Under the pieces are notes generated by a model. That model made no database searches, was not told the origin of the DNA, and worked only from the letters and a program-made list of their open reading frames with translations. This document shows, one piece after another, positions 1 through 41,264 of a stretch of 41,264 bases of DNA (position 1 is the first letter of the stretch; every line of letters starts with the position of its first letter). Origin of the DNA: Escherichia phage 216Ecol046PP. The stretch lies in sequence record PP328844.1; one strand, 5' to 3'. The position numbers were made by a program, and so were the translations under genes.

Positions 1-179
1 TCTCACAGTTCAAGAACCTCAAGTCTCCCCATAGGCCCTCTTTAAGTCCAGACCAAAGGCCCTACCCCAGTCTATCATAAGGTTAGACCGATGGTCAAGA
101 CTTCAGGTCAACGATAGGTCTAGGCTATGGCTTAGGGAAGAACGATAGGTGGTGACTATTGGTCTGTCTTTGAGTCTCT
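1..179 (+). repeat. Terminal repeat copy 1 of 4 (179 bp, begins TCTCACAG as in T7)
   Basis: Read as identical to 501..679, 40586..40764 and 41086..41264 by direct comparison. Confidence 0.9.
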
Positions 180-401
180 GCAGATGACAATAAGGTAGTA
201 AGGTCGCTGAGGGCTTCCACTTCAGCAGGTCGGAAAGGTCCTAAAACCTAACGAGAGTCTGACCAGCTCGCCAAGTCTGCCACTGAGGTGGATAACCAGA
301 GGAGGCAACGTGTCGCCCACTGAGGGGCTACAGCTCACAGTTTAGGTTAACAGGCTAAACAAATGCTTGACAAGATGTAACGATAAGATGTAATATTTAC
401 C
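180..401 (+). repeat. Displaced duplicate of 1180..1401 (early promoter region) joined directly to a terminal repeat copy
   Basis: Read as identical to 1180..1401; junctions at 179/180 and 401/402. Confidence 0.85.
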
Positions 402-500
402 TGGTCTATCCTAGTGTCTCCTGACCTACGGTCCTTGACCTACAGTGGCTGTGGCCTACAGTAGTGACGATGAGTTTTGGACCAAAAGTTTGAGACCACA
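402..500 (+). repeat. Copy of genome right-end unique sequence (matches 40487..40585), forming a concatemer-type junction with the terminal repeat at 501
   Basis: Identity to the sequence immediately preceding the right terminal repeat. Confidence 0.85.
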
Positions 501-679
501 TCTCACAGTTCAAGAACCTCAAGTCTCCCCATAGGCCCTCTTTAAGTCCAGACCAAAGGCCCTACCCCAGTCTATCATAAGGTTAGACCGATGGTCAAGA
601 CTTCAGGTCAACGATAGGTCTAGGCTATGGCTTAGGGAAGAACGATAGGTGGTGACTATTGGTCTGTCTTTGAGTCTCT
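501..679 (+). repeat. Left terminal repeat of the genome unit
   Basis: 179-bp direct repeat; followed by left-end repeat arrays and early promoters as in T7. Confidence 0.9.
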
Positions 680-700
680 ATCTGTATCAGACCTTGAGTC

Positions 701-758
701 ACTACCTACAGTCTAACTACCTACAGTCTAACTACCTACAGTCTAACTACCTACAGTC
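701..758 (+). repeat. Tandem array of a 15-bp unit ACTACCTACAGTCTA (about 3.9 copies)
   Basis: Seen directly; positionally analogous to the short left-end repeat arrays of T7. Confidence 0.85.
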
Positions 759-1040
759 ATCGACCATCGGTAATGCTGCTACCTACAGTCTAAACCTACA
801 GTTAATAGACACAATGGCTATAGACTTAAGGTCTAAGACATGTTAGTCAAAGACTATATCCTCTTACACCATGGGGCCGACGATAGCTTAATCAATATTA
901 TCGACCATCGGTAATGCTGCTACCTACAGTCTAAACCTACAGTTAATAGACACAATGGCTATAGACTTAAGGTCTAAGACATGTTAGTCAAAGACTATAT
1001 CCTCTTACACCATGGGGCCGACGATAGCTTAATCAATATT
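759..1040 (+). repeat. Perfect tandem duplication of a 141-bp unit (759..899 and 900..1040)
   Basis: Two adjacent copies read as identical. Confidence 0.85.
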
Positions 1041-1055
1041 ATTTCAAATTACCTA

Positions 1056-1086
1056 TTGACTATAGGTCCAGACTATGGCCTAATAG
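1056..1086 (+). promoter_or_regulatory. Possible host sigma70 early promoter (TTGACT, then a weak -10)
   Basis: TTGACT at 1056..1061 followed by CTATAGG as in the T7 A1 context; -10 element is weak. Confidence 0.3.
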
Positions 1087-1366
1087 CTTCCGTCAACACG
1101 ACACGGCAACAACCGGATAGTGAAGACGCCGGTGTCATCCCGGTTAAGTAGACAGCCTGATAAGTCATACGAACAACAGGCAGATGACAATAAGGTAGTA
1201 AGGTCGCTGAGGGCTTCCACTTCAGCAGGTCGGAAAGGTCCTAAAACCTAACGAGAGTCTGACCAGCTCGCCAAGTCTGCCACTGAGGTGGATAACCAGA
1301 GGAGGCAACGTGTCGCCCACTGAGGGGCTACAGCTCACAGTTTAGGTTAACAGGCTAAACAAATGC

Positions 1367-1396
1367 TTGACAAGATGTAACGATAAGATGTAATAT
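1367..1396 (+). promoter_or_regulatory. Host sigma70 early promoter (TTGACA, 18-nt spacer, TAATAT)
   Basis: Near-consensus -35 and -10 hexamers upstream of the early genes; a second copy sits in the duplicate at 367..396. Confidence 0.6.
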
Positions 1397-1510
1397 TTAC
1401 CACATCGAAACAACGGTGATGACCAACACTGAAATGGTCTACCTGAAGTCCTCTGACTGAAGGGAATGCTCTTTAACAATCTGGATAAACTCTTAATGTG
1501 CGCCGATAGC

Positions 1511-1566
1511 GACTAACTACAGGGCCTTTTAGTCTACATCTGAAGGCCCTGACTGATAGTCACTAA
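1511..1566 (+). promoter_or_regulatory. RNase III-type hairpin (CAGGGCC...GGCCCTG) upstream of the first early ORF
   Basis: Inverted repeat; preceded by CTCTTTAACAATCTGG..CTCTTAATGTGCGC, which resembles the T7 leader upstream of gene 0.3. Confidence 0.5.
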
Positions 1567-1574
1567 CTTAACGG

Positions 1575-1829
1575 ATGGACACTATGAAACACTTAAGCAC
1601 AATCACTAATCGCAATGAAGTATTCGTGAACACTAAAGGTTATGCGTGGATTCAGCTTAAAGAGATGAGAGGAGCGCGTCACCGTGTGGTAGTGCGCAAG
1701 GTATCAAGCAAGCAGTTCAGCAACTACAGCGTCGATACTATGCGTATAGACAACGAGACTTACCTGATAGACTCGCAGATAACCGTGCGTCCTACAGCGG
1801 GCATCTCAGCTCCTTATTTCGCTAACTGA
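1575..1829 (+). CDS. Hypothetical early protein (84 aa), not present at this position in T7
   Basis: ORF track; lies downstream of early promoters and is bracketed by similar hairpins. Confidence 0.5.
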   Translation: MDTMKHLSTITNRNEVFVNTKGYAWIQLKEMRGARHRVVVRKVSSKQFSNYSVDTMRIDNETYLIDSQITVRPTAGISAPYFAN

Positions 1830-1833
1830 GAGT

Positions 1834-1884
1834 GATTAACTACAGGTCGTTAGAATCATAGCGGCCTGACTGATAGTCACTAAC
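1834..1884 (+). promoter_or_regulatory. Second RNase III-type hairpin sharing CCTGACTGATAGTCACTAAC with the 1511..1566 element
   Basis: 20-bp identical segment plus similar TAACTACAGG arm. Confidence 0.45.
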
Positions 1885-1912
1885 ATATAATTAACTTTGA
1901 GAGGATATAACT

Positions 1913-2416
1913 ATGGAACGTAATGCTAACGCATACTATGAGCTGCTGGCTGCAACCGTTGAGGCATTTATCGAGCGTATTCAGTACGACCACCTGACTC
2001 AAGATGATGACTACAGCGATGCGCTGCATGAGGTCGTAGACGGTCAGGTTCCACACTATTACCACGAGATTTTTACGGTGATGGCTGCTGATGGTATAGA
2101 CCACGAGTTCGAAGACTCTGGGATGATGCCTGAAACCAAGGACGTAACGCGTATACTACAAGCTCGCATCTATGAGGCGCTTTATAACGATGTGTCTAAT
2201 AGCTTGGATGTAGTCTGGTTTGAGGATGAAGAGGCAGACGAAGAGGATGAATATTGGGTAGTTGACGCTAAAACAGGCGCAATAATTGTGCAAGCTGTAG
2301 CTCTTGAGGTCGCTACTGCATGTGCCAAGGTCAACTATGCAATAGGTCGCCACCTGAAGGTGGAAGACATCAATGATAACGTAGTGTTCGATCCTGCGGC
2401 TGAGGACTGCGAGTGA
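1913..2416 (+). CDS. ocr: Ocr-like anti-restriction DNA-mimic protein (gp0.3 homologue) with C-terminal extension, 167 aa
   Basis: N-terminal ~110 aa match T7 Ocr ([34 protein letters not shown], acidic tail); about 55 extra C-terminal residues. Confidence 0.85.
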
Positions 2417-2568
2417 TGGTAACTTATGGTATCTGCCAGCACCACGTCGCCAACGCCCGGCTTATGGTCAAGACCGGGCGGTTAACCCATGATGAGACTA
2501 TGCGTCTCCTGAAGGTGGTCTACAAGCGACGCAAGCGTATTCACGACAGTTTGCACGCTGAGTGATAA
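2416..2568 (+). CDS. Small early ORF (50 aa), hypothetical
   Basis: ATG overlaps the Ocr stop (ATGA); basic protein; below the ORF-track cut-off. Confidence 0.3.
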
Positions 2569-2631
2569 ACGAGAGGTCATCTACTGATAGGTGGCCTCAA
2601 AGATTACCACTTACATTAATAGGGGTTAACT

Positions 2632-2721
2632 ATGAGTGTGGGATATTGGGTATGCCTAGCGCCAGTTATCTGGATGATAGGGTATGGGATATACGACTGT
2701 ATTAAACGGAAATCACTATGA
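2632..2721 (+). CDS. Small hydrophobic peptide ORF (29 aa), hypothetical
   Basis: ATG..TGA overlapping the next ORF start; predicted TM-like peptide. Confidence 0.25.
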   Translation: MSVGYWVCLAPVIWMIGYGIYDCIKRKSL

Positions 2722-2915
2722 GTCTTGCACTATTGATAGCCATAGGCTATGGACTTATCGCATACGTGCTTGTGAGAGACATCAACAAAGCGCGTAAAGT
2801 CTACAAATTCAACTATGTACGTCTGGGCCGCTGGACTGTACGTCAACCTAACGGACGATTCATGCGCAACTTAGCGAACGTCTGGGATATAGCAACTATT
2901 GGGAGCAAACTGTAA
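2718..2915 (+). CDS. Hypothetical early membrane protein (65 aa)
   Basis: ORF track; hydrophobic N-terminus; translationally coupled to neighbours. Confidence 0.4.
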   Translation: MSLALLIAIGYGLIAYVLVRDINKARKVYKFNYVRLGRWTVRQPNGRFMRNLANVWDIATIGSKL

Positions 2916-3175
2916 TGAAAACCGTATACATTAACAAACCATCTAGCCATAGCCGTGTAGAGCAAATAGAGCGTGACATGTTCTTACATCGCCGCATGAG
3001 GGCTGAGGGCCATAAGTACGAACTGATGAGTCTGGCGTTTGGTGGACGACCGATCACTGACGATGGTAAACTTTTAGTCTCAGGCTGGAAGGCGATAGAC
3101 CAACGGTCAACCATCAAGCACACGACTCACGGTGACTTCAGCCATCTCCACGCTAACCCACTGATATGCAAGTGA
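2915..3175 (+). CDS. Hypothetical early protein (86 aa)
   Basis: ORF track; sits where T7 has gene 0.7, but is not a kinase. Confidence 0.45.
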   Translation: MKTVYINKPSSHSRVEQIERDMFLHRRMRAEGHKYELMSLAFGGRPITDDGKLLVSGWKAIDQRSTIKHTTHGDFSHLHANPLICK

Positions 3176-3183
3176 TTATGACT

Positions 3184-3203
3184 TAACTATCACTATAGGA
3201 CTC
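3184..3203 (+). promoter_or_regulatory. Phage RNAP promoter (TTAACTATCACTATAGGA) immediately upstream of the RNAP gene
   Basis: Matches the consensus repeated 11 times in the window. Confidence 0.7.
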
Positions 3204-3272
3204 AAGGTCTAAGACTCCAAGTGAAAGACCAAAGAGACTTTAAGTGAAAGACTAATAACAAGGACTTTAAGT

Positions 3273-5954
3273 ATGAGCGTCATCTCTATTGACAAACACG
3301 ACTTCTCTGATGTGTCGAACGCCATTGAGCCGTTTAACCTGCTGGCTGACCACTACGGGCAAGACCTTGCAGTCAAACAGCTTCAGCTTGAGCATGAGGC
3401 CTACACTGAAGGTGAGCGACGTTTCATCAAGAACCTTGAGCGTCAGACCGAGCGAGGGGAACTGGCAGACAATCAGGTCGCCAAGCCTTTGATGCAGACT
3501 CTGGTTCCTAAGATTGCGCAAGCCGTCAAGGAGTGGCACGAAGGTCCAGACGGGAAGCTGTCAACCTCACGTCCGAGCGTAGCGTTCACCATGTTAAGCA
3601 CTGAAGAGAAGGCCGTCAAGGACCGCTCTCTTCGCATCTCCTGCGAGTCTGCTGCGGTTATCATACTGAAGGTCATCCTCTCCAAGCTGGTCAAGCCTGA
3701 AGGTATACCGATTACACCGATGGCCTCCGCGATAGGTCGCACACTTGAGGATGAAATCCGATTCGGTCGCATTCGTGACAAGGAGAAGGAGCACTTCAAG
3801 AAGGCGATAGCTGATAACCTGAACAAGAGAGCCGGGGCATCATACAAGAAAGCCTACATGCAAGCGGTCGAGACATCCATGCTGGAGCAAGGCCAACTAG
3901 AAGATGCGTGGGGAACTTGGAGTCCGACCGAGGCTGTCCACGTTGGAATCAAGATGCTGGAGATTGTCATACAGTCAACACAACTGGTAGAGCTTAAGCG
4001 TTACGGTGCTGGCAATGCAGCGGCTGACGTTGAGATGGTCCACCTGTCAGACTTCTGGGTCAAGAAGATGGCACAACGCGGCTTTAGCCTTGCGGGTATC
4101 GCCCCAGTCTACCAGCCTTGCGTCGTTCCACCTAAGCCGTGGACCGGTGTCGTAGGCGGTGGGTACTGGGCCAAAGGTCGCAGGCCTCTACCACTGATTC
4201 GCTTAGGGTCTAAGTCTGCGGTGGCACGTTACGAAGACGTGTACATGCCTGAAGTCTATGACGCTGTGAATATCATCCAGAATACACCTTGGAGAGTGAA
4301 CAAGAAGGTTCTGGACGTGGTGAACATGGTCGAGAAGTTGAACAACACGCCTATTGATGACATCCCTCAGATGGAGCCACTGAAGCCTGAAGAATATGCG
4401 GGTGAGACTGAAGAGGAACTCAAGGCGTGGAAGAAAGCGGCTGCTGGTATCTATCGCCGCGAGAAGGCCAGACAGTCACGCAGATTGTCGCTGAGCTTTA
4501 TCGTTAACCAAGCGAACAAGTTCTCTCAGTTCAAGGCCATCTGGTTCCCGTACAACATGGACTGGCGCGGTCGCGTCTACGCTGTGCCGATGTTCAACCC
4601 TCAGGGTAACGACATGCAAAAGGGTCTCCTGACTCTGGCAGTCGGTAAGCCTATTGGTGCTGATGGTTTCAAATGGCTGAAGGTCCACGGTGCAAACTGT
4701 GCGGGTGTCGATAAAGTCACCTTCGAGGAGCGCATCAAGTGGGTGGAAGACAACCACGACAACATCATGGCTGCTGCTAAGGCACCGATGGATAGCATTG
4801 AGTGGTGGGGCAAGTTAGACTCTCCTTTCTGCTTCCTTGCGTTCTGCTTCGAGTATGCTGGCGTGATGCACCACGGATTGTCTTACTCCTGCTCGCTGCC
4901 GATAGCTTTCGATGGGTCCTGCTCTGGGATTCAGCACTTCAGCGCTATGCTTCGTGACCACATCGGTGGACATGCAGTAAACCTGACGCCTTCCGGTAAG
5001 GTCCAAGACATCTACCGCATCGTGTCTGACCGCATTGAGGAAGAGCTTAAAGTCCTGCTGGTTAACGGCACTGACAACGAGATGGTAACTCACGAGGACA
5101 AGAAAACTGGTGAGATTACCGAGCGTCTCAAGCTGGGGACACGAGAGCTGGCCCGTCAGTGGCTGACCTACGGTATGTCACGAAAGGTCACTAAGCGCTC
5201 AGTCATGACTCTGGCCTACGGGTCGAAAGAGTACGGATTCGCAGACCAAGTATACGAGGACATCGTGATGCCAGCGATTGACTCAGGGTCTGGCGCTATG
5301 TTCACTGAACCAAGCCAAGCATCTCGCTTCATGGCTAAGATGATTTGGGAAGCTGTGAGTGTGACCGTAGTTGCTGCGGTTGACGCGATGAAATGGCTTC
5401 AGGGTGCTGCCAAGCTGCTGGCGGCTGAAGTGAAGGACAAGAAGACGGGTGAAATCCTGAAGCCTTGCCTTCCGGTACACTGGGTCACACCTGATGGGTT
5501 CCCGGTCTGGCAGGAATACCGCAAGAAGGATACAACTCGTCTGAATCTGATGTTCTTAGGGTCATTCAACCTTCAGCCTACCGTCAACAAAGGCACGAAG
5601 AAAGAGCTGGATAAGCACAAGCAGGAGTCAGGCATTAGCCCGAACTTCGTCCACTCACAAGATGGTAGCCACCTCCGCAAGACTGTAGTCCATACTCACC
5701 GCAAGTATGGCGTGATGTCGTTCGCAGTGATTCACGATAGCTTCGGGACCATCCCGGCTGACGCTGAGTATCTGTTCCGTGGGGTCCGTGAGACTATGGT
5801 AGAGACCTACCGCGACAACGATGTGCTGCTTGACTTCTACGAGCAGTTTGAATACCAGCTTCACGAGAGCCAGCGCAATAAGTTGCCAGAGCTTCCGAAG
5901 AAAGGTAAACTGAATATCGAAGACATCTTGTCTTCAGACTTTGCATTCGCTTAA
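3273..5954 (+). CDS. 1: Single-subunit DNA-dependent RNA polymerase (T7 gene 1 homologue), 893 aa
   Basis: Collinear similarity to T7/T3 RNAP throughout (e.g. WFPYNMDWRGRVYAV, HDSFGT, C-terminal FAFA). Confidence 0.97.
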   Translation: MSVISIDKHDFSDVSNAIEPFNLLADHYGQDLAVKQLQLEHEAYTEGERRFIKNLERQTERGELADNQVAKPLMQTLVPKIAQAVKEWHEGPDGKLSTSRPSVAFTMLSTEEKAVKDRSLRISCESAAVIILKVILSKLVKPEGIPITPMASAIGRTLEDEIRFGRIRDKEKEHFKKAIADNLNKRAGASYKKAYMQAVETSMLEQGQLEDAWGTWSPTEAVHVGIKMLEIVIQSTQLVELKRYGAGNAAADVEMVHLSDFWVKKMAQRGFSLAGIAPVYQPCVVPPKPWTGVVGGGYWAKGRRPLPLIRLGSKSAVARYEDVYMPEVYDAVNIIQNTPWRVNKKVLDVVNMVEKLNNTPIDDIPQMEPLKPEEYAGETEEELKAWKKAAAGIYRREKARQSRRLSLSFIVNQANKFSQFKAIWFPYNMDWRGRVYAVPMFNPQGNDMQKGLLTLAVGKPIGADGFKWLKVHGANCAGVDKVTFEERIKWVEDNHDNIMAAAKAPMDSIEWWGKLDSPFCFLAFCFEYAGVMHHGLSYSCSLPIAFDGSCSGIQHFSAMLRDHIGGHAVNLTPSGKVQDIYRIVSDRIEEELKVLLVNGTDNEMVTHEDKKTGEITERLKLGTRELARQWLTYGMSRKVTKRSVMTLAYGSKEYGFADQVYEDIVMPAIDSGSGAMFTEPSQASRFMAKMIWEAVSVTVVAAVDAMKWLQGAAKLLAAEVKDKKTGEILKPCLPVHWVTPDGFPVWQEYRKKDTTRLNLMFLGSFNLQPTVNKGTKKELDKHKQESGISPNFVHSQDGSHLRKTVVHTHRKYGVMSFAVIHDSFGTIPADAEYLFRGVRETMVETYRDNDVLLDFYEQFEYQLHESQRNKLPELPKKGKLNIEDILSSDFAFA

Positions 5955-5968
5955 CAGGAGAGAGAGCT

Positions 5969-6184
5969 ATGAAATATGCACACAAGCATACTGGCGTTAA
6001 TGGTGGGACTCAAATCGTGACCGTAACAGAACACAACGGCAAGGGTCTGGTGAAGACCACGGTCATCCCTACCGAGATGTCCAAGCAGCTTAACATCCCG
6101 TTCAAGACTCTTGTAGATCTGGTCGAGTCCAGCCACGAGAAGTACCTGAAGGACGCAGTGTCCAAGCTGGAGCAGGCCAAATGA
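5969..6184 (+). CDS. Hypothetical protein (71 aa) between the RNAP gene and the following promoter
   Basis: ORF track; RBS AGGAGAGAGAG upstream; no T7 counterpart recalled. Confidence 0.45.
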   Translation: MKYAHKHTGVNGGTQIVTVTEHNGKGLVKTTVIPTEMSKQLNIPFKTLVDLVESSHEKYLKDAVSKLEQAK

Positions 6185-6260
6185 CAGACCTACAGTTACT
6201 GGCCTTGTGGCTAGGAGCACTCGCAGTATTCATTTTAATCCAACGCAGAAGAGGTTAACC

Positions 6261-6280
6261 TAAACTATCACTATAGGATT
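6261..6280 (+). promoter_or_regulatory. Phage RNAP promoter (phi1.1-like)
   Basis: TAAACTATCACTATAGGA consensus. Confidence 0.8.
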
Positions 6281-6281
6281 A

Positions 6282-6324
6282 GACTAAAGGTCATGACTCA
6301 AAGTCGTGGCCTTCATGATTAACC
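6282..6324 (+). promoter_or_regulatory. RNase III-type hairpin (R1.1-like)
   Basis: GACTAAAGGTCAT...GTGGCCTTCATGATTAACC; member of a three-copy family. Confidence 0.5.
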
Positions 6325-6354
6325 CTAAATAAACACTACTGGAGATTTAACCGT

Positions 6355-6534
6355 ATGTATCAGAATACTATCAACTTCGAGCGCATCCGTGAACGTCAGC
6401 AGACTGAAGGCTACATCCCTAAGGGCCGCAAGCTGAACAAGACCAAGCGTGGCGGTGGAATCAAAGGAGCTTTCCGAAACGCTGAAGGTAAAGACTCTCT
6501 GGTCAACCAAGAGAAATACTTCGTAGGAGCATAA
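6355..6534 (+). CDS. 1.1: gp1.1-like small basic protein (59 aa)
   Basis: KGRKLNKTKR motif shared with T7 gp1.1; below ORF-track cut-off. Confidence 0.6.
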   Translation: MYQNTINFERIRERQQTEGYIPKGRKLNKTKRGGGIKGAFRNAEGKDSLVNQEKYFVGA

Positions 6535-6538
6535 CCAA

Positions 6539-6802
6539 ATGGGCCGACTTTATAGTGGCAACATCAACGCTTTCAGAGCAGCGCGCAACAGGCTTTATCA
6601 GTTAGACTTCGCTGTCATATCTCAGGAGTTTCAAGACTATACGTCACGCCAAGAGTGCATGAAACTCAGGGTGGAGGACCGAGCTGGTAAAATCTTCGCG
6701 CTTGAGACCTTCGCACACTATGATGAAGACGTTCTGTATAATACCGCAACCGACTACCTCAACGGTCTCGCTGACCAACTCGACACATGGAGCAAAGCAT
6801 AA
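6539..6802 (+). CDS. 1.2: gp1.2-like protein (host dGTPase inhibitor homologue), 87 aa
   Basis: MGRLYSGN N-terminus and overall similarity to T7 gp1.2. Confidence 0.8.
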   Translation: MGRLYSGNINAFRAARNRLYQLDFAVISQEFQDYTSRQECMKLRVEDRAGKIFALETFAHYDEDVLYNTATDYLNGLADQLDTWSKA

Positions 6803-7842
6803 TGACAACTATCAAAACTAACCCGCACCGCGCTGTAGATTACTCTGAGTCTGGCATTAAGAAGGCACTGGAAGCAGCCGGGTCTCTGGAAGCTGAAGTG
6901 AAGTATGACGGTGTGCGTCTAAACCTCACGGTCCTGCGTGAAGGTGAGACCTACTGGCTGAGCCGTGAGTCTAAACCTCTTCCAGCATTGGAGTGGATGA
7001 ACTCTGAGTTAGGGAATGCGTGGACTCAAGCTGACTGGCGATGGTTCCTGCGTCAAGCTGGATACGAAGGCGTGGGCCTGATGATTGACGGAGAGGTAAT
7101 GGTCAAAGGCGTTGACTTCAACACATCATCGGGTCTCATCCGAACGAAGTGGCTGAAGCCTAGCAACGAGGAGTTCGCTGAATGCTATCCGGGACGTGGC
7201 AAGAAGGTCCCGTTCTGGGTCGCCCGGTCACGACTTCAGGTTGTGGTCTACGGTGTCGTCGACATGACGACCATAGCCGACCCGAAAGCAGAAGGTCCTA
7301 TCCATAGCGTCACACGCCTGAAGGCCGAAGCTATCGTCCCTCTCCTCCAGAAATACTTCCCGGAAATCGACTGGGTTCTGTCTGAGTCACACACGGTCTA
7401 TGACCTTGAGTCGCTCAACTCCCTGTACGAACAGAAGCGTCTGGAAGGACATGAGGGTCTGGTGGTCAAGGACCCACTTGGCAAATACAAGCGCGGCAAG
7501 AAGTCAGGCATGTGGAAAATGAAGCCTGAGGAGACAATTGACGGGACCGTGTGTGGACTCGTGTGGGGGACTCCGGGTAAGGCTAACGAAGGTAAGATCA
7601 TCGGCTTTGAGGTTCTACTGGAAGATGGCATGGTGGTTAACGCCTGTGGTCTGACTGAGAAGCAGAAGGACGAGTTCACGGAAGCCTGTAACACTGACAC
7701 ATATATCCTTGGTGGTGTCAATCCTTACGAGGGCTGGCAGGTTGAAGTCCTCTACATGGAGCGATTCCCTGACGGCTCACTGCGTCACCCTAGCTTCAAG
7801 TGCTGGCGCGGGACGGAAGATAACCCGACCATTAAGAGCTAA
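6802..7842 (+). CDS. 1.3: ATP-dependent DNA ligase (T7 gene 1.3 homologue)
   Basis: IKTNP..., KYDGVR adenylation motif, EGHEGLVVKDP, C-terminal GSLRHPSF; start taken at ATG 6802 rather than the track's 6787. Confidence 0.92.
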   Translation: MTTIKTNPHRAVDYSESGIKKALEAAGSLEAEVKYDGVRLNLTVLREGETYWLSRESKPLPALEWMNSELGNAWTQADWRWFLRQAGYEGVGLMIDGEVMVKGVDFNTSSGLIRTKWLKPSNEEFAECYPGRGKKVPFWVARSRLQVVVYGVVDMTTIADPKAEGPIHSVTRLKAEAIVPLLQKYFPEIDWVLSESHTVYDLESLNSLYEQKRLEGHEGLVVKDPLGKYKRGKKSGMWKMKPEETIDGTVCGLVWGTPGKANEGKIIGFEVLLEDGMVVNACGLTEKQKDEFTEACNTDTYILGGVNPYEGWQVEVLYMERFPDGSLRHPSFKCWRGTEDNPTIKS

Positions 7843-7852
7843 CTAAATGTCA

Positions 7853-7886
7853 ACCCAGTGGTCTTAGGACTGCTGGGTTTCTTTGC
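7853..7886 (+). terminator. Early intrinsic terminator (TE-like) after the ligase gene
   Basis: Stem ACCCAG...CTGGGT followed by a T-rich run. Confidence 0.5.
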
Positions 7887-7926
7887 TTTGTGCTAGCAAG
7901 CTATCGTCTGGGACACCAGCTAGACC

Positions 7927-7946
7927 CTAAGCTATCACTATAGGAC
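7927..7946 (+). promoter_or_regulatory. Phage RNAP promoter
   Basis: CTAAGCTATCACTATAGGAC. Confidence 0.75.
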
Positions 7947-7972
7947 AACCATCAACAACCTAAGGAGACTCT

Positions 7973-8233
7973 ATGTCTAAGAACTTAATGTTCAACCGTT
8001 ATTCAAATACCTTCCACCTGTCCAACAACCCGTTCGCTTGCATTAAGCGCAACGAGAAGCTGGGCTACTTCGGGAAGGCCGTTAAGCTGTCACCTACAGT
8101 CTTCGCTCTGATTACTCCTGGAAAAGCTGAAGAGGCTCGCCAAAAGAGTGAGACCAACGTACATGTGGTCTACACCAAGTGGCCTCGCGTTCGTCTGTTT
8201 GTTGAGTTCGTGAAGGAGGTGATCAATGGTTAA
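7973..8233 (+). CDS. gp1.6-like hypothetical protein (86 aa)
   Basis: ORF track; position between ligase and gp1.7. Confidence 0.5.
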   Translation: MSKNLMFNRYSNTFHLSNNPFACIKRNEKLGYFGKAVKLSPTVFALITPGKAEEARQKSETNVHVVYTKWPRVRLFVEFVKEVING

Positions 8234-8666
8234 GGTGGGGGATACAGTTGCATATGTTGGACCAGTTGAAGCCTACATGGGACGCTACTGTGGCAAGGTG
8301 ATAGTGGTTAAGAATGAGCATGTAGCTGTTGTTAAGTGGCCCGGTTTATCTGAACCACGCAGTCACTCCATTAGCTCCTTAAGTATTACCAATCAGGCTC
8401 AGTCCGAGCCGACAACCATAGGTCAGGGAGATAGCGTCCGTAAGCCGTCGTACTATCAGGTATTTGACGGAGTGGAGTCCATTGAGATTATCGCTCGGTC
8501 CATGACTGTCAGCGAGTTCCGTGGGTTCTGCATGGGTAACGTCCTGAAGTATCGACTCCGAGCTGGTAAGAAGTCCGAGCTGGCTACTATGGAGAAGGAC
8601 CTAAACAAAGCAGCCTTCTACCAGGAGCTGTTCGACCTGCATAAAGGTAAGTGTTATGACGCGTGA
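8226..8666 (+). CDS. 1.7: gp1.7-like nucleotide kinase (146 aa)
   Basis: C-terminal half matches T7 gp1.7 (KPS.Y..FD..E.IE.IARSMTV..F.G.C.GN.LKYRLRAGKKSELA..EKDL.KA.FY.ELF..HK.KCY). Confidence 0.8.
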   Translation: MVKVGDTVAYVGPVEAYMGRYCGKVIVVKNEHVAVVKWPGLSEPRSHSISSLSITNQAQSEPTTIGQGDSVRKPSYYQVFDGVESIEIIARSMTVSEFRGFCMGNVLKYRLRAGKKSELATMEKDLNKAAFYQELFDLHKGKCYDA

Positions 8667-8883
8667 AGAACTTAAAGCTGTAGGGGTGAAGCGTAGAGCG
8701 CTCAGTTTTTACCGAGCATACAAGGCGCTACGTAAGGGTATGTTAGCGTTCTCATTAGGACACAGTGAGTATTGTGACTATGACCTCCTACCGTTTGCTT
8801 ATATGAAGACTCCTAGTATGATTATTAGGGTAGAGGAGTATGACCATTCTGACGACTGTGTAATGGTGAACCGATATGCTTAA
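8656..8883 (+). CDS. gp1.8-like hypothetical protein (75 aa)
   Basis: ORF track; position only. Confidence 0.45.
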   Translation: MTREELKAVGVKRRALSFYRAYKALRKGMLAFSLGHSEYCDYDLLPFAYMKTPSMIIRVEEYDHSDDCVMVNRYA

Positions 8884-8970
8884 ACCGAGTGAGTGGTGCC
8901 GGGAGATGTACGAGAAGACTCTCAACCCGGACTACATTACGTTATACAACCAATGGAAGGAGCGTGGTCT

Positions 8971-9129
8971 ATGACTGACGTAGAAAAGAAATACATCGTG
9001 GAGCTTGAGGGTCGCGTTCAGTCATTCGAGGTTCCGGTGTACGCAAAGTCTCTTGAAGAGGCTACCCTGAAGTCCCAAGAGTATGAGGACGCTGGGTTTG
9101 TGGTCGGACGGATTCGTCCTGAGACCTAA
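8971..9129 (+). CDS. 2: gp2-like inhibitor of host RNA polymerase
   Basis: [15 protein letters not shown] and GFVVGRIRP resemble T7 gp2; start could instead be the in-frame ATG at 8953. Confidence 0.75.
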
Positions 9130-9146
9130 ACTATCACTGTAGGACA
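9127..9146 (+). promoter_or_regulatory. Phage RNAP promoter (variant CACTGTAGG)
   Basis: CTAAACTATCACTGTAGGAC. Confidence 0.65.
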
Positions 9147-9186
9147 GACGTCCAGTTCGTAACTTTAAATTAGGAGATTTACACCA

Positions 9187-9879
9187 ATGGCTAAAGAGCA
9201 ACTGAAGACTTTCACCACTCCGGTAGCTGGTATCGTTGAGCCTTACGCATGGCTGAACAAAGCAGACACCAAGTTTAATGAGCGTGGTGAGCATAAGGTT
9301 AACCTGACTTTCAGTCTGGATGACCCGAAGGTCCGTAAGATGATTGATGTCTTACAGAAGATTCACGACGATGCGTATGCGAAAGCACTCGCAGACCACG
9401 AGAAGAACCCACCTCAGGTTCAGCGTGGCAAGAAGCCTATCGAGCCGCGCGAAGGCGATATGCCGTGGATTGAGAATGGGGACGGTACTGTTACCCTGAA
9501 GTTTAAATGCTTTGCGTCTTACCTGAAAGACGGCAAGTCAGAGCCTATCGTATTACGGTTCTACGACACTGATGCTAAGTTAATCCGTGACGTCCCGAAT
9601 ATTGGCGCTGGCTCCAAACTGAAGGTCAAGTTCAAAGTCCTGCCGTTCAAGTGGAACGCTGCGACTGGTGCAAGCGTTAAGCTCCAGCTTGAGTCCTGCC
9701 TTCTGGTAGAACTGAAGGAGTGGAAAGGTGATGGTGGCGATGGTGGCTGGGGTGATGATGAAGACCTCGGTACTGGTTACAAAGCGTCAACTGATGGTGA
9801 CTTCGGGTCTGATGACTTCGGTGACGATGGTTCCGAAGGTGGTGATGACTCTGGCTCTGGTGGCGATTACGACTTCTAA
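9187..9879 (+). CDS. 2.5: Single-stranded DNA-binding protein (gp2.5 homologue) with acidic C-terminal tail
   Basis: Similarity to T7 gp2.5, including the C-terminal acidic tail ending DF. Confidence 0.92.
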   Translation: MAKEQLKTFTTPVAGIVEPYAWLNKADTKFNERGEHKVNLTFSLDDPKVRKMIDVLQKIHDDAYAKALADHEKNPPQVQRGKKPIEPREGDMPWIENGDGTVTLKFKCFASYLKDGKSEPIVLRFYDTDAKLIRDVPNIGAGSKLKVKFKVLPFKWNAATGASVKLQLESCLLVELKEWKGDGGDGGWGDDEDLGTGYKASTDGDFGSDDFGDDGSEGGDDSGSGGDYDF

Positions 9880-10334
9880 TGGCCCAATGGTCTGCAAAAC
9901 GGGGGCACTCTGTGGGTGCCTACCGCTCTGGACTTGAAGCCAAGAACCAGCAGTGGCTGGAACAGAACGGCGTCAAAGCGGAGTACGAAAGCCATTATAT
10001 CAACTATGTGATTCCGGCTTCCGACCACAAGTACACACCAGACTTTATCCTTCCAAACGGTATCATCGTGGAGACCAAAGGTATCTTCGATAGTGATGAC
10101 CGTAAGAAGCACCTTCTGGTACGAGAACAGCACCCAGAGTTAGACATCCGGTTCGTGTTCTCAAGTTCACGCTCAAAGCTATACAAAGGGTCCCCGACCA
10201 CGTATGGGGCATGGTGCGAAAAGAACGGCTTTAAGTTTGCCGACAAGTTTATCCCGGTTGAGTGGCTGCGAGAGGCAACTGTACGTCTGCCTTCCGGTAT
10301 ACTCATCCCCAAGAAGAAAGGAGCTACGAAATGA
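9879..10334 (+). CDS. 3: Endonuclease I (Holliday junction resolvase, gp3 homologue)
   Basis: YTPDF.LPNGI.VETKG...DDRKKHLL.REQHPELDIR.VFSSSR.KLYKGSPT.YG..CEK.G.KFADK. Confidence 0.92.
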   Translation: MAQWSAKRGHSVGAYRSGLEAKNQQWLEQNGVKAEYESHYINYVIPASDHKYTPDFILPNGIIVETKGIFDSDDRKKHLLVREQHPELDIRFVFSSSRSKLYKGSPTTYGAWCEKNGFKFADKFIPVEWLREATVRLPSGILIPKKKGATK

Positions 10335-10786
10335 CTACCTGTAAAGACCTTGAAGTTGGAACACGTTACAGATTCTCAAAGAACACCCTGCTGAATAACC
10401 CCCAATTCACTGATGCTGTTTTCGAAAAGCGAGAAGACCATAGCGTAATTGTGGAGAAGGGATGGCATCCTGAGGATTACATCGGTGAGACTACCAGCTG
10501 GAATGGTCACGAGACCTACAGTGTAGAAGTTGTTGAACAGCCTCAAGTCCTGCCAGCTTCGAGCGTACCTCCTGTGACTGTGAAGCGTGAAGTCCTGACA
10601 ATCGACAAGATTGGTGTAGGCCAGACGTTCATCGTCCATGGAAAGCCTGAAGAAGTTTACGTGAAGATTAGCAACTCACACGTCTTCAACCATAAGCGTC
10701 TCCAGATGCACACAACGGACGCACAACGCTTCACCCAGCACCTGAATCTAGTGGTCGTAGAATTGGTGGTGTACAATGGTAAGTAA
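10331..10786 (+). CDS. Hypothetical protein (151 aa) between endonuclease I and lysozyme
   Basis: ATG at 10331 with RBS AAGAAAGGAG; T7 has no gene at this position. Confidence 0.55.
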   Translation: MTTCKDLEVGTRYRFSKNTLLNNPQFTDAVFEKREDHSVIVEKGWHPEDYIGETTSWNGHETYSVEVVEQPQVLPASSVPPVTVKREVLTIDKIGVGQTFIVHGKPEEVYVKISNSHVFNHKRLQMHTTDAQRFTQHLNLVVVELVVYNGK

Positions 10787-11234
10787 GGTACAGTTCAACC
10801 CACGGTCCCGGACTGACGCTATCTTCGTTCACTGTTCGGCTACCAAGCCAGAGATGGACATCGGGGTAGAGACCATCCGTATGTGGCACAAGCAGCAAGG
10901 CTGGCTGGACGTAGGCTACCACTTTATCATCAAGCGCGATGGTACTGTGGAAGAGGGTCGCCCGGTAAACGTCGTAGGGTCACACGTTAAGGACTGGAAC
11001 TCACGGTCTGTAGGCGTCTGCCTTGTAGGTGGAATTGACGCTAAGGGCAAGTTTGAAGCTAACTTCACTCCTGACCAGATGAACTCCCTACGCAACAAGC
11101 TGGCTGACCTGAAGTCCCTGTATCCTCAGGCAGAAATCAAAGCACATCATGATGTAGCACCAAAGGCGTGTCCAAGTTTCGACTTACAGCGCTGGCTGTC
11201 TACTAATGAGCTGGTCACTTCCGACCACGGTTAA
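10776..11234 (+). CDS. 3.5: N-acetylmuramoyl-L-alanine amidase / T7-lysozyme homologue (gp3.5)
   Basis: DAIFVHCSATKP...GW.DVGYHFIIKRDGTVE.GR...VGSH..GYN..S.GVCLVGGID...HH..APKACPSFDL. Confidence 0.93.
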   Translation: MVSKVQFNPRSRTDAIFVHCSATKPEMDIGVETIRMWHKQQGWLDVGYHFIIKRDGTVEEGRPVNVVGSHVKDWNSRSVGVCLVGGIDAKGKFEANFTPDQMNSLRNKLADLKSLYPQAEIKAHHDVAPKACPSFDLQRWLSTNELVTSDHG

Positions 11235-11258
11235 TAAACTCTAAAGGAGAATAACTTA

Positions 11259-11474
11259 ATGATTAAACTTATCGAATTTCTAGGTCGTCTGGTGGTGCGT
11301 GGTTATCGTCGTGCTGCGGTACTGGAACGAAAGGTAGAAAAGAAGACTGCTGATGGCGCGGCTGATGCTGCTGCTCTGGCTGACAAGCTGACCATCGCGT
11401 CACTGGAAGCTGGCATGAAGGCTCGTCAGGCTGATACCAAAGCTGACCAGTTGGCTCAGTTCTTCAAAGACTAA
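11259..11474 (+). CDS. Hypothetical protein (71 aa), Ala-rich
   Basis: ORF track; position only. Confidence 0.45.
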   Translation: MIKLIEFLGRLVVRGYRRAAVLERKVEKKTADGAADAAALADKLTIASLEAGMKARQADTKADQLAQFFKD

Positions 11475-11491
11475 ACTATCACCTTAGGGAT
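11472..11491 (+). promoter_or_regulatory. Phage RNAP promoter (divergent variant ACCTTAGGGA)
   Basis: CTAAACTATCACCTTAGGGA; weaker match. Confidence 0.5.
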
Positions 11492-11542
11492 GGGACCATG
11501 AGTCCTGTCCCTTTGTTCGCATTTGTGACTAAGGAGTGACCG

Positions 11543-11722
11543 ATGGTTACAGTTATTCTAGTTCTAACGCTTATCAGTGGTAGTGGGCAAACTATCAGCC
11601 AAGTACCTATAACAGCGCCAACATTACAGGACGCATTCACAATATGTGACCAGTCCGGCTCAAAGTGGGCCGATAAGTTTGGCGATGTCTCAAACGTTGC
11701 AGCAGGGTATGAGTGTATTTAA
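11543..11722 (+). CDS. Hypothetical small protein (59 aa) with signal-peptide-like N-terminus
   Basis: RBS TAAGGAGTGACC; MVTVILVLTLISGSG N-terminus. Confidence 0.35.
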   Translation: MVTVILVLTLISGSGQTISQVPITAPTLQDAFTICDQSGSKWADKFGDVSNVAAGYECI

Positions 11723-11732
11723 GGAGTGACCA

Positions 11733-13818
<2,086 letters not shown>

Positions 13819-13819
<1 letters not shown>

Positions 13820-13983
13820 TGTTAAAGAAACTTAAAGCTCGATACCATCAGTTCATGTACAAATGGTGGAGCGATGAAGCAACCTGCCTGTCGAACATTC
13901 TGGGAGACCAGCGGTTCAACTCTGAGGCATGGAAGAAAGCTAACCGGAAGTTCATGTATCACTTCTTGCGTACAGACTTCTAG
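13819..13983 (+). CDS. Hypothetical small protein (54 aa, GTG start), gene 4.3/4.5 position
   Basis: RBS GGAGG 8 nt upstream of GTG; uninterrupted frame. Confidence 0.35.
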
Positions 13984-13988
13984 GTCTA

Positions 13989-14030
13989 GACTCAAGGTCA
14001 TTCATAGCGAGTGGCCTTTATGATTAGACT
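13989..14030 (+). promoter_or_regulatory. RNase III-type hairpin (R4.7-like)
   Basis: GACTCAAGGTCAT...GTGGCCTTTATGATTAGAC. Confidence 0.5.
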
Positions 14031-14047
14031 AAAGCGGAGGATTAACC

Positions 14048-16219
14048 ATGTTTGACCTTAAGAGTATCTGGGGTTCTGACATCGAGACCAACGGTCTCCT
14101 TGATACAGTCTCCCAGTTTCACTGTGGGGTCCTGATTAACGCCGAGTCGAATGAGACCCTTAAGTATGGGGTAGCTCCGATGGTCGGTATCGTCGGCGGC
14201 TTCAAAGAGTATGTTCATAAAGTGGAAGAGATTGCAGCCTCACCTGATGGTATGCTGGTATTCCATAACGGTATCAACTATGACGTCCCGGCTATAGACA
14301 AGCTGAAGCGTTTGTACTTTGGGAAACGCTTTAACTTCCCGAAACATAAGATGATTGATACCTTGGTGCTGGGACGCTTGATGTATCCAAACATTAAGTT
14401 CTCAGACATGGGCGCAGTGAAAGCTGGTCGTCTGCCACCTAAGATGATGGGACGCCAGTCTCTTGAGGCTTGGGGCTATCGTCTCGGTGAGATGAAAGGT
14501 GAGTACAAACACGATTACGTTGCCAAGTGCAAGGCTGAAGGTATCGAATATAAGGCTGGGGACGAATGGTTGTTCCCGTCTCAGGAGATGCTGGACTATA
14601 ACGTTCAAGACGTTGTGGTCACACTGGCGTTGTTCAAGAAGTTCCTGACTGACAAGTATTACTTCCAGTCTGAACAGTTCGCTTTCGACCAGATTTATGC
14701 GTTGCGTCTGGAACATGATGCTGCGTGGACCTGTGCGAAGATGGAGCGTAACGGCTATCCGATGAACACCGAGATGGTCGAAGGCTTATATCGTGAACTA
14801 ACAGTCAAACGTGCAGAGCTGCTGGACAAGCTGCGTTCGACTTTCGGTAGCTGGTATGCACCGAAGGGAGGCAAGGAGTTCTTCAGGCACCCACGGACAG
14901 GAAAGGACCTCCCGAAGTATCCGCGAGTCGTGTATCCTAAGGTTGGGTCAGTATTCAAGAAGCCGAAGAACAAAGCTCAACGCTTAGGTCTGGAGCCTTG
15001 CGAGTTCGACTCACGAGACACGATGGAAGGAGCACCATTCACGCCAATCACTTACGTTGAGTTTAATCCGGGAAGCGGAGACCACTTAGCGAAAGTCTTG
15101 ATGGAGCGTGGTTGGGAGCCTGTGGACTTCACTGACACTGGGAAACCTGTAGTCGATGACGAGACGTTAGAACACGTTAAGTTACCGGACGCAGAGGCTC
15201 AGGCTTGCGTAGAGCTGGTCCGTGAGTATCTGGTAGTCCAGAAGCGCATAGGTCAGGCTGCTGAAGGTAAGAACGCATGGTTGAAACTTGTAGGTCCAGA
15301 CGGGCGTATGCACGGTTCAATCAACCCATGCGGGGCAGTAACCGGACGTGCGACTCACAGTTCACCAAACATGGCTCAGGTTCCGGCTAACGGTGCTCCA
15401 TACGGTGAGACTTGCCGTGGTGCTTTCGGTGCAGCGTGGAACAAGAAGGACGGTAAGCCAGACCCTTGGATTCAAGTAGGCGTGGATGCTTCAGGTCTTG
15501 AGCTTCGTTGTCTGGGGAACCGAGCGGCTCCGTTTGATGGTGGTGCCTATGCGAAGACTGTGGTAGAAGGTGACATCCACTGGGCCAACGCAGTAAACGC
15601 TGGGTTAGCACCTAACGTCCCACGCGATAAGTCGAACCACTACCATGATGCTTTCCGTAACAACGCTAAGACGTTCATCTATGCGTTCCTGTATGGTGCA
15701 GGGGCCGCTAAGATTGGACTGATAGTAGGCGGTGGTAAGAAGGAAGGTTCAGCTCTCATGAAGAAATTCATTGAGGGTACACCAGCTATTAAAGACCTCA
15801 GGGAAGCTGTGAGTAATACGTTAATCTCAGACTCTAAGTGGATAGATGGTGAGAACATCGTGAAGTGGAAACGACGCTGGCTGAAAGGTCTGGACGGTCG
15901 ACGCATTCACATCCGGTCGCCACACTCAGCACTGAACGCATTACTTCAGGGTGATGGTGCGGTAGTCTGTAAGCACTGGATTGTCGAGACCGAGCGTATG
16001 CTTGAAGAGGCCGGGTATGTTCACGGCTGGGAAGGTGACTTTGCGTACATGGCTTGGGTTCACGATGAGCTGCAAATTGCGTGTCGTACTCAGGAGATTG
16101 CCGAAGAAGTCGTCAAGATTGCTCAACTTGCTATGCGTAAGGTGGGCGAGTTCTATAACTTTAAATGCGTCCTTGACACCGAAGGGAAGATTGGACCAAC
16201 GTGGAAGGAGTGCCATTGA
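14048..16219 (+). CDS. 5: DNA polymerase (gp5 homologue), 723 aa
   Basis: Collinear similarity to T7 DNA polymerase (DIETNGL exo motif, NVQDVVVT, DASGLELRCL, YGFLYGAG, VHDE). Confidence 0.96.
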   Translation: MFDLKSIWGSDIETNGLLDTVSQFHCGVLINAESNETLKYGVAPMVGIVGGFKEYVHKVEEIAASPDGMLVFHNGINYDVPAIDKLKRLYFGKRFNFPKHKMIDTLVLGRLMYPNIKFSDMGAVKAGRLPPKMMGRQSLEAWGYRLGEMKGEYKHDYVAKCKAEGIEYKAGDEWLFPSQEMLDYNVQDVVVTLALFKKFLTDKYYFQSEQFAFDQIYALRLEHDAAWTCAKMERNGYPMNTEMVEGLYRELTVKRAELLDKLRSTFGSWYAPKGGKEFFRHPRTGKDLPKYPRVVYPKVGSVFKKPKNKAQRLGLEPCEFDSRDTMEGAPFTPITYVEFNPGSGDHLAKVLMERGWEPVDFTDTGKPVVDDETLEHVKLPDAEAQACVELVREYLVVQKRIGQAAEGKNAWLKLVGPDGRMHGSINPCGAVTGRATHSSPNMAQVPANGAPYGETCRGAFGAAWNKKDGKPDPWIQVGVDASGLELRCLGNRAAPFDGGAYAKTVVEGDIHWANAVNAGLAPNVPRDKSNHYHDAFRNNAKTFIYAFLYGAGAAKIGLIVGGGKKEGSALMKKFIEGTPAIKDLREAVSNTLISDSKWIDGENIVKWKRRWLKGLDGRRIHIRSPHSALNALLQGDGAVVCKHWIVETERMLEEAGYVHGWEGDFAYMAWVHDELQIACRTQEIAEEVVKIAQLAMRKVGEFYNFKCVLDTEGKIGPTWKECH

Positions 16220-16380
16220 TGAAGAAGCAGACCTTTACAAGACAGGAGGTCATAGACCTTATGAGAAGTGCTTGGTGGAGTGGTCACGAGACCTCTCGCT
16301 ATTGCCCGAACTTGTCAGGGTCTTGTGCTTCTGACATCCGTGAGCTTCTTACACCTGATGCCGAAGAGGAGAAAGACTAA
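16219..16380 (+). CDS. Hypothetical small protein (53 aa)
   Basis: ATG overlaps the polymerase stop; below ORF-track cut-off. Confidence 0.35.
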   Translation: MKKQTFTRQEVIDLMRSAWWSGHETSRYCPNLSGSCASDIRELLTPDAEEEKD

Positions 16381-16670
16381 TGGCTATGACCAAACGTATG
16401 CGAGTATCGTTCTCGCTGGGTGCTGTGTTTCCAACTGAAAACGTGGAGAACTTCAAGAAGACTCTCTGCGAGCTGAGCCGTAAGGTCCTCAACGGAGAGA
16501 AGACAACTGGTTTTGAACGTAAGATGGTAGAGGTCGGTGTGACTGAAGGTCTTGAAGCTGTAGTCGAACTGGTCATCAAGAAAGTTATCGTCAAGCAGCT
16601 GAAAGAAGACCTGAGAGATTACGATGACCAACCGAGCTTTGGTAACTTCCGGGTGGAGTTCGAACGATGA
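16380..16670 (+). CDS. 5.5: gp5.5-like protein (96 aa)
   Basis: MAMTK N-terminus and position as in T7 gp5.5. Confidence 0.7.
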   Translation: MAMTKRMRVSFSLGAVFPTENVENFKKTLCELSRKVLNGEKTTGFERKMVEVGVTEGLEAVVELVIKKVIVKQLKEDLRDYDDQPSFGNFRVEFER

Positions 16671-16876
16671 GTGAATACTTACGGGTCCTAGCGGCCCTTA
16701 AGTCCTGCCCGAAGACCTTCCAGTCCAACTATGTGCGCAACAACGCTGCACTGGTGGCTGAGGCTGCGAGTCGTGGACATCTAAGCTGCCTGTCTATGGA
16801 CGGGCGTAACAACGGTGCGTGGGAGATTACCGCTGAAGGCGTTAAGTTCCTGAACCAACACGGAGGCTGTCTATGA
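16667..16876 (+). CDS. 5.7: gp5.7-like protein (69 aa)
   Basis: Strong similarity to T7 gp5.7 (LKSCPKTFQSNYVRNNA.LVAEAASRGH..CL...GRN.GAWEITA.G). Confidence 0.8.
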   Translation: MSEYLRVLAALKSCPKTFQSNYVRNNAALVAEAASRGHLSCLSMDGRNNGAWEITAEGVKFLNQHGGCL

Positions 16877-17001
16877 GCCTGAAAGGTTTATTTGCATCTA
16901 GGTTAAAGTGTAAAAAGTGTGGACAACATCCTATGCTGGAGGGATATGCTGGCAGCTCATACTGGTGGTGTCTCAAATGCAACAAGGAGGTGAAAGAGTG
17001 A
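16873..17001 (+). CDS. Small zinc-ribbon protein (42 aa) at the gp5.9 position
   Basis: CKKCG...CLKCN pair of CxxC motifs; ATGA overlap with gp5.7; not similar to acidic T7 gp5.9. Confidence 0.4.
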   Translation: MSLKGLFASRLKCKKCGQHPMLEGYAGSSYWWCLKCNKEVKE

Positions 17002-17867
17002 CTTCGAATAAGAAAATAGCTCTGGTTCTGGATGGTGACTATCTGGTCTTCTCTTCTATGGCTGCTGCCGAGGACGAGACAGACTGGGGTGATGACATCT
17101 GGACCCTTATCTGCGACCATGAGAAGGCTCGTCGTATCCTTGAGAACACCATCGCTGAAATCGTTAAGAAGCGCAAGGCGTGGAAAGACGCTAAGATTGT
17201 GATGTGCTTTACTGACGATAATAACTGGCGTAAGGACGTACTTCCTACCTATAAGGCCAACCGTAAAGGTTCTCGCAAGCCTGTAGGTTACAAGAAGTTC
17301 GTAGCAGAAGTGATGGCTGACCCACGGTTCAACAGCTTCCTACGTCCTACGCTTGAGGGTGATGACTGTATGGGTATCATCGGGACCAGACCTCAGATTG
17401 TCGGATGTGACCATGCAGTGCTGGTGTCCTGTGACAAGGACTTCAAGACCATCCCGAACTGTGAGTTCTTCTGGTTAACCACTGGTGAAATCCTAAGCCA
17501 TACGACTGCTGAGGCAGACTACTGGCACATGGAGCAGACCATCAAGGGTGATACTACAGATGGCTACGGTGGCATTCCTGGAATGGGTGAGGACACCACT
17601 CGTGCGTTCCTTGACGAGCCGTACTACTTCGTGCAGGAGAGCCGTGAGCTTAAGACTGGCAAGAACAAAGGCCAGATTAAGACTGAGTGGAAGAAGTACC
17701 CTAAGCGTGAAGACATGACGCTGTGGGACTGCATGGTGACTCTGGCTGCTAAAGCTGGGATGACCGAGGAGGAACTTCTGGTCCAAGCTCAGGTCGCTCG
17801 TATTTGTCGAGCCTCCGACTATGACCCTAAGTCCAAGGAGGTCATCCTATGGACACCATCCATGTAA
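16998..17867 (+). CDS. 6: 5'-3' exonuclease (gp6 homologue); GTG start after AAGGAGG
   Basis: LVLDGDYLVF..., KANRK..KPVGY, ISCDKDFKTIPNC.F, TIKGD.TDGY match T7 gp6. Confidence 0.92.
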   Translation: MTSNKKIALVLDGDYLVFSSMAAAEDETDWGDDIWTLICDHEKARRILENTIAEIVKKRKAWKDAKIVMCFTDDNNWRKDVLPTYKANRKGSRKPVGYKKFVAEVMADPRFNSFLRPTLEGDDCMGIIGTRPQIVGCDHAVLVSCDKDFKTIPNCEFFWLTTGEILSHTTAEADYWHMEQTIKGDTTDGYGGIPGMGEDTTRAFLDEPYYFVQESRELKTGKNKGQIKTEWKKYPKREDMTLWDCMVTLAAKAGMTEEELLVQAQVARICRASDYDPKSKEVILWTPSM

Positions 17868-17941
17868 TTTACTGGGTCGGACTTCTGGCCCTTTACTGCA
17901 TGTACAAGTGGTTCGGGTCGAACAACCGCCCTAAACACTGA
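17849..17941 (+). CDS. gp6.3-like small hydrophobic protein (30 aa)
   Basis: RBS AAGGAGG; hydrophobic peptide; position. Confidence 0.3.
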   Translation: MDTIHVIYWVGLLALYCMYKWFGSNNRPKH

Positions 17942-17995
17942 GTCTAACCGATAGTCATATCCTATCAATCCAACAGTCATCCATAGGTGAAACAC

Positions 17996-18015
17996 TAAAC
18001 TATCACTATAGGGAC
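17996..18015 (+). promoter_or_regulatory. Phage RNAP promoter (phi6.5-like)
   Basis: CTAAACTATCACTATAGGGAC. Confidence 0.8.
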
Positions 18016-18077
18016 TTTAGGACCTAAGATATGACTATAAGATAGACTTTAGTCTTAACTTAAAGAGGAGATTCAAG

Positions 18078-18350
18078 ATGGCTCTTAATGCTATTGAAAA
18101 CGTTGTTAAGCAGTTACAGGAAGAAAGACTCGATGTCCCTAACATCTCCCAGTCTGCCATCCAGTTCCTGCACGTATTGTTCAACGCAAGCTGTGCTGAG
18201 AAGATGGGAGCTATCAGTCTCCTCAAGCAGCAAGGCTACAGCGATGCGTTCATTGCCGGGTTCATCAAGGGTCTCCAGTATTGTTCTGACACTCTCGACT
18301 CTGCGATTGCTATGCGTCGTGAGCTGAAAGATACCGTTCAGTTCGATTAA
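18078..18350 (+). CDS. gp6.5-like hypothetical protein (90 aa)
   Basis: ORF track; position. Confidence 0.5.
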   Translation: MALNAIENVVKQLQEERLDVPNISQSAIQFLHVLFNASCAEKMGAISLLKQQGYSDAFIAGFIKGLQYCSDTLDSAIAMRRELKDTVQFD

Positions 18351-18364
18351 CTGTAGGAGGGACT

Positions 18365-18589
18365 ATGTGTTTCAGTCCAAAGATTAGCACTCCGAAGCCT
18401 TCGGTCCAAGCACCTGAACCAGCACCTCTGAGTGAGGAAGTTGCGTCAGTTGACATCGGGGCTGAATCGGATGTTGACACCAACGAGACCAAAGGTATCA
18501 AAGACCTGAAGGTCAAGAAGGAGTCTGCACCTAAAGATAAATCGTCAGTTAGCCGCGCTATGCGAGCCTCTGGCGTCAACATGGGGTAA
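18365..18589 (+). CDS. 6.7: gp6.7-like virion protein (74 aa)
   Basis: MCFSPKI.TPK N-terminus as in T7 gp6.7. Confidence 0.8.
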   Translation: MCFSPKISTPKPSVQAPEPAPLSEEVASVDIGAESDVDTNETKGIKDLKVKKESAPKDKSSVSRAMRASGVNMG

Positions 18590-18593
18590 GACA

Positions 18594-19016
18594 ATGCTAC
18601 CATATCTCAACTCACGCGAAGGTCGCCACATGTGCGCTTGTCGCCTCTGGGAAGACGGGCAGTCTAACTTCAAGTCATTCGAGGACTTCAAGGCTCATAC
18701 TTACCGTATGGCTGACGAGTTCGATGGTGAAGAGTACACAATCTATGATGTCTCAGGTCAACCAGTAGCGTATCTCTACATGCTGGCTACCGCATCTTGG
18801 CACCGACCGACTCCCGGTCTTGACCTTTCAATCGTCGCTATTCGTCGTGACTCGCAGTCCTCCCGTAAGGTTCTTGAGACTGTCAGGCACATCATAGACG
18901 AAGAGTGCAAGCGTTGGGGTCTTGGCTGGTATTCTCGTGTCAAGCATGTTTCCGGGTCGGTAGACATCGTAACAACCAAGTGCGTTAGCACGAACAAGGA
19001 GATTAATCGTGGGTAA
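18594..19016 (+). CDS. gp7-position hypothetical virion/host-range protein (140 aa)
   Basis: ORF track; position between 6.7 and 7.3. Confidence 0.5.
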   Translation: MLPYLNSREGRHMCACRLWEDGQSNFKSFEDFKAHTYRMADEFDGEEYTIYDVSGQPVAYLYMLATASWHRPTPGLDLSIVAIRRDSQSSRKVLETVRHIIDEECKRWGLGWYSRVKHVSGSVDIVTTKCVSTNKEINRG

Positions 19017-19257
19017 ATCAATCAGTAAGGCATTCAAGAAAGTGGTGAAAAGTACGCTAGGGACCGTTGGTCTTGGCTCTGATGACGCACCTAAGGTTGT
19101 TGAGGCTCAGACCCCAGCAGCACCAGTGGAAGTACCGAACGACAAAGTGGAGGATGTGGATACTGAAACAACCGCATCTGACGAGAAGAAAGTGAAGCGT
19201 TCCGGTAAGCGTAGCCTTCAGGTCTCTCGTACCTCTGGTGGCGGTATTTCTATTTAA
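19009..19257 (+). CDS. 7.3: gp7.3-like tail assembly protein (GTG start)
   Basis: MGK...; C-terminal RTSGGGISI matches T7 gp7.3 RSSGGGINI. Confidence 0.8.
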   Translation: MGKSISKAFKKVVKSTLGTVGLGSDDAPKVVEAQTPAAPVEVPNDKVEDVDTETTASDEKKVKRSGKRSLQVSRTSGGGISI

Positions 19258-19268
19258 GGAGGTGACGA

Positions 19269-20837
19269 ATGGCTGAACGTGAAGGGTTCGCTGCTGAAGG
19301 CGCGAAGTCAGTTTATGATAGATTGAAGAACGGACGACAGCCTTACGAGACCCGCGCACAGAACTGTGCTGCCGTGACTATCCCCTCGCTATTTCCTAAG
19401 GAGTCCGACAACTCGTCTACGGAATACGTGACGCCGTGGCAAGCTGTAGGTGCTCGCTGCTTGAACAACTTGGCTGCGAAGCTGATGTTGGCATTATTTC
19501 CCCAGTCACCGTGGATGCGACTGACAGTCTCCGAATATGAGGCTAAGACCTTGAGTCAGGACTCAGAGGCTGCTGCTCGTGTTGACGAGGGGCTTGCTAT
19601 GGTCGAGCGTGTGTTGATGGCCTACATGGAGACCAACAGTTTCCGTGTGCCATTGTTCGAAGCTCTGAAGCAGCTTATCGTCTCCGGTAACTGTCTGCTT
19701 TACATTCCAGAGCCTGAACAGGGTACTTACAGTCCTATGCGAATGTACCGCTTAGTGTCCTACGTTGTTCAACGTGATGCTTTCGGTAACATCTTACAGA
19801 TTGTGACTCTCGACAAGGTAGCGTTTAGTGCTCTACCGGAAGACGTGAAGTCTCAACTAAACGCAGACGACTATGAGCCTGACACAGAGCTGGAAGTGTA
19901 TACGCACATTTACCGTCAGGACGACGAGTATCTGCGCTACGAGGAAGTGGAAGGCATTGAGGTAGCAGGGACCGATGGTTCTTACCCACTGACTGCCTGT
20001 CCATACATCCCGGTACGAATGGTTCGACTGGACGGTGAAGACTATGGTCGCTCTTATTGCGAGGAGTATCTGGGAGACCTGAACTCGCTGGAGACGATTA
20101 CAGAAGCTATCACCAAAATGGCTAAGGTAGCCTCCAAGGTGATTGGCCTCGTTAACCCGAACGGTATCACGCAACCTCGACGTCTGAACAAGGCGGCTAC
20201 AGGTGAGTTCGTGGCTGGTCGCGTTGAGGACATCAACTTCCTACAACTGACGAAAGGTCAGGACTTTACGATTGCTAAGTCGGTGGCTGACGCTATCGAG
20301 CAACGTTTAGGCTGGGCCTTCCTTCTTAATAGTGCTGTTCAGCGTAATGCCGAGCGAGTCACTGCTGAAGAGATTCGTTATGTTGCTGGCGAACTGGAGG
20401 CGACCTTAGGTGGCGTGTACTCAGTACAATCCCAAGAGCTTCAGTTACCTATCGTCCGTGTGCTGATGAACCAACTTCAGTCTGCTGGCATGATTCCTGA
20501 CCTTCCGAAAGAAGCTGTAGAGCCTACTGTCTCAACTGGTCTGGAAGCGTTAGGTCGTGGTCAGGACTTGGAGAAGCTAACTCAGGCGGTTAACATGATG
20601 ACTGGTCTTCAGCCGCTATCTCAGGACCCGGACATCAACTTGCCGACCCTTAAGCTACTACTCCTGAACGCTCTGGGTATCGACACCGCTGGCCTACTCC
20701 TGACGCAAGACGAGAAGATTCAGCGCATGGCTGAGCAGTCGTCTCAACAGGCAGTTGTCCAAGGTGCTAGTGCTGCTGGTGCTAACATGGGTGCTGCTGT
20801 AGGTCAGGGAGCTGGTGAGGACATGGCTCAAGCCTAA
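19269..20837 (+). CDS. 8: Portal / head-to-tail connector protein (gp8 homologue)
   Basis: Collinear similarity to T7 gp8 from the MAE...GAKSVY.RLKN N-terminus onward. Confidence 0.96.
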   Translation: MAEREGFAAEGAKSVYDRLKNGRQPYETRAQNCAAVTIPSLFPKESDNSSTEYVTPWQAVGARCLNNLAAKLMLALFPQSPWMRLTVSEYEAKTLSQDSEAAARVDEGLAMVERVLMAYMETNSFRVPLFEALKQLIVSGNCLLYIPEPEQGTYSPMRMYRLVSYVVQRDAFGNILQIVTLDKVAFSALPEDVKSQLNADDYEPDTELEVYTHIYRQDDEYLRYEEVEGIEVAGTDGSYPLTACPYIPVRMVRLDGEDYGRSYCEEYLGDLNSLETITEAITKMAKVASKVIGLVNPNGITQPRRLNKAATGEFVAGRVEDINFLQLTKGQDFTIAKSVADAIEQRLGWAFLLNSAVQRNAERVTAEEIRYVAGELEATLGGVYSVQSQELQLPIVRVLMNQLQSAGMIPDLPKEAVEPTVSTGLEALGRGQDLEKLTQAVNMMTGLQPLSQDPDINLPTLKLLLLNALGIDTAGLLLTQDEKIQRMAEQSSQQAVVQGASAAGANMGAAVGQGAGEDMAQA

Positions 20838-20854
20838 ACTATCACTATAGGAAC
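20835..20854 (+). promoter_or_regulatory. Phage RNAP promoter (phi9-like)
   Basis: CCTAAACTATCACTATAGGAAC. Confidence 0.8.
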
Positions 20855-20945
20855 AACACAACTTGAGTGAGTGAACGCATAGCCAGCCGTAACGGGAGGG
20901 CAGGTTGTTGTGTTTCCTATTAACGACTTAAAGGAGAATGACTTA

Positions 20946-21830
20946 ATGTCTCAATCAGTTTATGCCGAGTTCGGCGTTAGTCCTAATGCAATCACTGGTT
21001 CCGTTGAGGACCTGAACGAACACCAGAAGTCTATGCTTGAACAGGACGTAGCTGTTCGTGATGGCGATGACGCTATTACCTTCAAGCAACTGGAAGCCGA
21101 AAACGAAGAGGCTACCGAAGAAGACGAGAACGTCGAAGAGACTGAAGGTGAAGAAGACCACGAGTCAGATGATGAAGAGTCTGAGACCGATGGTGAGCAG
21201 CCGGAGTTCATCGAACTAGGTGATGCGCCGAAAGAGCTGACTGAAAGTGTCACCGCTCTGGATGAAAACGAAGCTGCATTCGACGACATGGTGTCTTCTG
21301 CTGTAGAAGCTGGCAAGGTCACTGCTGATGAAATTACCGCTATCAAGGCTGAATACGCCAAGGACGGTAAGCTGTCTGACGCATCCTACGCTAAGTTGCA
21401 GGAAGCAGGTTACACAAAGCGTTTCGTAGATTCGTTTGTCCGTGGTCAGGAAGCTCTGGCTGAACAGTATGCTGCTGGTGTGGTTCGCTACGCTGGTGGT
21501 GCTGAACAGTTTAATCGCATCCTGTCACACCTTGAGTCCAACGACCCATCAACTCGTGAAGCACTTGAAGCTGCTATCGTTCGTAAGGACATTGCGACTA
21601 CCAAGGCTCTGCTGAATCTGGCTGGCAAGACTCTGGGTAAAGCTGTGGGTGTTAAACCTCAGCGTACCATCACCACTCAGGCTAAACCTGTGGTCGCACC
21701 TAAGGCTCCTCAGACCGAAGCATTCAGCTCCAAGGCTGACATGATTAAGGCTATGAGTGACCCGCGATACCTGCGTGACGCTAAGTACACGATGGAAGTC
21801 CGCGCTAAGGTAGCTGCCTCAAGCCTGTAG
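20946..21830 (+). CDS. 9: Capsid assembly scaffold protein (gp9 homologue)
   Basis: Acidic N-terminal half, C-terminal ...KAMSDPRY..DA.Y as in T7 gp9; start at ATG 20946 after AAAGGAG. Confidence 0.9.
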   Translation: MSQSVYAEFGVSPNAITGSVEDLNEHQKSMLEQDVAVRDGDDAITFKQLEAENEEATEEDENVEETEGEEDHESDDEESETDGEQPEFIELGDAPKELTESVTALDENEAAFDDMVSSAVEAGKVTADEITAIKAEYAKDGKLSDASYAKLQEAGYTKRFVDSFVRGQEALAEQYAAGVVRYAGGAEQFNRILSHLESNDPSTREALEAAIVRKDIATTKALLNLAGKTLGKAVGVKPQRTITTQAKPVVAPKAPQTEAFSSKADMIKAMSDPRYLRDAKYTMEVRAKVAASSL

Positions 21831-21833
21831 GAC

Positions 21834-21853
21834 TAAACTATCACTATAGGGAT
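21834..21853 (+). promoter_or_regulatory. Phage RNAP promoter (phi10-like) upstream of the capsid gene
   Basis: GACTAAACTATCACTATAGGGA. Confidence 0.85.
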
Positions 21854-21956
21854 ACCAATATACAGACTCAAGGTTTCCCTATTACTTCAGTCCATACGGA
21901 TTGGGCGTACAGTAAGTAATAAACTTTATCTTTCAATTGAATAGGAGAATTATCAT

Positions 21957-23006
21957 ATGGCAAACGTTCCGGGTCAGAAAGTTGGTACAGACCAAGGTAA
22001 AGGCAAATCTGGTTCCGACGCTCTTGCGTTGTTCCTGAAGGTATTTGCTGGCGAAGTCCTGACCGCATTCACTCGCCGCTCTGTAACTGCTGACAAGCAT
22101 ATTGTCCGTACCATTCAGAACGGTAAGTCTGCTCAGTTCCCGGTCATGGGTCGCACCTCTGGTGTGTATCTGGCTCCGGGTGAGCGACTGTCCGATAAGC
22201 GTAAAGGTATCAAACATACCGAGAAAGTGATTACCATTGATGGTCTGCTGACTGCCGATGTGATGATTTTCGACATTGAAGACGCGATGAACCACTATGA
22301 CGTGGCTGGCGAGTACTCCAACCAGTTGGGCGAAGCTCTGGCTATCGCTGCCGATGGTGCGGTACTGGCTGAGATGGCTATTCTGTGTAACCTACCGGCT
22401 GCATCTGATGAAAACATCGCTGGTCTTGGCAAAGCGTCTGTGCTGGAAGTTGGTACTAAAGCCGACCTGAACACTCCGGCTAAGCTGGGTGAAGCAATCA
22501 TCGGTCAACTGACCATTGCTCGTGCGAAGCTGACATCCAACTACGTTCCTGCTGGCGACCGTTACTTCTACACCACGCCGGACAACTACTCTGCGATTCT
22601 GGCTGCTTTGATGCCTAACGCTGCTAACTACGCTGCTCTGATTGACCCTGAGACGGGCAACATCCGTAACGTAATGGGCTTCGTTGTGGTTGAGGTTCCG
22701 CACCTGACTCAGGGTGGTGCTGGTGAGACTCGTGGTGACGATGGTATCACTATCGCTTCCGGTCAGAAACACGCATTCCCAGCGACTTCTAGCGAGACCG
22801 TTAAGGTTGCTCTGGACAACGTTGTGGGTCTGTTCTCTCACCGTTCTGCGGTTGGTACCGTTAAACTGCGTGACTTGGCGCTGGAACGTGACCGTGACGT
22901 CGATGCTCAGGGCGACCTGATTGTTGGTAAGTACGCTATGGGTCACGGTGGTCTGCGTCCTGAAGCAGCGGGCGCACTGGTTTTCACAGCAGCGTCAGCG
23001 GGTTAA
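21957..23006 (+). CDS. 10A: Major capsid protein 10A
   Basis: Collinear similarity to T7 gp10A (DKRKGIKHTEKVITIDGLLTADV.I.DIEDAMNHYDV, ALMPNAANYAALIDPE, KYAMGHGGLRPEAAG). Confidence 0.96.
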   Translation: MANVPGQKVGTDQGKGKSGSDALALFLKVFAGEVLTAFTRRSVTADKHIVRTIQNGKSAQFPVMGRTSGVYLAPGERLSDKRKGIKHTEKVITIDGLLTADVMIFDIEDAMNHYDVAGEYSNQLGEALAIAADGAVLAEMAILCNLPAASDENIAGLGKASVLEVGTKADLNTPAKLGEAIIGQLTIARAKLTSNYVPAGDRYFYTTPDNYSAILAALMPNAANYAALIDPETGNIRNVMGFVVVEVPHLTQGGAGETRGDDGITIASGQKHAFPATSSETVKVALDNVVGLFSHRSAVGTVKLRDLALERDRDVDAQGDLIVGKYAMGHGGLRPEAAGALVFTAASAG

Positions 23007-23269
23007 CGACCTTTAAGGCCCTCTCTACCGAGGGTCCTACCTTAGAGACGTATAGTTCTACGGTGGGAACCAGCTTGAAGGTTGACTTCCCGGAGCTTTC
23101 AGATGTGACCGACTGGTCGCTGCTTGATGTTACTACGCCTGATGGTGTTAGTTACTCCCGTAGAACCAACAGTCTCTACTTCAAGGCCACCTCTGGCGTG
23201 GAAGGTCTAGTGATTGTTGAGTATGACGGTTCGCCTGTGCGTTCCTTCAACGTATCTTTCACAAACTAA
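21957..23269 (+). CDS. 10B: Minor capsid protein 10B, produced by a -1 frameshift near the 3' end of 10A (predicted)
   Basis: G GTT TTC at 22979..22985 as in the T7 gene 10 frameshift site; the -1 frame stays open from there to TAA 23267..23269. Confidence 0.55.
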
Positions 23270-23273
23270 TTGA

Positions 23274-23314
23274 AACCCCTTGGGTGCCTTCGGGTGCTTG
23301 AGGGGTTTTTTTTG
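23274..23314 (+). terminator. T-phi-like late terminator
   Basis: AACCCCTTGGG...TTGAGGGGTTTTTTTTG, close to the T7 T-phi hairpin plus U-run. Confidence 0.85.
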
Positions 23315-23328
23315 CTTAAGGAGGGACT

Positions 23329-23415
23329 ATGGTCCTTATTTACACAGGGTTAGCACTATTCGTCTTATTCTGGGCGTACCTTCTGTCCAGCTCACCGTCT
23401 AGTGCCTATGACCGT
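23329..23415 (+). CDS. Possible small hydrophobic peptide ORF (28 aa) after the terminator
   Basis: RBS TTAAGGAGGG; very short, speculative. Confidence 0.2.
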
Positions 23416-23430
23416 TAAGGAGTAAAACCT

Positions 23431-23997
23431 ATGGCTCAATACATTCCACTGAATGCTAACGATGACTTAGATGCCATCAACGATATGTTAGCAGCTATCG
23501 GTGAACCAGCAGTCCTACAGCTTGACGAAGGCAATGCTGACGTCTCGAATGCTCAACGCATCCTGCATCGTGTCAATCGTCAGGTCCAAGCTAAAGGCTG
23601 GAACTTTAACATCAATGAAGCTGCTGTCCTGACACCTGATGTCCAAGACAATAGGATTCGATTCTTGCCGTCATACCTTCGTGTAATGACCGCTGGGGCC
23701 ACCAGCTACTACAGCAACATGGGTGGATACCTGTACGACCTGTCCACTCAGTCAACCACTTTCACCGACCCTATCACGGTAGAGCTTGTGGAGATGAAGC
23801 CATTCTCCGAGATGCCTGTGGTCTTCAGGGACTACATCGTCACTAAAGCTAGCCGTGAGTTCAACGCTAAGTTCTTCGGTAGCCCAGAGTCTGAACTGTA
23901 CCTTCGTGAGCAGGAAGCAGAACTCTATCAGCAGGTCATGGAATACGAGATGGATACTGGTCGCTACAACATGATGTCCGACATTGGGAGGGACTAA
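23431..23997 (+). CDS. 11: Tail tubular protein A (gp11 homologue)
   Basis: Similarity to T7 gp11 (GW.FN..E...L.PD, MEYEMD.G.YNM). Confidence 0.93.
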   Translation: MAQYIPLNANDDLDAINDMLAAIGEPAVLQLDEGNADVSNAQRILHRVNRQVQAKGWNFNINEAAVLTPDVQDNRIRFLPSYLRVMTAGATSYYSNMGGYLYDLSTQSTTFTDPITVELVEMKPFSEMPVVFRDYIVTKASREFNAKFFGSPESELYLREQEAELYQQVMEYEMDTGRYNMMSDIGRD

Positions 23998-26354
23998 TGC
24001 CGCTTATTACGCAAAGCATAAAAAATCTTAAGGGTGGCATTAGCCAACAGCCTGACATCCTGAGGTTCTCAGACCAAGGCGAGGCACAGGTTAACTGCTG
24101 GTCATCCGAGAGTGATGGACTCCAGAAGCGTCCACCTACAGTCTTCAAGCGACGTCTTAACATCGACGTTGGAAGCAACCCTAAGTTCCACCTGATTAAC
24201 CGTGATGAGCAGGAGCAGTATTACATCGTGTTCAATGGGTCAAACATTCAGGTAGTTGACTTGAGTGGTAATCAATACTCAGTGTCAGGTTCGGTAGACT
24301 ACGTTAAGTCCTCCAACCCACGAGATGACATCCGTGTCGTTACCGTGGCAGACTATACGTTCGTCGTTAACCGTAAGGTTGTCGTCAAAGGTGGAAGCGA
24401 GAAGTCACACTCTGGTTATAACCGCAAAGCACGAGCTTTAATTAACCTACGTGGTGGACAGTATGGTAGAACCCTTAAGGTGGGAATCAACGGTGGCGTT
24501 AAGGTCTCGCATAAGCTACCAGCAGGTAATGATGCCGAGAATGACCCGCCTAAGGTGGACGCTCAAGCCATTGGTGCAGCTCTGAGAGACCTTCTTGTCA
24601 CTGCCTACCCTACCTTCACGTTTGACCTTGGGTCTGGATTCCTGCTAATCACAGCTCCTTCAGGGACCGATATTAACTCAGTGGAGACGGAGGATGGCTA
24701 CGCTAACCAGCTAATAAGCCCAGTCCTAGACACTGTGCAGACAATCTCTAAACTACCTCTTGCCGCTCCTAATGGGTATATCATTAAGATTCAAGGTGAG
24801 ACAAACAGTAGCGCCGATGAATACTACGTGATGTATGACTCCAACACTAAGACGTGGAAGGAGACAGTGGAGCCGGGAGTTGTCACTGGGTTCGATAACA
24901 CCACAATGCCACACGCTCTGGTACGACAATCTGATGGCTCCTTTGAGTTCAAGGCTCTGGACTGGTCTAAGCGTGGTGCTGGTAATGATGACACAAACCC
25001 TATGCCTAGCTTCGTGGATGCTACGATTAACGATGTGTTCTTCTACAGGAACAGGCTAGGGTTCTTGTCAGGCGAGAACGTAATCATGAGCCGTTCAGCC
25101 AGCTACTTTGCGTTCTTCCCTAAGAGTGTGGCGACACTGAGTGATGATGACCCTATTGATGTAGCTGTAAGTCACCCTCGAATCTCAATCCTTAAGTATG
25201 CCGTTCCGTTTAGCGAGCAGCTACTACTTTGGTCGGATGAGGTTCAGTTCGTGATGACAAGCTCTGGTGTCCTTACCTCGAAGTCTATCCAGCTTGATGT
25301 AGGCTCAGAGTTTGCCCTAGGTGACAATGCCAGACCGTTCGCTGTAGGACGCTCAGTCTTCTTCTCAGCTCCTCGTGGGTCATTCACCAGCATTAAGCGA
25401 TACTTCGCTGTAGCTGATGTGTCTGATGTGAAGGATGCAGATGATACAACTGGTCACGTACTGTCCTACATCCCTAACGGGGTGTTTGATATTCAAGGTA
25501 CAGGGACTGAGAACTACATCTGCGTCAACTCTACAGGTGCATACAACCGTATCTACATCTACAAGTTCTTGTTTAAGGACGGCGTACAGCTTCAAGCCTC
25601 TTGGTCACACTGGGAGTTCCCTAAAGATGATAAGATTCTTGCGTCTGCTTCTATTGGCTCTACCATGTTCATCGTTCGTCAGCACCAAGGAGGGGTAGAC
25701 ATTGAGCACCTTAAGTTCATCAAGGAGGCAACTGACTTTCCGTCAGAGCCGTATAGACTCCACGTTGACTCCAAGGTGTCTATGGTCATCCCAATTGGCT
25801 CGTTTAATGCTGACACATATAAGACTACGGTTGACATTGGTGCTGCTTATGGTGGTAACGCTCCGTCTCCCGGTCGGTACTATCTGATTGACAGTCAGGG
25901 TGCTTATTTGGACCTTGGGGAATTAACCAGTATCTCTACTGTGATTACCCTCAACGGCGATTGGTCAGGACGTACAGTGTTCATCGGACGGCCCTATCTG
26001 ATGTACTACAAGTTCTCACGGTTCCTGATTAAGATTGAAGATGATAGTGGCACTCAGTCTGAAGACACTGGTCGTCTACAGCTTCGTCGGGCTTGGGTCA
26101 ACTACAAGGACACTGGCGCTCTGAGACTCATTGTCAGAAACGGTGAGCGAGAGTTCGTTAACACCTTTAATGGGTACACCCTTGGTCAGCAAACCATAGG
26201 GACTACTAACATTGGTGACGGGCAGTATCGCTTCGCTATGAATGGTAACGCATTAACCACGAGTCTAACCTTAGAGTCCGACTATCCTACCCCAGTGTCA
26301 ATCGTTGGATGCGGATGGGAGGCGTCATACGCTAAGAAAGCTCGTTCCGTCTAA
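23997..26354 (+). CDS. 12: Tail tubular protein B (gp12 homologue)
   Basis: Size (785 aa), position and T7-like similarity. Confidence 0.94.
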   Translation: MPLITQSIKNLKGGISQQPDILRFSDQGEAQVNCWSSESDGLQKRPPTVFKRRLNIDVGSNPKFHLINRDEQEQYYIVFNGSNIQVVDLSGNQYSVSGSVDYVKSSNPRDDIRVVTVADYTFVVNRKVVVKGGSEKSHSGYNRKARALINLRGGQYGRTLKVGINGGVKVSHKLPAGNDAENDPPKVDAQAIGAALRDLLVTAYPTFTFDLGSGFLLITAPSGTDINSVETEDGYANQLISPVLDTVQTISKLPLAAPNGYIIKIQGETNSSADEYYVMYDSNTKTWKETVEPGVVTGFDNTTMPHALVRQSDGSFEFKALDWSKRGAGNDDTNPMPSFVDATINDVFFYRNRLGFLSGENVIMSRSASYFAFFPKSVATLSDDDPIDVAVSHPRISILKYAVPFSEQLLLWSDEVQFVMTSSGVLTSKSIQLDVGSEFALGDNARPFAVGRSVFFSAPRGSFTSIKRYFAVADVSDVKDADDTTGHVLSYIPNGVFDIQGTGTENYICVNSTGAYNRIYIYKFLFKDGVQLQASWSHWEFPKDDKILASASIGSTMFIVRQHQGGVDIEHLKFIKEATDFPSEPYRLHVDSKVSMVIPIGSFNADTYKTTVDIGAAYGGNAPSPGRYYLIDSQGAYLDLGELTSISTVITLNGDWSGRTVFIGRPYLMYYKFSRFLIKIEDDSGTQSEDTGRLQLRRAWVNYKDTGALRLIVRNGEREFVNTFNGYTLGQQTIGTTNIGDGQYRFAMNGNALTTSLTLESDYPTPVSIVGCGWEASYAKKARSV

Positions 26355-26369
26355 CTTATTGAAGGGCCT

Positions 26370-26414
26370 ATAGATTTACCTTAACTATCACTATAGGGAC
26401 TATAGGCCCTTAAG
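26370..26414 (+). promoter_or_regulatory. Phage RNAP promoter (phi13-like, core 26381..26400) embedded in a 12-bp perfect inverted repeat
   Basis: AAGGGCCTATAG ... CTATAGGCCCTT flanking TTAACTATCACTATAGGGAC. Confidence 0.75.
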
Positions 26415-26430
26415 GTTATAAGGAGACTTT

Positions 26431-26901
26431 ATGTATATTCGCAAGGCTACGGAACCAGATGTCCACTACTTTCTGTGGCATCTTTCAGCAGATGATGTTA
26501 ATGAGTGCAAAGCAAACTATGGGTCAACCGTTGGTCTCTCTGAAAGACTGCTTAAGCATCTATCTCCGTCATCTGTGGTTTTAACGAACGGTGTAGGCGA
26601 AGTGTTTGCCTATGGTGGCAACCAAGGGGATAACGTATGGTTCTTGACTTCCGGTCTTGTCTATGAGCTGAGACCTAAAGAGAAGCGAGAGTTCATAAAG
26701 CGTATATCTGAGTACAGGGACTTAATGTTAGACCAATACGGGACCATCTGGAACTACGTGTGGTCAGGCAATAAGTCTCACATTAAATTCTTGAAGTTGC
26801 TTGGCGCTAAATTCCATGATGATTGGACTGTAAGCCCGGTAACTGGTGAGCGTTTTCAACTATTCACTATCTCTAAGGAGGACGTATGTGCGAGCCAGTA
26901 A
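26431..26901 (+). CDS. Internal virion protein A (gp13-position), 156 aa
   Basis: Position between phi13 promoter and gp14; assigned by synteny. Confidence 0.6.
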   Translation: MYIRKATEPDVHYFLWHLSADDVNECKANYGSTVGLSERLLKHLSPSSVVLTNGVGEVFAYGGNQGDNVWFLTSGLVYELRPKEKREFIKRISEYRDLMLDQYGTIWNYVWSGNKSHIKFLKLLGAKFHDDWTVSPVTGERFQLFTISKEDVCASQ

Positions 26902-27473
26902 GTATCGGCATGGGTATTATGGCTGTAGCTGGTGCCACTATGTCCGCTTCTAGTCAGGCCAAAGCTGAGGGTGCTGCTATCGACGCTCAGAACCGTCAGG
27001 CTCAGGAGATGGTTAAGCAGATGAACTACTCTGACGCCAACCTGAGGATGCAGGAGCGAGACCTGAAGGAGCAGCAGATGGCTGAACTGACAGAGACCAC
27101 TCTAAACGGTATCCGCAATCAGGGTATGGTACGAGCTGCGGTGGCTGAGTCAGGTCTGGAGGGTAACTCTATGGACAGGATTGAACGTCAGGTCGATGGA
27201 GATACCGTCAAGGAGCGAGCAGGGATTACCGAAAGCTACAACCGTGACTATGCGGCTATCTTCGGGAACCGTATCGCCAACATTGAGAATACCAAGTCTG
27301 CTATCCGTGGTCAGGGTAAAATCATCAAGACCAGCCCACTGGCTCATGCACTTAATGTTGCTAACGCCGGGATGCAGGGATACGCTGCTGGTAAGTCAAT
27401 CTCTGGGGCATCAAGCTCTGGTGGTGCTGCACCGATTAGTGCTGCTAAAGGCACACCTACAGGTCATAGCTAA
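26886..27473 (+). CDS. 14: Internal virion protein B (gp14 homologue)
   Basis: MC... N-terminus, size 195 aa, similarity to T7 gp14. Confidence 0.85.
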   Translation: MCEPVSIGMGIMAVAGATMSASSQAKAEGAAIDAQNRQAQEMVKQMNYSDANLRMQERDLKEQQMAELTETTLNGIRNQGMVRAAVAESGLEGNSMDRIERQVDGDTVKERAGITESYNRDYAAIFGNRIANIENTKSAIRGQGKIIKTSPLAHALNVANAGMQGYAAGKSISGASSSGGAAPISAAKGTPTGHS

Positions 27474-27484
27474 GAGGAGGACTA

Positions 27485-29767
27485 ATGGCTAGTAATATTG
27501 AATCAGCTCTGGCTAATCGGACTATGGGTCGTGGCAGAGCGCCGGGTAAAACTATCGCCGTCAACTATCAAGCAGCCAGCGTTCAGGCTCCGACTGGTGA
27601 CTCCGGTCTGGCTCGTGCGTTAACCAACTTCGTTGAGTCTGGGACTGGATTGTACAAGCAGTTCAAGGACGAGGAGAAGACCAGAGCTGACGAGCGGTCT
27701 AACGAGATTATCCGTAAGCTGACACCTCAGCAAAGACGTGAGGCTATCCAGAACGGAACATTGCTGTATCAGGATGACCCTTACGCTATGGAAGCACTTC
27801 GAGTCAAGACAGGTCGTAACGCTGCCTTTGCTGTGGATGACGAGATTAACGTTAAGATTCAGAACGGTGAGTTCCGTACACGTCAGGACATGGAAGAGTA
27901 TCGCCACCAGCGACTTCAGGACGCCGCTAAGTCCTATGCTGAAGAGGCGGGTATTAACCCTACCGATGAGTTCTTCCAGCGCGGGTTCAACGATAACATC
28001 ACAGACCGCAACATCGCTATCTATGGGTCTTTCAATAAGTATTTCAGCAAGCAGTCTGAAGAGACAGCAATGTTGAACACTCGTATTGAGATGAACTCGT
28101 TCCTTAACGATGGGGACCTGATGCGTTCACCTGAGTCAGGTAAGACCTTCATGACCTACCTTCGTGATGGACTGACTACTGCTGCTATCCCTTCGGACCA
28201 GCGAGCACGGGAGGTCATTACCCAGACGGTCCGTGACGCAATCCAGAAGTCAGGAGGCTCAAACTTCCTACAGCAAGTCCGTGGCGAGCGTATCACCCTT
28301 AACGGTATTGATGCTACCATCGAAGAGATTGTAGGCCCTGACGTCTTCAATGCTGCTGTGGTTGAGGCTCAAGGTACTGAGTACAAGCTGGTGGCTAAGT
28401 ATCAGGAAGACTTATCGTTAGGCGTTCAGTCTGCGATTCTTCAGGACGACCCAACCATCGGTCTGGCCCAGATTCAGAAACTCAAGGAGCAGAACAACCT
28501 TCTTCAGCCGGGTGAAGAACTCACGCCTCAGCGTCAGATGCTTATTAATGCCGAAGCCAGCTTACTGGAAGCGGTCAAGCGTAAGTCTGCTGAACAGGCG
28601 AAGGAGAACACTAAGTTAATCCAGACCCAGAACAAGCAGCTAGTCATAGACCAAGTGTATCAGCGACGTCTGGCTGGAGACAACGTGTCCACCAACTATG
28701 AGGACCTTCCGGTCTCTGAATCCACAGGAGAGTTCAAGCGTTCAGACATGAACAACTATGCGTCTGCTAAGCTACAGCAGATTGACCAGATGGACATCCC
28801 TGAGGCTGCTAAGGACGCACAGAAGGTTGCATTATTAAGAGCTGACACTAACAACGGTCCGTTCCGTAATGCCTTCCAAACGCTTACTCAGGACGCTGCT
28901 GGTGAGTGGCAAGCTGCCGTCATCCGTGGACAGTACGACCCAGACAAGATGCAACGCTTCGAGTCTCTTCGTCGTGCCTACACTCAGGACCCTTCAAGTT
29001 TCGCTGCTCTGTATCCTGACCAAGCTCAGTTGTTCTCTACGTTCGACCAGATGGACAAGATGGGTCTGGACCCTCAGACGATGATTGAAGCTGATAAGCA
29101 AGCTGCAAGTCAAAGCCGTGAGATGCGCATGGAGTCAGACAAGGCGTGGCAGGAGTTGAAGAACGACTCTCGGAATAAGGACCTTTCGCGTCTTCCTACG
29201 TCTCTGGACTCAAGTGCTCGTAAGGTCTGGGACTCATGGTACTATCGTACAGGTAACGCTGACGCTGCAACGCAGCAGACTCAACGCTGGCTGAATGAGA
29301 ACACCGTAACGTTCCAGTCTGAAGGTTCTGACGGTAAGTCCATCGGCATGGTGTCCAAACACCAGCTTATGGTCGGGGATAACCCAGAGTCGTGGCAGGT
29401 GGGTCGAGACATTATCGACACAGCTCGTCAGCAGCTCATTAAGGCCAACCCTTGGGTAGTGAACTCTCAGTTGTCCGTTGTTGAACAGAACGGCTCTATC
29501 TTCCTCCAAGACGCTACGGGGACTATTCGTATTCGCTACGATAAAGAACTTGTAGGTAAACTCTACCGCGAACAACAGCAGAAGGCACAAGATGCCGCAT
29601 ACGCTCAGGCAGAACGTGACGCTAACAAGCGAGCGCGTATCGTCGGGACTAAAGCTGCTGGTGACAAACGTCGAGCTGACCGAGAGGCCAACATCGAGAA
29701 GCGCGGAGGGATGTACAATGACGTCTCATTGGAGGGCATCGCAAACGTACTAATCGGTAAGGAGTAA
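27485..29767 (+). CDS. 15: Internal virion protein C (gp15 homologue), 760 aa
   Basis: Size and position; core protein of the ejectosome. Confidence 0.9.
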   Translation: MASNIESALANRTMGRGRAPGKTIAVNYQAASVQAPTGDSGLARALTNFVESGTGLYKQFKDEEKTRADERSNEIIRKLTPQQRREAIQNGTLLYQDDPYAMEALRVKTGRNAAFAVDDEINVKIQNGEFRTRQDMEEYRHQRLQDAAKSYAEEAGINPTDEFFQRGFNDNITDRNIAIYGSFNKYFSKQSEETAMLNTRIEMNSFLNDGDLMRSPESGKTFMTYLRDGLTTAAIPSDQRAREVITQTVRDAIQKSGGSNFLQQVRGERITLNGIDATIEEIVGPDVFNAAVVEAQGTEYKLVAKYQEDLSLGVQSAILQDDPTIGLAQIQKLKEQNNLLQPGEELTPQRQMLINAEASLLEAVKRKSAEQAKENTKLIQTQNKQLVIDQVYQRRLAGDNVSTNYEDLPVSESTGEFKRSDMNNYASAKLQQIDQMDIPEAAKDAQKVALLRADTNNGPFRNAFQTLTQDAAGEWQAAVIRGQYDPDKMQRFESLRRAYTQDPSSFAALYPDQAQLFSTFDQMDKMGLDPQTMIEADKQAASQSREMRMESDKAWQELKNDSRNKDLSRLPTSLDSSARKVWDSWYYRTGNADAATQQTQRWLNENTVTFQSEGSDGKSIGMVSKHQLMVGDNPESWQVGRDIIDTARQQLIKANPWVVNSQLSVVEQNGSIFLQDATGTIRIRYDKELVGKLYREQQQKAQDAAYAQAERDANKRARIVGTKAAGDKRRADREANIEKRGGMYNDVSLEGIANVLIGKE

Positions 29768-29771
29768 CATA

Positions 29772-32700
29772 ATGGCGACTCGTGGTATTCGCAATAACAA
29801 TCCGGGTAACATCCGGGTAAGTAAGGACCAATGGGAAGGAATGACTGGAGATGATGGCGCATTCGTCACCTTCGATAGTCCAGAGTCTGGCGTCCGAGCT
29901 TTAGGTAAAAACCTGCTGTCCTACGGTCGCCAAGGTTATGATTCCATCGAGAAGATTATCAACAGATGGGCACCTCCTAACGAGAACGACACTAAGGCTT
30001 ATATTGACTCAGTGGTGGCTGCAACTGGTATTCCAGCTACACAGAGTCTCGACCTATCGGACCCTGACACCCTGTCTTCTCTGGCACAAGCTATCAGCTT
30101 CCATGAGACAGGCTCACGGTACGACCCTGAAGTCTATCAGAAGGGAGTCGCACGGGCACTCAACGGCATTAGCCCAAAGACTCCACCAGTAAGCGCTAAC
30201 GTATTTGACGCACTCACGGAAGGACTCAAGGCTAAACCTAAAGTAGCTCTGGGTGAGAACCTTCCGACCGCTGCTGGTCTGAACATTGAGGGTCAAGCAC
30301 TTGAAGCTCCCAACGAATCGTTCGGTGAGATGTTCTATAAGGCTACTGGAGAGACCATGCAGGAGCAAGAGGACCGCTCTACGTGGTTCGGTTTCGGTGC
30401 GGCTACAGAAGCTGAAGTGAAGAACTCTATGGTCGGCGTGGCTATACGAGCTGGTCAGACTGAGGACTCACTGGATGTCATTGGCGATGTGTTCAACCCA
30501 ACCCGATGGAACAACCATAAGTGGACTCGTGAGGAGCTAGACCAGATTCGTAACGCTGGGGTTTTGCCTCAGTATTACGGAGTCATTACTGGTGGCTCTC
30601 CTCAGAACCTGACTGAGCTTATTAACTTGGCGCTTGAGAACCAGAAGTTGGACCAAGAGAAGGCCAAGGCCGGGACTGGCGCCCAACTGGCGGCTGGTGT
30701 GATTGGTGCTGGCGTGGACCCTCTGACCTACGTTCCTATTGCTGGGCAGGTAGGTAAGGGCGGGAAGCTAATCAACAAGATGTTCACTGTGGCTGCTCAG
30801 TCTGGTGCTCTGGCTGGGGCATCCGAGATTGCTCGAACCTCAGTTGCTGGTGGGGACGCTCATGTGGCTGAGGCAATTATGGGCGGTGCTCTCTTCGGTG
30901 GGGGAATGACAGCTATCGGGGACGCTATCGGCAAGGCCTTAGGCAAGTCAACCAACGAGTTCGCCGGGCCAGCCACACGTCTGGAAGCCCGTGAGACTGC
31001 ACGTAATGTTGATGGTCAGGACCTGTCGCGTATGCCAATCCGTGAAGGAGAGGAGACCTTTAGTCACCAAGGCGTTAAGTTCGCTGACGTGCCGAATGAG
31101 CCGGGAAGTGTACGATTAGAAGACGGTTCAATCCTGATTGGTGAGAACCCTCTGAACCCTAAGACACGTCAGGTCTTTGACGAAGTGATTGAGCCTGAAC
31201 GGGCCGCTGCTGGTGTGAACCTTGGTGGTCTGACTGAGATTGGTCTGAAGCTGCTTCGGTCTGAGAACCCGGAGATTCGTGGAGTAGCTGCTGACTTAGT
31301 GCGTTCACCGACTGGTATGCAGTCTGGGGCCTCAGGTAAAATCGGGACCACTGCGTCTGACGTATTCGAGAGACTTCGTGCTGTAGACCATCGGTTCTAC
31401 AACGACATCGACGATGCTGTTACTGAGGCACTCAAGGACCCTTACTTCCAGACAGCATTCTGGCGAGACTCTGGAGCATTCCGTCAGGACATCTACCAGC
31501 GCGTGTCTATGGCTATCGAAGATGGTAGCGGAAATCTGAAGGCTGAACTGACTCCTGGAGAACTGAAAGTCTATGACCTACTGAAGAACCAGTTTGACGC
31601 CAAGCGTGAGATGATGGAGAACCCGGCGATGTTTGGTCGTCCAGACGCTCAGTCTATCTTTCCGGGCAGCCGCTTCAAGGGAACATACGTCCCGCATGTG
31701 TATAGCAACCAGATGAAGGAGCTGTACATCAAGGAGCTTGGGAGTCCAGAGGCACTACAGGAGGCCATCAAGAAGTCATGGTTGACCAGCTATGCGTCTC
31801 GACCTGAGGTCAAGAAACGTGTGGACGAGGCACTCTTAGAGGCTGACCCTACGTTGACTCCAGAAGGACTTGCGGCTGCTGTCGATAAGTACGCCAACGA
31901 TAAGGCTTATGGTATCTCTCACACCGAGCAGTTCGAGCGTTCATCCGTAATGGAAGAGAACATCAATGGTCTGGTTGGTCTGGAGAACAACAGCTTCCTT
32001 GAGGCTCGTAACCTGTTCGATAGCGATATGTCAATCGTCCTACCTAACGGTCAGACCTTCAGTGTCAACAACCTGCGTGAGTGGGACATGGACAAGATTG
32101 TCCCGGCCTACAACCGTCGAGTTAATGGCGATATTGCTATCATGGCTGGTACAGGCAAGACCACGAAGGACATGAAGGACTTGGTTGAGACCATGATGAA
32201 CAAGGCTGGGGATGACGGTAAGTTGAAAGGTGAAGTATCTACCTTACGTGACACCTTGAAGATTCTAACTGGCCGTGCTCGACGTGATGGTGCTGATGAT
32301 GCAGCCTTCGCTACCGTGATGCGCACAATGACAGACCTATCGTTCTTCGCTAAGAATGCCTATATGGGTGTTCAGAACTTAACGGAGATTGGTGGTATGC
32401 TGGCCCGTGGTAACGTTCGTGCAATGCTGCATGGAGTCCCAATTTTCCGTGACCTAGCCTTCCGTAACAAGAAAGTTGGGGCCTCAGAGATTAAGGACCT
32501 GCACAATGTTATCTTTGGTAAGGAGCTGGATGACTCAATCCGTCCGTCTAAACAGGATGTCATTGACCGTCTGCGATCTTACAGTGACCTCGGTCGTGGT
32601 ACAGCTACAGCTCTGGGGACTGCCAAGTATTACACTGGCGAACTTGCAGTACGCTCTCCGTTCACTAAAGTCCTCAACGGTACGACCAACTACCTGTTAG

Positions 32701-33659
32701 ATGCTGGACGTCAAGGCTTCCTGTCTGACATCGTGGAGCATAGCCTGACTGGTAGTAAGCGTAAGTTCGATGACCGCTGGCTTAAGACCGCTGGTATCTC
32801 TGACGAGCAGTGGAAGGGCATTAAGTCACTCATCCGTGAGTCAGTGACTCGTGGTCCAGACGGGAAGTACACCATTAAGGATAAGAAGGCGTTCAGTCAG
32901 GACCCAAGGGCTATGGACCTGTGGCGTATGGGTGATACCATCGCTGACGAAACGTTACTACGTCCTCATAAGCTGTCCAACATGGACGCAAAGGCTTATG
33001 GTCCTCTCACTAAGACTGTCCTTCAGTTTAAGAACTTCGTCATCAAGTCCATCAATGGACGTACCATGCGAACCTTCTATAACGCCACGAAGAACAACCG
33101 AGCGATGGACGCTGCCCTGTCCACTGTGATCTCTATGGGTCTTGCTGGTATCTACTACATGGCTCAGGCTCATGTCAAGGCTTACGCTATGCAGGATGGT
33201 CGAGACCGTGACTACCTCAAGCAAGCTCTAGACCCGACGATGATTGGATATGCAGCTCTATCACGTAGTTCACACCTTGGTGGACCACTTGGGGTAGCTA
33301 ACATTCTTGGTGGCATCGCTGGGTATGAGGACACTAAGATGCTCCGTTCGTCTATCCTACCTCGTTCGCCCACAGAGAAGCCTGAACGTGCCATCGCGTA
33401 TGGTGCAGCTACAAGTGACCCTGTGATGAATGTTGTTGGTAACTTCTTGGAGCAGGTTCCAGCTTTCGGATATGCTGCTAACGTTGGTGCTTCGGCTTAT
33501 AACTTGGCTGGCTACCTGAAGGCCGACACTCGGGTAAACGAGCGAGACTACATGACCGGGATGTATAACACCTTCCGTGAACTGGTTCCGAACGACCCGA
33601 TTACTCAGAAGTTGCTACTGGGAACGTTTGAGGAGCAAGGTATCCACATCAAGGACTAA
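29772..33659 (+). CDS. 16: Internal virion protein D (gp16 homologue), 1295 aa
   Basis: Collinear with T7 gp16 from about residue 200 (FFGF..A.EAE, GDIAIMG.TGKTTK, LRPHK, NNRA.DAALS, VPNDP.TQ); N-terminal ~130 aa differ. Confidence 0.93.
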   Translation: MATRGIRNNNPGNIRVSKDQWEGMTGDDGAFVTFDSPESGVRALGKNLLSYGRQGYDSIEKIINRWAPPNENDTKAYIDSVVAATGIPATQSLDLSDPDTLSSLAQAISFHETGSRYDPEVYQKGVARALNGISPKTPPVSANVFDALTEGLKAKPKVALGENLPTAAGLNIEGQALEAPNESFGEMFYKATGETMQEQEDRSTWFGFGAATEAEVKNSMVGVAIRAGQTEDSLDVIGDVFNPTRWNNHKWTREELDQIRNAGVLPQYYGVITGGSPQNLTELINLALENQKLDQEKAKAGTGAQLAAGVIGAGVDPLTYVPIAGQVGKGGKLINKMFTVAAQSGALAGASEIARTSVAGGDAHVAEAIMGGALFGGGMTAIGDAIGKALGKSTNEFAGPATRLEARETARNVDGQDLSRMPIREGEETFSHQGVKFADVPNEPGSVRLEDGSILIGENPLNPKTRQVFDEVIEPERAAAGVNLGGLTEIGLKLLRSENPEIRGVAADLVRSPTGMQSGASGKIGTTASDVFERLRAVDHRFYNDIDDAVTEALKDPYFQTAFWRDSGAFRQDIYQRVSMAIEDGSGNLKAELTPGELKVYDLLKNQFDAKREMMENPAMFGRPDAQSIFPGSRFKGTYVPHVYSNQMKELYIKELGSPEALQEAIKKSWLTSYASRPEVKKRVDEALLEADPTLTPEGLAAAVDKYANDKAYGISHTEQFERSSVMEENINGLVGLENNSFLEARNLFDSDMSIVLPNGQTFSVNNLREWDMDKIVPAYNRRVNGDIAIMAGTGKTTKDMKDLVETMMNKAGDDGKLKGEVSTLRDTLKILTGRARRDGADDAAFATVMRTMTDLSFFAKNAYMGVQNLTEIGGMLARGNVRAMLHGVPIFRDLAFRNKKVGASEIKDLHNVIFGKELDDSIRPSKQDVIDRLRSYSDLGRGTATALGTAKYYTGELAVRSPFTKVLNGTTNYLLDAGRQGFLSDIVEHSLTGSKRKFDDRWLKTAGISDEQWKGIKSLIRESVTRGPDGKYTIKDKKAFSQDPRAMDLWRMGDTIADETLLRPHKLSNMDAKAYGPLTKTVLQFKNFVIKSINGRTMRTFYNATKNNRAMDAALSTVISMGLAGIYYMAQAHVKAYAMQDGRDRDYLKQALDPTMIGYAALSRSSHLGGPLGVANILGGIAGYEDTKMLRSSILPRSPTEKPERAIAYGAATSDPVMNVVGNFLEQVPAFGYAANVGASAYNLAGYLKADTRVNERDYMTGMYNTFRELVPNDPITQKLLLGTFEEQGIHIKD

Positions 33660-33675
33660 ACTATCACTATAGGAA
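33656..33675 (+). promoter_or_regulatory. Phage RNAP promoter (phi17-like)
   Basis: GACTAAACTATCACTATAGGAAAC. Confidence 0.8.
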
Positions 33676-33723
33676 ACTGGAGGCGCTACCATAGGTCTCC
33701 GTTTAAATAACAAAGGAGGCATA

Positions 33724-36700
33724 ATGTCCACGATTACACAATTCCCTTCAGGAAACACTCAGTACAGGATTGAGTTCGACTACCTAGCCAGAACGTTTGT
33801 TGTTGTTACGCTGGTGAATAGCTCTAACCCTACCCTGAACCGTGTACTGGAAGTTGGTCGAGATTACCGATTCCTTAATCCAACGATGATTGAGATTTTG
33901 GTTGACCAATCAGGTTTCGACATCGTTCGTATTCACCGTCAGACTGGAACTGACTTAGTGGTAGACTTCAGGAATGGCTCAGTGTTGACAGCTAGTGACC
34001 TGACCAATTCAGAGCTTCAGGCTATCCATATTGCAGAAGAAGGTCGAGACCAAACGGTTGACTTAGCGAAGGAATATGCCGATGCTGCTGGTAGCTCTGC
34101 TGGCAACGCTAAGGATAGCGAGGACGAAGCACGCCGAATCGCTGAGAGTATCAGGGCAGCTGGTCTAATTGGCTATATGACCCGTCGCTCCTTCGAGAAA
34201 GGCTACAACGTTACAACATGGAGCGAGGTCCTGCTATGGGAAGAGGATGGTGATTATTACCGCTGGGATGGTACGCTTCCAAAGAACGTTCCTGCTGGTT
34301 CAACTCCTGAAACTTCCGGTGGGATTGGATTAGGTGCGTGGGTTAGTGTTGGTGATGCTGCTTTAAGAAGTCAGATTTCAAATCCTGAAGGGGCAATACT
34401 CTACCCTGAATTACATAGAGCACGCTGGCTTGATGAAAAAGATGTTCGTGGTTGGGGTGCTAAAGGGGATGGTGTCACTGATGATACAGCAGCATTAACG
34501 AGAGCATTAAACGAAACACCGGTTGGACAAAAGATTAATGGCAATGGGGGAACATATAAGGTCACATCCCTGCCTGACATTAGTAGATTCGTTAATACTC
34601 GTTTTGTATATGAACGTATTCCTGGTCAGCCGCTTTATTATGTCTCTGAAGAATTTGTTCAAGGTGAACTGTTTAAAATAACGGACACCCCTTATTACAA
34701 TGCGTGGCCACAGGATAAAGCGTTCGTTTACGATGATGTTATTTACTGCCCGTTCATGGCTGGTGATAGACATGGGGTCAGTCGTCTGCATGTATCATGG
34801 GTTAAGTCTGGTGACGATGGTCAAACATGGTCTACCCCAGAGTGGTTAACTGATCTGCATCCAGATTACCCTACAGTGAACTATCATTGTATGAGTATGG
34901 GTGTATGTCGCAACCGTCTGTTTGCCATGATTGAAACACGTACTTTAGCCAAGAACGCACTAACCAATTGTGCATTGTGGGATCGCCCTATGTCTCGTAG
35001 TCTGCATCTTACTGGTGGTATCACTAAGGCTGCAAATCAGAGATATGCAACAATCCATGTACCTGATCACGGACTATTCGTGGGCGATTTTGTTAACTTC
35101 TCTAATTCTGCGGTAACAGGTGTATCAGGTGATATGACTGTTGCAACGGTAATAGATAAGGACAACTTCACGGTTCTTACACCTAACCAGCAGACTTCAG
35201 ATTTGAATAACGCTGGAAAGAGTTGGCACATGGGTACTTCTTTCCATAAGTCTCCATGGCGTAAGACAGATCTTGGTCTAATCCCTCGTGTCACAGAGGT
35301 GCATAGCTTTGCTACTATTGATAACAATGGCTTTGTTATGGGCTATCATCAAGGTGATGTAGCTCCACGAGAAGTTGGTCTTTTCTACTTCCCAGATGCT
35401 TTCAATAGCCCATCTAATTATGTTCGTCGTCAGATACCAGCTGAGTATGAACCAGATGCGGCAGAGCCATGCATCAAGTACTATGACGGTGTATTATACC
35501 TTATCACTCGTGGTACTCGTGGCGACCGACTAGGAAGCTCTTTGCATCGTAGTAGAGATATAGGTCAGACTTGGGAGTCACTGAGATTTCCACATAATGT
35601 TCATCATACTACCTTACCTTTTGCTAAAGTAGGAGATGACCTTATTATGTTTGGTTCAGAACGTGCAGAAAATGAATGGGAAGCAGGTGCACCAGATGCT
35701 CGTTACAAGGCATCTTATCCTCGTACCTTCTATGCACGATTGAATGTAAACAAGTGGAGTGCAGATGATATTGAATGGGTTAACATCACAGACCAAATCT
35801 ATCAGGGTGACATTGTTAACTCAGGTGTAGGTGTTGGTTCGGTAGTTGTGAAGGATAATTACATCTACTACATGTTTGGTGGAGAGGACCATTTTAACCC
35901 ATGGACATATGGCGATAACTCAGCGAAAGACCCATTCAAATCGGATGGTCACCCCTCGGATTTGTATTGCTACAAAATGAAGATTGGCCCAGACAATCGT
36001 GTTTCCAGAGATTTCAGATATGGTGCTGTACCCAACAGAGCTGTTCCCGTGTTTTTTGATACGAATGGGATTCGCACTGTTCCTGCGCCAATGGAATTTA
36101 CAGGGGATTTGGGTTTAGGTCATGTGACCATTAGAGCCAGCACCAGTAGTAACATTCGCTCTGAAGTTTTAATGGAAGGTGAATATGGGTTTATCGGGAA
36201 GTCTATACCGACTGATAACCCGGCAGGGCAGCGCACCATATTTTGCGGGGGTGAAGGCACCAGTTCAACGACTGGCGCACAGATTACGCTTTATGGTGCA
36301 AATAACACCGACTCAAGGCGAATAGTTTACAATGGTGATGAGCATCTGTTCCAGACTGCTGACGTTAAGCCTTATCACGATAACGTCATTGCGCTTGGTG
36401 GACCAAGTAACCGTTTCACAACTGCATATCTCGGAAGCAACCCTATTGTTACTTCTAATGGGGGGAAGAAAACAGAGCCGGTAGTTTTTGATGATGCTTT
36501 CCTAGATGCCTGGGGTGACGTTCACTACATCATGTATCAATGGTTAGATGCTGTTCAACTGAAAGGCAATGATGCTCGTATTCACTTCGGGGTTATTGCC
36601 CAGCAAATTCGTGATGTATTCATTGCACACGGTCTGATGGATGAAAACAGTACGAATTGTCGTTATGCCGTTCTGTGCTATGACAAGTATCCACGGATGA

Positions 36701-36918
36701 CCGATACGGTATTTTCGCACAATGAAATCATTGAACACACTGACGAGGAGGGCAATGTCACTACTACGGAAGAGCCTGTATTCACTGAGGTGGTTATCCA
36801 TGAAGAGGGTGAGGAGTGGGGTGTTCGGCCTGACGGAATTTTCTTTGCTGAAGCCGCTTATCAGAGAAGAAAACTGGAAAGAATCGAAGCCAGACTTTCT
36901 GCTCTTGAACAGAAGTAA
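33724..36918 (+). CDS. 17: Tail fibre/tailspike: T7 gp17-like N-terminal anchor fused to a capsule-depolymerase (endosialidase-type) module with C-terminal chaperone domain, 1064 aa
   Basis: N-terminal ~150 aa resemble T7 gp17 (F.YLAR.FVVVTL..., LVDF..GS.L.A.DL); size and layout match what I recall of the K1F endo-N-acetylneuraminidase; AT-richer central region. Confidence 0.88.
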   Translation: MSTITQFPSGNTQYRIEFDYLARTFVVVTLVNSSNPTLNRVLEVGRDYRFLNPTMIEILVDQSGFDIVRIHRQTGTDLVVDFRNGSVLTASDLTNSELQAIHIAEEGRDQTVDLAKEYADAAGSSAGNAKDSEDEARRIAESIRAAGLIGYMTRRSFEKGYNVTTWSEVLLWEEDGDYYRWDGTLPKNVPAGSTPETSGGIGLGAWVSVGDAALRSQISNPEGAILYPELHRARWLDEKDVRGWGAKGDGVTDDTAALTRALNETPVGQKINGNGGTYKVTSLPDISRFVNTRFVYERIPGQPLYYVSEEFVQGELFKITDTPYYNAWPQDKAFVYDDVIYCPFMAGDRHGVSRLHVSWVKSGDDGQTWSTPEWLTDLHPDYPTVNYHCMSMGVCRNRLFAMIETRTLAKNALTNCALWDRPMSRSLHLTGGITKAANQRYATIHVPDHGLFVGDFVNFSNSAVTGVSGDMTVATVIDKDNFTVLTPNQQTSDLNNAGKSWHMGTSFHKSPWRKTDLGLIPRVTEVHSFATIDNNGFVMGYHQGDVAPREVGLFYFPDAFNSPSNYVRRQIPAEYEPDAAEPCIKYYDGVLYLITRGTRGDRLGSSLHRSRDIGQTWESLRFPHNVHHTTLPFAKVGDDLIMFGSERAENEWEAGAPDARYKASYPRTFYARLNVNKWSADDIEWVNITDQIYQGDIVNSGVGVGSVVVKDNYIYYMFGGEDHFNPWTYGDNSAKDPFKSDGHPSDLYCYKMKIGPDNRVSRDFRYGAVPNRAVPVFFDTNGIRTVPAPMEFTGDLGLGHVTIRASTSSNIRSEVLMEGEYGFIGKSIPTDNPAGQRTIFCGGEGTSSTTGAQITLYGANNTDSRRIVYNGDEHLFQTADVKPYHDNVIALGGPSNRFTTAYLGSNPIVTSNGGKKTEPVVFDDAFLDAWGDVHYIMYQWLDAVQLKGNDARIHFGVIAQQIRDVFIAHGLMDENSTNCRYAVLCYDKYPRMTDTVFSHNEIIEHTDEEGNVTTTEEPVFTEVVIHEEGEEWGVRPDGIFFAEAAYQRRKLERIEARLSALEQK

Positions 36919-37052
36919 TAAACAAAACCCTTTTGCCATTAAGTTGGTGGGGTAGATGTTAGAAGGTTGTGGAGGTAGAGGCTAACTACACGCTAAACAA
37001 CATAGGGTAACAACTTTGGGTCACGGACGACCCGCTTTAAACTGGAGGTTTT

Positions 37053-37247
37053 ATGATTGAGTTAGACTTCAAGAATGAGGTCCTTAAAGCCTCTCCTATA
37101 GTCGGGACCGCTGCGGCTGATGGTGCCAGTAGGTTCTTCTTCGGACTCACACTTAACGAATGGTTCTACGTTGCAGCTATCGCGTACACCGTTGTCCAGA
37201 TTGGTGTGCTAGTCTACAAAACGATTAAAGGAGGTGGTAAAACATGA
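37053..37247 (+). CDS. 17.5: Class II holin (gp17.5 homologue)
   Basis: FFGL.LNEWFYVAAIAYTVVQIG matches T7 gp17.5. Confidence 0.88.
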   Translation: MIELDFKNEVLKASPIVGTAAADGASRFFFGLTLNEWFYVAAIAYTVVQIGVLVYKTIKGGGKT

Positions 37248-37507
37248 CGCAGATGGACTTAGAGAAGTTCCTCTTGATGCTAGATACTGAACGTGCTCGA
37301 CTCATGCTGCAAGACCTGCGGGATGACACTAAGCGTTCACCTCAGCTTTACAACGCCATTGAGAAGCTACTGGCTCGTCACAACTTCGTGCTAAGCAAGG
37401 TGTCTGTCGACGAGAAGACTCTGGCTGATATGGAGGCCCTGAACGCAGAGTACGATAAGGTGCTCTCGGCTACGGAAGATAATGACACCGGGTATGGTGT
37501 TCAATAA
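37244..37507 (+). CDS. 18: Terminase small subunit (gp18 homologue)
   Basis: F..MLDT.....L.DL.D..RSPQLYNAIEKLL.RH.F matches T7 gp18. Confidence 0.88.
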   Translation: MTQMDLEKFLLMLDTERARLMLQDLRDDTKRSPQLYNAIEKLLARHNFVLSKVSVDEKTLADMEALNAEYDKVLSATEDNDTGYGVQ

Positions 37508-37513
37508 GTGTTA

Positions 37514-37556
37514 GACTCAAGGTCATTACTATATGTAGTGGCCTTTATGGTTAACA
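37514..37556 (+). promoter_or_regulatory. RNase III-type hairpin (R18.5-like)
   Basis: GACTCAAGGTCAT...GTGGCCTTTATGGTTAAC; third member of the hairpin family. Confidence 0.5.
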
Positions 37557-37608
37557 CTAACTAGTGGAGGAGACTCTACGTGAAATCTGATAAACCGGGA
37601 GGGCAACT

Positions 37609-38058
37609 ATGCTCGAATTTTTAAAGAGAGCGGCTCCGTGGTTACTTGCAGCAGTGATGTTTGCTGGTGGCTACCACACCGCTAACAATAAGTGGGAGGC
37701 TAAGGTCAATGAAGAATACACCTCGAATCTTAAGGCATCGGAAGATACAAGGCTTGCTGTCCAAGCTGAAGTCAACAAAGTGTCCAAACGGTTTCAGGAC
37801 GAAATGTCCTCGCTGGAAGGCAGCACTGATAGGATTATTGCTGACCTTCAGTCTGACAATAAGCGGCTGCGCATCCGAGTCAAACCAACGAGTGGAACCA
37901 CGCAAAGTGACGGTCGATGCGTCATTGATGGTTACGCCGAACTTGACGAACGAGATGCTAAACGTCTTATCGCCATCGGAGTGAAAGGAGACAAGTGGAT
38001 TAAGGCCCTTCAGGACACTGTGAGAGCCTTGCAGCAAGATAAGGAGGTGACGCATTGA
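37609..38058 (+). CDS. 18.5: Rz-like i-spanin (gp18.5 homologue)
   Basis: MLEFL... N-terminal TM, GSTDRII.DL.SDNKRLR.RVK, DERDAKR.., ALQDT.R.LQ as in T7 gp18.5. Confidence 0.88.
37709..37984 (+). CDS. 18.7: Rz1-like o-spanin lipoprotein (gp18.7 homologue) embedded in +1 frame within Rz
   Basis: [10 protein letters not shown]..., lipobox LTISGC, C-terminal EMLNV as in T7 gp18.7; start taken at internal ATG 37709. Confidence 0.75.
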   Translation: MKNTPRILRHRKIQGLLSKLKSTKCPNGFRTKCPRWKAALIGLLLTFSLTISGCASESNQRVEPRKVTVDASLMVTPNLTNEMLNVLSPSE

Positions 38059-39818
38059 GTAAAGATTTAGTGGCGCGTCAGGCGCTAATGACTGACCGTA
38101 TGAAGGCAGACTTCGTGTTCTTCCTGTTCGTCCTGTGGAAAGCTCTGTCACTACCAGTCCCGACTCGCTGTCAGATTGACATGGCGAAGAAACTATCAGC
38201 TGGTGACAACAGGCGCTTCATCCTACAGGCGTTCCGTGGTATAGGGAAGTCCTTCATTACGTGTGCCTTCGTTGTCTGGAAGCTATGGAACAACCCAGAC
38301 TTGAAGTTCATGATTGTGTCGGCCTCAAAGGAACGAGCCGATGCAAACTCCATCTTCATCAAGCGAATCATCGACCTCATGCCTCAGCTTCGGGAACTCA
38401 AACCTAAGCAGGGGCAGCGAGATGCGGTTATCAGCTTCGACGTTGGACCAGCCAAGCCAGACCACTCACCTTCGGTTAAGTCCGTTGGTATCACTGGTCA
38501 GTTGACTGGTAGTCGTGCTGACATCCTGATTGCCGATGACGTGGAGGTTCCGAACAACTCAGCGACTCAGGCTGCCCGAGACCGTCTGTCAGAGCTTGTG
38601 AAAGAGTTCGACGCTATCCTGAAGCCGGGAGGTACAATCATCTATCTGGGTACTCCTCAGAACGAGATGACCTTGTATCGTGAGCTGGAAGGCCGTGGGT
38701 ACACCACTACTATCTGGCCTGCTCGTTATCCACGCGACAGGAAGGACTGGCAGTCTTACGGCGACCGTCTGGCTCCAATGCTTCAGGAAGAGCTTGAAGA
38801 GGACCCTGAGTCATTCTACTGGCGTCCGACTGATGAAGTACGCTTCGATGATACGGACCTTAAGGAACGTGAGCTGTCATATGGTAAGGCTGGCTTCGCT
38901 CTACAGTTCATGCTTAACCCGAACCTGAGTGATGCCGAGAAGTACCCACTGAAGCTCCGTGACCTTATCGTAGCGGACTTGGACCCAGCGTCCAGCCCAA
39001 TGGTCTACCAATGGTTACCGAACCCTCAGAACAAGCGTGAGGACGTTCCTAACGTTGGACTCATGGGTGACTCGTACCACACGTATCAGACTGTAGGTTC
39101 TGCCTTCAGCTCATACACCCAGAAGATTCTGGTCATTGACCCTAGTGGTCGTGGTAAGGATGAAACTGGCTATGCGGTACTGTACCAGCTTAATGGCTAC
39201 ATCTTCGCTATGGAAGTTGGTGGTATGCGTGGTGGTTATGAAGACTCTACGCTTGAAGCACTGGCTAAGATTGGTCGTAAGTGGAAGGTCAACGAATACG
39301 TCATTGAGGGTAACTTCGGCGATGGTATGTACCTTGAGCTATTCAAGCCTGTAGCGGCCCGTATCCATCCTGCTGCTGTAACTGAAGTGAAGAGTAAGGG
39401 TCAGAAAGAACTCCGCATCTGTGACGTTCTGGAGCCTATCATGGGGTCTCACCGACTTATCGTTAACGCTGCTGCTATCGTTCAAGACTACCAGTCAGCC
39501 TCTGATAAGGATGGTGTTCGTAACCCTATCTACTCTCTCTTCTACCAGATGACACGTATATCTCGTGAACGTGGAGCCTTGGCACACGATGACCGACTTG
39601 ATGCGCTGGCTATCGGTGTACAGTTCTTCGTTGAGTCTATGGCTAAGGATGCCAACAAGGGCGAACGTGAAGTCACTGAGGAGTGGCTGGAGGAACAGAT
39701 GGAGAACCCACGGAAAGGCTTCGAGTCCATCCACACGGAGTTCTGGGACAATGGGGTCCGGGTAACTCACGATACGGACGACGAGCTGGGACTAGGGTCC
39801 TACGTTACGTTCCACTAG
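38055..39818 (+). CDS. 19: Terminase large subunit (gp19 homologue); TTG start after AAGGAGG
   Basis: [68 protein letters not shown] match T7 gp19. Confidence 0.96.
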
Positions 39819-39914
39819 CTGAATGAATAACTATAGGCGAAAACTGAATTAATAAGCAGTTAGTAACCTATAGTTACTACCAGTCTAACCTACTGTTTTA
39901 CAAGGAGTTTGGAC

Positions 39915-39934
39915 TTAACTATCACTATAGGGAA
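39915..39934 (+). promoter_or_regulatory. Phage RNAP promoter (phiOR-like) near the right end
   Basis: GACTTAACTATCACTATAGGGAAGA. Confidence 0.8.
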
Positions 39935-40115
39935 GACCCCCGGTTACTTATAGTATTACTGTAGTGAATATACATATGCAGACTTTATGCAAGACCTTAG
40001 GAGGCAGACTCCAAGTTCTTACCTAAGGCTTGCACCGATGGAAGGAGGTGATATTAATCATAATACCTCCAATACAGATAGTCACAGACCATAGATACAG
40101 GAGGTATGTAGCATA

Positions 40116-40307
40116 TGGCAAAGACCAAAGCTGTACTTAAAGCTCTGGCGACCAATCGAGCTACATACAGGTTTCTTGCTGCTGTTCTACTTGCTGCTGG
40201 CGTTACTGCTGGAAGTCAGTGGGTCGGGTGGGTCGAGACTCTCATATGTTCTCTGGTGTCTGAGTGTCGTTAACGCCGTAATGGTAACAATCAACGAAAG
40301 GAGGTAG
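40116..40307 (+). CDS. 19.5: gp19.5 homologue with frame discrepancy: ATG-initiated frame reads 63 aa, while the gp19.5-like sequence lies in the adjacent frame from 40142 to TAA 40271..40273
   Basis: RBS GGAGG + ATG 40116; conserved-looking ATYRFLAAVLLAAG...ETLICSLVSEC encoded in a frame offset by one from the ATG after an A-run; not in the ORF track. Confidence 0.35.
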   Translation, partial: WQRPKLYLKLWRPIELHTGFLLLFYLLLALLLEVSGSGGSRLSYVLWCLSVVNAVMVTINERR

Positions 40308-40382
40308 TATGGACGAAGAGTCTTACGGTTCGTTCTCTGAAGAGGACTATAAGACGGAGTGGGAATACGCCCATTGAAGACC

Positions 40383-40423
40383 TAAGGTCAGTTCATAGCT
40401 GACGCTACTCTACTGACCTTAGC
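40383..40423 (+). promoter_or_regulatory. Perfect 11-bp inverted repeat (CTAAGGTCAGT / ACTGACCTTAG) in the right-end non-coding region
   Basis: Seen directly; lies in the region expected to hold concatemer-processing or packaging signals. Confidence 0.4.
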
Positions 40424-40585
40424 TACTGTAGTCAAGGACTTTAGGTAACACCTTAAGAGAAGCTCACTTAGGGTCATCCTACTTATTGGTCTATCCTAGT
40501 GTCTCCTGACCTACGGTCCTTGACCTACAGTGGCTGTGGCCTACAGTAGTGACGATGAGTTTTGGACCAAAAGTTTGAGACCACA

Positions 40586-40764
40586 TCTCACAGTTCAAGA
40601 ACCTCAAGTCTCCCCATAGGCCCTCTTTAAGTCCAGACCAAAGGCCCTACCCCAGTCTATCATAAGGTTAGACCGATGGTCAAGACTTCAGGTCAACGAT
40701 AGGTCTAGGCTATGGCTTAGGGAAGAACGATAGGTGGTGACTATTGGTCTGTCTTTGAGTCTCT
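40586..40764 (+). repeat. Right terminal repeat of the genome unit
   Basis: Identical to 501..679. Confidence 0.9.
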
Positions 40765-41085
40765 ATCTGTATCAGACCTTGAGTCACTACCTACAGTCTA
40801 ACTACCTACAGTCTAACTACCTACAGTCTAACTACCTACAGTCATCGACCATCGGTAATGCTGCTACCTACAGTCTAAACCTACAGTTAATAGACACAAT
40901 GGCTATAGACTTAAGGTCTAAGACATGTTAGTCAAAGACTATATCCTCTTACACCATGGGGCCGACGATAGCTTAATCAATATTATCGACCATCGGTAAT
41001 GCTGCTACCTACAGTCTAAACCTACAGTTAATAGACACAATGGCTATAGACTTAAGGTCTAAGACATGTTAGTCAAAGACTATAT
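40765..41085 (+). repeat. Copy of left-end unique sequence 680..1000 following the right terminal repeat (concatemer-type continuation)
   Basis: Identity to 680..1000 including the 15-bp array and part of the 141-bp duplication. Confidence 0.85.
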
Positions 41086-41264
41086 TCTCACAGTTCAAGA
41101 ACCTCAAGTCTCCCCATAGGCCCTCTTTAAGTCCAGACCAAAGGCCCTACCCCAGTCTATCATAAGGTTAGACCGATGGTCAAGACTTCAGGTCAACGAT
41201 AGGTCTAGGCTATGGCTTAGGGAAGAACGATAGGTGGTGACTATTGGTCTGTCTTTGAGTCTCT
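41086..41264 (+). repeat. Fourth terminal repeat copy, joined to an internal point of the left-end region
   Basis: Identical to the terminal repeat; junction at 41085/41086 breaks collinearity with 1001 onward. Confidence 0.85.

Follow-up and report, generated by a model that had tools for sequence, protein, structure and literature searches.

In coliphage K1F, positions 1-179 form a repeat that is present at both genome ends, and a 179-nt 'long terminal repeat' is annotated in phage Vec13. Around the repeat, Vec13 and phage MirsaeidiM_Esher2 (Esher2) share one order, in which right-end unique sequence is followed by the repeat, the left-end repeats and a 222-nt segment. Providencia phage vB_PreP_EPr2, also a Kayfunavirus, has a deposited genome of 41,261 bp (OM256482.1), about 1 kb above the genus norm, in which 'Direct Terminal Repeat; DTR type: DTR (short)' is annotated four times (1-179, 501-679, 40583-40761 and 41083-41261). 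It was described as a Unicycler assembly of 41,261 bp with termini determined by PhageTerm and with 179-bp DTRs (PMC9026810). For the Kayfunavirus Sparklingdew, read coverage of the PhageTerm-corrected contig fell 12.7-fold at a junction located 85 bp away from the DTR; its authors set this contig aside in favour of the raw assembly (PMC13298934).

Here we analysed the full 41,264-nt stretch of Escherichia phage 216Ecol046PP (PP328844.1), referred to as the window, which likewise holds four copies of a 179-nt repeat at its ends. This four-copy terminal architecture is almost certainly no real feature of the phage DNA and represents a recurrent artefact of finishing software.

Results

A K1F-like phage genome

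Judged by its sequence, the phage behind the window is an ordinary K1F-like coliphage, a podovirus of the genus Kayfunavirus. Identity to many Kayfunavirus records is 93-97% over 20 kb, with PhiNW-B1 being the best whole-genome relative (96.7%) and Vec13 reaching 95%. The left-end region is 99.5% identical to Esher2, and the 179-nt repeat shares 97.8% identity with the K1F repeat and 96.6% with the annotated repeat of Vec13. The internal path of the window follows the same order as Esher2 and Vec13. Homology to the K1F group thus covers both the repeat and the gene content. The window carries Ocr and terminase genes as well as the following two reading frames:

3273-5954: ORF of a T7-type single-subunit RNA polymerase
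33724-36918, + strand: endosialidase tailspike of 1064 aa with the full K1F-type domain set

The domains of the tailspike are End_beta_propel (E = 1e-220), End_tail_spike and the Peptidase_S74 chaperone. Because this is the full K1F-type endosialidase set, the phage is probably specific for K1-capsulated E. coli. Ten matches to TAACTATCACTATAGG with at most 2 mismatches were found between 3184 and 39931, all on the + strand and against 0.02 expected by chance, and these sites are predicted phage RNA-polymerase promoters. None of the ten lies in the duplicated end pieces. We further noticed an HNH_3 homing-endonuclease-like ORF of 121 aa (11733-12098, + strand), which lies directly upstream of the primase/helicase ORF (11995-13776) and extends over its start.

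The 167-aa Ocr protein was matched only by the Logan contig SRR27434576_1415, which encodes an identical copy. This contig of 34,325 nt stems from a related Kayfunavirus with 92-98% identity in the aligned pieces, and its start falls inside the region of a 15-nt array. In the window, this tandem array (3.9 copies of ACTACCTACAGTCTA) is located just right of the terminal repeat at 701-758, with a copy at 40786-40843 and further CCTACAGT motifs near 701-758. A comparable 15-nt array is found at the genome ends of Sparklingdew (PMC13298934). The array might possibly play a role in concatemer processing or packaging. An ORF of 65 aa with a GTG start (649-846 and 40734-40931, + strand) begins inside the terminal repeat and crosses the array; it appears twice because the ends are duplicated. 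In Esher2, a 'hypothetical protein' CDS is annotated at 2748-2945 over the stretch that matches this ORF. The ORF is probably not a gene.

Repeat copies and displaced segments

The 179-nt repeat, beginning with TCTCACAGTTCAAG, is present in four copies of 100% identity (1-179, 501-679, 40586-40764 and 41086-41264). Positions 180-401 equal 1180-1401 (222 nt, 100%), a match that stops dead on both sides, and 402-1000 is an exact copy of 40487-41085. A chance origin is not at issue since the repeats are exact and long. From 402 to 41085 the sequence follows a clean, concatemer-like path with a period of 40,085 nt, and this path is broken by the flanks. On the left, the repeat at 1-179 is followed by 180-401 and is thereby exactly 500 nt short of the canonical order, in which the repeat leads into position 680. 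On the right, the last repeat copy comes after a copy of position 1000.

The earlier note on this DNA had described the four repeat copies, the fusion of a repeat to a displaced copy of 1180-1401 within 1-401 with its 500-bp deficit, the clean junction-to-junction concatemer path at 402-41085 and the fusion of 41086-41264 after position 1000 of the left-end copy. All of this was reproduced exactly. The note had also reported a short similarity, ACTATAT/TCTCACAG, at the right junction, and here our results differ: at all three aberrant junctions (179/180, 401/402 and 41085/41086) the expected and the actual neighbours share 0 nt on either side. Two of these junctions, 401/402 and 41085/41086, fall away from the repeat boundaries.

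The lengths involved are round. The window consists of 500 + 40,264 + 500 nt, and its excess over the canonical genome is exactly 1000. The middle part, 501-40764 (40,264 nt), has the canonical layout of T7-type genomes, a repeat at either end and none inside, whereas the window as given holds four copies. We assigned each segment a concatemer coordinate C, with C1 set at window position 501:

1-179: C1-179, offset 0
180-401: C680-901, offset +500
402-41085: C-98 to C40585, offset -500
41086-41264: C1-179, offset -1000 (modulo the period)

All moved pieces are therefore displaced by exact multiples of 500 nt. Such round decimal spacings are the mark of string slicing and foreign to biology.

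A padding rule reproduces the window

We formulated a string rule of three steps. A contig R of unit length is padded by wrap-around, I = R[-500:] + R + R[:500]. The coordinates a..b of the repeat are read in the unpadded R and applied to the padded I. The string TR + I[b:] + I[:a-1] + TR is then written out and, for the window, needs a last reverse-complement step. We scanned every one of the 40,085 possible contig starts on both strands exhaustively (2 x 40,085 candidates), and a single candidate reproduced the 41,264 bases in full. In this solution, R is window 902-40986 on the reverse strand (40,085 nt) with the repeat at contig positions 223-401, and the window equals TR + I[402:] + I[:222] + TR after reverse-complementing. 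The window was also rebuilt independently from 902-40986 alone. A correct export of the same contig gives window 501-40764. According to the rule, the parts of the window would be the following:

1-179, + strand: repeat copy pasted by the export step, identical to 40586-40764; first term of the string model
180-401, + strand: final 222 nt of a 500-nt wrap-around pad, rotated to this place; equals 1180-1401 at an offset of exactly 1000
402-901, + strand: second 500-nt pad, identical to 40487-40986 and containing the repeat 501-679
501-40764, + strand: output of a correct export, canonical 40,264 nt with a 141-nt overlap still in
902-40986, - strand: probable original assembler contig, the unique solution of the scan
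1001-1179, + strand: original of the 179-nt pad copy that was excised
40586-40764, + strand: the only repeat copy inside the assembled contig; terminal repeat at the right end of the true genome
40987-41085, + strand: initial 99 nt of the 500-nt pad that was split, a copy of 902-1000
41086-41264, + strand: second pasted repeat copy

The repeat 501-679, lying inside the pad 402-901, happens to mimic a natural concatemer junction.

The rule suggests how the record may have come about. The contig would have been padded with 500 wrap-around bases on each side, the repeat located at 223-401 of R and the padded string cut at those unpadded coordinates. As unpadded and padded coordinates differ by 500, the cut would have spared the repeat and removed an innocent 179 nt, namely the pad copy of 1001-1179. 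The excision of this piece would account for the repeat after 41085 and for the start of 180 at a copy of 1180. The remaining 222 nt of that pad would have been rotated behind the pasted repeat, giving the appearance of a '500-bp deletion'. Both pads would have survived with parts of the end region, the pad at 402-901 bringing along a whole repeat, and two further repeats pasted on the outside would result in four copies with 500-nt spacings. We conclude with high confidence that the terminal architecture is a finishing artefact created after assembly, with padding left in and coordinates taken from the wrong frame.

Several other string models were tried. A padded model in forward orientation failed with shifts of -1000, -500, 0 or +1000, and only '+500 at second copy' fitted, which is the reverse-strand version of applying unpadded coordinates to a padded string. 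A terminus tool fed with a contig that contains two repeat copies would, reasoning by hand, produce adjacent double repeats, and these are unlike the window.

A 141-nt tandem duplication at the contig boundary

Tandem Repeats Finder detected a perfect tandem duplication at 759-899 and 900-1040 (period 141, 2.0 copies, 100%). The periodicity runs 2 nt past 2 x 141 (to 1042), which is compatible with chance, and further copies of the unit are found at 40844-40986 and on into the pad. The contig boundary derived from the string rule, 901/902, falls at the centre of this duplication. Consistently, the reconstructed contig opens and closes with one and the same 141-nt sequence, and its prefix and suffix agree at no other length. 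The unit is single-copy in Esher2, Vec13 and the Logan contig described above, and none of 131 matching phage records contained the copy-to-copy junction in one piece.

A circular contig from a de Bruijn graph has the same property as the reconstructed contig: its k-long prefix and suffix are identical and produce a perfect tandem duplication on joining. Untrimmed end overlaps measure 127 nt for SPAdes and 141 nt for MEGAHIT, and the default largest k of MEGAHIT is 141. In the literature, 'k-max 141' occurs in 71 papers and is commonly used as the largest k with MEGAHIT, while a literature search on a 141-bp overlap of circular MEGAHIT contigs returned nothing relevant. We infer that a de Bruijn assembler with a final k of 141 produced the contig, and the duplication is very likely the untrimmed k=141 overlap of the contig ends. 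In principle, the duplication could be real and the assembler could merely have broken there. The overlap forms an extra layer, which the earlier note had left unconnected to the terminal architecture.

Collapsing the 141-nt overlap leads to a unit of 39,944 nt and a genome of 40,123 bp, and the length of the window is accounted for as 41,264 = 39,944 + 141 + 1000 + 179. As the duplication most likely represents an untrimmed overlap, the true genome probably comprises about 40,123 bp with a single 179-nt direct terminal repeat at each end.

The padding rule also reproduces phage EPr2

We applied the same rule to OM256482.1. The record was reproduced base for base, again with a unique solution, in which the contig is in forward orientation and the repeat lies at 140-318. 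The reverse-complement step that the model needs for the window is unneeded for EPr2. One 141-nt fragment is misplaced in EPr2, and its displacement is a multiple of 500. The reported length of 41,261 bp is therefore probably 1000 nt too long. In both genomes the repeat lies less than 500 nt from a contig end, and both were noticed through the four-copy layout that this very condition produces.

We infer from these two records that the faulty tool may be PhageTerm or a wrapper around it. PhageTerm exports sequences in the form 'TR + rest + TR' and probably pads references by 500 in its code, with the normal code path stripping the pads. Our literature search turned up no published mention of a 500-nt 'edge' for either PhageTerm or PhageTermVirome, so that the attribution to PhageTerm is tentative. 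A fault in a wrapper or in a particular version would be equally possible, and the faulty step could also have been a manual procedure.

Aberrant junctions in other sequence collections

We searched other collections for the three aberrant junctions. No contig in IMG/VR matched 22-mers placed over them, whereas the 22-mer over the canonical junction from the repeat to the left end was present in 2 IMG/VR contigs. Among 50,697 records of a phage collection, 141-nt probes over the aberrant junctions gave no contiguous match; they matched as two pieces 330-500 nt apart or with half the probe only. The canonical repeat-to-left-end junction was matched in one piece in 30 phage records of this collection. 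The best 60 relatives hold 1 or 2 repeat copies each.

Alternative explanations

We considered whether the layout could have arisen without an export error, by mis-assembly of reads in an assembler or polisher through overlaps across the repeat or 500-nt polishing windows. Assemblers often yield concatemer-like overhangs on phages with DTRs, some polishers use 500-nt windows, and the 141-nt end overlap is itself an assembler product. Yet read errors are unlikely to generate error-free and gap-free copies that obey one coordinate-frame rule, and the placement of the outer repeats follows the form 'TR + rest + TR' exactly. The breakpoints at 179/180, 401/402 and 41085/41086 miss the boundaries of 500-nt windows, for which reason we rejected polishing windows as the cause, and EPr2 as a short-read Unicycler assembly has the same layout. 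Mis-assembly is thus an improbable explanation. The earlier note had named an assembly artefact as one option; it was right about an artefact in kind, but the error arises after assembly, at terminus rotation and repeat addition, and not from mis-assembled reads.

Another possibility is that the padding was added when the analysed sequence was prepared and is absent from the public record of the phage. In line with this, the exact sequence had no match in the 50,697-record phage collection, where no record reached 99% identity, or in a gene-position index, which also lacked the terminase protein. Nevertheless, if a 40,264-nt record were simply extended around the circle by 500 nt per side, its flanks would differ from those observed, as a check by hand showed, and the same layout is present in the deposited OM256482.1, where the submitters themselves annotated four repeats. 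We regard this explanation as very improbable, more so than mis-assembly.

The earlier note had finally offered recombination in concatemers or defective genomes, that is, a real molecule in the form of an aberrant or defective virion genome or of a replication intermediate, with extra repeat copies and a rearranged left end produced by recombination between terminal repeats, and this reading is hardly credible: T7-type phages do replicate via concatemers joined at the repeat, the left-end region is rich in short repeats such as the 15-nt array at 701-758 and an extra 1 kb (+2.5%) would probably be packageable, but offsets of exactly 500, 1000 and 500 nt with an excess of exactly 1000, junctions off the repeat boundaries at 401/402 and 41085/41086 and 0 nt of microhomology at all three are unlike a recombinant, for which junctions at repeats or microhomology with arbitrary spacing would be expected, and a single string rule yields both the window and the unrelated EPr2 record with its identical layout. 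Moreover, each of the internal repeats is embedded in an intact native concatemer junction, where a T7-type terminase would be expected to cut. A molecule of 41,264 bp would thus be reduced to the 40,264-nt form in the next round and would not breed true. That such a molecule, or at least one of the odd junctions, exists in virions, with the round spacings and the EPr2 twin being coincidental, has next to no probability.

Discussion

An export error after assembly, the reading that we prefer, gives the terminal architecture of the window no biological significance, and its value lies in database curation. Genome length is inflated by about 1.1 kb in this record, of which 1000 nt are padding and 141 nt are k-mer overlap. 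Three of its junctions and one tandem duplication are probably not real, and the record would seed spurious 'hypothetical protein' calls, for example the 65-aa ORF at 649-846 and 40734-40931. The fault is recurrent, as EPr2 (41,261 bp) provides at least one further GenBank genome, already published, with this error. Further cases may be recognised by repeats at 1, 501, L-678 and L-178 or, more generally, by an excess of exactly 1000 nt.

The EPr2 genome, which is about 93% identical to the window, resembles it in having its 179-nt repeats at 1, 501, L-678 and L-178 and an excess of exactly 1000 (41,261 = 40,261 + 1000). It differs from the window in its forward contig, in contig ends without k-mer overlap and in the misplaced 141-nt fragment (40944-41084), which is found at the right end and not at the left. 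Sparklingdew, judged by the description in the paper, is similar in being a Kayfunavirus with a suspect junction near the DTR after terminus correction (PMC13298934). K1F and Vec13 agree with 501-40764 in carrying one repeat per end and in the order of right-end unique sequence, TR, 15-nt repeats and early region. In contrast to the window with its four repeat copies and two pads, both have a single repeat at each end and a single 141-nt unit.

Follow-up and report, generated by a model that had tools for sequence, protein, structure and literature searches.

Early Regions of the Closest Described Phages

The interval between ocr and gene 1 of phage T7 holds genes 0.4, 0.5 and 0.6A/B besides 0.7, and the processing site R0.5 is located between genes 0.4 and 0.5. 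In phage T3, gp0.6 likewise coexists with gp0.7: genes 0.65 and 0.7, the latter encoding the kinase, come after gene 0.6. Secondary citations describe T7 gp0.4 as an inhibitor of FtsZ (Kiro et al. 2013, cited in PMC9372555 and PMC4944311), and T7 gp0.6 has been linked to MreB in literature mentioned in PMC9372555. The records of phage K1F (AM084414, DQ111067), annotated in 2005, list 0.3, 0.35, 0.36, 0.37, 0.38 and gene 1, with 0.7 absent; K1F gp0.37 is also labelled "0.6". Dhanoa et al. (2022) demonstrated that K1F infection mislocalises FtsZ, a phenotype as seen with T7 gp0.4, and stated that K1F "lacks the 0.4 genes", the FtsZ factor being given as unknown (PMC9372555); because BLAST found no gp0.4 in K1F, that study concluded that the factor must be a novel peptide. 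A further arrangement is found in Citrobacter phage CR8 (Caroctavirus), whose early order is 0.3, 0.31, 0.4, 0.7 (242 aa, kinase only), 0.705, 0.71, 0.38, a promoter and gene 1.

The window analysed here is the whole 41,264-bp stretch of Escherichia phage 216Ecol046PP (PP328844.1), and by sequence it is a complete K1F-like (Kayfunavirus) genome. Megablast of positions 1500-3300 gave 223 phage records, almost all from Kayfunavirus and close relatives; the best matches were the Escherichia phages MirsaeidiM_Esher2 and Pipis, at 98.6-98.7% identity, and K1F was 93% identical. Between ocr, which is 82% identical to K1F gp0.3, and gene 1, whose product is labelled RNA polymerase in the Pipis (98.6% identical) and K1F records, lie four + strand ORFs, referred to as ORF1-ORF4. 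The features discussed below are as follows.

1826-1885, + strand: RNase III-type hairpin 5' of ocr, R0.3 analogue (MFE -23.9 kcal/mol, z=-3.2)
1913-2416, + strand: ocr (gene 0.3), 167-aa DNA-mimic anti-restriction protein (Pfam PF08684, E=1.1e-29; phrog_2568, E=1.6e-53)
2416-2565, + strand: ORF1, 49 aa when counted from its ATG and 50 aa with the in-frame GTG (2413) as start, K1F gp0.35 counterpart
2559-2613, + strand: putative RNase III processing site, R0.5 homologue (MFE about -22 kcal/mol, z=-3.2)
2632-2721, + strand: ORF2, small hydrophobic peptide (29 aa, KRKSL tail) that occupies the position of T7 gp0.5 and K1F gp0.36
2718-2915, + strand: ORF3, 65 aa, N-terminal transmembrane helix and basic tail, ATGA overlap with ORF2, K1F gp0.37 counterpart
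2915-3175, + strand: ORF4, 86 aa, basic and His-rich, TAATG overlap with ORF3, K1F gp0.38 family
3183-3200, + strand: phage-RNA-polymerase promoter consensus, past ORF4 and directly 5' of gene 1, where the block ends on the right
3273-5954, + strand: gene 1, T7-type single-subunit RNA polymerase of 893 aa (from the ORF list)
7852-7879, + strand: intrinsic terminator 3' of the ligase gene, TE analogue (stem of 12 bp, then a T-run)
8893-9129: gp2-type host RNA polymerase inhibitor (phrog_1307, E=1.8e-24)

The early region of K1F is the same as that of the window in gene order, in junctions and in having no 0.7, and differs in that a 55-aa hydrophobic gp0.36, to which ORF2 (29 aa) is unrelated, stands in the place of the latter. 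CR8 and the window have a downstream module in common, namely a small hydrophobic peptide, a protein like T3 gp0.6, gp0.38, a phage promoter and gene 1; unlike the window, CR8 has kept a kinase-domain gene and a T7-type gp0.4. Since the kinase-less layout was annotated for K1F as early as 2005, the arrangement is the norm for the genus, and we consider it quite probable that what lies here is the usual set of class I (early) accessory genes of K1F-like phages (Kayfunavirus).

Coding Capacity and Junctions of the Block

Homologues for the selection analysis were taken from K1F, Pipis and 22 IMG/VR loci. All four frames are open across 16-23 related loci, with one exception, in ORF4 (1/23), and third-position changes are in excess in each of them. 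Their pN/pS values (ORF1, 0.42; ORF2, 0.26; ORF3, 0.34; ORF4, 0.38) are comparable to that of ocr (0.29), which indicates that ORF1-ORF4 are under purifying selection. With open frames, low pN/pS and third-position excess, all four ORFs, the 29-aa ORF2 included, behave as genes, and a plausible Shine-Dalgarno sequence is present ahead of every one of them. The small ORFs of the earlier note thus appear to be genuine (pN/pS 0.26-0.42). Its statement that two of the four are hydrophobic agrees with the maximum 19-residue Kyte-Doolittle means of 2.32 for ORF3, at residue 1, and 1.51 for ORF2, the latter value being borderline.

The same note had described the four as translationally coupled through overlapping ATGA junctions. 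ORFs of 49/50, 29, 65 and 86 aa do lie at the places that it gave, and ORF2/ORF3 is an ATGA junction; ocr/ORF1 is TGATG, with a 1-nt overlap, ORF3/ORF4 is TAATG, and ORF1 and ORF2 do not overlap. A single coupled chain is broken by the 66-nt gap between ORF1 and ORF2, which contains the conserved hairpin at about 2559-2613. Because of this spacer and its R0.5-like hairpin, the block is better read as two coupled units, ocr-ORF1 and ORF2-ORF3-ORF4, a split that parallels the T7 messages 0.3-0.4 and 0.5-0.6-0.7.

Putative Processing Sites and Transcription Signals

The hairpin at 2559-2613 is like the T7 0.4/0.5 hairpin and the annotated T3 R0.5 in sequence and in architecture (upper stem, internal loop, lower stem). 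All related loci keep a hairpin of this type immediately 5' of their small hydrophobic ORF, and its upper stem shows compensatory changes. These features identify 2559-2613 as homologous to R0.5 of T7 and T3, and RNase III cleavage would be expected there from the likeness to both sites. The hairpin ahead of ocr, at 1826-1885, is laid out like the annotated T3 sites, with an upper stem, an internal loop and a lower stem, and a comparable hairpin precedes the gene upstream of ocr. An R1 analogue was sought by folding 3170-3275; the fold was no better than shuffled sequence (z=-0.6), and therefore no RNase III site is claimed there.

The promoter consensus at 3183-3200 is one of 10 + strand matches to TTAACTATCACTATAGGA, with 0.04 expected by chance, and the CR44b and CR8 records have a predicted promoter annotated at the same place, 5' of gene 1. 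Two promoter-like sites (367-396, 1367-1396) bear on the boundaries of the early transcription unit that holds ORF1-ORF4, which the terminator at 7852-7879 would, by analogy, close. By analogy with T7, host RNA polymerase would transcribe the block from left-end promoters into one early transcript ending at the terminator after the ligase gene, and RNase III would cut this transcript at the conserved hairpins. The outcome of such cutting would be two translationally coupled messages, ocr-ORF1 and ORF2-ORF3-ORF4.

ORF1 as a Diverged gp0.4

ORF1 is a basic protein (pI 10.3), 90% identical to K1F gp0.35; the start of ORF1 overlaps the ocr stop and is preceded, 9 nt upstream, by a GAGGA Shine-Dalgarno sequence. 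It matches phrog_5058 (E=6.5e-25), which T7 gp0.4 matches besides its own family (E=9e-5), and matches gp0.4-linked PHROGs weakly (E 0.005-0.1). When the ORF1 family was compared with the gp0.4 family by hhalign, 44 of 49 columns were aligned with E=3.3e-5 and a probability of 72%, whereas negative controls gave E 0.17-0.97. When 7,110 ORFs, taken from both strands of 109 loci, were searched locally, the ORF1 and gp0.4 HMM matches were reciprocal, and every sub-noise match was the small ORF in the corresponding position. ORF1 and gp0.4 are linked in a continuum of sequences by an intermediate family, found in loci whose kinases have 334-338 aa, and the ORF1 homologue of CR44b was named "0.4" by its annotators. 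T7 gp0.4 and ORF1 are alike in their length of about 50 aa, in a start overlapping the ocr stop and in having R0.5 next, and have the motif V-x-YGL...G...M..L...Y..K in common; they differ in that identity is about 30% and ORF1 is strongly basic. Taken at the level of sequence, ORF1 is a diverged protein of the T7 gp0.4 family.

BLAST left the relation between ORF1 and gp0.4 undetected, and this blindness explains why K1F was reported as being without 0.4. As a gp0.4 homologue, ORF1/gp0.35 becomes the prime and obvious candidate for the FtsZ inhibitor of K1F. The homology would most likely mean that ORF1 binds FtsZ and blocks host cell division, with the caution that, at about 30% identity and an hhalign probability of 72%, FtsZ binding may not be conserved.

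The Hydrophobic Peptide ORF2 and the Predicted Membrane Protein ORF3

Every relative examined encodes some small hydrophobic peptide in the slot next to the R0.5 hairpin, on its 3' side. Its occupants are T7 gp0.5 (47 aa), K1F gp0.36 (55 aa), the 29-aa ORF2 type or a 34-aa type (CR8, CR44b), and some phages have two slot peptides. ORF2 would be the 29-aa membrane peptide filling this slot for small hydrophobic peptides. It was considered as a homologue of gp0.5, gp0.36 or CR8 0.705, and this was rejected, the common features being position and hydrophobicity only; homology was undetected by hhalign (gp0.5, E=0.65; gp0.36, E=0.086; CR8 0.705, E=0.053). No homologues of ORF2 were detected beyond close relatives.

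It could be argued that ORF2 is not a gene and that 2566-2717 is merely an RNA processing site and the leader of ORF3, given that ORF2 is absent from the annotation of the 98.6% identical Pipis, that K1F has a different 55-aa gene at its place, and that it is very short, with borderline hydrophobicity. The pattern of variation speaks for translation of this frame, which is intact in 16/16 loci at protein identities down to 58%, with differences by codon position of 68/50/167, a strong third-position excess, and its low pN/pS. The overlapping rival frame of 47 aa (2562-2705) lacks this coding signal: it is intact in just 4/7 loci and has no third-position or pN/pS signal. A separate Shine-Dalgarno sequence, AGGGG, stands 7 nt ahead of the ORF2 ATG, ORF2 joins ORF3 by the ATGA junction, and gp0.36 and the 29-aa ORF occur together in some relatives (L008, L009). 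That the stretch is non-coding is thus very unlikely, and ORF2 is retained here as a gene.

ORF3, which is 98% identical to K1F gp0.37, matches phrog_2385 (E=5e-32), as does T3 gp0.6 (E=9.1e-30); the two are 40% identical by BLASTP, with an hhalign probability of 100%. T3 gp0.6 is, like ORF3, a protein of 65 aa with an N-terminal transmembrane helix and a basic C-terminal part, encoded downstream of R0.5, and the N-terminal helix is also recorded, from TMHMM, for the homologues in Pipis and CR8. The two phages diverge after this gene, where T3 has 0.65 and the 0.7 kinase and the window has gp0.38. Membership of the T7 gp0.6 family (phrog_8393) was tried and rejected, since the PHROG families differ and hhalign to gp0.6A gave E=0.17. 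ORF3 is therefore assigned to the T3 gp0.6 family and is, by these comparisons, unrelated to T7 gp0.6A. As such, it would be a single-pass inner-membrane protein. All of its source-named relatives in a large protein search (116/116) are called hypothetical, conserved hypothetical or "phage protein".

ORF4 and the Orphan gp0.38 Family

ORF4 belongs to phrog_7066 (E=1.5e-40), is 88% identical to K1F gp0.38 and has 131 close relatives. Its family lies immediately 5' of gene 1 in 22/22 IMG/VR loci and occurs in 223 phage records, in which the listed features are hypothetical or have uninformative names, e.g., gp0.38. The family is narrow, since 1.84 billion proteins contain no more than 12 clusters of it at 50% identity; some members reach 108-139 aa through variable N-terminal extensions, and CR8 gp0.38 (118 aa), which has an internal duplication, is 43% identical to ORF4. 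No informative sequence match was obtained outside the family, and "gp0.38" was not mentioned in the literature searched. A relation to T3 gp0.65 or T7 gp0.6A was tried and rejected, no relation being found by hhalign (gp0.6A, E=0.38).

An AF2 model built from a diverse alignment has a pLDDT of 79.8, with confident helices at residues 11-30, 34-41 and 49-66; a shallow alignment of near-identical sequences gave a pLDDT of 55.6. In the low-confidence tail, T70, G73, D74, F75, H77 and L78 are invariant and H69 and H79 nearly so. ORF4 is thus predicted to be a small basic three-helix protein of the orphan gp0.38 family, carrying an invariant C-terminal T-x2-GDF-x-HL motif. Fold searches retrieved family members or generic helical bundles only. 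This tail probably serves either for docking to a partner in the host or for holding a metal.

Profile searches and structure prediction, which the earlier note had proposed for ORFs that it held to be of unknown function, place ORF1 in the gp0.4 family and ORF3 in the T3 gp0.6 family and leave ORF4 an orphan, modelled as a three-helix bundle. Nothing informative for ORF1-ORF4 or the hairpins came from Pfam, NCBIfam, PADLOC, PDB sequence profiles and Rfam, and the literature search found no expression data on these genes and no K1F early transcriptome or proteome.

Absence of gp0.7 and the Question of a Substitute

The earlier note had stated that the window has no gp0.7 kinase, and this proved correct. 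When the T7 and T3 gp0.7 sequences were compared by tblastn with the whole 41,264-bp window, the best match had E=1.2, and hence no kinase is present in it. Recognisable kinase motifs, named beforehand as evidence against the statement, were not found on closer analysis by tblastn and profile comparison; no ORF of the interval matches the kinase domain features (GxGHF loop, IKVGFKK, DPV motif).

From this absence the note had gone on to propose that a cluster of host-takeover or anti-defence candidates stands in the interval instead of 0.7. That these are early genes is borne out. That they form a new cluster replacing gp0.7 and supplying host shut-off or anti-defence is a further step, to which several observations lend some appeal: gp0.7 is missing from the window; ORF4 lies exactly at the position of the C-terminal shut-off domain of T7 gp0.7, just 5' of gene 1; ORF4 is basic and helical, resembling the basic helix described for that domain; and the T7 kinase is a broad anti-defence factor (PMC13645617), so that a kinase-less phage might need substitutes. 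The same genes are nevertheless found in company with the kinase. Homologues or positional counterparts of ORF1, ORF2 and ORF3 coexist with gp0.7 in T7 and T3, which makes the three the counterparts of T7/T3 0.4, 0.5 and 0.6 and not replacements of 0.7. The ORF4 family and a gp0.7 kinase-domain gene stand together in CR8 and in 8/22 IMG/VR relatives, where the gp0.7 homologues have 242-255 aa and all catalytic motifs, lack the shut-off domain, and lie upstream of the module of hairpin, hydrophobic peptide, gp0.6-like gene and gp0.38. As the kinase-only gp0.7 coexists with this same module, the module is independent of the kinase. None of ORF1-ORF4 matched a PHROG kinase or shut-off family, and the ORF4 family compared with 83 gp0.7 sequences gave hhalign probabilities below 1%. 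Host RNA polymerase shut-off, moreover, is still covered after the loss of gp0.7, because the gp2-type inhibitor is retained. Replacement is accordingly unlikely.

A related possibility is that ORF4 is itself a decayed gp0.7, either its N-terminal part as far as the glycine loop or the shut-off domain on its own. By eye, the long variants of the ORF4 family start MNMSNLVHAMDSIISL, as against MNITDIMNAIDAIKAL in T7 gp0.7, and GDFSHLHANPLI looks like GHFSAAYSHPLL; the CR8-like kinase genes, furthermore, are without the shut-off domain while ORF4 adjoins gene 1. These resemblances did not survive comparison. Profile-profile alignment of the ORF4 family with any part of gp0.7 gave E 0.15-0.25 at probabilities below 1%; against full-length gp0.7, hhalign aligned only to residues 188-227, again below 1%, which does not identify ORF4 with the shut-off domain. 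An ORF4-family profile search of 1.84 billion proteins retrieved zero kinases. Genomic position alone is common to ORF4 and the two-domain gp0.7 (kinase and C-terminal shut-off domain) of T7 and T3, with no similarity in sequence, profile or motif, and the purifying selection on ORF4 (pN/pS 0.38), together with its own invariant motif, argues that it is not a decaying fragment. The remnant idea was rejected on the hhalign comparison with the 83 gp0.7 sequences and the large profile search, and we regard it as extremely improbable. ORF4 is part of a conserved module made up of the R0.5 hairpin, a small membrane peptide, a gp0.6-like membrane protein and gp0.38.

Implications for Kayfunaviruses

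The block as such was already known, being the long-annotated norm of K1F-like phages. Three modest points are new: ORF1/gp0.35 is recognised, from profile comparison, as a cryptic gp0.4 homologue; the unannotated 29-aa gene ORF2 receives evolutionary support from the pattern of substitutions; and the orphan gp0.38 family gains a structural sketch, in the form of a model, and a signature motif. A more ambitious, joint reading holds both that ORF1/gp0.35 is the factor by which K1F mislocalises FtsZ and makes its host filament, and that ORF4 is a new host-takeover or anti-defence effector acting via its T-x2-GDF-x-HL tail, perhaps by docking to a partner protein, perhaps by metal binding through H69, D74, H77 and H79. 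We put this forward tentatively, its chance of holding in full being appreciable and somewhat short of even.

For the genus as a whole, lacking the kinase is normal, and it is no peculiarity of this genome. This bears on the present view of the T7 kinase as a weapon against a broad range of defences (PMC13645617). Kayfunaviruses do without the kinase when they infect clinical E. coli rich in defences, and hence other counter-defence or takeover functions may reasonably be sought among their conserved early orphans, with ORF4/gp0.38 and the two membrane peptides as the main candidates. The most directly testable outcome is ORF1 as the candidate FtsZ inhibitor of K1F.

Accessory genes in the early block of relatives

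In relatives of the phage, the early block was found to carry additional ORFs at two places. Between the homologues of ORF1 (K1F gp0.35/gp0.4 family) and ORF2 (a small hydrophobic peptide), a conserved 41-aa ORF (MYQITYSSEQAFYDGCYEMMKRGACYV...) and a 115-aa ORF are both variably present, and therefore this interval is a hotspot of accessory-gene gain and loss. An ORF of 140-144 aa lies between the homologues of ORF3 (T3 gp0.6 family) and ORF4 (K1F gp0.38 family) in four related loci, L018, L019, L023, and L025, where it breaks the ORF3/ORF4 coupling. This inserted ORF bears the signature CxxC...DHxH...LLCxxCN, and it looks like a homing endonuclease, because "endonuclease VII" is annotated at its place in the record of phage IMM-002.

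Additional ORFs in the early block of related loci
L011 1616-1741, L012 1690-1815, L014 1814-1939, L019 2030-2155, L021 1213-1338: ORF between the ORF1 and ORF2 homologues
L018 2579-3001, L019 2507-2932, L023 2567-3001, L025 2579-3001: inserted 140-144-aa ORF

Kinase homologues and annotation discrepancies

A gp0.7 homologue of 242-255 aa was found in the IMG/VR loci L018, L020-L023, L025, and L027, and in CR8 (L109; 1875-2603). These homologues consist of the kinase domain only, the C-terminal shut-off domain being absent, and they are located upstream of 0.5/0.6-like genes, whereas T7 gp0.7 directly adjoins gene 1. In LT594300 (LM33_P1) and MZ398247 (IME177), the 49-aa ORF1 homologue is itself labelled "protein kinase", which appears to be an annotation error transferred via gene order. 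The two K1F records also disagree: the gp0.38 ORF is annotated with 86 aa in AM084414 (2208-2468), but in DQ111067 (2271-2468) it is open for 65 aa only and carries no annotation, a mismatch that probably reflects a sequencing difference.

Ocr and the left end of the window

The ocr of the window (1913-2416) has 167 aa, and that of K1F has 169 aa; in contrast, T7 ocr has 117 aa, and several relatives have similarly short proteins of 110-114 aa. In the window, ocr extends at its C-terminus roughly 50 aa past the Pfam ocr domain (residues 8-94).

Duplications were detected at the left end (1-1401), and their offsets are suspiciously round.

Repeats at the left end of the window
1-179 = 501-679: repeat pair, spacing 500
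180-401 = 1180-1401: repeat pair, spacing 1000
759-899 = 900-1040: tandem repeat, 141 nt

Across 1-1401 and 40586-41264, the start of the terminal repeat was found at 1, 501, 40586, and 41086. The left-end duplications are probably an assembly or record artefact added to a true direct terminal repeat, which would account for the genome being ~1 kb longer than those of relatives.

Promoter upstream of gene 1

Directly upstream of the polymerase gene lies one further feature:
3183-3200: phage-polymerase promoter, full consensus

A predicted promoter is annotated at the matching site in CR44b and CR8, whereas the T7 and T3 records have no annotated phage promoter directly upstream of gene 1. With the promoter at 3183-3200, a positive feedback loop on gene 1 would be possible.

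Follow-up and report, generated by a model that had tools for sequence, protein, structure and literature searches.

Gene 3.2 and Its Surroundings

The window (the whole stretch of DNA analyzed, 41,264 nucleotides from Escherichia phage 216Ecol046PP, record PP328844.1) belongs to a K1F-like phage of the genus Kayfunavirus. Between its endonuclease I and amidase genes lies an open reading frame that is named gene 3.2 in relatives. The features of this interval are as follows:

9118..9143, + strand: phi2.5-like promoter of the phage RNA polymerase, a copy of the 9-copy repeat family CTAAACTATCACTATAGG, heading the unit 2.5-3-3.2-3.5-3.7
9879..10334, + strand: gene 3, endonuclease I, the upstream neighbor (Pfam PF05367, Phage_endo_I, E 9e-82)
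10318..10323, + strand: Shine-Dalgarno sequence AAGGAG of gene 3.2, 7 nt 5' of the ATG, read from the sequence
10331..10786, + strand: coding sequence of gene 3.2, 456 nt, 151 aa, an allele of N-type A
10776..11234, + strand: gene 3.5, N-acetylmuramoyl-L-alanine amidase, the downstream neighbor (Pfam PF01510, Amidase_2, E 5e-16)

The initial annotation described an extra 151-aa reading frame at 10331-10786, between endonuclease I and lysozyme, with a good ribosome binding site and coupled to both neighbors, and all of this is confirmed by the sequence. The ATG occupies 10331-10333 and the TAA stop 10784-10786. The TGA stop of gene 3 overlaps the start codon as ATGA (10331-10334), and the amidase gene, whose ATG is at 10776, shares its first 11 nt with the end of gene 3.2. 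In phage Pipis a ribosome binding site is annotated at the place equivalent to the AAGGAG. The statement that gene 3.5 directly follows gene 3 in T7 is also borne out: gene 3 (10257-10706) abuts gene 3.5 (10706-11161) with no gene between them, and T3 has the same arrangement. Because the promoter copy at 9118-9143 is followed only by that at 11466-11490, genes 2.5, 3, 3.2, 3.5, and 3.7 form one transcription unit. Within the reading frame of gene 3.2 a scan detected neither a phage promoter nor a terminator-like site, and neither a tRNA nor an Rfam family. No Shine-Dalgarno-like sequence lies 5' of the GTG codons V82 and V84, where an internal start would give the C-terminal domain alone.

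Several insertions and annotations in the wider region are of separate note. Between gene 3.7 and the primase/helicase gene, 11543-12098 holds a 59-aa reading frame (PHROG 6794, unknown function) and a T7 gp3.8-like HNH endonuclease (11733-12098, PHROG 4578, E 3e-53). The region of the former (11500-11700) is common only to Pipis (L001), L005 and, in part, L009 and L014, that of the latter (11700-12100) only to L009 and L014, and K1F has neither gene; together they look like a homing-endonuclease insertion. A Shine-Dalgarno-plus-start element, TAAGGAGTGACC[GA]ATGG, occurs at 11530 and again at 11720. In Salmonella phage CHRF_30111 (L022) a "tRNA-OTHER" is annotated at 2410-2485, between gene 3.7 and the primase gene; ARAGORN reports no tRNA in the whole window. 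Escherichia phage PH1061 (L023) carries an HNH endonuclease gene (1946-2317) between gene 3.2 and the amidase gene, with the same 11-nt overlap, so the junction of genes 3.2 and 3.5 can take insertions too. In Providencia phage PSTCR2 (L004, 1746-2778) the gp3.2-like gene is followed by two small reading frames and then by an endolysin gene. One of them (117 aa) has no PHROG match and the other (79 aa) weakly resembles the Kayfunavirus gp3.7 family (PHROG 1950); gp3.2 and gp3.7-like genes thus co-occur in both phage groups.

The two ends of the window (1-1401 and 40487-41264) are repeated, with 1-179 identical to 501-679, 40586-40764, and 41086-41264, segment 180-401 identical to 1180-1401, and a 141-bp unit present twice at 759-1042. 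The unit length comes to 40,085 bp. The window opens with TCTCACAGT, which we take to be the start of the T7-group terminal repeat. The repeats look like a terminal repeat or concatemer junction that was assembled more than once, and are probably an assembly artifact rather than biology. Arrays of a 15-bp unit, ACTACCTACAGTCTA, adjoin the terminal repeat at 686-773 and 40771-40858, and related CTACCTACAGTCT motifs occur at 8084 and 24126.

A Core Gene of Kayfunavirus

The reading frame shares 98% nucleotide identity with that of Escherichia phages Vec13, Pipis, and PhiNW-B1, and its protein is 97-99% identical to the alleles of these three phages and of BDX03P1. The homologue is annotated as "gp3.2" in K1F (AM084414) and EcoDS1 and as "3.01" in CR44b, and that of Cronobacter phage Dev2 is listed as gp3.2 in a table (PMC4925675); all remaining homologues are annotated as "hypothetical protein." Two PHROG families of unknown function match, 16385 over residues 66-151 (E 2.3e-51) and 15211 over residues 82-151 (E 4.8e-40). 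Since the protein combines the PHROG profile, the slot overlapping genes 3 and 3.5, and the motif residues of the C-terminal domain, which define the family, the window's reading frame is an N-type A allele of the cataloged gp3.2 family.

A tblastn search with the protein matches 220 phage records, and a megablast search with the flanking genes 2.5 and 3 also returns 220, with a near-identical host breakdown. Gene 3.2 is therefore core to Kayfunavirus, present in essentially all of its genomes in the database, and not sporadic; the term "accessory," used in the initial annotation, does not fit a named gene of this distribution. It is also a real gene and not a chance reading frame, because homologues occupy the equivalent slot in the 220 phage records and the C-terminal half evolves with a dN/dS of 0.03-0.16. 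The family is very narrow: among 1.84 billion representative proteins searched exhaustively with HMMER, only 12 genuine clusters are recovered, all of them gp3.2 forms; the clusters from the first such search sit on phage-sized contigs. A thirteenth match (P0131), a eukaryote-like Cys-rich repeat protein aligned over 33 residues with E 7e-4, is taken as chance. A sister subfamily with about 35% identity over the C-terminal part is encoded 3' of endonuclease I in Providencia phages (e.g., PSTCR2).

One record deserves separate mention. In the K1F RefSeq entry NC_007456 (L002, derived from DQ111067, 1279-1749) a frameshift after "QMHTT" gives gp3.2 an unrelated tail, and in the independent K1F sequence AM084414 (L024, 9706-10179) the conserved C-terminus is intact; the RefSeq record probably contains a sequencing error here.

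No recognizable motif had been seen in the protein at first. This stands for Pfam, NCBIfam, PADLOC, and PDB sequence searches, which return no match with either the single protein or a 34-sequence profile, and is superseded by the two PHROG matches of unknown function. Against the PADLOC-DB defense profiles no family is reached at E values up to 10. Pfam Imm11 gives a best E of 0.037 among four members, and P0143 reaches 12 bits against a cut-off of 22.1 over 25 residues of the C-domain motif, which is noise. Membership of NlpC/P60 finds neither a Cys-bearing N-terminal helix nor an NLPC_P60 profile match. The literature on gp3.2, the PHROG identifiers, Kayfunavirus biology, and accessory-gene screens yielded no functional statement. 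Of the characterized families tested here, gp3.2 belongs to none. By the initial annotation, its view would have been refuted had the gene turned out to be a conserved T7-group gene of known function; the gene is conserved and absent from T7 and T3, and no function was found in annotations or literature.

Constant C-Terminal Domain and Exchangeable N-Terminal Cassette

An alignment of 40 homologues divides the protein into two parts. Residues 1-70 fall into mutually unalignable sequence types, and from P71 on, PQVLPASSVPPVTVKRE-VLTIDKIGVGQTFIVHGKPEEVYVKISNSHVFNHKRLQMHTTDAQRFTQHLNLVVVELVVYNGK is invariant or almost so. In the window the parts are:

10338..10540, + strand: N-terminal cassette of type A, aa 3-70, 203 nt; predicted SH3-like barrel, acidic (pI 4.8)
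10541..10591, + strand: Pro-rich linker PQVLPASSVPPVTVKRE, aa 71-87; invariant or near-invariant alignment columns, low pLDDT
10574..10783, + strand: constant C-terminal domain, aa 82-151; predicted SH3-like barrel, pI about 9.5
10670..10732, + strand: polar motif S114 N115 S116 H117 x F119 N120 ... Q125 M126 H127 T128 T129 ... R133 F134, invariant in Kayfunavirus and the Providencia-phage subfamily

The C-terminal domain is more than 90% identical among the forms that bear an N-terminal part, and it contains no conserved Cys. Across both subfamilies 16 residues are invariant (G97, F100, Y110, S114, N115, S116, H117, F119, N120, Q125, M126, H127, T128, T129, R133, and F134). In the N-less forms of 74-76 aa this domain is the entire protein. 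Such stand-alone domains occur in GW1, Dev2 (74 aa), and many Salmonella, Shigella, and Citrobacter phages, and about 125 of the 220 records match residues 82-151 only, which by subtraction implies a stand-alone protein of 74-76 aa. The existence of these forms means that the C-terminal domain is autonomous, able to work alone.

The N-terminal cassettes comprise at least six sequence-unrelated types; some genes carry two of them and over half carry none. The types are:

Type A (this window), starting MTTCKDLEVGTRYRF…: 26 phage records
Type B (K1F, EcoDS1, LM33_P1), starting M..K[YF][KR]L…GWP.GTIVT.C…: 56 phage records
Type C, starting MTQKAKGYKFPVTVTG…: 2 phage records
Type D/E, starting MTRKAIIVDL…: 10 or more phage records
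Sixth type, starting MSKTYRVLNT…: locus L013; P0126
Another N-type: P0129

In hhalign comparisons types A, B, C, and D/E are unrelated to one another and to the C-terminal domain, all probabilities being below 1%. Internal duplication, with N-domains that diverged from the C-domain or from one another, thus finds no support in hhalign, as all pairs stay below 1% except the two Providencia types with one another; an apparent hit came from type A N-domains inside the target alignment. Sharing of cassettes with gp1.7 or other genes of the window or K1F was likewise rejected (tblastn E 0.009 or worse, hhalign negative). Some proteins carry tandem N-domains: type B followed by a type-A-like domain in P0124, and a type-C-like followed by a type-A-like domain in P0119. 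The Providencia-phage subfamily shows the variable-N/constant-C pattern again, independently, with several N types joined to one unchanging C part. The N-types do not track host genus: type A is found in phages of E. coli, Klebsiella, Enterobacter, and Salmonella, and type B in phages of E. coli, Citrobacter, Providencia, Hafnia, and Pectobacterium. Several Kayfunavirus records (BDX03P1, PDP351P3, AN24P4, LM33P1, MT1B1P3, and PDP21P1) appear to figure in a published matrix of E. coli phage-host interactions.

The homologue of gene 1.7 (8226-8666) has a variable-N/conserved-C pattern as in gp3.2. Its C part (aa 59-146) is conserved and has matches among the PHROG nucleotide-kinase families. Over the first ~60 codons (MVKVGDTVAYVG…, especially 8200-8400) most relatives show no nucleotide similarity. 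By eye this N part looks KOW/SH3-like, and it is not detectably related to the gp3.2 cassettes. Between gene 1.7 and gene 2 lies a 75-aa reading frame (8656-8883) with no PHROG match, found at the nucleotide level only in L005 among 20 loci compared; it appears to be a strain-specific accessory gene.

At the nucleotide level, similarity is undetectable in most relatives over 10338-10540, and the C-domain region keeps 77-100% identity with relatives, a level comparable to that of the endonuclease I and amidase genes. A DNA or RNA element hidden in the C part was considered and rejected: its nucleotide conservation is no higher than that of the neighbors, and it shows no promoter, terminator or Rfam match. 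The breakpoints of the cassette are sharp and recurrent. On the left, homology stops at 10334-10337, where gene 3 ends and gene 3.2 begins. On the right, it returns at 10541-10544, the first linker codon, in most N-bearing loci with other cassette types, and at 10594 in the N-less forms. The linker PQVLPASSVPPVTVKRE is thus, by breakpoint mapping, the right-hand recombination joint of the cassette. At locus L008 a type B cassette lies between flanks 96-98% identical to those of the window, so exchange is recent and occurs between very close relatives.

Nei-Gojobori estimates place the C-terminal domain under strong purifying selection, with a dN/dS of 0.03-0.16 at dS up to 1.4, which resembles the SSB, endonuclease I, and amidase genes. 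The cassette has a dN/dS of about 0.1 between close type A alleles, and between type A subtypes its dN is 0.33-0.74 vs. 0.03-0.05 in the flanking genes. This pattern indicates that a functional protein is encoded and that each cassette is constrained, with turnover by replacement and fast divergence.

AlphaFold2 with the 40-sequence alignment models residues 1-70 of type A at a pLDDT of about 90. The C part was poorly modeled in this first run because the alignment lacks diversity there; with residues 69-151 and added Providencia sequences the pLDDT is 81 (core above 90), and the model has six strands plus a single short helix. Confidence is low for the hydrophobic tail at the C-terminus. Residues 114-134, which hold the polar motif, map to the β4-β5 hairpin and the short helix in the secondary structure of this model. 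Both modeled halves, the type A N-domain and the C-domain, are predicted SH3-like barrels. Candidate fold likenesses of these models include the SH3-like barrels of FeoA and the DtxR C-terminus as well as KOW, Tudor, uL2, and EF-P domain I; scores of this kind point to a generic fold rather than to homology. A Foldseek search of BFVD matches only family members and uncharacterized small phage proteins. In Kayfunavirus the C-domain has a basic pI of about 9.5-10, as against an acidic 4.8 for the type A cassette. The charge of the C-domain is not conserved, ranging from -3 to +6, with a pI of 6.3 in the Providencia C part.

Possible Roles and Relation to Known Systems

The reading preferred here, with a probability of roughly 0.35, is that gp3.2 may be a small non-catalytic binding protein of two modules that works as an adaptor or an inhibitor during host takeover or counter-defense. 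The initial annotation had put the protein forward as a candidate for a host-interaction or defense-related function. Here we infer that the protein binds rather than catalyzes, what any partner might be, and that host or defense is involved. Expression would be driven by the phi2.5-type promoter along with the class II (DNA-metabolism) genes, and translation would be coupled to that of endonuclease I and amidase. Its C-terminal barrel (aa 82-151) would be the family core and dock via the polar patch SNSHxFN…QMHTT…RF onto a partner that is the same across the hosts or phages of the group, possibly a conserved protein, a nucleic acid or another polar ligand. The N-terminal barrel (aa 3-70) would be an optional cassette on a Pro-rich tether, swapped by recombination, and could supply a second binding specificity that varies between strains.

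A binding protein is suggested by the combination of an autonomous, constrained barrel with swappable barrels on a Pro-rich tether and occasional double-N arrays, and the SH3-like barrel, if correctly predicted, is a fold typically used for binding, which would favor such a role. Nothing points to an enzyme, as there is no family match, the domains are of only ~70 aa, and the C-domain lacks a conserved Cys. The turnover of the N-cassettes argues for a variable counterpart on the host side, the pattern expected from an arms race, and a C-domain that stays constant across the genus points to an invariant target. Other observations weigh against this reading. The dense cluster of invariant Ser, Asn, His, Thr, Gln, and Arg residues would fit a small-ligand site, or even catalysis, as well. 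For an adaptor, it counts against the model that N-types are independent of host genus and that over half of the genomes have no N-domain. As for counter-defense, a genus-wide, constrained gene is unlike the usual patchy distribution of such genes and looks more like a core function.

A doubtful but possible reading makes gp3.2 an accessory factor for endonuclease I or for recombination and replication, in which the barrel would bind (branched) DNA or endonuclease I and so adjust or direct the resolution of junctions and the breakdown of host DNA. In its favor, PSTCR2 and PH1061 keep the ATGA coupling to gene 3 despite the lost adjacency to the amidase gene, although gene order is weak evidence in compact, collinear genomes. 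Moreover, T7 and T3 run the same endonuclease I without gp3.2, the basic charge is not conserved (Providencia C part, pI 6.3), and the turnover of the N-cassettes would be left without a reason.

It is unlikely that gp3.2 is a cassette-swapping hub for counter-defense and host takeover, with the barrel docked on endonuclease I or on a universal host enzyme (e.g., a nuclease or protease), and the N-barrels neutralizing or recruiting strain-specific factors. If this were true, the type of N-cassette would be a post-adsorption determinant of host range in K1F-like therapeutic phages. Decidedly improbable is a partnership with the gp3.5 amidase, in lysis or in the control of the phage RNA polymerase by lysozyme; the domain would then be an SH3b-like module for cell wall or peptide, or a degenerate NlpC/P60 β core with a His…His pair, and the missing Cys-bearing helix and profile match speak against it. 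Little more credence than an outside chance is given to a C-domain that binds a small molecule (e.g., an immune signaling nucleotide) in a polar pocket, probably as an oligomer, with the N-domains as unrelated add-ons. Such a role would agree with ten invariant polar residues within 20 positions of the β4-β5 hairpin and the following helix, with the very small size and autonomy of the domain, and with the low-confidence hydrophobic C-terminal tail, which could mediate oligomerization. Finally, a reading frame that acts mainly as a translated leader, passing ribosomes from gene 3 to gene 3.5 with little protein function, would explain the start/stop overlaps at both ends and the last codons (YNGK*), which are constrained by the Shine-Dalgarno sequence and start of the amidase gene, but it is effectively refuted by the low dN/dS over 70 codons at dS up to 1.4 and by residues invariant across two subfamilies of only about 35% identity. 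Against it, too, T7 and T3 manage the coupling of genes 3 and 3.5 without any leader between them.

Many database entries already contain the gp3.2 sequence. The novelty lies in the constant-plus-cassette architecture and its mapped breakpoints, of which no description was found in the searchable literature. K1F-like phages find application, and are engineered, against E. coli K1, uropathogenic E. coli, Salmonella Typhi, and Enterobacter, and gene 3.2 is among the few genus-wide genes that are absent from T7 and have no assigned function. The cassette architecture turns a "hypothetical protein" into an experimentally tractable target. If the cassette matters, it would form a second layer of specificity beside the tailspike, readable directly from sequence; if it does not, gp3.2 would be a conserved small protein of the DNA-metabolism block.

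The closest known system is gp3.2 of other K1F-like phages (K1F, EcoDS1, Dev2, CR44b), which shares the slot between genes 3 and 3.5, the linker, and the C-domain. K1F and EcoDS1 differ from the window by an unrelated type B cassette, and Dev2 and GW1 by the lack of any cassette (74 aa). The polyvalent proteins of phages and conjugative elements, attributed to Iyer et al. in 2017, are reportedly very large and carry recognizable enzymatic anti-defense domains. Like them, gp3.2 joins small independent modules on one polypeptide encoded in a conflict-prone region, as in the double-N proteins P0119 and P0124; unlike them, it has no recognizable enzymatic anti-defense domain. Phage receptor-binding proteins combine a constant anchor with a horizontally exchanged domain. 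Whereas in gp3.2 the constant part is C-terminal, the protein has only ~150 aa, the gene is among the middle genes, and nothing suggests a location in the virion, it shares with the modular receptor-binding proteins a conserved module, a short joint that serves as the recombination point, and unrelated, swappable modules in near-identical backbones.

Follow-up and report, generated by a model that had tools for sequence, protein, structure and literature searches.

The gene at positions 33724..36918 (+ strand) of the 41,264-nt stretch of Escherichia phage 216Ecol046PP analysed here in its entirety (PP328844.1; hereafter the window) is, with a probability of roughly 97%, gene 17 of a K1F-like Kayfunavirus and would encode the precursor of the homotrimeric endoNF tailspike, a modular chimera. 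No evidence contradicting this K1F-like endoNF reading was found. Gene and structure are already known, as are the maturation by means of the chaperone and the origin as a chimera; they have been the subject of repeated publications since 1993-2010, and T7 versus K1F is the type example of this spike exchange in the literature. Recently, the K1F tailspike was also scanned mutation by mutation (PMC13564897).

Identification and genomic context of gene 17

The list of open reading frames contains gene 17 as an ATG-initiated frame of 1064 aa plus stop codon, at the position and with the length given in an earlier note on this DNA. The note had also given an equal length for the K1F enzyme, which is in line with the 3195 nt and 1064 aa of K1F gene 17. 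Both genes share 95.9% nucleotide and 96.9% amino acid identity with zero indels over 1064 aa, and the identity to gene 17 of PhiNW-B1 reaches 98.4% at the nucleotide level. The likeness to K1F gp17/endoNF includes the domain order as well as the catalytic and autocleavage residues. It extends to the genomic context: the gene lies between genes 16 and 17.5, its flanks are conserved, and the gene order 16-17-17.5-18 of the window is the same as in K1F. The window is collinear with K1F-like phages over its whole length (93-97% nucleotide identity) and represents the complete genome of a K1F-like Kayfunavirus.

The tail spike protein family PHROG 1171 aligns to aa 5-1064 of the gene 17 product, and seven Pfam domains scored above their curated cutoffs in the order known from endoNF. 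Crystal structures with ~97% identity span aa 245-1064, while the structures 9vvr and 9lna are close matches over aa 1-265. Nested and antisense open reading frames within gene 17 (e.g. 36544..36939, minus strand, 131 aa) were regarded as chance occurrences, since a 1064-aa protein of known structure fully accounts for the gene.

A promoter-like motif of the phage-RNA-polymerase type, ACTATCACTATAGGAAAC, is located just upstream of gene 17 at 33660..33677 (+ strand) and overlaps the stop codon of gene 16. Ten copies of this motif with at most three mismatches were detected on the + strand of the window compared to 0.04 expected by chance, and the flank containing it is conserved with K1F. Its function as a promoter is putative and presumed from the T7-group consensus. 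Between 33500 and 37300, a sigma-70 promoter scan revealed 7 promoter-like sites compared to 7.2 in shuffled sequences, and a scan for intrinsic terminators revealed 1 terminator-like site compared to 2.8.

Modular architecture of the predicted tailspike

The first ~140 aa (33724..34143, + strand) correspond to the N-terminal anchor of T7 gp17. Pfam Phage_T7_tail (PF03906) matches aa 10-115 with 58.9 bits (cutoff 25.2), and structures of the T7 gp17 N-terminus (7boz and 8dsp) align at aa 6-116 (E=1.2e-15 for 7boz). As had been proposed, the resemblance to T7 gp17 is restricted to this tail-attachment domain; similarity was not detected past aa ~116-140. The same anchor is common to other Kayfunaviruses with unrelated spikes, with ~95-97% nucleotide identity over nt 1-635 or 1-759 of the gene. 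The C-terminal domain of T7 gp17 is not known to have enzymatic activity or a cleaved chaperone. It serves in the recognition and binding of lipopolysaccharide (PMC6872550).

Between anchor and enzyme, a TSP-type N-terminal domain was detected at aa ~141-245 (34144..34458, + strand). It comprises a match to Pfam Tail_spike_N (PF18668; aa 156-211, 68.8 bits, cutoff 25) and is similar to the PDB entries 4oj5, 5w6f, 5w6h and 6nw9 with E-values of 1e-16 to 1e-22, residues 102-211 of 4oj5 (CBA120 TSP1) aligning with aa 155-264. The domain is an extra module with a putative role in this podovirus spike. Tailspikes of CBA120 and other Ackermannviridae (TSP1, TSP3, TSP4) share this small domain, but these spikes and that of YX22 lack the T7 anchor and sit on the branched baseplate of a myovirus that carries multiple spikes.

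The enzyme, encoded like all modules on the + strand, starts with the endosialidase N-terminal extension (34459..34659; aa 246-312; PF12218, 126 bits). It is followed by the catalytic six-bladed beta-propeller (34660..35985; aa 313-754; PF12217, 732 bits), which carries the inserted beta-barrel (34993..35241; aa 424-506; PF12195, 160 bits), and by the stalk, a triple-beta-helix tail-spike domain with a predicted polysialic-acid binding site (35992..36453; aa 757-910; PF12219, 264 bits). All four domains are present in canonical order and above their curated thresholds of 24-35 bits, and the scores of propeller, barrel and stalk far exceed these values, in support of the endosialidase folds suspected in the earlier note. 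The comparison with endoNF suggested there returned E=0 for the structures 1v0e and 3gvl over aa 245-910, besides the 96.9% identity to K1F gp17. These alignments reach aa 910, and the crystallised endoNF fragment begins, in alignment, at aa 245/246. EndoNF (PDB 1v0e, 3gvl, 3ju4, 3gw6) belongs to glycoside hydrolase family 58. In the ungapped comparison, the active-site residues H350, R549, E581, R596 and R647 are identical to K1F, and R837 and Q853 of the stalk are retained. The five active-site residues are catalytic and intolerant to mutation (PMC13564897). Based on this sequence similarity, we regard the gene 17 product as the orthologue of the biochemically characterised K1F endo-N-acetylneuraminidase, and specificity for K1 capsules (alpha-2,8 polysialic acid) would consequently be its expected function. 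The nearest relatives were isolated on K1 hosts: 'E. coli K1 LU_100' yielded PhiNW-B1, and vB_EcoP_F was obtained on a strain of serotype O18ac:K1:H7.

Directly after the triple-beta-helix stalk, aa 911-1064 (36454..36915, + strand) represent the C-terminal intramolecular chaperone domain, with autocleavage predicted before S911. The chaperone-like segment of ~150 aa that had been noticed earlier is present and comprises 154 aa. PDB 3gw6 (endoNF-CTD) aligns at aa 790-1064 (E=5e-182), Pfam Peptidase_S74 (PF13884) at aa 921-971 (35.8 bits, cutoff 22) and the GA-1 neck appendage CIMCD 3gud at aa 915-1014 (E=1e-12). In the K1F record, aa 2-910 are annotated as mature gp17* and the remaining aa 911-1064 as gp17-CTD. 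S911, N912, K916 and G956 are kept in the window, and the only local changes compared to K1F are E914G and R915K, three to four residues past the scissile bond. The S911/K916 numbering of the dyad follows the K1F annotation and the numbering reported by Schulz et al. 2010. A Ser-Lys dyad is located at the cleavage site, and N912 and G956 are essential (PMC3742443). By extension of published K1F work, the spike of the window would undergo the same autocleavage.

Composition and mosaic structure of gene 17

Gene 17 has a GC content of 0.452 in a window of 0.496, and its GC content at third codon positions (GC3) is 0.377. The 31 other long open reading frames of the window show a GC3 of 0.553 ± 0.039 (range ~0.48-0.63, minimum 0.481), which corresponds to a z-score of -4.5 for gene 17. 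A fit with two change-points placed the lowest GC3 (0.30) at codons ~189-684 (~34290..35775), with the second change-point at codon 672-684; its likelihood was reached by 0 of 300 permutations. The flanking parts remain below the genome mean, with 0.48 on the N-terminal and 0.42 on the C-terminal side. Thus, the AT-richer codon usage described in the earlier note was confirmed but its limits were not: GC3 falls from codon ~189 onwards (nt ~34290) and not from 34400, and the GC-poor stretch proposed to extend over 34400..36450 is replaced by the shorter segment of the fit, with a C-terminal flank that is still low. As the anchor also has a low GC3, native and acquired sequence are not clearly told apart by composition alone.

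The distribution of homologues shows sharp borders. The enzyme is shared with phages of unrelated groups, namely the Shuimuvirus IME207 (aa 141-1064, 91%), YX22 of the Ackermannviridae (aa 116-1064, 80% amino acid identity) and the Vectrevirus K1-5 (aa 234-1055, 71% amino acid identity). In Kayfunaviruses with other spikes, the match to gene 17 ends at nt 633-654 or 759-765, while it begins at nt 524 in IME207, at nt 562-565 in YX22 and at nt 717-723 in UE-M6 and IME392. The exchange junctions read from these alignments (nt 524-565, 633-654 and 717-765) and the GC3 step cluster in or beside the TSP-type domain, and not at a module border at aa 150 as had been assumed. Composition and the presence of homologues with sharp junctions in unrelated phage groups agree, and the horizontal origin of the non-anchor part, which the earlier note had postulated, is supported. 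The fusion of anchor and enzyme described there is a chimera indeed, but one of at least four modules instead of two, with the TSP-type domain between anchor and enzyme. The enzyme itself is mosaic. The fusion of anchor and enzyme is ancestral to the K1F-like phages and was formed outside the genome of the window; the direction of transfer and the number of events are not readable from these data.

Within the enzyme, a block with sharp edges at 34780..35816 (+ strand; gene nt 1057-2093) is ~98% identical to gp47 of K1-5 at the nucleotide level (22 mismatches), whereas 11-37 mismatches per 60 nt were counted outside of it. Sliding nucleotide identity to gp47 amounts to 97-100% in windows spanning aa 361-690, the block ends at codon ~698, and beyond it the identity is 45-76%. 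The catalytic part of K1-5 gp47 and K1E endoNE is homologous, with ~98% nucleotide identity in the propeller core, but the stalk and chaperone of gp47 are only 45-66% identical to the window gene. Unlike the spike of the window, gp47 contains neither the T7-type anchor nor the Tail_spike_N domain, and these Vectrevirus endosialidases are attached through an adaptor protein. K1-5 gp47 docks to its adaptor gp37 via a short N-terminal peptide (PMC6872550). At aa 271-390, the nucleotide identity to K1F falls to 84-88%, and over aa 271-360 the YX22 allele (92% nucleotide identity) is nearer than that of K1F; the propeller core of YX22 is only 65-74% identical to the window gene. The enzyme part is mosaic, with a K1-5-like propeller core and a patch of an Ackermannviridae-type allele beside H350.

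Two Kayfunaviruses with unrelated spikes contain 3' remnants of endoNF. In PM131, the remnant corresponds to nt 2982-3195 of the query gene (95.8% identity) and is located downstream of the spike CDS; in ZG49, it comprises nt 2982-3021 and is downstream of the spike CDS as well as of another annotated CDS. A literature search did not reveal a description of an endoNF remnant in other Kayfunaviruses, which is no proof that such remnants are unreported. Together, the ~1.04-kb K1-5-like propeller stretch, the ~90-codon patch at H350 and the 3' remnants in sister Kayfunaviruses lead to the tentative speculation, which we consider somewhat doubtful, that the enzyme is a patchwork still being swapped in sub-domain pieces among at least four unrelated groups of K1 phages (Kayfunavirus, Vectrevirus, Shuimuvirus and Ackermannviridae). 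The underlying observations as such are solid.

Alternative explanations

The low GC3 could in principle reflect a local constraint (amino-acid composition, level of expression or mRNA structure, for instance) in a vertically inherited gene. This would fit to the observation that the entire gene is below the average GC3, including the genus-typical anchor, where aa 1-188 have values of 0.45-0.48 and hence lie at the lower end of the range of the genome or beneath it. It would also fit to the marginal support for a single intragenic change-point, as the best split after codon 188 was reached by 28 of 500 permutations. However, the anomaly concerns synonymous third positions, while GC1 (0.53-0.60) and GC2 (0.34-0.52) show no comparable depression across the gene, and the low-GC3 segment ends near an independently defined recombination block (codon 672-684 versus ~698). 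Moreover, ~98% identical DNA is present in a phage of another subfamily, and the endosialidase module has a similar GC3 in IME207 (0.39), YX22 (0.41) and K1-5 (0.32). There it is unremarkable, as the neighbouring genes have a GC content of ~42-46% (GC3 of 0.35-0.37 where measured). Local constraint is therefore a very improbable explanation compared to the acquisition of the enzyme part.

The allele of the window could also have shifted from the specificity or behaviour of K1F, for example towards O-acetylated K1, K92-type mixed linkages or an altered processivity. It differs from K1F by 33 amino acid substitutions, of which 25 are located in the catalytic part, four in the chaperone and four in the N-terminal 245 aa. 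Six of them (E337D, N338D, A342C, Y344F, G346A and S347G) cluster within aa 337-347, immediately ahead of H350, and I838T adjoins the stalk-site residue R837. In K1F, deep mutational scanning showed that the stalk and the loops of the beta-barrel tune the discrimination among K1 strains (PMC13564897). Against a shift stand the 96.9% overall identity and the described catalytic residues, all of which are unchanged. Furthermore, five of the six cluster changes are shared with the endosialidase of YX22, the recorded host of which is APEC IMT5155, and all six with PhiNW-B1, an isolate from a K1 strain; they hence represent natural variants among phages grown on pathogenic or K1 E. coli. We consider a shifted specificity improbable. 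Less easily dismissed, but still doubtful, is the possibility that in this Kayfunavirus clade the endosialidase represents the ancestral state of the spike and the other spikes are the newcomers, in which case horizontal acquisition would better describe the latter than the endosialidase. The remnants in PM131 and ZG49 show that a resident endoNF cassette was replaced; yet these scars order the events in these two sub-lineages only and are compatible with an earlier acquisition. A T7-type anchor combined with a shared enzyme still needs a transfer at some time, and the composition of the module is foreign to the Kayfunavirus backbone.

Proposed function and implications

In the preferred reading, a K1F-like endoNF tailspike, aa 1-~140 would fasten the trimer to the T7-type tail, followed by the small TSP-type N-terminal domain at aa ~141-245. 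The enzyme part would provide the active site in the beta-propeller, the beta-barrel and a stalk with further polysialic-acid binding sites, and cleavage of the capsule would allow the phage to tunnel to the outer membrane. The chaperone (aa 911-1064) would help the chains to trimerise and the triple-beta-helix stalk to fold and would then be lost by Ser911/Lys916-dependent autoproteolysis, which would leave a kinetically stable mature spike. With respect to its origin, the anchor would be inherited vertically within the genus, while the receptor-destroying part would stem from a pool common to unrelated K1 phages, and the chimera as such would have been inherited from the common ancestor of the K1F-like phages. 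The sequence itself shows the homologies, the limits of the domains, the conserved residues, the deviating composition and the mosaic junctions; from published K1F work we infer that the spike of the window is enzymatically active, undergoes cleavage and is specific for K1 hosts.

For the annotation of this phage, the value of these results is that the window can be described as a predicted K1-capsule-specific K1F-like phage, which also provides a predicted host range. The fine map of junctions, comprising the exchange zone at the TSP-type domain, the propeller block shared with K1-5 and the endoNF scars of PM131 and ZG49, may be a small aid for the engineering of tailspikes. If the breakpoints were recurrent, they would constitute natural splice points for engineered chimeric depolymerases.

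Gene 17 and its genomic context

The tailspike gene (gene 17) is the single long ORF at 33724..36918 on the plus strand, starting with ATG and encoding 1064 amino acids (aa), exactly where the earlier note had placed it. Its neighbours are a gene-16-type internal virion protein (29772..33659, 1295 aa) and small holin- and terminase-type ORFs; the gene order 16-17-17.5-18 and the conserved flanks on both sides of gene 17 correspond to phage K1F. Immediately upstream, a promoter-like motif (ACTATCACTATAGGAAAC, 33660..33677, plus strand) overlaps the gene 16 stop codon. Ten plus-strand copies of the motif ACTATCACTATAGG were detected in the window with up to three mismatches, compared to 0.04 by chance (starts at 3186, 6264, 7931, 9130, 17999, 20838, 21837, 26384, 33660 and 39918). 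By analogy with T7-group phages, the copy at 33660..33677 is probably a phage RNA-polymerase promoter, and the ten copies are presumably the promoters for this polymerase in the genome.

A megablast search of gene 17 against 50,697 phage records yielded 29 in which 80% or more of its length is covered. Among the best were PhiNW-B1 (98.4% nucleotide identity, host 'E. coli K1 LU_100'), several K1-specific podoviruses and the K1F reference records (95.9%). The gene is annotated as endo-N-acetylneuraminidase or precursor of gp17 in the best-matching records. The window protein shares 96.9% aa identity with K1F gp17 (endoNF), with 33 substitutions and no indel, and matches the endoNF catalytic fragments 1v0e/3gvl at E=0 across aa 245-910. 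This supports the endosialidase reading of the earlier note, and by homology the protein belongs to the endoNF family and is essentially the same protein. Two records with endoNF genes of ~95% identity, PV615262.1 (hit H16, 'Acinetobacter phage vB_Aba_01KA') and MZ311862.1 (hit H19, listed host E. coli K-12 MG1655), carry host labels that look doubtful for a K1-capsule-dependent spike.

Since the sequence outside gene 17 is collinear with that of K1F-like Kayfunaviruses (93-97% nucleotide identity) and its right end matches that of K1F, the window is a complete K1F-like phage genome. Its termini are redundant (1..1401, 40487..41264): the 179-nt K1F-type terminal repeat is present in four 100% identical copies (1-179, 501-679, 40586-40764, 41086-41264), 402-1004 equals 40487-41089 (603 nt, 99.8%), 180-401 equals 1180-1401 (222 nt), and a unit of 143 nt occurs twice in tandem (759-901/900-1042). 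This probably reflects concatemer or assembly redundancy, and the unit genome would therefore be ~40.1-40.3 kb. The DNA polymerase gene of K1F is split by an insertion of ~600 nt (record positions 14932-15530), and its annotation joins gene 5 from two pieces with gp5.3 in between. The window lacks this insertion: its polymerase ORF (14048..16219, 723 aa) is uninterrupted, and the K1F insertion point lies near 16062/16064. Four stretches (11546..12087, 22995..23426, 8225..8489 and 10335..10543) had no blastn match to K1F and thus appear accessory or replaced relative to it.

Domain architecture and conserved residues

All Pfam domains assigned to the protein exceeded their curated cutoffs: Phage_T7_tail (aa 10-115), Tail_spike_N (aa 156-211), End_N_terminal (aa 246-312), End_beta_propel (aa 313-754) with End_beta_barrel inserted (aa 424-506), End_tail_spike (aa 757-910) and Peptidase_S74, the 'chaperone of endosialidase' (aa 921-971). 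The features of this spike type that can be read from sequence, namely endosialidase, S74 chaperone, T7 anchor and Tail_spike_N domain, were thus all found. Solved structures agree with this layout. The T7-like N-terminus proposed previously is borne out by the T7 gp17 structures 7boz/8dsp (aa 6-116), and aa 1-265 align with 9vvr, a recent structure of a 'tail spike protein' of 843 aa (E=7e-180).

The residues H350, R549, E581, R596 and R647, catalytic and mutation-intolerant in a deep mutational scan of endoNF (PMC13564897), are identical to K1F. The predicted autocleaved C-terminal chaperone agrees with the S74 domain, the match to endoNF-CTD 3gw6 across aa 790-1064 (E=5e-182) and the unchanged residues S911, N912, K916 and G956; a Ser-Lys dyad and essential N912 and G956 have been described for this cleavage (PMC3742443). 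In the K1F GenBank record, mature gp17* comprises aa 2-910 and the released gp17-CTD aa 911-1064. Three and four residues past the cleavage site we observed the substitutions E914G and R915K (36463..36468). At position 914, K1F, PhiNW-B1, IME207 and YX22 all have E and K1-5 has D, so G914 is found in none of these five, while K915 is common among them.

While homology, residue conservation and architecture were observed here, the mechanism follows published work on K1F. The C-terminal domain would nucleate the triple-beta-helix stalk and help the precursor to trimerise; after folding, the Ser911/Lys916 dyad would cut before S911 and release the chaperone (PMC3742443, PMC6872550 and the K1F annotation). 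The T7-type anchor would fix the mature spike to the tail. The spike would then bind and cleave alpha-2,8 polysialic acid through the propeller active site and the binding sites of barrel and stalk (PMC13564897), which would open the K1 capsule for infection.

Base composition

Gene 17 is a clear outlier among the long ORFs of the window, with a GC content of 0.452 (whole window 0.496) and a GC3 of 0.377 compared to 0.553 ± 0.039 (minimum 0.481) for the 31 others (z = -4.5). In 100-codon windows its GC3 falls to 0.23-0.27, while no other ORF drops below 0.39. A single change-point after codon 188 was marginal (reached by 28 of 500 permutations), whereas a model with two change-points was significant (0 of 300), with segments of 0.48, 0.30 and 0.42 and steps at codons ~184-189 and ~672-684. 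GC3 is below the genome average in all segments. Given this significant model and its central GC3 of 0.30, the AT-rich zone that had been described at 34400..36450 is real in substance. Its edges differ: the step lies at ~34290, ~110 nt earlier, and the deepest part ends at ~35775.

An additional N-terminal domain and exchange junctions

The segment aa ~141-245 is neither T7-like nor endosialidase. It shows homology to a small domain in the N-terminal part of tailspikes from Ackermannviridae, matching residues 102-211 of CBA120 TSP1 (4oj5) and, likewise, TSP3 and TSP4. This TSP-type domain is absent from the earlier account of a two-part fusion, in which the anchor and the enzyme with its chaperone hold, but the number of modules is four rather than two.

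Junctions in other phages cluster within this segment or at its edges. Kayfunaviruses with unrelated spikes, among them LM33_P1, EcoDS1 and Salmonella Typhi phages, share nt 1-633/635 of the gene (~95-97%), others nt 1-646/654 or 1-759/765 (ZG49, PM131, IME177). Conversely, the endosialidase genes of unrelated phages start matching at nt 524 (Shuimuvirus IME207), nt 562-565 (YX22, Ackermannviridae) or nt 717-723 (UE-M6, IME392). Protein-level matches cover aa 141-1064 in IME207 (91%), aa 116-1064 in YX22 (80%) and aa 234-1055 in K1-5 gp47 (71%). Since the ranges of shared-anchor and shared-enzyme phages overlap at nt ~524-635 (aa 175-211), both groups have this stretch. The first GC3 step falls here as well, and the stretch looks like a homologous zone where cassettes are exchanged. 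A fusion boundary thus exists as proposed, not at aa 150 or nt 34400 but in or beside the TSP-type domain, with the GC3 step at codon ~189.

Mosaicism within the enzyme

Sliding nucleotide identity on codon alignments and mismatch counts per bin indicate that the enzyme part is itself mosaic. Over ~1.04 kb of the beta-propeller (nt 1057-2093; 34780..35816; aa ~353-698), gp47 of K1-5, a Vectrevirus of a different subfamily, is ~98% identical (22 mismatches). The block has sharp edges, with 11-37 mismatches per 60 nt outside, and the rest of the gene is 45-76% identical. Stalk and chaperone show 45-66% nucleotide identity to K1-5, 94-96% to YX22 and 91-99% to K1F. As YX22 reaches just 65-74% over aa 361-720, it is near gene 17 where K1-5 is far, and the reverse. 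The high identity and sharp edges of the K1-5-identical block suggest that it arose by recent sub-domain exchange between K1 phages. The second GC3 step lies near its end (codon ~698).

In windows spanning aa 271-360, YX22 (92%) is a better match to gene 17 than K1F (84-88%). Six substitutions relative to K1F fall within 11 residues (aa 337-347; 34732..34764) just before the catalytic H350, five of them being YX22 residues (E337D, N338D, A342C, Y344F, G346A); PhiNW-B1 has the same patch with all six changes. GC3 of the enzyme module is 0.32-0.41 in K1-5, IME207 and YX22, and because neighbouring genes there have 42-46% GC, the composition of the module suits these genomes better than a Kayfunavirus backbone of ~50% GC.

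Probable replacement scars and the origin of the fusion

The Kayfunavirus PM131 possesses an unrelated spike of 843 aa whose chaperone domain is distantly similar to aa 881-1063 (30% identity). Past the stop codon of this spike gene, the 3' 214 nt of the endoNF gene are retained (query nt 2982-3195; L002 4043-4256; 95.8%), where a 'tail fiber protein' of 54 aa is annotated. ZG49 likewise retains 40 nt (L007 6252-6291), also starting at query nt 2982 and downstream of its own spike-region genes. Both remnants are homologous to parts of 36705..36918, and a two-piece match of this kind is seen in at least three more records. The remnants look like scars left when the cassette was replaced, with a common junction within the chaperone domain.

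The gene 17 finding as such is already known: PMC6872550 notes that the K1F endosialidase is related to those of K1-5 and phi92 across phage families, and K1F is treated likewise in PMC10408124, so the earlier interpretation, supported here together with its confirmed observation, reproduces the published view. In lineages of the PM131/ZG49 type the resident endoNF cassette has evidently been replaced. These comparisons indicate that cassette exchange goes both ways and that the fusion in the window is inherited rather than new.
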